Part shown: piece by piece, positions 1 to 64,000 of the stretch | How the letters are laid out: each line of letters opens with the position of its first letter | Position numbering within the stretch: position 1 is the first letter of the stretch | Source of the DNA: Stegostoma tigrinum | Lineage: Eukaryota | Direction: 5' to 3' | DNA: 64,000 bases | NCBI RefSeq assembly: GCF_030684315.1 | Contig: NC_081373.1 | Coordinates: 51,136,864-51,200,863, forward strand | Made by a program: the position numbers and the translations under genes | The notes under the pieces: model-generated | Told to the model about the DNA's origin: nothing | The model's input: only the letters and a program-made list of their open reading frames with translations | Databases searched by the model: none

Positions 1-1189
1 GTGATAATTACTCAAGTTTCTTACTTTCTAAGCTCTGTGCATTTCGTGTTTCCTACATTACAGTGACTGTGCCTCAAAAATAAAGCAATTAATTGCTGTA
101 AAGAGCTTAAGGATATCTGGAGTTTAAAGCTCTCTATAGGCACAAATCTGTCTTTCTCGAAACATAAAAATGTCATTTTAATTCTTAATGTTATAATTGC
201 TTTTCTGGTCTCTTTCAACTTCTGAGGTCCTGTGGATAGTTTCCTAACTGAGGTAACTCTATATGGTCACACATATCTGTGCTAACAAGCTTATAAAGAG
301 GTTGAGGTAGGTACTGTCATATATAGTGCAGTCATGTTGTTTATCTTAGCCAACACACAACTTGCATCTGGTCATATAGCACGATCACGGCTAGCAAGCT
401 CATTCAGCACAATGGTACAGAAACTAAGCTGAGTCGAGTCCTTTTTCGAACTTTAAAAGCTTTGATCACTTACTTGGTCCAATAAGTTTGCTTCCTCCTG
501 CACTGCCATCTTCCCCCAGCTAGGGCTGAAACCTACTGATCCGATTAATGAGTACTCGGATTAAGGAATTCACTATGGCATTACATCAGTTCTAAAAATA
601 GCAGCCCGGGTGCTGGAATTTAATATATTCCTGGTATTGCTGAAGGGCTACACAGAGCAGAATGATCAGTTTAGTTTCGGAAAACACTAAAAGGCCATAC
701 CTTTACTGTCCTTGTGATACTTGCATGTCACTTCCCGAACGTCCTACTGAGAGTACCATATTTGTAGAGTCCCATCACACAGTTTACATGCAAACGTGAT
801 AGGGACATACTAGAATAGCAGCAGCTGCTACTTCACAGTGTCCTCTGGGCCCCAGCTGATCCAGCGCCTGTTTTCTACAATGCAGAGTGCTCCTAGTCCA
901 AGTCAACAGCCTTCGCTAAAATCAAGTTGCCCGCAGTCATAAAATGTTGCCCGAAGCCAACTCTCAAAGCATTCAACATTCGCATATTCCCACCCACGCT
1001 CATTCTGTACAATCCCCACTGTCCTACTGCAAAGTGGAATACGACATAAGGAAGTAAAACTTCACGAGCTTGCATTTTGACCAAAGCAAAATGCCACTGA
1101 TGCTGCAAGTTTGAAATGCAAACGGGAAATGGCACATGAGCTCGGACAGGTCAGACAGCATCTCTGGGAAAGCGAAACAGAACAGCCTC

Positions 1190-1312
1190 AGAGATAGCGG
1201 GAACTGCCGATGCTGGAGAATCTGAGATAACAAGGTGTAGAGCTGGATGAACACAGCAGGCCAAGCAGCATCAGAGGAGCAGGGAGGCTGACGTTTCGGG
1301 TCTAGACCTTCA
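1190..1312 (-). mobile_element. PLE pseudo-LTR (pLTR) terminal fragment
   Basis: gaactgccgatgctggagaatctgagataacaagg...gctgacgtttcgggtctagacc, the reverse complement of the pLTR end joined to the PLE pieces at 24200-24299 and 29070. Confidence 0.8.
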
Positions 1313-1679
1313 GGCCTGTGATAGTACCTCATCTGTCAATGAGGCACTTAGCCTCCTGCACTCAACACTGAGTTCAATGAGGTCAGATTGTAACCTCTTG
1401 TTTCTCCTTTTCCTTACAGTCACACTCTCCTTTTTTGATCTGCTACTGAGACAAACTGCAAATAGCAAGAAAATTCTATTTGGTGTGCTCTGAGATGGCT
1501 CCTTGAATGACTGGCACTGTATCTCTATTGGTCTGCATTTTCACACCCTGGTATACCAGTTTAAGGTTTGCAATTCCTGCATTTATAGTTGCCATAGTTT
1601 GAATTTGAAGGAAAAATTTCAGACCCACTCCTCTCTCTCTGCTTCAAACTGAATGAGAGATCGGACCGTCTTGTGCTCC

Positions 1680-1695
1680 CTGCCACCTAGCGGTG
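1680..1695 (-). promoter_or_regulatory. Candidate CTCF motif
   Basis: Minus strand reads caCCGCTAGGTGGCAG, a close match to the CTCF core; motif match only. Confidence 0.35.
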
Positions 1696-1729
1696 TCTTC
1701 ACTGAGAAACCAATAATTAACCCTGTTTC

Positions 1730-2790
1730 AGAGACAACAAGGTGTAGAGCTGGATGAACACAGGAGGTCAAGCAGCATCTTAGGAGCAGGAAAGCTGATG
1801 TTTCGGGTCCGGACCCTTCTTTGGAAATGCCTATTTCTGAAGGGGGTAGGGAGTAAACGATAGGATAGGGCCTGAAAAGACAGAAAGACAGTTGGACAAA
1901 CAAAGGAGTTGCTAATGATCAGACTGGGAGGGTGAATAGTTGTTAATGAGGACTGTTAGTGACTAATAATAGGAGGTGTGTAATGGCAGGCTGTATGGTA
2001 ACAGGGCCTGGTGGGATAGGGGGCTGGGACATGGGAGAGTTTAGGCCCTAAAATTATTGAACTCAATATTGAGTCCGGAGGGCTGTAGAGTCCCCAAGCG
2101 GAACATGAGGTGTTGTTCCTCCAGCTTGCTTTGGGCTTCACTGGGACACTGCAGCAAGCCAGAAATGGATGTTGGCCAGGGAGCAGGGTGGTGCATTGAA
2201 GTGGCAGGCAACGGGTAGTTTAGGGTCTTTTTTGCGAGTAGAACGTAGATGTTCTGCAGAGCAGTCGCCAAGTCTACGCTTCGTTCCCCAATGTAGAGGA
2301 GACCACATTGTGAGCAGCGAATGCAGTAGACTAGATTCTGGAAAGTTCAGGTGAAGTGTTGCTTCAGCTGGAAGGTATGTTTGGGCCCTTGGATACTGGG
2401 GAGGGAGGAGGTAAATGGGCAGGTGTTGCACCTTTGCCGGTTACAGGGGAAGGTGCCGTAGGGCTGTGGGGATGTGTTGGGGGTGAAGGAAGTGTGGACC
2501 AGGGCGTCCCAGAGAGAACAGTCTTGCTGGAGGTGGCTGAAATGGCATCTGATGACCTTCTGGATACGGGTGGGATAGTAGGTCAGAATAAGGGAAACCC
2601 TATCACTGTTGTGGGAGGGAAGAGAAGGGGTGAGGGCAGAAGTGCGGGAGATGGGTTAGACCTGGCTGAGGGCCCTGTCAACAACGGAGCTCGGGAATCC
2701 TCGGTTGAGGAAGGAGGTGGATATTTCGGGGGCTCCCTTGTTAAAGTTAGCCTCATCAGAGCATATGGGATAGAGATGGAGAAACTGAGA
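1730..2790 (-). mobile_element. Decayed PLE 3' part (GIY-YIG endonuclease remnant plus pLTR)
   Basis: Frameshifted minus-strand peptides TKRRLGDCSAEHLRS, LPVACHFN, EEQHLMFRLGTLQPSGLNIEFNNF; homologous to 29444-29794. Confidence 0.85.
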
Positions 2791-3059
2791 GAATGCCATG
2801 ACTGCACAGTTTTTAGTTCTACTTATACCTCTTTTATAATGAAGCAGTCTGTATCACTTTCAAGGCCTGGACAACATTTTGGCTTTGGTTGATATGTGGC
2901 AAATAATATTTAATAAACTCCAGGCAATTACCGTCTCCAATAAGAAAAATAATCTAAACATATCTCTCAAATGACATCACCAAACACTCCCACAGCCACC
3001 CAAACAATACATCCTCGCACCCTACTTCCTGTAAAGACACCATTCCATTCTCTTAGTAT

Positions 3060-3310
3060 TGCATTTGCACTGCACCTTTGAATGTGACCAAATGTCCCCA
3101 GCAGCTTCCCAGAAGTGGAATTTGACACTGGAGCACACAGTGGTCATTCTGACAGGTAGTCACAAGCTTAATCAGAGAGCTTTCCAAGTGTCCTAAAGGG
3201 AAGATGACGAGAGACGGAGCAATTTCAGGAGAAAATTCCAGATTTTAGCGCTCAGATAGCTGAACTCAAGCCACCACTGGTGAGGTGACAGAAAACAGAC
3301 AGGCACAAGG
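3060..3310 (-). mobile_element. Old L2-type LINE 3' end
   Basis: Decayed tail (ttgcattt...gcacctttga...; ggtagtcacaagc), similar to the tail at 21170-21350. Confidence 0.5.
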
Positions 3311-4104
3311 GACCAAAGTTGATAGGAAACTACTTCAGTGAATTGGTTAAGGATCTTGTGCTAATGAACAGGAATCATTGAAGGTGCGCTATTCTCTTCT
3401 CTACAAGCTGACCAATTTGAGAGTAGGTTAGAGATGGTGAAGTACAAAAAAAACTGCTGGTGACACAGTGGCACACTGCTGGGAGCGCTGAGGGGAGTCC
3501 CCACTGCCGGGAGAACCAAGGGTTTAAAACCGTATCACCAAGGCGCAAATGCATTAGCCAGGCTGGGTTACCAATCCAGTGATATCCAGCCAATGATGTC
3601 ATTCATGCTCGTGGGATCTTACTGTGTGCCACATTACCTGCAGAGCAACGGTGTCCGAAATTTCCAAGTAATTCAGAGACTGTGAAGCATTTTGGGGATT
3701 TCCTAAGAACGTGAAGAGCAAATTTTCTTTTCCCCTCTCCCTCTGAAGAGGGCCGTGCAGTCCAGCGGCCTGTCATGGAACTGATAAAATTCACCGAGCT
3801 GAATAACTGTGAACCATTGGATCTTCTGGGAGTCCAGCTCAAATGTCATTACGTTTTTGGGTCACCTGGACCAGGATTCTTTCTAAGGACATGATGAACA
3901 ATCAAACAAAAGTCCTGCCACAGTCTCCACCTCAAACACAGCTCATGTCCTCAAGACAACCTGAGTACCATCAGTAAAATGACATTGATGCTCAGACATG
4001 ATCGCACAAGTTTCTTGAAGCATTAGTGCTTGTAGTAAAAGCCTACAGGAACCTTCTGAACAGAGGCAGGAATCAGTAATACGGTCTCCAACAAAATAAA
4101 AGGA

Positions 4105-4660
4105 TTGGCTGGGGTCTTTTTCATTGGAGCGTAGGAGGTTGAGAGGTGACCTTATAAAATCGTGAGGTACAGATAGAGATAATGGTTGGTGTCTTTACCC
4201 TAAGATGGGGCACTTTTTAAGGTGATAGGATAGAGATCTAAAAAAGACACAGGGGTGAACCTTTTTACGCAGAGGGTGGTTCGCATGCAAAATGAACTGC
4301 CTGAGGAAGTTGCCTGACGGATGCAGGCACATTTGTAACATTTAAAAGATACTTGGATAAGTACATGAACAGGAAGGGTTCGGAGGGATAATGGTCCCGG
4401 TGCAGGCAGATGAGACCAGTTCAGAGTGGGTTCGGAGTTCAGTTCTGAGGAAGGGCCATCAGACCCGAAATGTTAAGTCTGATTTTTTTTTCTTCACAGA
4501 CGCTGCCAGACCTGCTGAGCTTTTCCAGCAACTTCTGTTTTGGTTCCTGATTTACAGCATCCGCAGTTCTTTCAGTTTTTAGTTTAGTTTGGGATTATGA
4601 TCAGCATGGACTGGTAGGACCAAGAGGTCTGTTTCTGTGCTGTGTGACTCGATGACTGAA
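4105..4660 (+). mobile_element. CR1/HER1 LINE 3' end with a nested PLE pLTR (~4421-4579)
   Basis: Codes for LGSFSLERRRLRGDL-type residues; 3' UTR ends gtctgtttctgtgctgtgtgactcgatgact and is interrupted by a pLTR piece. Confidence 0.85.
4441..4478 (+). ncRNA. PLE hammerhead motif (decayed)
   Basis: agtt CTGAGGA a gggcc atca gaccc GAAA tgtt aagt. Confidence 0.55.
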
Positions 4661-4829
4661 TTTATCAAATGACCTGAACGCAAAAAAGCTAATGGTCATG
4701 GTTTCAGTCTTTTAGCTTTTATTTTAACCATCAAACCAAAAACAACATCAATGAAACCTCAACTAATGGGAAGCCAATATTAACTACAAATCACACTTTA
4801 AATAGCAGTGGAACAGAGATGGAACTCTC

Positions 4830-4952
4830 TGAAGGGTTTAGGCCCGCACTGTCAGCTTTTGTGCTCCTAAGATGCTGCTTGACCTGCTGTGTTCATCCAG
4901 CTTCACACTTTGTTATCTCGAATTCTCCAGCATCCGCAGTTCCCATTCTCTC
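4830..4952 (+). mobile_element. PLE pLTR fragment
   Basis: tgaagggtttaggcccg...gtcagcttttgtgctcctaagatgc; flanked by tggaactctc / tggatctctc (possible TSD). Confidence 0.75.
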
Positions 4953-5869
4953 TGGATCTCTCAGATTTCTTAAGTCGCCCGCTCAGGAGGTTTGACAACA
5001 AGCTTATCCCCTAACAGCGGTATCCCTCAGGTAAGGTTACAGGCTCCTTGACGCAAGGCTTTAGCCATTCAGTCCTATCTGACAGCACCTTCACCTGATG
5101 CAAACTCCAGGGGTATAACTTCCACCAAAAAGGCACACTTTTGCAGAACCCTCTCAGCTTTGCTCACAGCTTTAACCTTTTGTGCCTTCTTCAGCAAACA
5201 GGCCATGGTTACCCTCTCCTTGCTGTCTGCCACCATTCAGGGGCACTGCCAACATCATCTCTGGCCTCTGGTTTTAACCGTCTCCTATTTCCCCGAGTTG
5301 GGGATACTGATGTCTATAAGGAATTTCTTTCAGATGAAGCATCGAGACACTGAAAGTAGTCTGCCCTAGCTTCAGTTAAAATTTTGATGATAAACAGAGT
5401 ATACATTTTTTTAAAACTTTAAAGCAAAAGTATGCGGTGTAGCTGATATATTGGAAAGAAGGATCAATCTTTCATTGGTGAACAACACAGAGAAAAAGTC
5501 CACATAACTTTTAACCCGTGAGTGGGTGTGCCTTTGAGGCAATTGATTATTCCATGTGGTTAGATGACCACTAATTATTTGCATTTAAGCCATCATGGTT
5601 CTGAAAGAGGCTAGCATTCAGTTTGAAACATGACAGATATGGAAATATAAAACAGCAATGTTGTCTGCCACGATGAGTAAAATAACAGATTGAGGGTAAA
5701 GCTTCGAGAGGAGATACTGAAGGCTATGTTCCATCAAAATATTGAACACTGCAAACCGTGGGAGCTGCAAAATTGAAACTCTGACGACAGGGATCAGCAA
5801 AGTACAACCAACCCAAGCGAAGGGACTATACTCACAACTCTCTTCTCCGCTCTAGGGTGCTTTTCTTAA

Positions 5870-6427
5870 TGACACAATCCAGGACAAAGCAACCTTGGCA
5901 TCACATTCTACCAACATTCAGCGCCTCCAGCACTGGTGCTCAGCAGCAGTGGTGTGTACAATCTGCAAGATGTGCTGCAGAATATCATCAAAGCTCCTTG
6001 GGCCAGCACCTTCCAAACCGACAACTACATCCACTTCGCAGGTCGAGAGCAACAAAATACACAGCAACACCACCGTCCCCAAGCTACTCGCCTCCTGACT
6101 TGGAAATATTTTGCCATTCCTTCACTGTCGCTCGGTCAAAATCTTGGAATTCCCTCAGTAAGGGCATTGTGGGTCAACCAACAGCACATGGGCAGCAGCA
6201 TTTCAAGGAAGCAGCTCACCACCACGTTCTCAAGGGGCAATTATGTCATAGAATCGCTACAGTTGTCGGAACAGGCCCTTCAGCCCAAAAAGTCCACACC
6301 GAGCCCCGGAGCACTCACCCAGGCCCATCCCCCTAATCCACACATCCCTGGACACAATGGGGCAATTTAGCATGGCCAATCCACCTAGCCTGCACATCTT
6401 TTGGGGTCAGCAATAAATGCTGGCCTA
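5870..6427 (+). mobile_element. 3' end of a second non-LTR family (CR1/L2 group) with a nested HE1-type SINE fragment (~6247-6400, minus)
   Basis: IQDKA...SAAVVCTICKMC peptide also found at 9934-10110 and 61330-61450; tail gggcaatt...gcaataaatgctggccta is split by the SINE piece. Confidence 0.7.
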
Positions 6428-9400
6428 AGAAAAGCAACTTCCTACAACCCACGTGCCTCATGTGCTAAAACATCGAACTGCGTTTTCTTTTCCCATGCTT
6501 CAAACGTTGTCAAAATGCCCAGTTGATATAGGATTCCAATTCCTGGAAGTTGAGACCACCTGTGAGATCATTGCTGAAATTGGTTGCAGTTCACACGCTG
6601 ATGCCAAACGAGACCAGGGGCGAAAGCAGCAGCAGCAGCAGGAAGAGAGCCGAAGGGAGACTAGGGCCCTGCCGCTGCGCAGCAATGTGGAAAGGTGTAG
6701 TGTACAGTGCCCAGCAATTAACAAGCTCCGGGATGACATCTCAGAATTACAGACCATTGGCTGCATTTCCTCAAGAGTGCTGCAGGTGGGGGCGGGGTAA
6801 CAACCTGCTGTTCGTAATATTGGACTTGCTCAGAAGGATACATTGAGCAGCCGGGTGCCATGCCACGGAACCCAAATTAGGTGCCAGTCACATGATGTTC
6901 TCTCTTGGCAGCATGAGCCAGCTCCTCCTGCTCCAGTGAATGGAGGAACTTGCATTTAGATAAGCAAGCTGGCTACTTTGTCCTGGATGGTGTGAAGCTC
7001 CTTTGAGTGTTGTTGGGTGTGCACCCATCCAGGCTAGTGGGGAGTATTCCATCACAGTGCTGACCCATGCTTTGTAAGTGGTGGATAGGTTTTGGGGAGA
7101 GCATCAGGGATGTCCCAGTTGGCAAGGTCCATCAAGGACTCATAGTGGCGAGGGCATCGATGGAGGCGAGGTGGGAACTTGTGTTCCAGAGGTGGCAACA
7201 GGAGCTCATGCTTGGCCAGCAAACCCATGATGGGCACATAACAAGAACAGCTGTAAGGCTGGACTCTTTATTTCATAATTTTCTGCCTTTGTATTTCATT
7301 GTTTTGTTCATTTTTCTGTGTTTTAAGATGGCAGTGGAGAGTAGCCACACTTTACAACACTTTTTTTTACTGAACTTTGGCACAAGACAATAAATAAATC
7401 AAATCAAACGAATCAGAATTCCCAACCTCTGGCCTGCTCTTGTATAGCACTTCCTCTGGGCAAGGTGATGTCTGAAAGAACTGAACACTGGCTTTAATAT
7501 CGATTCCTATGGGAATCCAACTTGGAAGCTGTGATATTCAGGAGCGTAACCACAACTTAACATTTATTCTAACTGGCAGGCCACTGCCTGCAGTTATCTA
7601 GGGCTAGAGAGCAGAAAGATTTTCAGTTACCCATTGGCGCTGGGGCATCCAGAAATAATTTTGAATTTTCACTTGGCTTTTGGAGCGAGATGTCTAAGAG
7701 TGGGGCGGATAATGGAAGGGGAAGAGCTAGGGATGCCACAAGAGGACAGAGCGAGGAGCTGGTCAAGCAACGTTTGGAAGGTGGGGAAGGTTTGTGATTT
7801 AACGGGCACTGGGATCCACTCAGGTGGATCACTGCAAGGAATCCAGTTTAGTGCCTCTTGAAACTCACTCCAAATGGCTGTCTGACATCAAGACGTTGTC
7901 ATAACAACTGGCATTTATGGACCATGTGGCCCGCACCAGACAGCTCTCAATTCCTGCACTAAAAGCCCAGCAGGCTACTTACCATCAATGTGTGTTTGTA
8001 GTGAGCATTCTGCGTAGGCAAAGGTTCCTAAGGCATAATAGTACCTATTTCTCATTGTATTCTAAATGATGCTAGCTCCTCACACAGCGCATCATTATGT
8101 AACACGGTTATTTTCCAGCTTCCACATTAGTTAAGGAGACTTGGTGTTTTCTGACTAACTGATTGCTCTGTGTTGCAGGCACCACGCTCAGGGAAGTGGA
8201 TTCCCACATGTGCCAGGCACAAAGCACTGCAGCGATGTTACATCACATCATCACACTGCTGTGAAACCAGCTCGCCCTCATTCCAACACAGCTTCACGTA
8301 TTGCACGCTGGAATCAATCACTGTGTTACTCTACTCTTAAGCCTGCACTGCATTACTCATTGATAGAGCCTGGCAGGAGATCAGGGACAAGGCACAGGAC
8401 ACACTCTCAACCTCCCCCCCAACTCAACCCACGCCCTGGAAGGAAAGTCAGTGCCAACTGATGCGCCTTGGCATCAATGTACTGAATTAAAGGAAAACCA
8501 TTGTAGATGCAGAGCACAGTAGCGCTACTCTTTCATGAGAAAGACAGAATCAGAGAGTGAGTGATGACATGTAGTGAGTTGTGGGTCACCACACTTCAGG
8601 CAAGGTCCAACAGATAACTCCTCATGATGGTGACCTTCAGGGAATTGAACCGACGCTTGTTAGCATCAAAAACCAGCCACCCAGCCAACTGAGCTAAACA
8701 GAGCCCTGCGGGCTGGAGTATCAGAGAATCGGATTTCTAGCCCTCTCTCAGAAGGATACCCCAGGACCTGGGGGGAAGAGTGTGAGCGCACAGCGTCGCA
8801 GCTCAGTTAGTGGGGACAGCTGGAACTGCAGGCAGGCCCACAAGGTGGCACCCCTGAGTGAGGGGTTATTTGGGGCAGAGCATTCTCCCGCCTTACGGAT
8901 AGGGATATCAGGACCAACCCACCCTTTGTATTCGGGGCTGAGGGGCAGCAGTAGGGTGTGGCGGGGGGCACCTGCCCTGCACAGACCTCATTGCTCACCA
9001 ACTGGACACATCTCATCCAGCCCAGAGAGAGTCCCGAACACTCACAGAGAGAGAACAGATAAGACAGAAAACCCTGAGGCAGATTAGCCATGATCTTACA
9101 TAAAAGCAAAATTCTGCAGATACGGGAAACCTGAAACAAACACAGCAAGTACTGGAGAAACCTGGCAGCATGTGCGGAGGGTGAAGCTGCGTTAATGTTT
9201 TGAGACTGGCAGGGCTTCTTCAGAAATGTTGGTTCACAGCCACGATCTTGAGAAATGGCTGGCACAGGCTGAAAGGGCTGAATGGCCAACTGTTTCCCAT
9301 GCTCCTTATGTTCTGATAAAGGCAGGGAGGTACAGAGAAACAGGGTGCCCGCCATCTTTGATATTTTACTGCAGTCCCCCGTGTTTAGGTAATCTTGCTC

Positions 9401-9514
9401 CTGACCATTTCGCTGTGAGGTGTTAGTACTATCCAAAAACAGGACAGAAACTGGCTGAACCAAATGCTCTATTTCCAAACAGTATATCTCTATGTCTCTC
9501 ATGTTTCCTTCACC

Positions 9515-10115
9515 CACAGGTTGTAAGCATGGCTGACTGGGCCAGTACTCATTGTCCATCAGAGTTCTTAAAAAGACTCAGGCCAACTCAAAACGTGAAC
9601 TCAGTTTCTCTCTCAACAGAAACTGACAGACTTGCTGAGTTTCTCCAGCATTGTCTGTGCTTGTTTCAGATTTCCAGTAGCCTCACTATGTTGCATTTAT
9701 CGCCTGTCCCTAGTTGGCCTCCAGAAGGTGGTGGTGAGCTGCCTTCTTAAACTGCTGGAGCCCATGTGCTGTAGGTAGGTCCACAATGCCCTCAGGGAGG
9801 GAATTCCACCATTTTGACCCAGTGACAGTGAAGGAACGGCAATATATTTCCAAGTCAAGGAGGGGAAATTGTAGGTGATGGTGTTCCAATGTAGCTGCTG
9901 CCCTTGTCCCTCTAGTTGGAAGTGGTCATGAGTTTAGAAGGTGCTGTCTGAGGACCTTTGGTGAATCCTGCATTGCATCTTGTAGATGGTACACATTGCT
10001 ACTACTGAACATTGCTGTTGGACGGCGCGGATGTTTAGGGATGTGGTGCCAATCAAGGGGGCTGCTTTGTCTTGGATAGTGTCAAGCATCTTAAGTGTTG
10101 TGCGAGTTGCACTCA
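9515..10115 (-). mobile_element. Same non-LTR family, 3' end, with a nested PLE fragment
   Basis: Minus ORF TTLKMLDTIQDKAAPLIGTTSLNI...AMCTIYKMQC. Confidence 0.7.
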
Positions 10116-10451
10116 ACTTGATTTGAAGATTACATTTGCACCTTAATTTCATTCTCCTGCCTTTTCTCTGTACTCCTCATAAACCTTATACAGTTTTGAA
10201 TTCTCCAGCTTCACCCAGCCTTTGAAGGGGAGACTGTCTGGGTTTTTACTACTCTTTACATGAAAAAGTGCTCTTTAGGTTCCCCCTCAGCTTAATTTCT
10301 CCAGCAGTTAAAAAATTTTCCCTCTACCAACCCTCCCAAACCCTTTTAATGTGCAAAACACCAGAGATTGAGCGGTGGCTCGCAGGGATGTCTTCCTATC
10401 GCATTACACAGGGCTGGAGATAATGGTGAAAGAGGGGAAAAAAGGACAGTG

Positions 10452-10745
10452 TAGAATCATAACAGTGTGGAAACAGGCCATTTGGCCCAACACAGCCACA
10501 CTGACCGACAGAGCATCCCACTCAGGCCCATCCCCTCTAGCCCACCTAAGCTACACATCCCCGGACACTACGGGCAATTCAGCATGGACAATCCACCCAC
10601 TTGTTTGGACTGTGGGAGGAAACCAGAGCACCCAGAGGAAACCCACACAGTCACAGGGAGAATGTGGAAACTCCACACAGACAGTGGAATTGAACTCAGG
10701 TCCCTAGCGCTGAGAGGCAGCAGTGCTAACCACTGAGTGACCGTC
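10452..10745 (-). mobile_element. HE1-type V-SINE
   Basis: Reverse complement of the tRNA-like head (ctcagtggttagcactgctgcctc) and V-domain (gggtttcctctgggtgctctggtttcctcccacagtccaaa). Confidence 0.85.
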
Positions 10746-11247
10746 CCACAGTTTTCTGATAACCACAAGCAAGTTCGAAGAAACGAACATGTAATGATAC
10801 GACTGGATGGTGTAATCACATCCACTAGTTTGAGTATGATTAGATAGAGATACGGATGACCTTCCGATTTGAAACTTCTTATCTGCAGAAACAGTATAAA
10901 ACCATTCCTTTTGCTGTCACTTGCAAGGTGCATGCCACAGTAGATGTGAACTCCTCCCTTGCATCCATACTTAAATAAAGAAATTCAAGTCTCATCTGGT
11001 TTGGAAGAGGGGTTAAAGGATTAAAATCACCATTTCAGTGAGAACACTGTGTGTCCCCAGAGCACAGGAGGCAAGATGTCAGCTGTAGTTGAGGCCTTTT
11101 GCCTCATGGTCATGAAGGTCCTGAGTTCAAGTCTCAATCCAGAGGCCTGAGCATGTCACCTGTGCTGGTTATTCAGTGAAAGAACAAGGGCCATCTTCCA
11201 TTACCCTCTTGGCTTATCACGTTATAGAACTCACCTCCTAGTGTTTC

Positions 11248-11945
11248 AGAGTCATGCAACATGGAAACAGACCAGTCCATGGTCCCCGTCCCCAAACTGA
11301 ACTAGCCCCACCTGCCTGCATTTGGCCCATATCCCTTCAAACTACCCAGGCACTTAACAAAAAATGTTGTAACTGTACCTATATCCTCTATTTCCTCTGT
11401 AAGTTCATTGCACACACAAACCACTCCCTGTGTGAAAAAAAGTTGCACCTCATGTCTTTTTAAAATGTTTCTCCTCTCACCTTAAAATATGCCCCGCCCT
11501 AGTCTTCAACTCTCCCACCCTAGGGTTGTGAATCTGTGGAATTCCCTGCCCAGTGAAGCTACCTCACTGAATGTTTTTAAGGCAAGGCCAGGTAAATTTT
11601 TGAACAGTAAAGGAATTAAGGGTTATGGTGAGTAGGCGGGTAAGTGGAGCTGAGTCTCAAAAAGATCAGCCATGATCTTACTAAATGGCAGGGCAGGCTC
11701 AAGGGGCCGGATGACCTACTCCTGCTCCTAGTTCTTATTCAACTTATCAATGCCCCTCATGATTTTATAAATCTCTATAAGGTCACCCCTCAAACTCCTA
11801 CGCTCTAGTGAGAAAAGTCCCAGTCTTTCCAGCCAATTTTTATAACTCAAACACTCCATTCCCGGCAACATCCCTTTTCTGATCCCTCTCTGGTTTAATA
11901 ATATCCTTACTATAAGCAGGGAGACCAAAAATGCACACAGCATTG
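11248..11945 (-). mobile_element. CR1 3' part with a plus-strand CR1 3' end nested at ~11525-11737
   Basis: Minus ORF LERLGLFSLERRSLRGDLIEIYKIMRGID; the inner piece has an opposite-strand CR1 3' UTR. Confidence 0.85.
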
Positions 11946-12207
11946 ATCTTTTTTGTCTTCAACGCATAAAAAATATCAATGCAGAAGGAAAACAACATCG
12001 ATACTGTGTGCAAGGACAGTGCCAGCTGGTTAGCAGGTGGACAACGATTGATAAAGGTTACGGAGAATGTGCCAGCTAAATGACGACTGTCAGTTAACTG
12101 CCAAACTTTGTTTAAGTTTTTAGCTAGGCAAGTTGACCCTAATTGGTCAAGGCATTAGCAAAATTAGTGCGAGCCATTCAGGGTGAAGTTGAAACAGGTA
12201 TTCTTAA

Positions 12208-12348
12208 TTACTGAGGAAGGGTCACCAGACCCGAAACATTAACTCTGTTTTTTTTCCCCCTTTGTAGATGTTGCCAGACCTGCTGAGCTTTTCCAGCAAT
12301 GTCTGTTTTTATTCCTGATTTACAGCATCTGCAGTTTTTTCAGGTTTT
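12208..12348 (+). mobile_element. PLE pLTR fragment beginning at a hammerhead motif
   Basis: CTGAGGA a gggtc acca gaccc GAAA catt aact, followed by the pLTR tail. Confidence 0.75.
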
Positions 12349-12734
12349 GTGTTGTTACGTGCTTTTTTGTTGCCTGCAAAGAAGAGGGCCCTATGTATTA
12401 TTGCGCACAAAATGCATCACACTATGAGCCCGACTAACAAAACTGTGTTGTACATAGCTTCAACAAAATTTTTTTTCAGAAATACTCAAAATTTCAGTAT
12501 TATTGTGAGGGCTGTCCCTAGTTCTTCAGTCATGAGATAGTCATGTCTTTGATGAGTTGAGCCAACACTGAGAATCGATGTACAGCAAACTTTTTTTTAT
12601 TAACTGGCTCCTGTGGGATTAGGAGTGTGCTGGTTGATCAAATATTCCAGACAATCGAGAGGAAACACAACCAAGCAAAGCATCAAGACATCAATGTTAC
12701 CACCTCAATATCCCGAAAATACCTGTGCAAAAAC

Positions 12735-12935
12735 GTCATGATGTGAAGGTACCGGGTCGGACTGGGGTGGACAAGGTCAGAAGTCACACGACACCAGTTA
12801 TAGTCCAACAGGTTTATTTGAAATCACAAGCTTTCACAGCCTCGCTCCTTCACCCGAAGGAGTGAGGCTTCAAAAAGTTGTTTTCTCAAATAATTGTTGG
12901 ATTATAACTTGGCGTCATATGATTTCTGACTTTGT
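12735..12935. mobile_element. Palindromic element from another PLE-like family
   Basis: Arm gtcagaagtcacacgacaccagttatagtccaaca...gctccttc is inverted against gaaggagtgag...tgttggattataacttggcgtcatatgatttctgac. Confidence 0.65.
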
Positions 12936-13154
12936 AAAAACATCAACACATCTCCTAAAATCAATGTAAAAATACACAGTAGGTAATAGAATCACAATTC
13001 AGGGAATATTTACATCACTGTTACATGCTATTTACTGCATAGAGACTCAGGCATCACAGTATTTGAGGTATACAGTTTTTGCCGGTTTATCAAAAGTGTC
13101 TGTGATAAGGTGTTGGTTAAAACAAAGTTTGCTATATTTCAAAACCAGAAGGAG

Positions 13155-13932
13155 GTAATTTGATTTTCATTTTACTGTGTACCGAAATACAGTGAAAAGC
13201 TTTGTTTACGAGTGGTACAGGCAGATTACAGCAAGCAAAGGATGAACAGATCAAAAAGACTTCAGTGTACAAGTTACATTATTTGAGGCTCGAGTCCATT
13301 CAACACTCTGATAACGGCTAGAAAGCTGTTCCTGAACCTGTTCGTGCATGTGTTCAGGCTCCTGTATCTTCTGCCTGATGGAAGAGGTTGTAGGAGATCA
13401 TTACTGGGGTGTGTTGAGCCTTTGTTGATGTTAGCTGCCTTTCTGTGGCAACGAGCTGTGTAAATGAAGTCCATGGATAGAAGAGAGATAACAAGGTGTA
13501 GAGCTGGATGAACACAGCAGGCCAAGTGGCATCAGAGGAGCAGGGAGGCTGACGTTTCTATCCATGGATGGGAGGTTGGCTCCTGTGACGGCCTGGGCTG
13601 TGCACACCACCTTCTGTAGTTTCCTACGGTCCGGGGCAGAGCAGTTGCCTGACCAGGCCGTTATGAACCCAGACAGTATGGTTTCAATGGTGCATCCGTA
13701 GAAGTTGCGACCTTATGGACATGGCAAATTTCCTGCACCACCTGAAGAAGAGGAGGCATTGTTGTGCCTTCTTGACTGTTGCATTTACCTGGGAAGCCCA
13801 GGACAGGTCATCGGTTATGGTCACTCTAAGGAACTCGATGGTCTTCTCCCTCTCAACCTCAGTTCTGTTCATGTAAATGTAGGCGTGCTCTCCTCCTTTC
13901 TTTCTGAAGACGCTGATCAGTTTTTTAGTTTT
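13155..13932 (-). mobile_element. Rex1/Babar-type LINE 3' part with a nested PLE pLTR (~13484-13558)
   Basis: Minus peptides ITDDLSWASQVNATVKKAQQCL and LLQPLPSGRRYRSLNTCTNRFRNSF. Confidence 0.8.
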
Positions 13933-14826
13933 GACATTATAATTCCCCAGTGATGATATCTTCAGAAAGATGCGGAAGGAGACACCAGTAATGTAGAGAA
14001 CCAGGTGGGGAGTGTTTTTTTTCCTCTCTGTTGACACCATCATAAAACTTAAGGACATGCTGTATCATTGGTTGGGATTGATAGTGGCTGGAGAGGCCTG
14101 GGTGTTGGTGAACTTTGCCACTGGCATGCCTGGGTTTTGTTTTAAAGTAGGTTCCCCCTCAATCTTCAGACTATACGCAGGACAATGCTTAGCAAATGGT
14201 CTCACATTAAGCTATCTCTCACTGGACTCTTGTCATGTGATGATATAGAGTGCCTGTTCCCATAGTGAACATTACTGCTTTGCGAGATATCTCCTCCTGA
14301 GTCTCTAATCATATTAAAAACATAATTTACATTGTGCTACAGTTTGGTCCAGAAACATTTGGAATATCTGTTACTTACTGCATCAGCTGGAGAATTTAAC
14401 GTAGGTTGAAACTGTGCTTATGGGAAAGGAGGGAACACTCATGCTAACACTGAGTGACAGGAAATTGACTATTGAGGGTAATATCTGATGCACACAGTGT
14501 TCTTGACTTCTACACTGGCATTAGCTCTTGCAGACTCTCAATGCTGAACGTATTGCTGTCAACTCTTGAAGGCTTACATATAAAATGTGCATTAAAACTA
14601 TTGGATTTGATTTGATTTAGTGTAGTCGCACGTACCTGAGTACAGTGAAAAGCTTTGTTTGTGAGCAATACAGGCAGATCTAACTAAGTTTATTATATAA
14701 TTGTAATGCTAGTTATTTTGAAGACAACATCTTTACTTGTTGATAAATTCAAGTCCTCTTGAATTTGAAAGTTGAAAAATGCAGTGCCTTGAATCTCCAA
14801 AGGTCCTGCGTGTCTGGAATTTATGA

Positions 14827-15024
14827 CAGGCAGCAGGAACTGCAGATGCTGGACAATCCGAGATAACAAGGTGCAGAGCTGGATGAACACAACAGGCCAA
14901 GCAGCATCAGAGGAGCAGGAAGGCTGATGTTTCGAGCCTAGACCCTCTAGGCCCGAAACATCACCCTCTCTGCTCCTAAGATGCTGCTTGGCCTGCTCTG
15001 TTCATCCAACTCTACACTTTGTTA
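14827..15024. mobile_element. Palindromic PLE mini-insertion with 14-bp TSD
   Basis: Inverted pLTR arms meeting at ~14940-14950; TSD tctggaatttatga at 14813-14826 and 15025-15038. Confidence 0.85.
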
Positions 15025-15559
15025 TCTGGAATTTATGAGTGCTTTCATGCCACTGAAATGTCAGAAAAACTCAGTAAAAAATAAAAATGCCTCCCATTGA
15101 CATACTAATTTCCATCTTGCTAAACTTGGCTGGACTGCAGGAAGGTTTTGCAGCATTTCTATGTAGAACATATATTCACAAATGTCTTTCACCGACTCCT
15201 CACAAATATGAATACGAATCTGTGTGTTTGTTTTGTTAGATTACAGGCAGTAACTGGTTAAAGAACACTGCTAAATATAACCACAGCAATACCTACTGAG
15301 CTAATCACATCTATGGAGATGATTATTAAGGTTAATTTAGCTCATCTCTCAGCAGGAGCATCTAAAGAAAGACGGGACTTGCATTTGTACAGTCTTTTTC
15401 ACAACCTCCACAGTAAAACGAAGCACTACAACAGTGATTACATTCCGGAAATGTGGCAGGGTCGGCAGCCAATTTGTCTACGAGCAACAATCAAATTTTA
15501 GAAAATGAACATTTGCCTGTCAAGGTTGGTTGAGAAGTAAGTGTTGGGCCAAACAGTTT

Positions 15560-15848
15560 CAAGGCTAGCGGGCATATTTTTAAGGGGAGAAGGAAATAGA
15601 TTTAAAAAGGACATGAGGGGGCAACCCTTTTACACAGAGAGTGATTTGTGTGGGGAATGTACTTCTAGAGGAAGTGGTGCATGTGGGTACAGTGACAACG
15701 TTTAAAAGACATCTGGATAAGTACATGAATAGGAAAGGTTTGGAGGGATATGGGCCAAATGCAGGCAGGTGGGACTAGTTTGGCCATGGTCAGCATGGGC
15801 TGCTTGCATCAAAGGGTGTTTCTATGCTGTATCACTCTATGACTATAT
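15560..15848 (+). mobile_element. CR1 3' end (uninterrupted reference copy)
   Basis: ggataagtacatgaataggaaaggtttggagggatatgggccaaatg...ctgtatcactctatgactat. Confidence 0.85.
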
Positions 15849-16479
15849 CTTTAATCAGCAGGCTCTGTACTACCAAATGATTAACCTGAGTACTGGAAAA
15901 ATTGGAACAGGGCATTGGACCTGACCAGGCTATATAGCTCACCAATTTAACAGACTGTGCCAGTACTGGCTCTAATAGAAAGGTAAGAACGAGTTTGCAC
16001 CTATGCTGCAAACATTGTGAATGCTGAAAATCCATGAGGTCTTCTCAGAAAGCTGGTAATGATGAATAGTTACAGTCGAGGTACTAGGACTGGAGCTGGG
16101 CTTACACTGATGTTTAGGGTGGGGACACAGTCCCAGTGGAAGGGGTGGGAGTCACTGCCCCCACCCACCTGCTCCTTTCTTCATTTTCCACATTTCCCTT
16201 CATCTCTGTCACTCTGAAGCCATACTATCCCAGCACCCATCAGTTAGTTGTTTCGTCACTTCTTCCACTAAGCCAGCCCTGCTTTTGTCTGACACTGATG
16301 ACCCCCTTTTATCACTGAATTACTCCAGTTCTCTACCCTATCCCTCTCATAAAGATCGCTGGGGCCAGAGATCGGAAATCAGTGCTGAAGAAACTCAGCA
16401 GCTTCCGTGAAAAGAGGAACAGTATCGAGCGGATTGGTGACCCCAAATACTTTTACTAAACATCACCAGCCTAAGACGT

Positions 16480-16610
16480 TAAATAAAAGCCCGAAAGAAC
16501 TGCGGATGCTGTAAACCAGGAACAGGAGCAGAAGTGGCTGGAAAAGCTCAGCAGGTCTGGCAGCATCTGTGACAGTTAACGTTTCGGGTCCGGTACCCCT
16601 TCCTCAAAAG
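16480..16610 (-). mobile_element. PLE pLTR fragment ending at a hammerhead motif
   Basis: Minus strand tgaggaaggggtaccggacccgaaacgttaact. Confidence 0.7.
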
Positions 16611-17269
16611 GGAAGGCAAGATGTTAACTCAACTTTCCCCTTTACTCTGATTCTGTCCACTAGCTTGATGGGTATTTGTCAAGGACAGAACTAATGAACG
16701 GCTGGAAACATTAACCACTTCTCCCTCCATTGCTGCTGCCAGACACTGCATCCCGGTATCTTAAGTTTTTGTATTTGCATAGCACCTTTCAAGACTTCAG
16801 GCTTGCAGACAAACTCTTTTGAACTGTGGTCACCATGGCGATACAAGAGAAGAACGACAGCCAGTTCAAGTACAGTGGGCTCCCACCATGGTAATGTGAA
16901 TAAAAACAAGCTGGAGGGTGTTTTGACATCATGTTGATTAAGAAATAAATGTTGCTCAGGATACCAGGGCAGCTCCAGACTGGTAGTGCTAACCCAGGGG
17001 CACATTGGCATTTTAAAGATGGCACTGGGGCCAGGAATGTTGAGATATCCGCTGAGTGGTGAGTTGCTCCTGGAACTGTGTGGGGTGAAATGGTGGGGGG
17101 GGAACAGACACAATACTTGATGTAGGGGGTGAAGCAAGCAGAAATGGAGGTGGCGAGTCTGGTACAACACAGGTGAGAAAACCTGCTTAGTGCCACACTG
17201 AGAATCACTCCACAAACTTCAACATGACTCTCACTTCGGCAAAGAATCTGCCCAGAGGGGGCAACTATA

Positions 17270-18280
17270 AATGGGTCACTCTCAGGTTGCCAGCCTGTGA
17301 TGAAGCGGGACTACCACCACATGAATCGGTGCTCGGGCCCTAGCTGTTCGCAGGAACGTATTAACTGAGTGCCGTTCAGGGAACCTGGTGAGAACATTAA
17401 AGCTCTGGAATTAAAAGGGAAGAGGAGGTATGGCTACAAAATTGGCTCAGCGACCGGAAGCAAAGGAGGATAGCAAATGGTTATTTTTCCAGATTCGGAG
17501 AATACCTGTAGCAGTATTGGATCCACATTGGGCCTGTTAGTGATAGAGGTGGGTACACTTCACCACATTTAAAAGACACTTGGACAGATACACAAATAGG
17601 AAAGACTTAGAGGGATATGGGCCAAACGCAGGCAAGTGAGACTAGTTTAGTTTGGGAACACTTTGGCATGGACGAGTTGGGCTGAAGGGTCTGTTTCCAT
17701 GCTGTGTGGCTCTATGACTATGGTTCAGATGTGGTGTAGACGGTGACCAGAATATTCCCAAGTTTGGAGGCAAGACGTGTTGGGAATGTGAGCTGTGGCA
17801 GTGGCAACACAGAGGCTTCAAGGAGATTTTTGGCAGGCTGAGCAAGTGGAGAGGAATGTGGCAGATTCAATGGAATGGAGTGACTGTCCTACAGAGAGAG
17901 ATTGAGGAGACTGGGCCTGTATTCTCTGCAATGTCAAAGAATGCAGCACAATCTCAGGGAAACTCACTAAATTCTTAGCAGCGTAGATGCCGGAAGAATG
18001 CTCCTCCTTGCTGTGGGGTCTAGAACCAGGGACACAGTGTCAGAACAGAAAGCAAACCATTTAAGACTTAGAGGAGGAGGAACCTCTACATTCGAATGCC
18101 ACCCCAGGGGGTTTTGGAAGCTCAGTCACTGAGTACACTGAAGACAGAGATTAACCAATTTCTTGTTACTAATGACATTGCAGAATATAAGGATTGAGAG
18201 AGAATATGGGCAGCCATGGATCTAAAATGGCATAGCAGATTCAAGGGGCTGAATGGCCATTTCCTGCTACATTCCTACGG
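17270..18280 (+). mobile_element. Mosaic of decayed CR1 pieces
   Basis: Degenerate RT and C-terminal segments plus two 3' UTRs (17545-17720, 18200-18275). Confidence 0.65.
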
Positions 18281-19670
18281 CAGCAAAACGCCAGCAAAGT
18301 AACCTTGCGCGGTGAAGCGATGTGTCTGCTTTGACAATACACCCAAACCTCCTAAGTGGGTCCTGAATCCGGTAGCTCAAGGCATAGAGCAGAGAGATAC
18401 CAACTGAGACACTGCTGTGTCTCAGGAAGTTTGCTCAGCTTTAGTTAATAATACCGCAGCACCTGGGCTCAGCAGGATTACATTGCACGACAAACTGTAG
18501 TATGAATATGTTCCCCTGGGATGATAGTAATGTACAGCAATGACTCTCCCCAGTTTTCCCAACATCTGATATTCATGCCTCTGCCTGCTAACAAGAACCC
18601 ATCCAGATGTTTCTGCAAGCGAGCTACACGTGGATAGGAGAACTACTGCAGGCAGTTTTCACAACAGTCTTGAAAATTTCAACTCACTACCAGTTCCCAA
18701 AGCAGTTCCAGCACATTCCGATACCCAACGACCATTTGTGTTGCAAATTACTTCCTGACTTTACTCCTGGCTTGGATTTTAGGAACGGGGGGGTGGGGGG
18801 GGGGAGACGACTGCCCCCTGGGATACACCCAACGGGAAATCCCCGTTCATCCTACTGAAATACCTCAAATGATCTCCAACACATGAAGCTTCCAGACATA
18901 AAGAAATACACCCCAAATCTATGCAAGGTCGGGTACAGCTAAAGGGAGCAAGAGGAGTTTGAGTCACATCATATTATTGTATCTATCTTACCTGCATCAG
19001 TGTGTACTGGGTAAAGGATAGGGATGAGAAGCAAGCTGTATTTCATGCAAAGAAATCCAAAGTTATGATGCATTTTAGACACAAGGATGAGATAAGGCAA
19101 TCCAATCAAACGCTGTGATTTCAAAACAGGGGAGAGGGAGACCTGATGATAAAAAGGGGGTGCAAGAACAATGAGACAGGGACTGGGGGTCATACACATC
19201 AGTCTACATGGCTGAATGAGGGACCTGTGCTATTAAAAAGCCAATGGGATCACAGGCTTTCATAAATTGGGCATTCACTACAAAAGCTAAAAAAACTAAC
19301 ACCAGATGTTTATAAACCAGCTGACATATTGGGAATAACAAGGGCTTCCTGGAGTTTGTTGGTGTTTGGTTTCTGCCAATGGATGTGATGTCCAAGTGAT
19401 CAGTCACTCCCTTCCTGAAATGTGCTGCAACAGGACAACACATTTCCTGTTGCCTGTGTCAAAATGCACAAAGTTTGATGGCAATGCCATAACCCTCCTG
19501 ACAGTCCATTTCCATTGTATATCTTTGCTCAGCAGCTTCCAAAGATGCTCTGTGACCTCTCTGGAATGAATGTTTGATTAAAGCCAGTATCACTGTGGGA
19601 CAAAGGAAACTCTTTCAGGTTAAACAGGGTCACAAGCACATGGATGACTTGAACAGTTTGATATCCACGA

Positions 19671-19830
19671 AACTGCCGATGCTGGAGTCTGAGATAACAC
19701 AGTGTGGAGCTGGAGGAAGAACACAACAGGCCAGGCAGCATCAGAGGAGCAGGAAAGCTGATGTTTCGGGTTGGGACCTCCTTCTCTGATGCTGCCTGGC
19801 CTGCTGCGTTCATCCAGCTCCACACTGTGT
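19671..19830. mobile_element. Palindromic PLE mini-insertion
   Basis: Inverted pLTR arms; flanks tatccacga (19662-19670) and tatccaaga (19831-19839). Confidence 0.75.
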
Positions 19831-19861
19831 TATCCAAGAGGTTGAGCTGATTCACTTAAAC

Positions 19862-20170
19862 ACAGAAACATAGTAGGTAGAAACAGGAAGAGGTCATTTG
19901 GCCCTTCGAGCCTACTCCTGCATTCTTCATGATCATGGCTGATCATCCAACTCAACCGCCTAATCCTACTTTCTCCCGACAACCTTTGATCCCATTTGCC
20001 CCAAGTGCTATATCTAGCTGCCTATTGAATACATTCAATGTTTTGGCATCAACTACTTCCTGTGGTAATGAATTCCACAGACTCACCACTCTCTGGGTGA
20101 AACAATGTCTCCTCATCTCCGTCCTAAATCATCTACCCTGGACCCTCAGACTGAGACCCCTGGTTCCGGA
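19862..20170 (-). mobile_element. CR1 3' end
   Basis: gatcatggctgatc...gaattccacagactcaccactctctgggtgaa is the reverse complement of the CR1 C-terminus and 3' UTR. Confidence 0.8.
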
Positions 20171-20533
20171 CAAACCACCCCAATACCATCAGCTTCTCGC
20201 AGTTTCAGCTCCTGTGACATTTTGGCACAAAACACATCTCCAACATTGAGAAAGCAGCAGAATTGACCTGTTGACACATGGAGAAGGACAGGCCCTTCAG
20301 TCGCTCCAAACCCAGCAAATAAAGGAAAGTCCTGTTAGCTAGTGTCACGGATCATGCTAATTCTGTGCACCAATGGGGTCTTCGGGTCTGAAGCCAAGCT
20401 TATCGAACAAGTGCAGCACCATGAGGCACCCACCTTTGATTACGCAGAATGTTCACTTGCCTGGGTTACCAGTTTTATAGCACACTGAATTGTGATCAGT
20501 GTAGAGATAGATAGATAGATAGGTGGATGATGG

Positions 20534-20750
20534 TCAGATAGAGATGGAATTTGGAATCTTCTGTGAACTGCTGGAATACTCACTGTCTAAAGTAACAGAG
20601 ATGTGTTGTCTTTCTGCAGGATGCAGCTCCCTGCTGGGCGTCATGCCCACTGTGACCCAGTAGGTCTGGAACCCTGAAATCCATTGATCCCACGGCAGTG
20701 GTGGTCCTCCAGTGAAGGAAGGAAACATGTTGGAGCTGGTAAATTAAAAC
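20534..20750 (-). mobile_element. Relic Gypsy-type LTR-retrotransposon gag N-terminus
   Basis: Frameshifted NLPAPT..F / TGGPPLPWDQWISGFQTYWVTVG...QKIPNSI resembles the recalled fish Gypsy gag start (PGEPPxPWxxW..F..YL...QRIFxxL). Confidence 0.55.
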
Positions 20751-20773
20751 TGTGTTTTGGTCTTTGGAGATAT

Positions 20774-20973
20774 NNNNNNNNNNNNNNNNNNNNNNNNNNN
20801 NNNNNNNNNNNNNNNNNNNNNNNNNNNNNNNNNNNNNNNNNNNNNNNNNNNNNNNNNNNNNNNNNNNNNNNNNNNNNNNNNNNNNNNNNNNNNNNNNNNN
20901 NNNNNNNNNNNNNNNNNNNNNNNNNNNNNNNNNNNNNNNNNNNNNNNNNNNNNNNNNNNNNNNNNNNNNNNNN
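20774..20973. other. Assembly gap (200 N)
   Basis: Run of N; true size unknown. Confidence 1.
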
Positions 20974-21169
20974 ATTCCGATTCTGCAGCCTCATGCCACT
21001 GCTTGGTTTCAGTCTCGCTGAAGGTAGATCCACAGGCAAAACTGCACGGGACAGTGAGCACTCATCACACGCCTCAAACACTGAATAATTGAACACAACA
21101 CACCTCTTGAGACCCTCAAAGGAAAAGGTAAACACTGCGGATGTTTCAAACAAAAGCAAAACACAGCGT

Positions 21170-21350
21170 CTCTACCTCCTCCTTTAAGATGCTCTTTAAA
21201 AATCTGTCAGCTATCCCAAGCTTTTGGTTGTTTAATCTGATAACTCTGCACATGCGTACGAGTCAAATTTTGCTTCATGAACGTGCCTGTGAAGGGGCCA
21301 CATCACTATGATGAAGGGACATCAATAACAAGCTGCTATTTCAAAAGTAT
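21170..21350 (+). mobile_element. L2-type 3' tail
   Basis: ctcctttaagatgctctttaaaa...caagcttttggt...gtcaaattttg...cctgtgaag. Confidence 0.6.
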
Positions 21351-22541
21351 CTGCTTCAGTCTCAATAGGCACGTTCAAGTAATTCTTGGGTATGCAAAGC
21401 ATCACTTCAGTGGAGATAACATCACTGGGTCGGTGAACTGTGAGAACATGGTTGTTATGTGTGCAAATGACGGATTTACCTGATCATTGTGCAGTTTGAG
21501 AAAACAAAATTAGGAATGGATCCCAGAACAATTTTAAAAAATCATTTAACTGATACAAATCCAGAATGCACCCGGAAGAATTTATACAATTCATCATTTG
21601 TTCTCTTTAATAAAACCTCCTAACATTTGACACATACAGTTTGAGGTGCTGCTGCAATCTAGAAATGTTAAATACACAGACACATAGTACTCTCGCTGCT
21701 GACAACATTCAAAGCTAATAGGAGCGACACCCCAATGCATGGCTGCTTGGTCAGACTGTCTGCGCGTGCTCATAAACAACTGGGATGCAGAGGAACAGGT
21801 GACAACCAGGGGTGTGTCCTAAATGTGATAACGTGAATATTCTACATCCCCAAAAAACAACTCTCTCCTCTCCCCTACCTCATCTCCCTTCTGTTTCACC
21901 CTCCTGCCTCCCCAATTAGGCAGCAAAAGTTACAAAGTGGAATGGAATCTTTTCCGCTATTTTAACATAGGCTTCAGTTTATTTTAAATAGATGCCAATC
22001 TTGGTAGTGTATAGTATAACATAACCTGCACGTGTTACACTAGTCTAATGTAACAACACTCCGAGGGACAAATTCTGTTCGCAGTGCAGTATCGAGACAC
22101 CACATGTGAGAGGCAGAAACAATATAGAGTGCAAAATCTTATTTATCAGTAAAAGAGCAAAAGAATCTGTATATAGCACCAGAACCTACGAATCACTCAC
22201 TTTGGGGACAGGTCCATATATTATGCAAGAACTTATTCATCATGCATATGAAGAACTCATTTCTCTAAGCATTATACTCATTAAAGTTAATTAATTTTAT
22301 GAACTTTCTTCAGTTATGAATTTTAAGCAGTCAACGTGCTCATCATGCTGTTCTTTCATGCCTAAGTATTTCCACATTTAAAAAAAACCTGCTTCAAGTT
22401 ATTTCAGTAATAGATCAGAGTATAATCAAAGGCATGATCAAAGCCAACAAGTAGCTCAATTCCATAACTCAGTTTTTCATTATGTTCTATGCTGCACAAT
22501 GTTCATTTCTTGTCCCTATCAATATAAAAACAATATAAAAA

Positions 22542-23837
22542 TCAGGAATCCTGCAGAGGAAGGTGGAACGTGAGTATATCTCAGTCTAATTCTATACAGC
22601 TTCCACAACACCCTTTCTGTTTGTAGTATCATCTTAAAAACCCTCATCCCTGATGCAGAGCTCTCAATGCAGTATACAGATGGAGAGCACATAGAGTCCA
22701 ATGTTGCGCGTGTAGTGACAGATACGCATCAATACTGAAAGAGCATCTCAACCACAAAGCGCTAACCCTTTCATTTCGTGGGTTACAGGTTGGTTTTAAA
22801 CATTGCAAAAGTACTGCCCATCATATTGGAAAATACCACTGGTATGCAAAGGCTCTATCTAAGTCACTAACAGGATTTCAGTGAAGCAAGGACGGCTGAA
22901 GACACTGCAAAGTACACAGCGATGGTTTATCTGCATCAAGGGCGATACACATTGCAAATCATTGTTCTTGACTCTCAATGTGACATGCTGATTTGTTACA
23001 TCATCCAGAATTAAAAGGAACACAAAAATCAGTCTGCATTCTTAACAAAAAATCAGATGCTATTTGTCAAGGAACACAGCACATTGCAAAGTACTCAACA
23101 GCTAATGGAGGTGTGCTGAGGTATGCTCCTCAGTTATATGTAAAGTGAAACCTGGCACTCAATTTGCATAAGGCAAGTTCGGACAGCAACAGGTACGTGG
23201 GAAAGGGGGGGGAAAGGGAAGGATAGCACATTCAAATATTAAAGAAATCATTTCAGGTAACACTGACATTGTTTAGTCCCCCAGCTTGCAGTCATCTGTG
23301 CATCAAAAATATAACATCAGGGATGAGTAATAACTGCTGTCCTAGTCAGTGATGCTCACATCCCGTGGATGAAGGAAAAAAAATGTCAGATCAACCTGAT
23401 CTTCTTGAGCAAAGAACAGACCCAATGGTCTGGATGGCTTCCTGCTGCTTGTATGGTCTCATTGTTCTTGTAGGGCCCCTCAGAGATTCCTCCATTCCTG
23501 CTCCATTCATTGCCAGCAGCCATTGTCATTCCCACTGGCACGGCCTGTCTTGATTTGCCAGGAGCTTTTGGCAAGGGTGGGATTTCAGCCCTAAAGGTCC
23601 TTAATCCAGGAGCACACTGATCCTGTCCACTTAAACATGGATATTAATGTGGCTGACCTTCCTGAAAGGAGGCAACATTGGACTCTATATGCTCTCCATC
23701 TGTATACTGCATTGAGAGCACTGGATCAGGGATGAGGGTTTTTAAGATGAAACTACAAAGAGAAAGGGTGTTGTGGAAGCTGTATAGAATTAGACTGAGA
23801 TATACCCACATTCCACCTTCCTCTGCAGGATTCCTGA
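22542..23837. repeat. 166-bp inverted repeat (22542-22707 / 23672-23837) with 964-bp spacer
   Basis: Hand alignment gives 7 substitutions and no indels (~96%); arms do not match the other repeats in the window. Confidence 0.95.
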
Positions 23838-23899
23838 AGTAGTATGTGAAAGTGGAGCTGTGTGGTGATTTTCCAGCCATGATGGACAGAAAGATGGAC

Positions 23900-24299
23900 C
23901 GGGAACCCAACCCTCCTTCCACTGACCCCTTCACCCGCTTCCAACACAAGTCCTCCTCCTGGACACCACCCCCAGGCCTCCTACCCTCCCTCGACCTCTT
24001 CATCTCCAACTGCCGTCGAGACGCCGCACCCCCAGCTACCTACTAACCTCATCCCACCTCCTTGACCTGTCCGTCTTCCCTGGACTGACCTATCCCCTCC
24101 CTACCTCCCCACCCACACCTTCTCCACCTATCTTCTTTACTCTCCATCTTCGGTCCGCCTCCCCCTCTCTCCCTATTTATTCCAGTTCCCTCCCCCCATC
24201 CCCCTCTCTGATGAAGGGTCTAGGCCCGAAACGTCAGCTTTTGTGCTCCTGAGATGCTGCTTGGCCTGCTGTGTTCATCCAGCCTCACATTTTATTATC
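23900..24299 (+). mobile_element. Young internally deleted PLE
   Basis: NPPSTDPFTRFQHKSSSWTPPPGLLPSLDLFISNCRRD (also at 33120-33245, minus) fused directly to the pyrimidine-rich 3' UTR and pLTR. Confidence 0.85.
24204..24240 (+). ncRNA. Minimal type I hammerhead motif, intact core
   Basis: ct CTGATGA a gggtc ta ggccc GAAA cg TC ag; palindromic ACGT helix III. Confidence 0.7.
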
Positions 24300-24551
24300 C
24301 AACAAAGTAAGGCTTGCGACAGTTTCTGGGAGATTTGCTTGCACAGCAGTAGTGATCAGACGAGATCCTGTGGGGGATACACCACAAGTACCATTCTTTT
24401 CAGTTCTCTTATTGTTCAGACAACCATGAAGAGGGGCGAGTGTTTCCAAATCAGAAGATGCTATTGCTACACACACAGCCAATCACTGTCTGTTCCTCCA
24501 ACTCTCTCAGGAGCTCCCTCTGCATTTGACACAGGCAGCTGTTGTGTTTGT

Positions 24552-24565
24552 CCACTAGATGGAGC
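24552..24565 (+). promoter_or_regulatory. Candidate CTCF motif
   Basis: CCACTAGATGGAGC; motif match only. Confidence 0.3.
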
Positions 24566-25071
24566 AACACTGGGACACACTCTCCAGCTCCTTAGCTGCC
24601 TCAATGGAACATCACAAGAGCCGAGATTAACTGAGTCAGATCTGTGAATAGTAACTTCAAGAAGGATGTATTTTGCTGCTGCAGATATTAAAGTGTAACA
24701 GCACAATGAATGGGTAAGCAAAATAAATTGTTTGCTTTTGAAGGAAGGGGTCAGTTTCTCCAGTTGTGAGGCTGTTTGTATCTTGTGCCTGAATATAGCT
24801 GCAGCCAGTAAACAGCAGGCTACTCGATTAAGCTTCACACTACAGTCAATCATAATCATCTGGCACTGGTCAGAAAGCCCACCTGTCAGGACGGAGGACA
24901 GTCTTAGAACTGTACGAAGACTATCCTCCCACTCTAAAGGCAATGGTGAAAAAGGAAAGAATCGCCAAACTGGAAACTAAGTCGTGACTTGAGAATGACG
25001 CAGCCGACTTTCGCAGTCTACGTGGAAACATTTAAATTCGGAGCACGAGTAGGCAATTCAAACCTGCTACA

Positions 25072-25185
25072 GAGAGTCATGGAGACAGACCCTTTGGGTC
25101 CAAGCCATCCATGCTGACCAGATATCCTAATTAAATATTATCCCATTTGCCAACATTTGGCCCATGTCCCTCCAAACCCTTCCTA
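25072..25185 (-). mobile_element. Older CR1 3' end, left half of a split copy
   Basis: Ends at ...catttggcccatgtccctccaaacccttccta; the expected continuation appears at 28541. Confidence 0.85.
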
Positions 25186-25216
25186 CTTTTCCTACTTTTA
25201 TTTTCTACTTTTGTAG

Positions 25217-25261
25217 GAATTAATATCCTTGTGAAGTCCAAAGCATTCCAGTATGCCATGT
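25217..25261 (+). pseudogene. TPCN1: Isolated 45-nt exon of two-pore channel 1
   Basis: ttttctacttttgtAG | GA ATT AAT ATC CTT GTG AAG TCC AAA GCA TTC CAG TAT GCC ATG T | GTgagt = (G)INILVKSKAFQYAM(Y), matching the recalled vertebrate TPC1 segment KGINILVKSKAFQYFMY; phase 1-1; flanking exons not found in the window. Confidence 0.8.
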
Positions 25262-27139
25262 GTGAGTAGATGTGTTTCCTGATCAAATTGTCTTACTTAA
25301 TTGTGCTGAAAATTTTACAATGGAAGGGGTCAGTAATTTGGATTGCAACAAAGCTTTGCTGTAATAAAGTTTTGGTTAATGATATTCCGCCTGTGGCCGC
25401 TAGCGCGTTTAGTCCTGTATAGTGTGTGCAAAAATATCTGATCCAACTTAAATGTATAGCCTTAACATTTTATTGCTTTCTCATATTACATTTGTTCTAA
25501 CAGCAATAAAATTATTAAGACAATTTCTGGTATAAAAATGTTCACACAGACAAAATCTCCAATTGTTCGATTAAGTGAATAGTCTTCCTGCTGATCAAAA
25601 TCTAATTGTTTGTGGCAAAAATATACTTGTTTTCCTGCTGTGTAACTTGCTAGTTATATAGTCATAATGTGAATCTACAAACTATTAAACATTTATGGAC
25701 ATTGAGTCAGTGTTGTAAACTCCCTGAACACTACCAACTTTGGGCAATACTTGGGGCCAAGAACTTTTCAGTCATAAAAGTGGCATTCGTGTCAGTGAGT
25801 TTTGGAGTCTACCACATGTGCAGTCAGGCATAGAAATATTGAAGTACACCCTCCACCACTGACGCCGCCTCACTTTGCTCATCACAGCCAAGTAGAAACC
25901 TGTAAACTATGAGTTGTTCCCTTTTTTACACAATTAGTGTTGCCATAAAAATCCTTCCAAGTTAAATAATATTGTTGAATCAAGTGTAATTCAGTTTTTG
26001 ATGATGTAATAAATTCATGCTTACTGATGAAATCTAATTATATGTATGCAGAATATCGAATTTCTCCATTTCTGATTTTGAAGAAAAAGAAATTCCACCC
26101 TAATTTCTTTTTAAGATAAAACACGTTTTAGCTCCTACATTAATGCCATGGATACTCTAACTCCTTTAAAAATAATATTTGAAACATAAAGGACAATCAG
26201 TTGCAATTTACTTCCAGGTTTCAAATTTTGTGAGGATGTTTCAGTATGATAACCTGCTAATCTTGCAATACTTGCTAAACATCTAGAGAATTTTTGACTT
26301 AGTGCCAGATTCAAGATTCTTGATACCAAGAAGATAGCAATCTCAGTCACCCAGATTGCTAGGTCAACGTGGGTAGCTCTTTGAAATCAACAGTGAATGC
26401 TATCACCTCCATTAGCCAAGAAATCTGGGCCTTTTAAAAAAAAATCATAGTTTTTGATTGTTTCAGTAATAAAAATAGAAAATACTGGAACCATCTGCGG
26501 CCAAAATCTGATGACAGCAGAAGGGTCTCAGGCATCGGCAAGGGGTCCGATGAGATCTGAATATAACCTCTTTCTGTGTTTGCACAGTGCATCACGTGTT
26601 ACTAGGCACTTACCAGACCAGATCCCTGAGGGTGTAGGCCCTACCCATTAGGAACTGCGTCCAAATTTGTACCTGTCTGAGGCTCAGTTTTTGACTGGAA
26701 TCATGGGGAGCTGGTCAAGGAGGATGGAGTGGAGAGTTGGCAGGCAAGGAATGGTGGGTGTCCTCAGCACGTTCCCTTCTTAATATTGGATCTCTTAATC
26801 AGGCACTGAGAACCCTTGAATAATGGACTCTTGCCAGCCTTCTGGGAGTCTGCAAGCAACTTTGAGAACTGGATTAAAAACAGTCTCAACAGCATAATGG
26901 TTCTTAAGTGGGCATTAATTGGCAGCTTAAAGGGCTCCATGGCCGGGGGAAGGTTTGGGAGGCTATCCATAGGCATTTATGCCACAAAGTTAACTGGGAT
27001 AAAGCCAGGGTCAGCTCCCACCTGACTCTGGCAGAAAATACCTCCAGTGAGTAAAACAGAATTGACAAGCAGAATCTAATGCTTTCCAGGTGTGTAAGGA
27101 AAGTTATGTTTAATTAATTTATTGGAGTTCTTTGAAAAA

Positions 27140-27830
27140 GTATATTTTATTGAAAAGTAGATAAATGGAGACCAGCAGATGTGTTGTTTTTTGATTTCCT
27201 GAAGGCATTTGATAAGGTGCCACATCAAACACTATTGAGGAAAATAAAAGTTCGTGTTGTAAAAGGCAACATATTGGCATGGAAAGAAGATTGGCTGGCT
27301 CACAGAAAACAGACAGTGGGAGTGATGTCATGGTAGGATGTTGTGAGTGGTATGCCATAGGTTTTAGTGTGGGGGCCCCAACTCTTTGCAGTTTAAAGAC
27401 ATTATGTTTATGGAAGGATGTTAAAGCGTTGGAAGAGTACAGAGAAATTGTACTAGACTAATACCTAGAATGAAACGATTATGAGGAAAGAGGGCATAAA
27501 GAGAAGGCAATGGCCTAATGGTGTTATCAATGGATTGTTAACCCAGAGACCAAAGCAATGTTCTGGGGACCCAGATTCGAATCCTGTCACAGCAGATGGT
27601 GAAATTTGAAATCATTTTTTAAAAATCTGGAATTAAGAGCCTAAGTGATGACCATGAATCTATTGCTGATTGTCAAAAAAGCCCATCTGGTTCACTAATG
27701 CCCTTTATGAAAGGAAATCTGCTATCCTTATCTGCTCTGGTCGACAAGGGACTCCAGAGCCACAGCCAACTGAGCAATAAAAGCTGGCTTAGCCAACGAT
27801 GCCTTCATCCTATGAAGGAGTACAAAAAAA
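27140..27830 (+). mobile_element. Old CR1 fragment followed by a tRNA-derived SINE (27503-27830)
   Basis: gatttcctgaaggcatttgataaggtgccaca (DFxKAFDKVP); SINE matches the copy at 39528-39885. Confidence 0.75.
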
Positions 27831-28047
27831 GCCAAAACAAACCTCCCAATCTTCATTGAACCATCCTGTTATCCCCGCACAAAAAGGTGGATGACTCCCA
27901 ATCTAGGCCTCCTTCCCCTCCCACCTCTGCCATTGTCCCTGCTGCAAGATTCTCAGCTTAATTAGCGAGATAAATGTAGCACATTCTGCACATTCACTGG
28001 CATAACTGCACAGGACACATGAGCACCATGAAGCCCGTCAGAGACCA

Positions 28048-28540
28048 CTGGTCGCCCTATTATAGGAAAGATGTGGATGCTTTGGAGAGGGTTCAGAGGA
28101 GGTTTACCAGGATGCTGCCTGGACTGGAGGGCTTATCTTATGAAGAGAGGTTGACTGAGCTCGGTCTCTTTTCATTGGAGAAAAGGAGGAGGAGAGGGGA
28201 CCTAATTGAGGTATACAAGATAATGAGAAGCATAGATAGAGTTGATAGCCAGAGACTATTTTCCAGGGCAGAAATGGCTAGTACGAGGGGTCATAGTTTT
28301 AAGCTGGTCGGAGGAAAATATAGAGGGGATGTCAGAGGTGGGTTCTTTACACAGAGAGTTGTGAGAGCATGGAATGCGTTGCCAGCAGCAGTTATGGAAG
28401 CAAGGTCATTGGGGTCATTTAAGAGACTGCTGGACATGCATATGGTCACAGAAATTTGAGTGTGCATACATGAGGATCAATGGTCGGCACAACATTGTGG
28501 GCTGAAGGGCCTGTTCTGTGCTGTACTGTTCTATGTTCTA
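28048..28540 (+). mobile_element. Young 5'-truncated CR1/HER1 with open ORF2 C-terminus and (TTCTATG)-type tail
   Basis: Uninterrupted WSPYYRKDVDALERVQRRFTRMLPGLEGLSYEERL...FFTQRVVRAWNALP; ends tgttctatgttcta. Confidence 0.95.
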
Positions 28541-28715
28541 TCATATACCCATCCAGATGCATTTTAAATGTTGTAACTGTACCAGCCTCCATCACTTCCT
28601 CTGGCAGCTCATTCCATACACGCACCACCCTCTGTGTGAAAAAGTTGCCCCTTAGGTCCCTTTTAAATCTTTGCTCTCTCACCTCAAACCTATGCGCCTC
28701 CTGATTTTATAAACA
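28541..28715 (-). mobile_element. Older CR1, right half of the split copy
   Basis: tcatatacccatccagatgc...; minus ORF RGNFFTQRVVRVWNELPEEV...FKMHLDGYM. Confidence 0.9.
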
Positions 28716-29059
28716 TCCAGTCTATCTCCTTTGAGTCCCTGGTCTGTACACAATGGTAGGGTGGCATAGTGATTATGTTACTGGGCCAGTAATCTAAGGC
28801 CATGGACTAATGACCCAGTGAATTGAGTTCAAATCCCACCAAAACAGCAGGGGAGTCTGAAATAGTTTAATAAATTTGGAATAAAAACTAAGTACCACTG
28901 ATGTGCTTTCATGTAGGAAATCTGCTTTCCTTATTTGCCTTGCCTAGATGTGACCCAAACCCCAAGGCTACACCATTAAATCTGAACTGCCCTTTGAAAT
29001 GGTGGTATGAGGGAATGAGCAACAAATGAAGACCCAGAAGAAACCACATCCTAACACTG

Positions 29060-30141
29060 TTTCAGAGTCAGTAGGAGCTGCCGATGCTGGAGAATCTGAG
29101 ATAACACGGCGTAGAGCAGGATGAACACAACAGGCCAAGCAGCATCAGAGGAGCAGGAAAGCTTAGCGTTTTGGGTCGAGGCCCTTCTTCAGAAATGGGG
29201 GAGAGGTAGGGGATTCTGAAGTAAATAGGGAGAGAGGGGGAGGCGGATAGAAAATGGATAAAGGAGAAGATAGGGTGAGGGGAGACAGACAGGTCAAAGA
29301 GGCGGGGTTAGAGCCAGTGAAGGTGAACGTAGTTGGGGAGTTGGGGGGGACAAAGGTCAGTCCAGGGAGGACGGACAGGTCAGTGGGATGGGATGAGGTT
29401 AGTCGGTAGGAGATGGGGGTGGGACTTGAGGTGGGAGGAATGGTTAGGGAGGTGGGGACAAGGTGGGCTGATTTTGGGATGTGGTCAGGGGAGGGGAGAT
29501 TTTGAAGCTTATGAAGTCCACATTGATATCATTGGGCTGCAGGGTTCCCAAGTGAAATGTGAGATGCTGTCCCTGCATCTTTCGGGTGGCGTCATCGTGG
29601 CAATGCAGGAGGCCCAGGATGGACACGTTGTGTGTGGGGTGGGAGGGGGGATAGTTGAAATGGTTCGCGACTGGGAGGTGTAGTTTTTTGTTGCGAACTG
29701 AGAGTAGGTGTTCAGCAAAGTGGTCCCCAAGCCTCCGCTTGGTTTCCCCGATGTAGAGGAGGCCACAACGGGAACAGCGGATACAGTATACCACAGCCAG
29801 TCCCCGCCTCCCACTTCAAGCCCCACCCTCACCTCCTACCCACTAACCTCATCCCACCCCCTTGACCTGTCCATCCTCCCTGGACTGACATATCCCCTCC
29901 GTGACTCCCCACCTACATTCACCTTCGCTACTCTAACCCCGCCTCTTTGATCTGTCTGTCTCCTCTCACTGTATCTTCTCCTTTATCTATCTTCGATCCA
30001 CCTCCCCCCTCTCTCCCTGTGTTTTTTCAGAATTCCCTTCCACCCACCCTCCTCCATTTCTCGACCCGAAACGTCAAACTATCCTGCTCCTCTGATGCTG
30101 CTTGGCCTGCTGTGTTCATCCAGATTCACACCGTGTTATCT
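29060..30141 (-). mobile_element. PLE: GIY-YIG endonuclease plus 3' UTR/pLTR, with an inverted copy of the 3' end; 15-bp TSD
   Basis: VYCIRCSRCGLLYIGETKRRLGDHFAEHL; 29800-30141 is inverted against 29095-29440; TSD cacatcctaaca(c/t)tg at 29045-29059 and 30142-30156. Confidence 0.9.
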
Positions 30142-30399
30142 CACATCCTAACATTGATTTATTTCTTAAAAAGTGAAGCATCAGGAATAAAGACCACCTT
30201 CACTGAGGAGAAGAATGCAAACTAGAAGACGTTTGGAACCGAGCCGTTCAAATGCGGTTAGAACAGTTGTGAATGAATCGCAAACTGCTGAATTCACCAG
30301 AAATTGATAGCTCCTTCGGAAACTCATTTGTACACTGCAATTCCATTTCTTAACAAGTGCTTGAACCTGTCCCTCCTGGACAGACTGGCACAGTTGATA

Positions 30400-30880
30400 A
30401 CATGGAGGCTGGTTTACGAGCTAGACAAGGTTTAAACAATATCTCAGCGTAAGGAGTGAATCACTTAGGAAAGAAGTAAGGGGTCGCAAATTTCAGGTAG
30501 AGATGAGGAGGAGACCTTCTCTCGCGTAGAGAATCTGTGGCATTCTTTACCATCAAGGGCAGTTACAGCTGGGTCATTAAGTATATTCCACATAACGATA
30601 GGCAGTTTTTAACTCAGTAAAAAAAAATTAATTCCCTTACTCAGTAGTAGGGAAAAGGGAAGAAAGTGGAGTTGAAGATGGTCTCATTGAACGTCAGAGC
30701 ACTCCCGATGGGCTGAATGGCCTACTTCCCCTTGTGGTTGTGACTCTTTGAAGTTTCCTTCCTAAGAGATCCCTACATGCTCAGTCACTGTGTTTTATTT
30801 AAGGCAGAGGTAATTGGGCGCTAAAGGAATTAATGGGTACGTGTGCAGAATCGGAGTGTAAGTGTTGAGGTGGATTTCTA
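30400..30880 (+). mobile_element. Decayed CR1 3' ends
   Basis: gaatctgtggcattctttacc...gggctgaatggcctact. Confidence 0.6.
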
Positions 30881-31519
30881 TCAAGTGGGAAAACAGGCTG
30901 AGGTTTGAATAGTTTTCTGCTGAGTTGAGATATTACAGTTGGTTTCTTCTGCTTCTGCACACAGTGTGGCACCTGAATGCCTGCCTGGCCCCAACCAGCA
31001 GTCTAGATGAAATTTGGATCTGAACGGTGTAGGTTCAAACCTGTCTCCTTCCACTGTATAGTGCAGGTAGGATCTCATCCATGCCCCCTGCTCCAGCCCA
31101 TCGTTGGCCTATTATTCACCAACCACCTTCGAATGCACACTGGGGATTTCAACTGGGAAATACCCCCTCCGCCACCAATTCCTGCCCATTAAGTGAAATG
31201 ATGGAATATCAACTCTGGTGTGAGCAGTCAATAGGTGGTGTGTATTTGGCTGACAAAGGTGCATCTATATATCAATACAGACCTCATGAAGAATTCAAAT
31301 CAAGGCATTCCATTGTCAACTAATAACTACAAGGATACACGTTGCTGAGCTGGTGTTCTGCTTCACTGAGAAACACGTGCTGCTAATGAACAACACCTTA
31401 ACTTGTTCGACCTGAACATCACGAACACAACACACTCGTTTACTCTTGTAGCAGTAGGCAACAAAAGCTACCTTAAAACGCAGGCTCAGTTTTTCTGTAA
31501 TGTCCTGAAGTTCCCAGTG

Positions 31520-31812
31520 ACATTGGAAGGGAAGGTGGTGGGAGAGAATGAAGCAGAGTAGCCAATTTGTACAGAGCATAAATGAGACTAATGCCCAGAT
31601 AATCTCTTTCTAGGATGGTGATGGAGGGATAAATCTTGGTCAGGACAATGGGGAGAACTCCACTGTTCCCTTGTGCCCTGTACACACACCCGAAAGGGTA
31701 GGCTTGGCTTAAGGTCATTTCGGAGAGAGTGGGACTCCCTCAGATGTTGCTGAGAGGTTGGAACTGAACGTACAACCTCCTGATCCAGAGGCAGCGGTGC
31801 TGTAAGAGCGGC
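31520..31812 (-). mobile_element. Deu-domain SINE (SacSINE1-like)
   Basis: gccaatttgtacagagc...ccagataatc...gagggataaatcttggtcaggac...acaacctcctgatccagaggc. Confidence 0.6.
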
Positions 31813-31884
31813 CACTACACACATGTACAATCCAACCAGCCTCTCTGGCCCCACAGGAGTCCAGGGAAGCAACGTGCTTCAGCC

Positions 31885-32305
31885 AGGTGAGTGCTACACA
31901 TAGCGATGGCTCTGCTGGTTACACCCTCACCTCGGAGCGGACAGCTGCCGGTTTAAGTTGGACCCCAGGACATGAACAGGAATCTTCAAGGCTTTCACAG
32001 CATTGTAATGCTGAGGGAAGTGTCCTTTACAGTGTGGTGTTAAGATTCAGGCCTGGTCTGCTCTCTCTGGTGAACATAAAGCTCTCATGTCACTGTGTGA
32101 ATGAAGTGCCATCCAATATTCCCCAATGGTTAATACTTACCCCCCACCATAAATATCACGGATAGGATTATCTGGTCATTACTACATTGATATTTGAGGA
32201 AATTAGCTGGGCACAAATTAGCTGCTAAATTACAACAGCGACTACACTTTAAAAGTCCTACAATGTGCTTCGGAATCTCCTGTGGTCACAGAAGATGCAA
32301 TGGAA
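31885..32305 (+). mobile_element. Deu-domain SINE (SacSINE1-like), head-to-head with the previous copy
   Basis: gctgagggaagtg...gattatctggtcatt...cacaaattagctgc...acaacagcgactacacttt. Confidence 0.6.
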
Positions 32306-32384
32306 ATGCAAGCCAACAATGCTATTCAATAGGCCCAATGAAACAACATGCCTTCCTAGTGAGAACAACACATACATACAGGAG

Positions 32385-32604
32385 ACAACACAGTGTGGAG
32401 CTGGAGGGACACAGCTGGCCAGGCAGCATGAGGGGAGCAGGAAAGCTGACGTTTCGGGTTGGGACCCTTCATCAGAAAAACCTCTTGAAAAATGTTCTGA
32501 ACATGAAATGTTCTCCGCTCCTGTGATGCTGCCTGGCCCGCTGTGTTCCTCCAGCTCCACACTGTGTTATCTCTGACTCCAGCATCAGCAGTTCTTGCTG
32601 TCTC
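32385..32604. mobile_element. Palindromic PLE mini-insertion with 16-bp TSD
   Basis: TSD cacata(c/t)atacaggag at 32369-32384 and 32605-32620. Confidence 0.85.
32446..32478 (-). ncRNA. Minimal hammerhead motif, intact core
   Basis: Minus strand CTGATGA a gggt ccca accc GAAA cg TC ag. Confidence 0.65.
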
Positions 32605-32620
32605 CACATATATACAGGAG

Positions 32621-33838
32621 GAACAAAAACAGAAATTGCTGCAAAACGTCAGCAGGTCTGGCAGCGTCTGTGAAGATTTAAAAAAATCAGAGTAACCCTT
32701 CCTCAGAACTTGCGTGTTCTGTGGGGCAGGAGCAGGCTGAATCAATGGGTCTGCCCAGACAGTCCTGTTTGTAGATTTTTGGAAGGAGGTAGAAACGAGC
32801 GTGTGGAGCTGGGTGACTAGCAGCTTGGAGGCAGTGGGGGGGTGGAGGAGGGGTTTTGGTGGTCACCAGATGAAATGAAACCAGTCACCATAGTAGATAT
32901 AATGGTGGGGTCATGGTCCAGGGGAAAGTAGGAGGAGGTAGCCGAGAGCTGGCGCTCACCCTCTGCAATGCAGAGGTCTGTATGCCAGACTACAACAGCA
33001 GCATCGTTTACGGCAGGCTCAATGACCAAGTCACGGTTGGATCTAAGTGCACGGAGGGCGGTCAGTTTGGAGGGAGATAGGTTGGATTATGCGAGGGGGT
33101 GGGGGGCAGAGACATTGAGGCGACCAATGTCACGTCGACAGTTCTCAATGATCAGATCAAATGCGGGTAAAGGGCCGGAGGGAGGGGTCCAGGTGGAGGG
33201 AGAGTGTTGGAACTGGGCAAAGGGGTCTGTGGGAGGGGGGAAAGGACTCTTGTCCAAAGAAATGGGCACGGGGGCAAGAGAAGAGTTCGACGTCATGTCA
33301 TGCCCGAAATTCATTAAGGTGGGGATGCGGAGGGGTAAAGCTGAGGCTTTTGCTGAGTACAGAGCATTCAGCATCGGAGAGTGGAAGGTTAGGTGGGGTG
33401 GGGAATACCCTACCGGAGGTGGGGGTTGGGGGAGGGATGGAATGGAATCAGAGGGAAGGGGAGCAGGAGGAAGGTTCCGGACAGCCATGGGTATCTCTGA
33501 GTTGCTGCATCTTGTGGGCCTTGATGCTTCTGGTTATCATGACGAATGAGACGGAGGGTGAAGTGGAACGGCAGAATGGTGCAGCCCTAAGCCTGTGTGA
33601 TGCAATACTGTTGTAGAGAAAGGTTGAGTGTGTGCATGTGGTGGTGCGTGGCACTGAGTGGAGATCTCAGGATGCTGCCAGAGACGCTGTCTGTGGAATG
33701 ATCCGAGGAAGGGTCGCTGGACCCAAAACCTTAACTCTGATATTTTTCTTCACAGATGCTGCCAGACCTGCTGAGCTTTTCCAGCAACTTCTGTTTCTGT
33801 TCCTGACTTTACAGCATCCGCAGTTCTTTCAGATTTTA
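32621..33838 (-). mobile_element. PLE N-terminal ORF fragment between inverted pLTR pieces
   Basis: VIEPAVNDAAVVVWHTDLCIAEGERQLS (decayed IKPADKGxAVVV motif); pLTRs at 32621-32710 (minus) and 33700-33838 (plus). Confidence 0.8.
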
Positions 33839-35539
33839 CGTACGGTAGATGTAGTTTCTGCTGCTGCTGATCTAGTTCATCGCTCATTGAATGAGTGCCC
33901 GCTCAGTGCTAAAAATTGCGTCAGCGTAGAACAAGTGACATTATAAACCCTGTCACTGAAACGACCAGCCAAGCTTTTTCAGTCATTTCCAGCTGCAATC
34001 ACCTCTGATGGGCTGTACCTGTATTTCAGTACAGAAAGGTCAAAGGAATGTCATACAAACCCAAACACTACTCCCCACGAGAAGCACCTTTCAGCTGTGT
34101 TTTGAAGATTAAATAGACAGGCCTCAACACTGGAAAAATTTGGTGGCTTTGTGTAAATCAATGTCTTTCCTCAGAGGAATTAACTCACTGTAGATCACTA
34201 CTGGAACTGCTGCTGCTTATTCTCATTGCCACACTTAGAGAATGGCCACCAGAGGAGGGGTCAGTTAAACTGGCCTTCGTCTGAATTACTGCAGTTTGTT
34301 TGCTTAATGTGTGACAAAGAGTATTCCTTCCAAATGATCTCTAAGTCAGACTGAGCTCAGTAATAATCTCGTCCTTCGGCGTCCATCATCAGCCTGAAGA
34401 AGCCAGATTAAAATCAGTATTTTCCCCCTCCATATAAACTCAAACAGCGATGACTGTACAGGAGAGAAGAAAAAGGCTTATAATTTTAAATCCCGTTTCA
34501 TGGGCTGGACATCACAAGTGTACAACTGACGAAGCACCTTTAGAAGGTGTAGTCGCCGATATAAGGCAGGAACCAACCCTGGCACAGCAAGATCCCACAA
34601 ACTGGTAAATGCGGGTTGCGACACCAGCAAGCATTCCATGCACCAATTCCAAAGGGAGTATCGGGAAAGGAGGCAAGGCAGGGCCTTGCTTACCCTGCTG
34701 GTCCAACAGGGCAGCACTCCCTCAGGTGAGCACCGAGGTAACAGCATGGACCCTGAGCTCACGTTCAGTAGGACTTGATCTCTCAGCCTTTCTTTCTCAG
34801 GCACGACAGTGCAACCCACTGAGCCACAATGGTCACTGACGATCAGCCGCGTGCAAAGCCTAACACAATGAACATTTTGCAAATGGCGCAGTATCGGGCT
34901 GGTCATTTACCCAACCAGGGGCCTGCAGATTTATCCAGGTCCAGCTGGCAGCCCAGTAAGAAGCTGGTCTACTGAAGAATTCACATCAGCAGAGGGCACT
35001 CAGAGTTGGGGGGAGTCCTTAGATACAATGGCGCTCAGGAGAATGACATTTCAGAATGAGTTACTTCCAGCAAATCCGCACTGAAGCACGATGGTTATTT
35101 AAATTTCATGAGGAGCTCAAATGGTGAAATCTGCAAGTGGCATCAGTAGCAGCAGCATGCAGGATGGGTCTCAGGGATAAGAGTGGTTTGAATTGTGGCT
35201 GCCTGACAAACCCAGCGCAGTACTCAGCCAGTGCTGTTGCGCTGACATTACATCAGTGGCCTCACCCGAACAAGTGCAGTGTTTCATTGCCCACAACGCA
35301 CTTTGGGACAAAGTGAAAAGTCACTGTACAACTGGAGGTTTTGTCTTGGTCAGAAGGGAAATATATCGGTTGTTATCCTCAGCATCGTGCTCCATTTAGA
35401 AAGGGAGCCGTCTGCATGCTGCTGATGCATGTTTCATGGAGTAAACATACAAGCAGCCTGAGACTATGTGATCCTGCAGCGACATACTGCACCTGTATTA
35501 CAGCAGCGACTGGTCAGAAGGGCATCATCATAGCCACCA

Positions 35540-36140
35540 ATGGCAGCCCATCACAGACTAGGATGACTCTCTTCCCCTCGCAGGGTGAGTCTGTAGCTGG
35601 TTGTACAGACCGATGTAGCTACGCAAGGCTCTGGGGCAGAAGGTGGTCGCGGGACAGAGTGGGCAGGGCATTGGTGTGGGCCTTACACTGCTTCTGCCTG
35701 GCCTCCACTTTTCCCCGACAGCTAGTCTTGAGGTTCTTGACACCTTCCGAAATGCTCCTCCCCCGCTTTGGATGGTCTTGGGCCAGTGATTCCCAGGTGA
35801 TTGTGGGCATGCCAAACTTGACCTTGAGGGTATCCCTGTAGCGGTTCCCCTGTCTACCTGGAGCTCGCTTGATGTTTTGGAGCTGGGAGGAGTGTCGCAT
35901 CGATCATGCAGACAACATGCCTAACCCATCACAGCTGATTTGGGGGGGGGGGGGGGCGGGGGGTCAGTGCCTCAATGCTGGGGATGTTGGCCTTGTTAAG
36001 GATGTCGATGCTGGTGCATCTTTATTCCCAGTGGATTCGTAAAACCTTGATCCTGCTGCAGTTCCTTGAGGTGTCTGCTGTCGACAGTCCACATCTCAGA
36101 GCCATCCAGGAGGGTGGTCACATCGCTCCACACCTTGATT
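35540..36140 (-). mobile_element. RTE (BovB-like) LINE 3' part
   Basis: RAPGRQGNRYRDTLK...TWESLAQDHPKRGRSISEG. Confidence 0.75.
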
Positions 36141-36674
36141 AGTTCTGAGAGGGGCATTCTCCACAGGCAGAACTCCAGATGATCAGGTTTAAAAAATATT
36201 AACGGTCCTCCTTTCTTCACTCAACTTGGTGGAATTTTTCAAGTCATGTTAAATCAACCGGTAAAAGCCCAATTCCAATTATGGGAGCGCAAAATCTCAG
36301 GTTTGAATATTTGACTCATTGCTGCATAATTCCAACCCCCCCCCACCCCTCCGTTTTCAGTTCAATAAAACATTGGGAAACAGAACAAAATCTGTTCTGC
36401 TTTGTGACACTGCATATTGTTTACCAGACGATAACTTGGAACAAGAGTAGATTTATTTCTGGAAGTTGCCAACTCAAGTTGGATGTCTTCCTGGATGATC
36501 TACCAGATTTCCTGTCACTAACTGCTCTACCTAACGAAACAGCAATTTCTCCCCATCTGCAATTCTTGCTAATAAACCAATGCGTTCCAAGAAATGGAAA
36601 AGGGTACTGTACTTTCACACACTTGTGATCTTATTTTGTTCCTAGATTGTTTGGCAGCAGTGAGGAGAATCTTT

Positions 36675-37018
36675 TATGGACTTGTACAAGACAGAAACAG
36701 ACTGTTCAGTCCAATTCATCCACGCCAACCGAGTTTCCCAATCTAAACCAGTCCCATTTGCCTGCTCTTGGCCTATATCCCGCAAACCTTTCCTTTTCAC
36801 TCATTTATCCAAATGTCTCTTAAACATCGTAACTTTACCTGCCTCGACCACTTCCTCTGGCAGCTTGTTCCACAAACAAACCACGCTCTGCATGGGTAAA
36901 ATTACGTCTCAGGTCCCTTTTAAATCTCTCTCCTCTCACCTTAAACCTATGCCCTCTAGTTTTGAATTCCCTTATCCTGGGGAAAAGACCTTGGCTCTTC
37001 CCTTCATGAGGTTATAAA
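36675..37018 (-). mobile_element. CR1 3' end
   Basis: Same family as 15560-15848, reverse orientation. Confidence 0.8.
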
Positions 37019-37199
37019 CCTGGATGTTCCAAAACAGTCCTGAAAGCATTGACAACCTGATGAAAACTTCATTGCTGCAATATCTGGCATTTAGACATCA
37101 ACTTGATGTTCCCTGTGAATGCAAACGGATTTGCTGAAGCCTCCACTTGAGCCTGGAGTCCCATATATGCCACAGACTATGTACGAATGACAGAATTCC

Positions 37200-37570
37200 T
37201 TCCCTATAAGTGACACAAAATCTCCCCACCCCGGCCTCATCCCACGTCCAACCCTCCCTCTCATCTCCGCCTCATTGACCTGACGCAACCTGTTCATCTT
37301 CTCTTCCATTAATCCTCCCCTCCCACCTCACTGACCAATCCCCACCACCGCCTACCTGCGCTCACCTATCACCATCCTGCCTACCTTCCTCAGCCCCACC
37401 CCTTCTCTATTTATTTCTAGCTCCCCTTCCCCCTCCTCCATTTCCAAAGAAGGGTCCTGACCCAAAACATCAGCGTTCCTGCCCCTCTGATGTTGCCTGG
37501 CCTGCTGTATTCATCCAGCTCCACACTGTGCTATCTCTGACCCCAGTATCCGCAGACCTTACTATCTCTG
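37200..37570 (+). mobile_element. PLE 3' UTR/pLTR
   Basis: Pyrimidine-rich UTR, decayed hammerhead (aagaagggtcctgacccaaaacatcagc), pLTR end. Confidence 0.8.
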
Positions 37571-38714
37571 CTAGAGAACCAGTTTGGTTCGCACTAACAA
37601 TCTGAAAGCTTCCTGGTCAAGTTCAGGATTTATTTTCACATTGTACCCTGGCAACTTAAATTGGAATTGAAAGGAACATCCCCCATTTGCTAGATCATTA
37701 GTTGAGGTGTCAGGTTTATTAGTTCTGCAGAATGTCAGAATGACACCACTGCAACACTCCACATACTGTTAATTCACTATCTGCCATCTGGAGTTGCTGT
37801 AATCTCCTCCAACAGTTAAAATTCAGAAGTGATATGGGATTACTATTTTGTAAACAGGATGGACAATGCATTATGTCTTGCAAACTACAGCAAGAACAAC
37901 TCTGGGCTCACTTCATTCTTCAAACCCCATCACAATCTGTTCCATATCTTTCCCTCAATACAAGGCTCAATTCCTTATGGGATGTATTTCAATGTCTCGA
38001 ATATTGACACCACAAAAACAAAACAGATACCTGGTATATTACACCATACATGCTCTCACGCAATAGGCTTCAGTCTTAATAGAGCATTCACAGACACTAT
38101 ACTCAGATTGTGCTTTGGTAAAAGCTTTCTGTTCCACCAATGTGCTGATGAAATGTCCTTGGCCTAGATATCCTTGACCCATATTTACCACTCCAGCTTC
38201 CTGCTCTCATTTATTAGTGATCCAGCACTGGGATTTCTGAAACAATTAGAGGCTGAATACTGAAATTGGGTGGAAAGTTGCAATGGGGGCCACATTAGGC
38301 TGGAGTTACAAACAAAACCAGCACTGAGAACATTGCCAGAGGTACAGTGGCTAAAACTCAGTGTGCCATGATATCGGTTACAAACTCCGAGTGTATTTAT
38401 TCTTAGTGAGGCTGGTATTTATCACCCGCTCCGCACAGCAGGTGAGTAGAGAGCTTGGTGAGCTAGAATCACATACAGCCCAAACCAGGTAAGGAAGGCA
38501 GGTTATTGAAATACCCTTGCGCTGTTCAATTTTTCCTTCGTACAGCACGCTGAGCTAAGGAAAACATTGACTTCATTGAAGAAGCATCTTACTGTGGTTT
38601 CATCTTGCCACAAGGCTGCAAAGAGAGAGCAAGGTCATATGACACAGGATCATTTCCTGTGATGAGGAGTCTCATTAACAGATTACAAATGTAACCTCTT
38701 CACAGTGCAGAACC

Positions 38715-40075
38715 TCTAAAACATTGCAGCACAGAAACAGCCCATTAGCACACCATTTCCGTGCTGACTGAATAAATGAGACCCATCCGTTCTAAGTCCG
38801 CAGCCTTCAGGGTTCCATCACTTCAGGTGCAGATCCACGTTCCTCTTACACACGGTGAGGGCTTCCACCTCAACCACCGAACTGGGCAATGAATTTCAGA
38901 CACCCACCACCCTCTGGATGTAAACATACTTCCTCCTGACCTCCCAAATCCTTCTATCCAATTCCTCTGAGCGGTGTTCCCAGATAACTGACCTCTCCAA
39001 AGGGTAGCAGGCTGTCCACTCTGTCCAAGCCCCTCTCATCTCACTGAAGTCACCCCTCATGTCCCCTTTGTTCAAAACAAATGACCCTAAGTCTGTCCAA
39101 TTGTTTTTCTCTTAGCTGCAAGCTTCAAGCCCCTGATAATGTTCTTGTCAATCTCCTGTCCTCTCTCTCTTAAGCGATTACGTCTGTCCTCTAATTTGGT
39201 GACCAGAACCTTCTATAAAACTCAAGCTGTAGCCAACGCAATGTCTTGTGTTCTTTCACCATTACATTCCTGCTTTTGTATTCAATATCTCTCCCGATGA
39301 GGGAAACCAGCCTATGTGTCTTCTTTAGCTACCTGTCCTGTTGTCTTGAAGATATGTACTCTGAAGTCTCTCACCTCCTCTAGTCCTCTCAATATCCTCC
39401 TGTTCATTATTTATGCCATTTTATTTATCCTCTCTGAATTTCAAAGCCTCACATTTCTCCCCATTAAATTCCGTTCGCCACTTTGCTGCCCACTCAACCA
39501 AGTCATTGACACATCCACCATTTAGAAGGGGGAGGCAATGGCCTACTGGTTTTATCGCTGGACTGTTAATCCAGAGACACAGATAACATTCGGGGGACCT
39601 GGGTTCAAATCCTGGCTTGGCGGATGGTGGAATTTGAATTCAATTAATATCTGGAATTAAGAATCTAATGGTGACCATGAATCCATTGTCAACTGTCAGG
39701 AAAAGCCCATCTGTTTCACTAATGACCTTTCGGGATGAAAACTGCCATCCTCACCTGGTCTGGCCAACATGTGACTCCAGACCCACTGTAATATGGTTGA
39801 CTCTTAACTGCCCTCTGGGCAAATAGCGACAGGCAATAAATGTTGCCTAGCCAGTGACGCCCTCATTCTGTGAATGAATTTTTTTAAAAATTGACAATCA
39901 TCCTCTTTACCAGCAATTACACGGTCAATTTCTGTGTAGTCTTTAAATTTCCCAAATATGCCTCTCACATTTAGTAAGTCAATAATATCTATCACAAACA
40001 GCAAGGTCCGTAACGCTGAGCCCTGTGAAACACCATCGGAAACCACTTTCCATTTGCAAAACCATCCATTGGACA
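38715..40075 (-). mobile_element. Decayed CR1 interrupted by a SINE
   Basis: Minus ORF WKVVSDGVSQGSALRTLLFVIDIIDL (GVPQGSVLGP motif); 3' end near 38715. Confidence 0.75.
39528..39885 (+). mobile_element. tRNA-derived SINE (other copies near 27503, 28755, 44095, 54770, 56935, 58560, 61515)
   Basis: A-box/B-box-like head (tggcctactgg...gggttcaaatcc) and body ctggtctggccaacatgtgactccagaccc. Confidence 0.8.
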
Positions 40076-40176
40076 TGACTACAACACCCAATTCTCTGAT
40101 CCTACTCATTATATTTTATCTCTCCCCGTTTGTCTGACTGTTCCCATTATATTACCTCTCTCCCCAAGTCTGATAT

Positions 40177-40502
40177 TAGAATCATGGAATCCCCACGATG
40201 TGTAGGCAGGCCATTTGGCCCATTGAGTCTACACCAACCTGCCGAAGGGCATCCCACCCAATCCCTGTAACCCTGCATTCCCATGGCTAACCCATCTGTA
40301 GGCACTATTGGCAGTTTAGCAGGCCTTTCAACCTAACCTGCACATCTTTGGGCCGGAGGAGGAAACCGAAACATCCGGAGGAAACCCACGCAGACAGAGG
40401 GAGAGAATGTGTAAACTGTGCATAGACAGTCACTCGAGGGTGGAATTGAGCCTGGGTCCCTGACACTGTGAGGCAGCAGTGCTAACCACTGAGCCACCAT
40501 GC
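40177..40502 (-). mobile_element. HE1-type V-SINE
   Basis: Reverse complement of 48176-48478. Confidence 0.85.
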
Positions 40503-42646
40503 TATTAGTCAAGTAATGTTAACACAAAGAACAACTGAGACCTGCACACACCATGGCTTCCCATAATTGCAGCCATGCTCTTTACTGAGTTGGTTGGTCC
40601 TTCACTGAGGACAGATGCAGTAGGCCTCAGCTACATTCAGGATGGGAAAGAACAGTTACAAAACACAGGATAATCCGACATGGGAGAAAGAGCTTCTGCA
40701 ACGCGATTGCGATGATCAAATTTAAATCATTGGCTCATGCTCCCCATATTCCAAGAGAGCACACTTTATTGGGGCTCATTAACAATCTTTGGTGACGTTG
40801 TGTGCAAAGCAACGGGACTGATAAACCCGTCCTAACAATTACAGCCACGGGAACACATTTTAACAGCAGGTTAAAGTAGAGCTCAGTTTATATTTCTACA
40901 GCTGTCCGAATGTTTAGATGCAACCAGGAGTTTGAATATTGGGTTGGAGTTCTGAGCAATCACAGGCACAAAGCTCATGGCTGGTGGGTCAGGTCACTGG
41001 AAGGTCAACGCTGGCTTGGAAAGAGGCCTGTGCGTGAAGCTGTTTTGTTAGTAACAGTCAGATGCTGCACCCCCTGACACCTCGGGGCTGCTGATCAGAC
41101 AGTAAGGCTTTGCACAACTCAAGTGCAACGTAATAATTCAGGTATGTATCTGAAAGAAAGGCATTGCATTTATAAAGCACCTCTCGTGTCCCAAAGCGCC
41201 TTACAGCCAATGACTATTTGTGCACAGTGTAAGAAACCTGACAGCAACAGCCCACAAGCTGCAATATCTCAATAATCACATCATTGACTTCGCGATGTGA
41301 GACAAGTGACAGTCAGTGCACCAGAAAGATCTCAGTGGCTCTTCTGTTTTCACAGCTGTGTCATGGGATCCTTTAGATCCATCAGAGAGAATAGTGCAGG
41401 CCTCCAAAAGGCATTAAAATCCGATGCTGGTGCTTCTTGCACTTGTAAGGTAAACATCACTGAATTGAGGGGCAGAATGATCCCCCAGTTAAAGGCAATT
41501 CCCAACTGCAGTTTTTAATTCCGGTCTTGCCAATCCAATCTGATGAGAGATCCAATTCAAATAGAGAGTCTCCATGTGCCCACGGGGTGGTTGGAATGGT
41601 CTCTCGGCAGCAAGGCTAGCTAAGTTTGGAATTCTAGAAGCTGCTGAGCCTCATTTCACTCAGTAACCATTTGAGAGCATTTCCCTGCCACCGAGCTTGG
41701 ACCCTGAGAATCCACCCTCGCTTAGGGTGACACTGTGACCTGCCAACCAATCCCCAGGCTCTACAGCCCTCCACATTCAAAGCAGGAAGTGCACCGCAGA
41801 TTCTGCGCAGCAATCCCCCTCTTCTGGGAGAACTGTCAATCCACGTCAATTTCTGAACCATAGACACAGCTCCTAAATTTAAGAAAGGAGCTGCTGGCTC
41901 AGCACGTCTGACAAAACCCAATATATACCGTGTGTTGTTTTTACGACAACCCACTGCCAACCAATAGCCTATTCAATCAGCCACATTCGCCCTGACATAC
42001 ACACCAGCCAGTGAAGAAAGAAAGATGGGAAGGTGGGTGGTCTCCCATTGGCACCAAGCTCCTCATTATTGGGGCAGGAGGATAAGTATAACTACCTCAC
42101 AGATAGCTTCCTGGCTATTCGTCCCTCAATGTTACCCTACCTGCAGGGTGCAGTCCCAGAGCAGTGGGAAACCAGGCATCATGGGCCTAATGGCCTCCTC
42201 TTTCAACATTCAACTCTCCTCCCTCGATGCAGTGCAGAACTTTTCATCGCTGCAGTTGTTCCAGAGCTGTAGCTGGGTGAATCTGCGTCCTGACTGCTGC
42301 CGGTCGCTGCGCTCACCCTCACTGCCTTCTCACACCTTGCAGCCCCCTCTCAGTGCATTGCTGTGGGTGGGGTACGGGGTAGCTACATTGTGACACCTGG
42401 GGGGTGGGTAGGGCTATTGTTTGCATTGGGCTATTTGACCAGGGGTCCCTCTGGAATATCAGCTAAACAACGAATATAATGGCTGACACACACACTAAAT
42501 CAGACTGCTGTTGTAGGAGCCTTTAAAATAAAATGAAGGTCCATGCCTTCTCAACCTCACCCCTTACTTGAGACGTGTGGACTGTCAGGTTAAACTCATC
42601 ACAACTCAGGAAGAGAATTGAGTAAAACTTGAAAATGATACTATCA

Positions 42647-42795
42647 CCTCACGTTGCACCCTTCAGATTGGAACTCCAACAGGGCCTCACCTTGCACCCT
42701 TCAGAATGGAGCTCCAACAGGACCTTACCTTACACCCTTCAGAATGGAGCTCCAACTGGAGCCTCACCTTGCACACTTCAGAACGGAGCTCCAAT
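42647..42795. repeat. 38-bp tandem repeat, 4 copies
   Basis: Unit cctcaccttgcacccttcagaatggagctccaacaggg starting at 42647, 42685, 42723, 42762. Confidence 0.9.
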
Positions 42796-44744
42796 ACGAC
42801 CAGCATGTTCATTTTCAAATGGCACAGTGTTTCCCCAACCCATTCTGGGCAGTCTTTCTCTGATGAGAGAGGAGCTTATGGTCCCTCTGGGACAAAGACT
42901 TCTTTCAGGTCATAACAAAGGCAGTAGGAGGCTCATTAACTGGAGCTGGATAGAACTCGTGGGGTTTGAGCAACAACCTCCCTCTACACTTGTCTTCTCG
43001 TCCTGACCTGAAGATTGGGAACTGCCAAAGGATGGGTTTCCAAGTGGGTCCAAGTTGTGCTCAGTCTCTGGTCCCTAGTAACCTATGAGCCTCTGTTCTA
43101 ACTTTACCCCTCTGTCAACCCAGACACACAGCGTTAACCAAAACTGTTCAGACATTGTATCCCATTTCTAGAGGACTGGTTCTATGCCCATTCACACACT
43201 GATCCACACACTGCCACTCTGCATGTACATCTGCTGTTGTGAATAATGGGAACACAAAGGGGAGGGGGTTGGAGAAGCTGCAGATGGGAGTTTTACGGAT
43301 GGCTTCACTGTTCCCTCGGTGCGAGGAAATCTTCTGCAAGGGCACCATTCCCAAACTGAAGCCTTCCCTGTGGAATGCACTCATCTGACATCGCTGTGGC
43401 TTCCATCTTGAGAACACTGCTCACTTTCTGAAGCAATGCAGCAGATCGGCAGAGAGAGAGAGAAAGACGGAGTATTCAAGTTTATTTTTGAACCATTAAT
43501 GGCAGGATTCATTTTGAACAAAGCCACTGCATTACAGTACTGGGTACTGACTATGAGTCAGACATATAAACCGCACCAGGACTCTCAGCTGTACTGGGTA
43601 TTAGCTAGAATTAGCCCTGTTTCATGAAATGTAGTGATTTGGGAATAATGACCCCCTTCCTCTCATTTGGCAGAGAGCAAAGTGTTGTGAAATAACATGA
43701 CTAATTGACGCGTGTAATGTGGTCAAAATATTTCTCTCAATTCCTGATGAGGCATTGCTCTTATCCGACAGCAACTTTTATTGTTAAGAACATTTGTACA
43801 AGCTGCTCACAGTCTCTGGAAACTGCCCAGTAAACAATTCCAGGGGCATCCGGTTAAATCTGGGCTGGTACAGGCAGCACAGTACCGCTTCAACAGCAGA
43901 GGAGACAGCTTTCAGATATGCCGGTACACTTCATTGCTGTCTGCCTACCTCCAATGGCTGTAAACGTTCAAGCAGAACCACTTCAAAGAGTAGAGAGTTT
44001 TCCCTAGAGTCCTAATCATCATTTTACATCCTCAACCAACAACGCCAGAAAGATAATGTGGCGTCTTCATGCTTGCTGCTTGATTGACAAATGGGCGGGC
44101 GATGGTCTAGTGGCATTATTGCTAAGCTATTAATCCAGGTAATGTTCTGAGGGCTTGGGTATGAATCCTGCCATGGCAGATGGTAGAATTTGGATTCAAT
44201 GAAAAGAAATCTGGAATCTACAGTCCAATGATCTCAAAAGTATGTCAACAGTCATGCGCTTCAGGGCATTCTGAGGTTGTGAAAGGTGCTAAGAAAATGT
44301 ACTTTCCTTTGATTTCAGCCAGCCAGTTACACAAAGACACTTCTCAAGCTGGCAGACTGAGGAAGTCACCATGGACCCTGCAAAGTCGCTACTGAGAGAT
44401 AACAGATTTTAATCAACTCCAACTGCTTGGTTTCTCATTTTAAATCTCTATTTCGCTCCCTCTCGAGCTACTGTGGTGTCCTGGCTGAGGTTGGATTGGC
44501 AGCTTGTTGTTCTGTTCTGAAGCCATCTCTTTTCACACATCCATTTCCCAACACACCTGTAACACCGGGCCGCACTGTCTAACAATGACATAACTGTTGG
44601 AAAGTCCCTAATCAGCACATCCTTATTTCCCAAAGGCTACACCACCAAGATCGGAAACTCACTGCAAAAGAGACTATTCAGTTGTTTTAAAACAATTTCC
44701 TCATGGGATAAAATGTTGTCCTCAAAACAAAACATCTGTGCCTC

Positions 44745-45870
44745 CCAATAGCTTTGGACAAGGTCCCACACGGGACGCTGACTGAGAAGGTTAAAGCATG
44801 TGGAATGGAGGGAAACCTGGTGAGATGGATCAGAAACTGGCTAACAGGTCACAAACATGCTGGTAGAAGGCTGGTTGAGTGACCGGGGGCTGGTGTCCAA
44901 TGGTGTACCACAAGGATCAGTATTGGGCCCCTTATTGTCTGGTATACACGTAAGTGATATCGATGAAAATGTGGGCGGAGTGTTAAGCACGTTTGCATGC
45001 AACACCAAGACTGGTGGAGTGGTTCATTGTAAAGATGATGGTTCTAAGTTGAAAGAAGGTTTGGTCAGACGGACAGATCAGTACTTAACCCTGTTAAGTG
45101 CAAGATGAGGTGTTTTGGAAGATGAAACAAGATGAGGGAGTATTTAATGAATAGCAGACACTGGGTAGCTTTCAGGAACAGAGGGATCTTGAGGTAACTA
45201 CACACAGATCCCTGATGTTGATAGAGCACGTTTATAGGAGAGATGAGAAGGCATGTGGAACACTTGCTTTCATCAGTCATGGCACAGAGTATAAGGGAGG
45301 TAATGTTGGAATTGGACAGAGTGTTGGTCAGGCCTCAGCTGGAGTACCATGTGTAGTTCTGGTCACCTCACTACAGGAAGGATGTGATAGCAGTAGAGAG
45401 GGTACAAAGGAGGTTCACCAGGATGTTGCCTGGGCTGGAGAAATTGAGTGATAAGGAGAGACTAGATAGACTTAGATTATTTCCTTTAGACCAGGGAAGA
45501 CTGAGGTTGGGGGGGGGCGGTGGTAGACGTGTGTAGGATTATGTGGGGTATGGACAGGTTGAAGAGAGAGGAGCTCCTCCCCTTGGTTGAGGGGTCAATC
45601 ACAAGAGAGCACTTTTATAGGGCAAGGGGCAGAAGATTCAGAGATTTGGAAAAACAAATTTCGGTGAGGGGGGGGGGGGGGTAGGAATCTGGAATGCACT
45701 GCCTGGGAAGGTAAAGAAACCTTCTAACATTTAACAAGTACTTGGATGAGCATTTGAAATATAACGTTTGAGTAAATTGGGATTAGTGCACCTTTAGTGG
45801 CGGTTATGTTGGTGCAGAATCAACGAGCGAAAGATCTTTTCTGCTCTGTATCATTCTATGAATCTATGAC
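44745..45870 (+). mobile_element. Decayed CR1 RT to 3' end
   Basis: VSNGVPQGSVLGPLL; tail cattctatgaatctatga. Confidence 0.85.
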
Positions 45871-46662
45871 AAATCATTTACCCCTCTTCACAACATCTAG
45901 CACTGCTCTGCATGATAATCAAGTAACTGATGACATCTTTGAAATGGAGCTCACGCAGCATCAGGAAAAAGAGCAAACAACAGAGAATCTCTGCATCCGT
46001 GGAGACAGAAACGGAATGAACATCTGGAGTTCAATAATCATTTTGCTTGAAACATTAACTTTTTTCTCTCTCTATAGATGCTGCCAGAGGTGCTGAGTTT
46101 CTCCAGCAGCTTCTGATTATATTTCAAATTTCCAGCATCATCAGTATTTTGCTTTTGAGTAACAAAGGGTGTAGAGTTTTGTGGTGCTGGTCCAGGCTCA
46201 TTGAGAATTGAACTGAAGTGGCCAAATACATCACATACAGTCAGCAGGCTGGTGCCACACAATTGGATTTGAATTTCAGTCGAAAAGATAGTGCTTTGAG
46301 ATGTCTTTGAATTACACTGTTAAAAACAAATGGAAGCACAATATTTTCTAACTTTTTGAGCAACTTCAGTTTTATCTTGTGAGGTCTTCCATAGGGCAAT
46401 ATCACTGATTAATCTTCAACAAGGGTAGTTAACACAAACAAAGCAATAAAAGGTTCAATTGGAGGCCCTGTGCATTTGGTCAAGAGCACTATTGGGTGGA
46501 CATGGAGATCTGAGAATTGGCACCATCTTTTTGTATGCTCATGGTTGAACCATGCTCCTAATAAATTAGGCTTCATCATGACAAGGTAAGATCAATGAAA
46601 TATCAGAAGGACAAAACTTGGATGGAAATCTCAACAAGTTTCATGCCCATAACAGATTGAGA

Positions 46663-47254
46663 GATAACCAAATCCCAGCGCGAGAGGCCCTGGGGTAGGG
46701 ATAACCAAATCCCAGCGCGAGGCGCCCCGGGGCAGGGATAACCAAATCCCAGCGCGAGAGGCCCCGGGGCAGGGATAACCAAATCCCTGCGCGAGAGGCC
46801 CCGGGGCAGGGATAACCAAATCCCAGCGCGAGAGGCCCCGGGGCAGGGATAACCAAATACCAGCGCGAGAGACCCCGGGGCAAGGATAACCAAATCCCAG
46901 CGCGAGAGGCCCCGGGGCAGGGATAACCAAATCCCAGCGCGAGGGGCCCCAGGGCAGGGATAGCCAAATCCCAGCGCGAGAGGCCCCAGGGCAGGGATAA
47001 CCAAATCCCAGCGCGAGAGGCCCCGGGGCAGGGATAACCAAATCCCAGCGCGAGGGGCCCCAGGGCAGGGATAGCCAAATCCCAGCGCGAGAGGCCCCAG
47101 GGCAGGGATAACCAAATCCCAGCACGAGGCGCCCCGGGGCAGGGATAACCAAATCCCAGCGCGAAGGGCCCGGGGCAGGGATAACCAAATCCCAGCACGA
47201 GGGGCCCCGGGGCAGAGATAACCAAATCCCAGCGCGAGAGGCCCCTGGAGCAGG
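46663..47254. repeat. 37-bp GC-rich minisatellite, 16 copies
   Basis: Unit gataaccaaatcccagcgcgagaggccccggggcagg. Confidence 0.97.
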
Positions 47255-48175
47255 TTTCATAAGTTTGTGATGAAATGTGGTAATTAATGCTTATGCATGT
47301 CATGTAAGTCCCATTTCAGATAATGGAGATGTTAAAATTTGATAAATTTGGTCTTGCGGGCTTCCATTCACTTTGTGCCACATCGGTGCTTCACTAGTAA
47401 TTGCAGTGTAACCGTGAGCAGTGAACTATAATAACTTTCCTCCTTTTGGATTTGGGAGTGACATGACCTTGTTGCAGGGAGCTGGAATTCTGCAGCGTCT
47501 GTACTGCTTTGTATTTATGAACTGGCATAATAATTGCTTCCGATCTTCCACTGAATTGGAAATCTGCGCCCTGTTTCTTCCCAGAGAGCAGTGAACTAAT
47601 TTGTTATCAATGACTGCACTTCCAGCTCATTCCTGAGACCAGCTGATGAAACACACTGATATCAGGGAGACAAAGGTGTCGTGATAATGTCACAGGGACT
47701 ACATAATCCGGAGTCCCTGGCTAACGCTCAAATCATATCTTGGCAGCTTATTTCAATGTAAAAAAAAATTAGGAATTGCAGTAAGTGCCAGCCTGATTAA
47801 TGGTGAGCCTGAATCAATTGTGATTTTAAAAAAGCCCTTCCAGGACAGAAAAGCTCAAGGTCAGTCCTGCAGTCTGAACAATGGTGTTTTAAACACAGAA
47901 CAAATACAACACAGGAACAATAACAGAAGTTGCTGGAAAAGCTCAGCAGGTCCAGCAGCATCTGTGGAGAGAAATAAATCAGAGTTAATGTTTCGGTTTC
48001 ACCCTTTGTGCCGATCATGACACCAAACAAAACTAATCCCTTCCGCCTGCCCCCTTGGTCCATATCCCACCATTTCTGGCCTATTCCTGTTGTTAACTGT
48101 CTGAGCTCTGTATCTGTGATGTAGGGAAACAACATTGCGAGCCCCAAACGAACTGTACCAAACCGAAAGAAGCAC

Positions 48176-48478
48176 AGCACGGTGGCTCAGTGGTTAGCAC
48201 TGCAGCCTCACAGCGCCAGGGACCCGGGTTCGATTCCAGCCTCGGGCGACTGTCTGTGTGGAGTTTGCACATTCTCACCGTGTCTGCGTGGGTTTCCTCC
48301 GAGTGCTCCGGTTTCCTCCCACAGTCCAAAGATGTGTACGTTAGGAGGATTGGCCATGGGAAATAAAGAGTTACAGGGATATAGTAGGGGGGTGGGTCTG
48401 GGTGGAATGCTCTGGGAAGGTTGGTGTGGATTCAATGGGCTGAAGGGCCTGCTTCCACTCCATAGGGATTCTGTGATT
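48176..48478 (+). mobile_element. HE1-type V-SINE, near full length
   Basis: gcacggtggctcagtggttagcactgc...gggttcgattcc, V-domain, tail gggattctgtgattc. Confidence 0.9.
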
Positions 48479-50234
48479 CAAAGTACAAGCAAACCAGAGC
48501 TTCACCTGGAAGGAGTGTCGGGGGCATGGGAGGGTGAGATGACAGGCAATGAAACAAGTCCTGCGCTTGCTTGAGGACTAGTACGGGCTGGCAGAGGAGT
48601 GGGCCAGGGTGCTGCCATAGTCCCTGTGAAAGGCTGGAAGTGGAGAGCAGTAGGGAGATGTGTTTGGTGACGGCAAATGTCAGAGATGGAGGAAGTGGCA
48701 GGTCAGATGAATACAGAGACTGGCAGTGTGGGCCGCAAGGACCAGAGAAGCCTCATCACGGTCTGAGGAAGGAGTGAGATCAGAAATGCATTCAACAGAA
48801 TAGGCACTGCGAGAGTCTGGCCAACCGCTATTGGGCTATTCATGGTTATGGAGCAATGATGATGTGTTGGAAATGCTGGTAAGGAGGGCTGCATTATTAA
48901 ATGCGGTGGGCCAGAACTTGAGAAACTGGGTGAATGGATTAGGGTGCTTACAGGAAGCAGGATGTGACAAAATGTAGTTAAGATAGGCATTCAAAAAAGG
49001 TTCTGATGTTTCCTTTGCACATCAGTTGACATCCAAACCACAGAAATGGAGGCAGAAAGGTTGTAGGGAAGGGACAAGTCAGTGGTGGACTGCATAAAGG
49101 TGGGTGAAGAGTGGCAACTGGAAGCCAAGTGGAAGACATTTTCTAGCTCAGGGAGTAAGCAGGAATTAGCACCGATGCAATGCTCCAGTATTACAAGAAA
49201 CAAGGTGAGGGAGCAGGCCTGGAAGGTGGCATGTTCCTTTTACCCTGCAAACGGGCAGGAGAGTTTGCACAGTAACACCTTATCATTGGAAGTGTGTTTT
49301 CTCTACCTTGTTTCTTTACGTGTCCCATTTCCTTTGGCACTGGGCCACTGGGCACTTTCCTCATTCAATCTCTCTTGCCTTCTATCCTGTTACAGGCTGT
49401 TCCTTACCCTTTCTCTAGCCCTCCTTCTTTATACTTGTCTAACATCTGTCACAACTACCCCTGTTCCATAGAAAAGGACATCAGCCTAAAACATCAACTC
49501 GGTTTCTCTGGCCAGCATCGCTGCACGACCTGCTGAGTAATCCCTGGGCTTTACGGTCAGATTGCCAGCACCTGCAGTATTCTGTTTTACGACTGCATGG
49601 TTGTTTCAGAACTCCTTTAGTTTCATTGTGATGCCAAAGGGTTCTCTCAGTCAATCCTGTGGAAGGACCTGCATTCAAAGCAGCTTGCGACAGAACTGCC
49701 TAATTGTTTCTACTTTTATTTTATGGTCACTGCTTCCCTCAATAACGGTCACCTGTGTTTCAAGCTGTTTGACACGATCCCAGCAAGTGGTCTCCTACCT
49801 GTAAACCCACTTAGCCGTGTTTCACACACTCATGTTTATTTAGAACTCGAAAGTTGGCCTTCGAAAGTCAGGGAGCAATTTTCCAGAGACAGATTGAAGG
49901 TTTTTATCTCTCTTTTGGTTCTCGGCCCTGCTGTAAGCATTGCTATTAGTGACAATGGAGAACAGGAAACTCCCACTGTGCATGGGCACCATACCCTTGA
50001 AACACCTTGTAAGCAGTGAGCATATTTTATCATAGGCATCAATTGGACAGGCTCCAAATCATTCTACAATTTGATATGTGCAGCGCACTGTAGAAGATGT
50101 AGGACAATGTTTTCAATGAAAATAAAATATGCCACTGAAAAAAAATAGTTCAGTGAAATAAGTAGTCCTCAAGGCACTACGCTACTCCTTCCTTTAATCA
50201 TAAATTAAACTGTGACACATAGATGCGACATTCA

Positions 50235-50795
50235 AGAAGTCACAACAACACCTTTTCTTCCTCAGGAGGCTTAGGAAATTCAGCATGTCCATAAGGACCC
50301 TCACCAATGTTTACAGATGTACCAGAGAAAGCTGTCTATCCAGGTTCACGATGGTTTGATATGGCAACTCCTGCGCCCAGGGCCGTGAGAAACTACAGGG
50401 GTGTGCACACAACAATCATGCAAGCTAACCTACCATCCATGGACTCCATTTACACTTCGGGTTGCCACAGAGAAGCTGCGAACATCAAAGGCCCTGGTAA
50501 TATTCTCTTCTAACCTCTTCCATCAGGCAGAAGAAACAAAAGCTCAAACACTTACAGCAACAGATTCATGAACAGCTTCTTCCCTGCTGTTATGAGATTG
50601 CTGAATGGGCCTCTCTAATCTCAAATCCAAAGTCTATCTTGCTTTGTGCACCTCCTGTGCAGCCAGTACCTTGTATAACTCACTCTGAACACTTATGATC
50701 CGTATATCCTCAAAGGTTATGATCTGCCTGTACTACTCGCAAAACAAGGCTTTTCACTGTGCTTAGGTACAGGTGACAACAAATCAAATCAAATA
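50235..50795 (+). mobile_element. Rex1/Babar-type LINE 3' part
   Basis: Homologous to 13155-13932; ends in the (caaat)n tail. Confidence 0.8.
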
Positions 50796-51029
50796 ATGAA
50801 CGCTTATGTGCAAACACTCCAGTAATGCAAAGTGGGTGGGCTACACAAATGCATTGTACACCTTCTAATCGAGGAAATAGAGTACAGGGCATTAGGGTGA
50901 CCTCCTATATCTTGGGCTTGTTTTGCATTCATTTGAACCACCCTTTTTTTTGGCATTTTCTATGTTTTCTGTTTTTCCGAAAATTGTGGGAATATTGAAC
51001 AAGCCACAGGCAAAGTTGTGTTCATAATT

Positions 51030-51385
51030 TGTAAGATGCTAAACAGGATTAACAACGTCGGTGTACAAAGGATGTTTCCTCATGTGTGGCAATCTGGAAC
51101 GCGAGGTCACTGTTTTAAGACAACGGGTAGCAAACTGAAAACAGAAATGAGCAAAAAGACTGCTCTCAGTATCATGAATCTGTGCAAATCACTATCTCAG
51201 AGTGTGGCTGGGATATTGAGTAAGTTTAAGGAGATGACAGACTGATTTTTAATTAGTAATGGGTTGCAGGGTTATGGGGAGTGGGCAGGAAAGTGGGGTT
51301 GAGGCGGAGACGAGATCAGCCATGGCCGTAACAAATGGTGGAACAGGCTCAAAGAGCTGAATGGTCTACTCCTGCTTTGTGTTCT
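51030..51385 (+). mobile_element. CR1 3' end
   Basis: RMFPHVWQSGTRGHCFK; UTR gatcagccatgg...gaatggtctactcctgc. Confidence 0.8.
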
Positions 51386-52239
51386 AAGCTCTGACATTCT
51401 TAAAAGCAAATTCAAGATGCAAATTGACTGTTTTAAAAGCTACACCGTCCAATGAATAGGGTGAATGGCCTGCTTCTTTTGCCTGCCAGTATCCGTAACA
51501 GGGGGTTAGATCGGCTGTGAATTCACACCTCTGGACTTAAAGTATTGGTCACATAATCTGCCCTATCAAGTTCCCACTGAGGGAGGCTTTCAGGCTAGAA
51601 ACAGAACCTCACGAAGCTTATCTTTGAACACAGCAACTTCACAAACAGTGACCAGAACAGGTTCATCAGGCATTGATTTATTATCTCCTATATCCTCACT
51701 TCTTTCACTCACACAGGCACAGAGTTATCCTGCACTTCTGCAGATACTATACAGCAGCAACAACCAAACAACAGTTTTGATCATCTCAAAAGCATCTGAG
51801 GAATATGTAGAGAGACTTGTGTTTCAAATTACATTTACAGACAATATGTTTAAATGCAATTCCTCAAATAGGTGTTGAACTCATTGAATTACAAGACCAG
51901 AATTGGACATTAATCAAACAAAGTGGTATCTTAATTGTCAAATGAAAACTTCAATTGTTGCTAGTCAGCTCTGACCATCTCATTTACAGCACGTAAGAAC
52001 ACACTCGAAAAATCCAACCCTTGGGGAAGAAAAATGACTTGTATTTCTTTCATTCTCTCAGGATATTCCAAGATGCTTTAACAGCCATCGAAGGACTTTC
52101 CAAAGATAGTCAGCATTGTAACACAGGAAACTGGGCTGTTAATTTACGTAGAGATAACTCCCATAAACAACAATGAGGGAAAGACATCCGAGGCTCAATG
52201 GTAACGCAGAAAAACATGGTGTTCTGGACAACATCTAAC

Positions 52240-52745
52240 GTTGCATATTCTCTGTGTCTGCATGGGTTTCCTCTGAGTGGTCTGTTTCCTCCCACAGTCC
52301 AAAGATGTGCAGGTTAGGTAGATTGGCCATGCTAAAATTGCCTATTGTATCCAGGGATATGCAAGCTAGATGAATTACCCATGGGAAATGCAGGGTTACA
52401 GGGATAGGGTAGGGGGGGAATTGTGATCAGAGATAATGCGAACTGCAGATGCTGGAGAATCCAAGTTAACAAAGTATGAAGCTGGATGAACACAGCAGGC
52501 TAAGCAGCATCTTAGGAGCACAACAGCTGATGTTTCAGGCTTAGATGCTCTCTGATGAAGGGTCTAGGCCCGAAACATCAGCTGTCGTGCTCCTAAGATG
52601 CTGCTTGGCCTGCTGTGTTCATCCAGCTTCACACTTAGTTATCTAGGGTAGGGGGGGTTGGGTCTGAGTGGGATGCTCTTCAGACAGTTTGATATGGACT
52701 CGATGGACGGAATATCCTGCATCCACACTGTTGGGATTCTATGAA
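52240..52745 (+). mobile_element. HE1-type SINE split by a palindromic PLE insertion (52419-52643)
   Basis: 14-bp TSD tagggtaggggggg at 52405-52418 and 52644-52657. Confidence 0.9.
52549..52583 (+). ncRNA. Hammerhead motif in the palindromic PLE insertion
   Basis: ct CTGATGA a gggtc ta ggccc GAAA ca TC ag. Confidence 0.6.
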
Positions 52746-53299
52746 AGCTGGGAAAAATTCCTGCTTTCAAATAGTGACAAGAATCTTTTTACCTCCATTT
52801 GAGAGACCTTGTTTGCGTGATAGCACCATCAACAATGCAGCACTCCCTCAGTATAATGAGTCCCATTTTAAGTTGTCCCACTTTAAAGTTGATCAGTGAA
52901 TGGGGTCCATATTCACATTTTGAGTTTTGTTTTGGATCTGATGCAAGTTTACCGGACATGATCTGCACTATTCTGAAGTGGCCTCTCCTGCCACCTGACA
53001 CTGCCTCTCACTGCTAAGCCAATGCTTCTCGGGCAGGCAGCAAGGTAAAAAGTCAGGGAAATGGAGAGGCAGGGAGCTGGAAGATCAGTGAAGGGGAGGG
53101 AAGCGAACTGGAGACTAAGCGACAGTGTAGAGGAGAGGTACGGGCAAACAGCCAAACTGGTAGAAAATTCAACATTTCTGTGTTTACTTTGTTTTAATTT
53201 ACAAGTAATTTCATTTTGTTTTCCTTGGGGAAAAGGCAGCTGAGAGCAATAGGGATATTCTGATTGGCTTTGATAAAGGGACTGAAGGTGGCTGCATTT

Positions 53300-54130
53300 G
53301 TGATGACAGGTGAAAACTGAAGTTGTGAACAGGGCATACTGTGCAAATGGAAACAGGTAGAATAAGATGAAGGGGGAAGAAAGGGCAGATGGAATATCAT
53401 GTGACAATATGTGAGGCTGTCCACCTTTGGAAGGAATATTATTTAAACTAAGACAGTACAAAACTTTGAACTACAGACTGATCTGAATTACAAAAAGTTA
53501 CAGCAAATGATTAGGAAGGCAAACTTAACTTGTTGTTTATGACAAGTTGAATAGCTAATAACAACAAGAATGTTCTGCCAGAGTTGTATGGGCTGTCGGC
53601 AAGACCATAACTAGAGCATTGTGCACACGTTTTGTTCCCTTATCTATAAATAACACATACAATATAAAATAATAAAGAATATAAATGCATCAGAAGCAGT
53701 TCAGAGAGGGTTCACTTCAGCAAGACCAGGGATGCTGGGGGAGAACGAGCTTGGTCAGGTGGGCCATGTACCAATGCTGCTCAGAAGACTGAGAAGTAAT
53801 ATTACTGAAACACAGAAGATCCTGTAGGGGAACTTCAGAGAATGGACGCTGAAAGGATGTCTGTCCTTGGGAGAGACTAGACCAGGAGGACACAGCTTGA
53901 AAATAAGAGATCACCCATTTGAGAGAGATGAGGAGAAAGGTTTCTCTCTCAGAGGATGGGAGGGGTTTTGCAAATCTAGGGGCAGGGTTAGGGACACGTT
54001 TAAGGCAGATGGGAGAGATTCTTTACTAACAAGGGCATGAGGGATTAATGGTGATAGGCAAGAGACCACAAACAGATCAGACATGGAACACAAGGAGCTG
54101 AATGGACTGTTCCTGTTTCTAGCTCATAAG
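53300..54130 (+). mobile_element. Heavily decayed CR1
   Basis: gggcagatggaatatcatgtgacaatatgtgagg...gaagcagttcagagagggttcac...gctgaatggactgttcctgtt. Confidence 0.65.
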
Positions 54131-54643
54131 TATGTCAGCCTGAATCCAGGCAGAGGACAATTTACCATATTACGTGGGAAAGTAAACCATAGGTGCCAGA
54201 TTCCTGGAGGAGGGTTTGAACCCACAACCTTGTTACACTGGGGAGATGGTGTTAACCATCGAGCCATGACCTGTACTAGCTTCCCACAGACAGTAGTCAG
54301 CCAAGTCTTTCATTCCAGATGATCATCTTTTTCACGAAGCATTGACAGTGCTCATTAAGTAACTGAAGAAATTTAACACTTGGGCTCTGCTGATCAGACA
54401 GACGAATAATTACAAATCCGATCAAACAAAGATCAGAGCAATGACAAAGCAGCTGAAGTCTGCATTTCATACACATTCATGCTAATCTTGAACTGAGTCA
54501 GTCACCAGCCCTACTCATTTCAAGGGCAGAGGAACCAGAACAGCAGCAGTAAATAGCAAGTTGAACACCCTGTCTGTCAATTCATCAGTCTCATGTTAAA
54601 CATCCAACTCAAGGCCAGAATACATGCCCCAGCAACCTTATTC

Positions 54644-54745
54644 AGCTCTGATAAAGAGCCATCTAGACTTGAAACATTAGCTTGCTCTCTCTCCATAGAT
54701 GCCGCCTGACCTGCTGTAATTTCCAGCATTTTTGTTTTCAGTCTT
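54644..54745 (+). mobile_element. PLE pLTR fragment with a variant hammerhead
   Basis: agct CTGATAA a gagcc atcta gactt GAAA catt agct; helix I agct/agct, core decayed. Confidence 0.6.
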
Positions 54746-57700
54746 GTACAGCTGATTGTACAGACAATTCACAATGTCCTTTAGGGAAGTGACGCCATCC
54801 TTACCTTGTCTGGCCTACATGTGACTCCATACCCATGGTGGTTGACTCTTAACTCCTCTCTGGGCAATTAGGGATGGGCCATAAATGCTGCCTAGTCAGC
54901 GATGCCCTCATCCCATGAATCAAAACTAAATGTCCCAGAATAATGAGTTTTCTGTGCATCCCCTCATGCTAAATTCATGAAATAGAAACAGCAGATCAGG
55001 CAGTATCTGTAGAGGAAGGCAACCTTAACGTTACAAGTGTGACCCCTTAGTCAGAACTAAGGAAAGGCCATCTGGTGGAAAAGCTATTCTGATCACCCCC
55101 TCTCCACAGGTGCTTCCTGACCTACTGAGGTGTTTCCAAGATTATCTGCTTTCTCTGATTTCTAATTTCCAGAAGCTACAGTATTCTGTTCCCCGCTATG
55201 TCAATTGACAGCAATGTCAAGCAGAGACTGGTGAGTTCCACCAGGCGCCACTGTCTAATCCATGCACAGGTGAGTTCAAGCACCAAGTCTCCACGGAAGG
55301 AACATAGCACTGGATACAGAGAAACCTCCATTCCTGCTAATGAAAGCAGAACATCTCCTGAATTCCAGGCCCAACTCAGGTCGTTTAAGGATTGACGCAG
55401 GAGGCAGCAGACTGAAGGGGTCACTCTATTTTGAGCGTGTGCTTGTTCCTGCCTTTCCAAATCCATCCACCAGCTGTAGTTGAGACGGTATCTGTTCCGA
55501 GGCTCTGCTAAATCACACACTGACTGATGCACTACACAGAACAAGACGAAGACCCCTGTAAGCCTACATCTAGGGGAGATTAGAGACATCAGGCAGACAG
55601 GGAGACTGGACTTCACCACATCCCAGAGCCCCCCACCCCAAAAAAAGCACTGAGTGATATCTAACTGGGCAGGTCTGGAACTCGCTTGCGCTACAGGCAG
55701 GGAGGAGAAACTAATTCACTTATTTTATTTGTCTCCTCTTCTGACAACATGCAGAGATCTTTTTCTAAAATAAAACATAACGTTTCTTATTTTTCTCCTA
55801 TTTTGAAACAGACCGTTTTCCCCCCGACCCACTTGTTGGTGAAGTCTGATTTTTAAATGACCTGAAATTAATCCTCTTTGGGATTAAACAAAAGACTGGT
55901 TTATTCATGCATTCAAATGGAGGGGATGACTGTCTTAACACACAAGCATCTGAGGAAGAAAGCAAAAAGGAAGGAGGAAAGGGAAGAGGTCAAAATCAAA
56001 GAATAATTTCAATCTCAACGACGTAGACATTCACTCACTCAATCTTTGACGGAGTCATAGAGATGTACAGCATGAAAACAGACCCTTCGGCCCAACTCAT
56101 CCATGCCAACCAGATATTTTAAATTAATCTAGTACCATCCAGTTGGTCCACAGCTGTGAAGATTCCTTTCTGTAGGTGTCTGGGTTCAGGAGGGGCACAC
56201 AGCTGGCTCAGATCAAACCAAATCCTTTCAGAAGTGACCAAGTGAAGAGGTCGGTATCTACCTTTACAGCAGATACTTCAAGAATTAGGTTTCAAAGGAG
56301 ATTTACATTTGGAAGCAGACTTAGCTGAGTGGTCATGCCACCAGTTAGATTCTTAGCAGAGCAACTCGACACTGACAGCAAATAAAAGCACAGTACTGCA
56401 GGAACTCAGCAGGTCTGGCTGCATCTGTAGAGACAGAGAGACCAGTTAAGGTTTTGCGCCCGATACAGTTCTTCCTTCGAAGCCAAAGAAGAATCGTATC
56501 AGAGTTGAAACGTTAACTCTCTTCCTCTCTCATCGTTTGAAATATGTGCGGTGACAAAGCGTCACTATTAGGCTGTGCTGGCATAAAATGGACAAATGCA
56601 TCACAAAGACTTTCTGGACACAGATGTCCAAAGGAAAACTAAGATGTTGTACAACAGGTCTTTGCATCAATTGCTAACCTCCCTGAGAAGATGAGTGCTC
56701 TACCTTGAGGTAGCTGCTTGATAGAGTAGTCAGTGTGATAACAGTGGACACAGATTTCTAGATCAGAGATTACAGAACTGTGGGTCACGACCCTGAGGAG
56801 GATCATGGGGTGAGCAACTGGGGTTGTGAACCCTGAGGTGGGAGGGGCTTTAGCAATGATGGCTGTGGAGAACTGACTTCGACATAACAATCCTGGAATA
56901 GGCTGCAAACCCCCTATAAAAGGAGCATTTTTTTTAACAAATCATTCATGGGATGTCGCCGTTCCTGGCTCGGCCAGCTTTTATTATTTATCCCCAATTG
57001 CCCAGAGAGCAGTCAAAAGTCAACCACACTGCTGTGGGTCTGGAGTCACATGTAGGCCTGACCAGGTAAGGATGGTGGAACTCCTTCACTAAAGAGCATT
57101 ATGTGAACAAGACGGGGTTTCGATGGCAGTTAACTGTCCCCATGTCCCAGTTTTAACACTCACGCCAAGGACGAAGCATTACAACAGAGTCACAGCAGAA
57201 AAAGAGAATAAGTTCAGAAAACACTGATTTCAAGGACGAGATTGTCTGAAGCATATGGCTGCACAATTCAAGCGAGGAAGGGCTGGACCAAGAGAGGATC
57301 AGGAGCTAGATTAGCATTTATCTATTGCTTTAAATCATACACCGCATGTTTTATCTCTCTCAGGCCCGATCCCTTTCTCCCTTCTCAACAAGTCCCTGCG
57401 TATTTTTGAAGGAGGCAATCGGACAGAGGAATCATTTACTTGTAGCCACAAGCTCCTCACCAGTCTTGTGTAAAGGGCCTGTGAGACCGATAATCCACAG
57501 GGCTGTGCAGAAACACCAGTGTTCCTGCATGTGTCGTGTTCATGGCCTCCTGTGAAACATTCTGCTTATTCGATGGGTGCGAGTCTGTCCCAGTGTTTCG
57601 CCACAGGACTCAGCTTTGCGGAGCACCATTCATGTTGCTCATTGATTTCGTTTGTGTCTCTCTCAGGCGCCAACACTAAGCAGTAACATTTTGTCATCAT

Positions 57701-59889
57701 CCAGGTCCAACCGCTCTTCTGGCTGCCCTCCCATCTTCTGCTGTGCATAAACCTAAGCGCATGTGAGCTCCGTTTCCAAAAGCTACCTCACGATGTGTCC
57801 CACTCAACTCCAGGACTACAGCCGTCTGGAGATCTTCCAACACTCACCCTCCGTTCATTTCCCGTTCACTTGGCCCCAGTGGTGGATCAAAGTCTTGAAC
57901 CAGCGTGACCCCGCATTCTCCAAATGTCACCATAAATATTTCTGAACATTACTTCAACAACGACTTGCATTTCCACAGAGCCTTCTGTAGTGCAAAACTG
58001 TTCCAAGGTTTGTCTAAGGAGAGAATCAGAATGAGTTGCCTCCCCAACTACTTCTGCTCCATTTATAAACATATTTTGTCAAAAGTTTGGTGGTCCACCG
58101 GATGTCTTCATTTGGGGCTCAGGGCACGGGATTTTCACCTCCATCTGGGGGCACACAAAAGGTAGGCAAGCATCGAAATCTATGAATTTGCCAACACCGT
58201 TCAATCCTTTGCCCAATTTTCCCCGAGGCACCACCCACGAGGAGTGGATAACCAGCTTGGCTAAGTTAATGGGCTATTAAAGGCCGAGGGAGAACCGGAA
58301 CGTTGCGGTTGGAGAGCTGGCACTCAAGGAGCTGACATGCACGCAGAACTTTCCCCACCACGGGTCAGGCTGGAGCTGCCCTAATGAATGGATTTACCAG
58401 CTCTGAGGTAGCCTCGTTTGTAAAAATGTTCCTCAGTGTCTCTCCCCTCCCTCCCTTCTCAAACTGTAGTCTGCTGCTCTCTCTGGGGCAGAGGTTCTTC
58501 TCCAGGTTGCACTGTTTCAGGAGGCAGACTGCCATCCCTGAGCTAGACAGCAAGGGTTAGGGCGATGGCCTAATAGTATTACCTCTGGACTGCCAATCCA
58601 GAGAATCAGGTTCAAATCCCACTCGGCAGATGGTGGAATTTGAATTCAATCGAAATCTGGAATTGAGAGTTTAATGATGACCGTGAATCCATTGTCAATT
58701 GTTGGGTAAAACAACAATTAGATATTAGAAAACATTGTCCCACTCAAGAATGAACATGGATCAATTGCATTTGGAGTTCCAGAAGAAATCTATTAAATGA
58801 CACATAGAAATTTGATTATAAAACAAAGTATAGCCCCTTGCTTGAGGAGAAGGATACGTAACATTTCAGGCAACACAGACTTTTGTTTCTCACTCAGAAA
58901 CAATAACAGAAATTGCTGGAAAAGCTCAGCAGGTCTGGCAACATCTGTGGAGAGAAACCACAGTTCCCATTTTGGGTTCAGTGACCCTTTTTCAAAATGC
59001 TTCCTAAATATTAGAAAACTCCATCTGGGCAGTAAATGCTGGCCTAGTCAGAGACACCCTCATTTCCAGGATATATAAAAAAAAACAAACAGCAAGTCCA
59101 TTTTTACTGATGAGCCTGGTGACAGCCGTGTTAGTTCCCCACAGAGTGTGGAGTCATAACCCCAACTTTGAGGTCTGGGCCTCAAACACAAAATCCCTGC
59201 CCTTGATGGTAACCCGCTGTCCGACTGACTTCCTGACATCAACCTTGGAGCCGTTTAGCACATTAAAAGGCATCACAGAAATGCAAGTTGTTGTTGACGC
59301 GTTGTTCAGCACCATTGAAACTGCTACTCTGACATTTCGAGAGCTGGAGCAAGGTGTGGAGAACAAATCACAAATGAAAAGATTGGTGTGTGACAACAGA
59401 GACAACTGATCCAGCCAGTCCTGCGGTATTTACAACAGCTAATGAAAACGGCACACATTCATTTCTCTGCCATTCATATTACGTGGAAGTAATACTGCGG
59501 TTTCTCTGGACAGTAAAAAGGTTTTCGCTCCAGCTCAGCCACAGCCAAATGCAATAAACAAATACTCTGGGAAAGAAAAAGGGGAGCTAGGCAACAGATT
59601 GCAGCCTCAGCACTCACTGCTCATCTCGGAAAGCAGCCAACACCCAGCACTTTAAACACTGCAGATGACGGTCAGAGAGTCACCTCTGAGGGCACTGTCA
59701 GAAAATCGATAGGCTCCTTGGCAGATGGGGCACACATTCTGAGCGGAATAATCCATGTTCCACCAGCTAAGCAGAATCACCATGGTACCAATCTGGAGCG
59801 AACATTTGCAAAGACACTGGACTGTGAAGCAGCTGTTAATGTATATCTCCCCGATCGTTTGGCCTCAGTGATGAGTTACAATTAATCTT

Positions 59890-60065
59890 GTGGGTGTGTC
59901 TGGCTGTACATGTGCGTGTGTGTGCATGTGTCTGTCTGTGCGTGAACATGTGCGTGTGCGTGCATATGAGAGTGTGCGTGGGTCTGTGCATCTGCATGTG
60001 TGAGCGTCATGCCTGTGTGTGTGCGAGCACGCATGCGTGTCTGTGCACGTGTACGCGTGTGTGTG
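59890..60065. repeat. Degenerate (TG)n/(RY)n microsatellite
   Basis: gtgtgcgtgtgtgcatgtg... Confidence 0.9.
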
Positions 60066-61274
60066 CTTTTATATAATGTATACATGTTCAGCCTAGAGAT
60101 TGTGCACCATTCCCCGCCACTGTTTCAACCATAATTATGTACTTCCTATGCAAGGCTAGACACTGGCATCGAGGCAGACAGTACCAGGTCACAGACTTAT
60201 GGTGATGCCCAACCCCCTCAGTTGGTCATATAATGATTTGCTGCTCAAGTTGGTGTCGTACTGCCTTTCAGCACATCGCCCACTCCCAAATCCCAGCCTC
60301 CTGCCCCTTACGCATAATCCTCACAACACGTGGGGAGCAGCCCCCTACCCCATCTACACTTGCCTGCCTGCTCCATATATACCCCTCCACACTCCCTCTC
60401 CACAGTCTACCACTTTTGTTCTTTAACCCACTCCCCACTTTGAATTAGCAAGATCAGTCTCAAAGCCATTTCAGTTATAGCTGTAGCACATAGGACAGCA
60501 AATGAGTCATTGCTTTGTCCTTGCAACGCAATTTAATGGCGTAAAGGTAATGTCTTTACACAAAAAAAGAAGCTACGCTGGGAAAGGCCTTGGAAGATTT
60601 GTGAAATGGCAACAGATTACAGCGAAATGAACAAAGGGGCTGACTCTGAGAGGTACAGGTGGGAACTTAGCTCCCTCAGTGTTCTCTGTGATTTGCAGTT
60701 TATTTTCAGCTTTAACAACTCCCAAAATAATTATCCAAATGCAAACAAACATTCTCCTGTTAAAATCACACGCTCCCGTTTATTACAAGCAGCCTTAACA
60801 CCAAACTCATCCTTCCAGGTCATTTTATCCACCTGTATGGTAAAGAAAGAAGCAAACTGGATGTAACAAGAAGACACGAATCCAAAAGCACACCTTACAG
60901 ACCACGACCATCTGTCTCTTGCAAAACTGCTTTCACTCAGCCAAATGGAGAATGATTTAATCAGACAGCAAATTCATTTCTTCATCTGGCTTCAAAAAAG
61001 ACACTGAGCAAGGCTGAGTTGAAGCAATAAACATCTACATATGCAGGTCCTTCATTAAAGTAATGAGGGTAAACAGTTGAGGAGCTTTGAGACAACAATT
61101 GCTCCTTCCATTTACATAGAACCTTTGACACATCTGAAACATCCCTGGACATTTCCTAGAAGTGCTAAAGTGGTAGAGGTAACAAGGTGTAAAGCTGGAT
61201 GAACACAGCAGGGGAGGAGCAGGAAGGCTGGTGTTCTGGGCCCGCACCCTTCTTCAGAAAGAAAAGGTGATGAT

Positions 61275-63750
61275 TTTATAAGGTGCTGTTGAGGAATGCT
61301 TTTATGATGCACACTCGCCCGTAAGTCAGCCTGTAATGAGCGAGTAAGTGTGATGCCAATCAACTGAGCCACTTTGTCCTGGATGGGGTCAAGCTTCTTG
61401 AGTGTTGGTGGAGCTGTACCCACCCAGGCAAGTGGGGAGCATTCCATCACACTCCTGACTTGTGCCTTGTAGATGGTACAAAATTCCTGTTCACGTAGCC
61501 ACTGTATTTATGTTTTTTTTATAATCCATTTATGGGATAAAGACATCACTGAATAGGCCAGCATTTATGGCCCATCCCAGAGGGCAGTTAAGAGGCAACC
61601 ACATTGCTGTGGGTCTGGAGTCACATGTAGGCCAGACCAGGTGAGGATGGCACTCTCCTTCCCGAAAGGACATAATGAACCAAATGGGTTTTTCCAACAA
61701 TTAGCAATGGTTTCACTGTCATCAACAGGCTCTTAATTCCAGATATCTACTGAATTCAAATTCCAAAAAGATGCCATGGGTGGATTCGAACCCAGGTCCC
61801 CAGAACATTACCTAGGTATATGGATCGACAGTCTAGCAATAACACCACAAGGCCATCTCCTCCCCATTTATAAGGCTGGTCCAGTTCAGTTTCTGGTTAA
61901 GCGTAAAGATGTTGATAGTGAAGGGTTCAGTGATGGGCATGCCATTGAATGCCAATGGGTAATAGTTAGATTTTTCCGTATTGGAGGCGGTCATTGCCTG
62001 GCACTGGTGGCAAGTAACATTTGTGTCACATCAGCCCAAGCTTCAATGTTGTCCAGACCTTATTGCATTTGAACATGGACTGCTTCAGTATCTGAGGAAT
62101 TGCAAATGGAGCTGAACAATGTGCAATCAGCAGCTAATATCCCCACTTCTGGCCTTATAATGGACGGAAGGTCATTGATGAAGATGAAGAAGATGGTTGG
62201 ACACCATCCTGAGGAAGTCCTGCAGAGATGTTCTGGAGTTCAGATAACTGACCCCCAACAAAAATAACCAGTGCCTTTTAAAAGGACTGAAGAATTTTGC
62301 TCCAGTTTTGCTGGGGTTCTTTGATGCCACGATCTGTCGAAGGCTGCTTTGATGTCAAGGGCTGCCACTCTCACCTCACCTCTGGAATTCAGCTCTTCTG
62401 TCCGTGTTTGAACCGAGGCTGTAATGAGGTCAGGTACTGGGTAGTCCCGGTAGAAGCCACACCAACTGTCAGCAAAACAGTTGCTTTGGCTCTTTCAGTG
62501 CAATTTTACAGCACTGCGAAGAACACTATCGCTTTACTAATGAACGAGAGCAGACTGATGGGGCCGGGTTGGATTTGTCCTGCTTTTTGGTAATTTGGCA
62601 CAGGGCAATTTCCCACATTGTCAGGCAGATGCTACTGTTGTAGCTGAGTTGGTGGGGGGTGGGGGGGGGGGAGGTGGAGTAGCAAGATCTGAAACACACT
62701 TTCACCATTGTGACAGGCTGTCACCAGCTTTTGTAGCAACAAGTCCCTCAACCATTTCTTCATATCACTTGAATTGAAATGTGAATTGAAATGTGTGATG
62801 CTGCAGACCTCAGAGGGGAGGTTGAGATGAATTGTCTACATGCCACTTCTGAATGCAGCCTCAGCTTTTGCATTAATGTGCTGGGCTCCCTTATTGTTGA
62901 AGATAAGGAAATTTGTGGGTTCTCCTCTTCCAGTTAGTTTTTTAATTGCCCACCCCCAGTTCATGACTGAGCGTGGAAGGTCCCCGCTCTCTCATCCAGT
63001 GTTCTTAGCATGTACTTCCACCTTGTAACTTCACCAGGTTGTTACACTTTACCTCATCATTCAGGTATGCCTGGTGCTGCTCCTGGCGTGCCCTCCTGCA
63101 CTCTCCAGTGAGTCAGGGTTGACCCCCATCTCACTCGCAGTGACTCAGTGAAGGTTATGCCAGGCCATGAGGATGTAGACCATGTTTGAGTGCAATTTTG
63201 ATGCTGCTGGCAGCCCACAGCAACTCGTGGATTCCCGTTTTTGTGCCACTCAATCTGTTCCAAAGTTTGCACCATGGTAGTGTCGTACAGCATCACGGAG
63301 GGTCTCCTCAAAGTCAACGAGCATGTGGTGGTCATTTCTTCCAAAATTGCCACAAACAGACATATCAGCAAAAGGTGGATTGATGAGGACGAGGTCAAGC
63401 AGGCTTTTCCTGCACGTTAGTTCCCTCGCTCCCATGCACTGCTGCGCCATGCTTTAGTACTCGGCCAGCTCAGTCAGCAATGGAGCTGCCAAGCCACTCC
63501 TGGTGATGGGCATTGACGTTCCCCAGACAAAGCACATTTGGGTGCCCTTGCCAATCCCAGTGCAACATGGAGAGCAGATGCATCTGCCAAAGGGCTGGGT
63601 GGAGATGTGGGCATCATAGTATGTTCTTGCTCAAGATTAACCTGTTTCTATTAGATCACATCGTGCATGTGGTCAATACTGAGGTCCATGCAGGCCCACT
63701 CCTTCCTGGCTACATGCCACTAAGACACCATCTCTGTGGAACCCAGGGAT
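61275..63750 (-). mobile_element. Long decayed non-LTR element (same family as 5870) with a nested SINE (61515-61862)
   Basis: MECSPLAWVGTAPPTLKKLDPIQDKVAQLIG; endonuclease-end remnant LLDLVL...GRNDHHMLV; ctttgatgtcaagggc is the reverse of an ALDIK RT motif. Confidence 0.7.
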
Positions 63751-63756
63751 GGCAAT

Positions 63757-64000
63757 AGAATCACAGAATCCCTACAGTGTGGAAGCAGGCCATTTGGCCC
63801 ATCGGGTCCACACCAACCCTCCAAAGTGCATGTCAACCAGACCCACCCCTCTACCCTATCCCTATAACCCTGCATTTCCCCATGCCTAACCCACCTAACT
63901 TGCTCATCCCTGAACATTATGGGCAATTTCCCACGGCCAATCCACCTAGCCTGCATATCTTTGGACTGTGGGAGGAAACCCACGCAGATATGGGGAGAAT
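63757..64000 (-). mobile_element. HE1-type V-SINE, runs off the window
   Basis: tagaatcacagaatccctacagtgtggaagcaggcc...ggactgtgggaggaaacccacgcaga. Confidence 0.85.

Follow-up and report, generated by a model that had tools for sequence, protein, structure and literature searches.

The TPCN1 copy and its source

The window, by which we mean the whole 64,000-nt stretch of Stegostoma tigrinum DNA that was analysed, contains an older CR1-type 3′ untranslated region (UTR) that is split by a block of TPCN1 sequence ending in a young CR1 fragment (hereafter, the stub). Every feature named in an earlier reading of this DNA, made from the sequence only, was found, and the features are as follows.

15715–15823, plus strand: uninterrupted member of the host repeat family, which served as the reference in the sequence-only reading.
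25070–25185, minus strand: left-hand half of the older CR1-type 3′ UTR (the insertion target); other copies match it at 74–91%, the matches ending at 25185.
25186–25197, plus strand: junction filler of 12 nt, absent from the source and read from the sequence.
25198–25216, plus strand: end of the upstream TPCN1 intron, the last 19 nt of 783 nt, with pyrimidine tract and AG, delimited by the alignment start and a branch-site scan.
25217–25261, plus strand: phase 1-1 TPCN1 exon of 45 nt, unchanged relative to the source, with GTGAGT directly after it.
25262–28047, plus strand: unspliced downstream TPCN1 intron, the first 2.8 kb of 4656 nt, with older repeats.
28048–28541, plus strand: 5′-truncated young CR1 stub of 494 nt with a (GTTCTAT)2 tail at 28528–28541, also present in the source intron; four variants are common only to copy and source.
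28541–28690, minus strand: right half of the split older CR1-type 3′ UTR; the T at 28541 is assignable to either the tail or the host.

When positions 25186–25700 were used as the query against the 3.2-Gb assembly, two matches were obtained, namely the block itself and C34:30039686. The full alignment is colinear and pairs 25198–28541 with C34:30039686–30043037 at 98.16% identity, with 34 mismatches (34 substitutions per 3334 aligned bases) and 9 gaps. The copy comprises 19 nt of acceptor, the 45-nt exon, 2.8 kb of intron and the 494-nt sense CR1 stub, such that 2.85 kb of upstream source flank was duplicated along with the stub, at 98.16% identity. The source carries the same stub in the sense orientation, with a 5′ junction identical to that at 28048 in the copy. 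Further copies were sought with 25186–25700, 25700–27100 and 27780–28541 as queries (27100–27780 was left out), and the unique part was found only on C24, the contig of the window, and on C34. The colinear, high-identity match inside the real TPCN1 locus that had been predicted is thus present on C34, and the block is not the sole copy of its exon, the second match being the native locus. Of the ~30 nt of acceptor that had been described before the exon, 19 nt (25198–25216) derive from the source, and the other 12 nt (25186–25197) are junction filler. A match extending past the block had been named as a sign of segmental duplication; identity instead ends sharply at 25198 and 28541, and this class was rejected. 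A processed retrocopy was also rejected, given that the exon is flanked by intron at either end and that there is no poly(A).

Translation of the copied exon gives GINILVKSKAFQYAM, which matches residues 432–448 of mouse TPC1 (6c96_A, E = 0.029). Candidate plus-strand exons on C34 match the same protein at residues 179–220 (E = 3.6e-17), 413–433 (E = 0.027), 450–468 (E = 0.0039) and 511–546 (E = 1.7e-10). They stand in residue order around the copied exon, and the stub is in the sense orientation relative to TPCN1. Judged from these candidate exons, the C34 source locus is native TPCN1. There, the exon lies between the 783-nt upstream and the 4656-nt downstream intron, and the stub is flanked on both sides by an apparent ACTGG repeat, which would be a 5-nt target-site duplication (TSD). 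Neither a protein search with the exon frame, in which no match was scored, nor a search of a phage collection returned a match.

Reality and age of the insertion

Read evidence was drawn from four runs, two from different samples of this species (X1 and X2) and two from a related species (X5 and X6). Depth inside the block relative to its flank was 37.6/20.9 (X1) and 10.3/5.84 (X2) in this species, and 11.1/10.8 (X5) and 12.8/10.5 (X6) in the related species; the ratio expected for two copies that are 1% apart is ~1.7, by arithmetic that assumes 31-letter words. These values show that two samples of this species hold two copies and that the related species holds one. Both the source and the direction of copying are regarded as established. 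Contigs from the related species extend ~2.6 kb beyond 25198 on the upstream side, in keeping with the native locus. They differ from the copy at 110 of 1928 and 91 of 1616 letters, which puts the age of the duplication at approximately one fifth of that of the species split.

An X2 contig covering 25158–25927 crosses the 5′ junction, with 40 letters to the left of 25198 and 28 to the left of 25186. Among the contigs listed, none bridges the 3′ junction at 28541, as might be seen if the block were a misassembly or belonged to a larger segmental duplication. Such an origin is, however, highly improbable, considering the sharp loss of identity at both ends, the 34 substitutions and 9 gaps that separate copy from source, the second-sample contig across the 5′ junction, and the depth ratios given above. 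An empty-site haplotype was searched for in the assembly and none was found. Joints of 25185 to 28541 were considered as an empty allele and rejected, as they are present in all four runs and derive from other copies of the host repeat.

The stub matches 38 family copies at 98%. These were picked by likeness to the copy, such that the sample is biased towards young elements, and they show 2–8 differences from the column majority over 494 positions. Four variants, located at 28262–28394, are common to the copy and the source and are combined in none of the 38. Since then, the copy has gained three private substitutions, and the source five substitutions and a 2-nt gap. The shared variants, together with the low divergence of the family, indicate that the stub was in the TPCN1 intron before copying and that copying took place while the family was active.

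Elements of the CR1 clade have an ORF1 with a GDSL/SGNH esterase, an ORF2 with an AP endonuclease and a reverse transcriptase (RT), and a short-repeat tail without poly(A), and on this layout the family is provisionally called CR1. A near full-length young member (L058:4630–9014), which lies in a tandem array, has kept a 327-aa ORF1 and a 900-aa stop-free frame for endonuclease and RT, with domains PF13472 (1.2e-13), PF03372 (8.9e-16) and PF00078 (1.5e-34). The length of the copy is feasible for this machinery, given that 4 of 36 measured family copies are at least 3344 nt long. Other members show an inverted segment near the 5′ end, resembling twin priming (L052), or internal deletions (L055 and L075). 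Nine places (L079–L086 and L099, on C828, C656, C624 twice, C151 twice, C110 twice and C10) are 99.8–100% identical over the 3.2 kb fetched, including 1.5 kb past the CR1 tail, and would be either a young CR1 in a multi-copy unit or redundant unplaced contigs. Over window positions 28126–28443, the depth of the CR1 subfamily relative to the flank in this species exceeds that in the related species by approximately tenfold or more, which suggests that the subfamily was amplified after the species split.

The target and the two ends of the copy

Host sequence upstream of the target (24310–25075) is single-copy save for one 47-nt match. In five host-repeat copies that match both halves (L057, L104, L044, L062 and L006), the bases matching 25185 and 28541 lie one base apart, which bears out the proposal that the halves were once contiguous. 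The target would thus have lost 1 nt and gained no TSD, unless the host copy in the window already lacked that base. An empty site reading CCTATTCAT would mean a 1-nt loss, and one reading CCTATCAT would mean a 3-nt TSD with a 4-nt microhomology. In this the junctions resemble those of other family insertions, most of which lack a clear TSD: just 7 of 49 have a repeat of at least 5 nt at both ends, compared with 2.7 in shuffles.

At the 3′ end, the copy stops at the last T of the (GTTCTAT)2 tail of the source stub. The source goes on with GACTGG past the tail, and the downstream ACTGG of the apparent TSD was left uncopied. Besides this pair, tails of the (GTTCTAT)2 type occur eight times in 373 kb of fetched DNA (~1 per 47 kb), and the arithmetic probability that either of two random breakpoints falls within 2 nt of such a tail is ~1e-4. 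The copied tail measures 14 nt, unlengthened relative to the source, and 38 of 49 family tails are at least 20 nt long. One tail (L103) has grown to 116 nt of (GTTCTAT)n; those of the other 48 copies measure 14–30 nt. Folding of the tail as a hairpin gave z = −1.42, with 20 of 200 shuffles as good.

At the 5′ end, the copy starts at −19; the source has a predicted branch-point A one base earlier, at −20, an observation that is new and first noted here. The source base before the copy is the A of TTCTAAT, the sole CURAY-type site between −12 and −60; given a TT microhomology, the start can be read anywhere from −19 to −17. The branch point was predicted from a degenerate motif, the consensus being that in part of PMC3064769, and 8 of the 11 TPCN1 acceptors scanned have a CURAY-type site at −20 to −33. 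The probability of a stop in a given 3-nt window is 0.0025 from the family length distribution, a value obtained post hoc. RT halts at the branched A of lariat intermediates, for which a window of −3 to +5 was used (part of 10.1101/331629). The template may have been a lariat–exon intermediate, with step 1 done at the upstream intron and the downstream intron unremoved; on the position of a predicted site, we put the odds of this at about even. The reading is confounded by the motif TTCTA, which is close to the target end in sequence and occurs both at +5 and within the tail.

Because the copy begins after the branch-point A, the exon moved without its predicted branch point. The claim that the splice sites travelled intact thus stood for the AG, the pyrimidine tract and the GT and failed for the predicted branch point, whereas the intact TPCN1-like exon was confirmed in full, its 45 nt being the same as those of the source. 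The copied exon is in frame and unmutated, which is uninformative on selection because divergence is just 1%. As for a host gene around the copy, none of 53 candidate exons matched Pfam, in a search that covered 53 of 64 window candidates and one CR1 frame and in which short exons could be missed. With no predicted branch point in the copy and no Pfam-recognisable exon in the window, the copy is probably inert and non-functional.

Probable copying of unspliced TPCN1 RNA from a CR1 tail

Stub and 5′ junction are the same at the source, and the copy ends at the last base of the tail, which argues for a 5′ transduction and not for a fusion of unrelated pieces. Presence of the stub at the source had been set out beforehand as the mark of read-through transduction. 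We consider it probable that CR1 RT, acting in trans on the stub tail, copied unspliced TPCN1 RNA. A dead 494-nt CR1 fragment would have lain in the sense orientation within a TPCN1 intron, and CR1 ORF2 protein would have bound its 3′ tail in trans on the unspliced transcript. A tail-like target on another chromosome would then have been nicked and primed with 1 nt of pairing, after which 3.34 kb would have been copied upstream until synthesis stopped, probably at the upstream intron's branch point. Annealing-type repair would finally have joined the 5′ end, giving rise to the filler. We infer target-primed reverse transcription from an internal tail, with a repair-type 5′ joining as the origin of the filler. 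Among insertions of ZfL2-2, ~40% have 5′ extra nucleotides, often flank-derived, and ~80% have 3′ microhomology (parts of PMC2666801 and PMC4245944). At L044, ~70–90 nt of extra sequence at the junction just 5′ of the element matches, at 92% and inverted, a segment 1.3 kb away.

The filler and its neighbours read as the 9-mer CCTACTTTT twice in tandem, composed of letters of the target end and of the source pyrimidine tract, and fillers of iterated microhomology repeats are typical of end-joining. In addition, TTCTA, which is similar to the target end (TTCCTA), occurs in the copy at +5 and at +3339/+3346 and once only in between, such that microhomology alone could choose both ends. A double-strand break at the target, repaired off C34 TPCN1 DNA through TTCTA-like microhomologies, would account for these features as well as for the lack of a TSD, the unaltered tail and the lack of an RNA-specific mark, and would render the tail and the branch point coincidental. 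This explanation is unlikely: the source region has 60 TTCTA sites in 39 kb, as against ~1 such tail per 47 kb, yet the pair used consisted of a sense tail and an acceptor. Furthermore, a better, target-like match, TCTTCTA, just across the predicted branch A in the source was not used as the copy end, and copying came later than the stub yet within the active period of its family.

Alternatively, CR1 RT might have started on its own RNA and switched by homology, within at most the last 147 nt, to the identical stub in TPCN1 pre-mRNA, which would have served as a landing pad and not for recognition. Such a switch would explain why the copy lacks two source-private changes beyond 28394, past the shared variants at 28262–28394, and it spares priming inside a long RNA. 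However, such private changes occur throughout the stub, and finding two of them in the last 147 nt is unremarkable. The copied tail also has the exact short length of the source tail, a length found in 5 of 49 family members. We regard a template switch as quite improbable.

For direct transduction from the stub tail, the proposal that CR1 RT primed on a CR1 3′ end and copied host pre-mRNA gains support from the source stub, although the RNA intermediate itself is inferred, the copy having no spliced junction. RNA-specific marks were sought in the copy, and no spliced junction, poly(A), editing bias or TSD was found; substitutions between copy and source were balanced with respect to A-to-I editing (A>G 7, G>A 7). 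The branch-point coincidence is the only pointer to RNA. Reading of the sequence revealed no polyadenylation hexamer near the source tail, and RT would therefore have to start within a longer or nascent RNA. More tentatively, CR1 RT may act on nascent, spliceosome-engaged nuclear RNA, with any one of the numerous sense intronic stubs able to license its host pre-mRNA and lariat branches ending the cDNA, a possibility that we hold to be doubtful. If the branch-point stop were to recur, it would mean that the enzyme meets RNA in the nucleus, during splicing.

The broader idea that intronic CR1 stubs move exons was examined at 55 distinct loci, chosen by likeness to the stub and not at random (38 of 10 kb and 25 new ones of 3.2 kb, nine of which are one repeated unit; 8 listed places were left out). 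Flanks could be rejoined at 22 loci, 9 by script and 13 by eye, and 33 were uninformative. None of the 22 informative loci had a kilobase-scale foreign 5′ extension, which bounds the frequency of further cases below ~14% (rule of three, 0/22). As to generality, then, the idea has one event in its favour and 0 of 22 informative loci.

The comparisons below draw on parts of the cited sources. In SVA and L1 5′ transduction, a transcript begun upstream carries the source 5′ flank, as observed for ~10% of SVAs and almost none of L1 (PMC4859970). The TPCN1 copy is similar in that the source 5′ flank was taken to a new site; unlike those cases, it involves the CR1 clade, no poly(A) or TSD, a promoterless non-coding 494-nt stub, and an unspliced exon with intron. 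In a survey of AluY, no transductions were confirmed (10.1101/2024.04.29.591526). The closely comparable feature of RAP1GDS1/L1PA2 promoter co-option (Law and Burns 2025, 10.1101/2025.02.02.635956) is an intronic LINE without a working promoter, mobilised through a host-gene transcript. There, the RNA was spliced from exon to L1 and both ORFs were kept, whereas here the intron is retained and the enzyme would have acted in trans; our copy also has a predicted branch-point 5′ end, and the words 'lariat' and 'unspliced' have 0 occurrences in the main text of that paper.

The related UnaL2 mobilises in trans any RNA with its 3′ tail, from the terminal repeat (PMC1636434), and stringent LINEs require their own 3′ tail (PMC4176376). 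In UnaL2/ZfL2 (PMC1636434, PMC4176376), as in the present proposal, a 3′ tail is recognised and priming takes place on a short repeat at the terminus; those systems are L2-clade and were studied in cell culture, by means of SINEs or of engineered constructs, whereas the template here would be a natural host pre-mRNA. Type-2 snoRNA retroposons of mammals are likewise retroposed intron-derived RNAs with one end near a branch point, but it is their 3′ end, and they are polyadenylated and come from the excised intron (PMC1687206). Here, by contrast, it is the 5′ end that lies at the predicted branch point, and the sequence continues into the downstream exon. Ejima and Yang are said to have described, in 2003, L1 trans-retroposition of an ATM orphan exon with flanking intron and without an element-tail terminus; the TPCN1 copy would resemble that case in moving an orphan exon and flanking intron through RNA. 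In the literature covered, we found no CR1 5′ transduction of host pre-mRNA and no retrocopies ending at a branch point.

The need for a CR1 tail has been cited as limiting retrocopy formation, and is usually invoked to explain why retrocopies are scarce in CR1-dominated genomes (part of PMC5470649). A dead intronic stub that provides the tail, with the host gene providing the transcript, is a likely way round this requirement, and a route by which a retrotransposon believed to copy nothing but itself could move host exons. Because its introns are kept, such a copy would be classed as a DNA duplication by standard retrocopy pipelines. If the more tentative reading is true, in which lariat branches end the cDNA, a class of retro-exons would have gone unrecognised in CR1-dominated genomes, each beginning one base past a branch point and finishing with a CR1 tail; screens based on intron loss would miss them, and they would constitute a fossil map of branch points. 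Elsewhere in the window, positions 46600–47315 form a tandem array with repetitive open frames on the minus strand.
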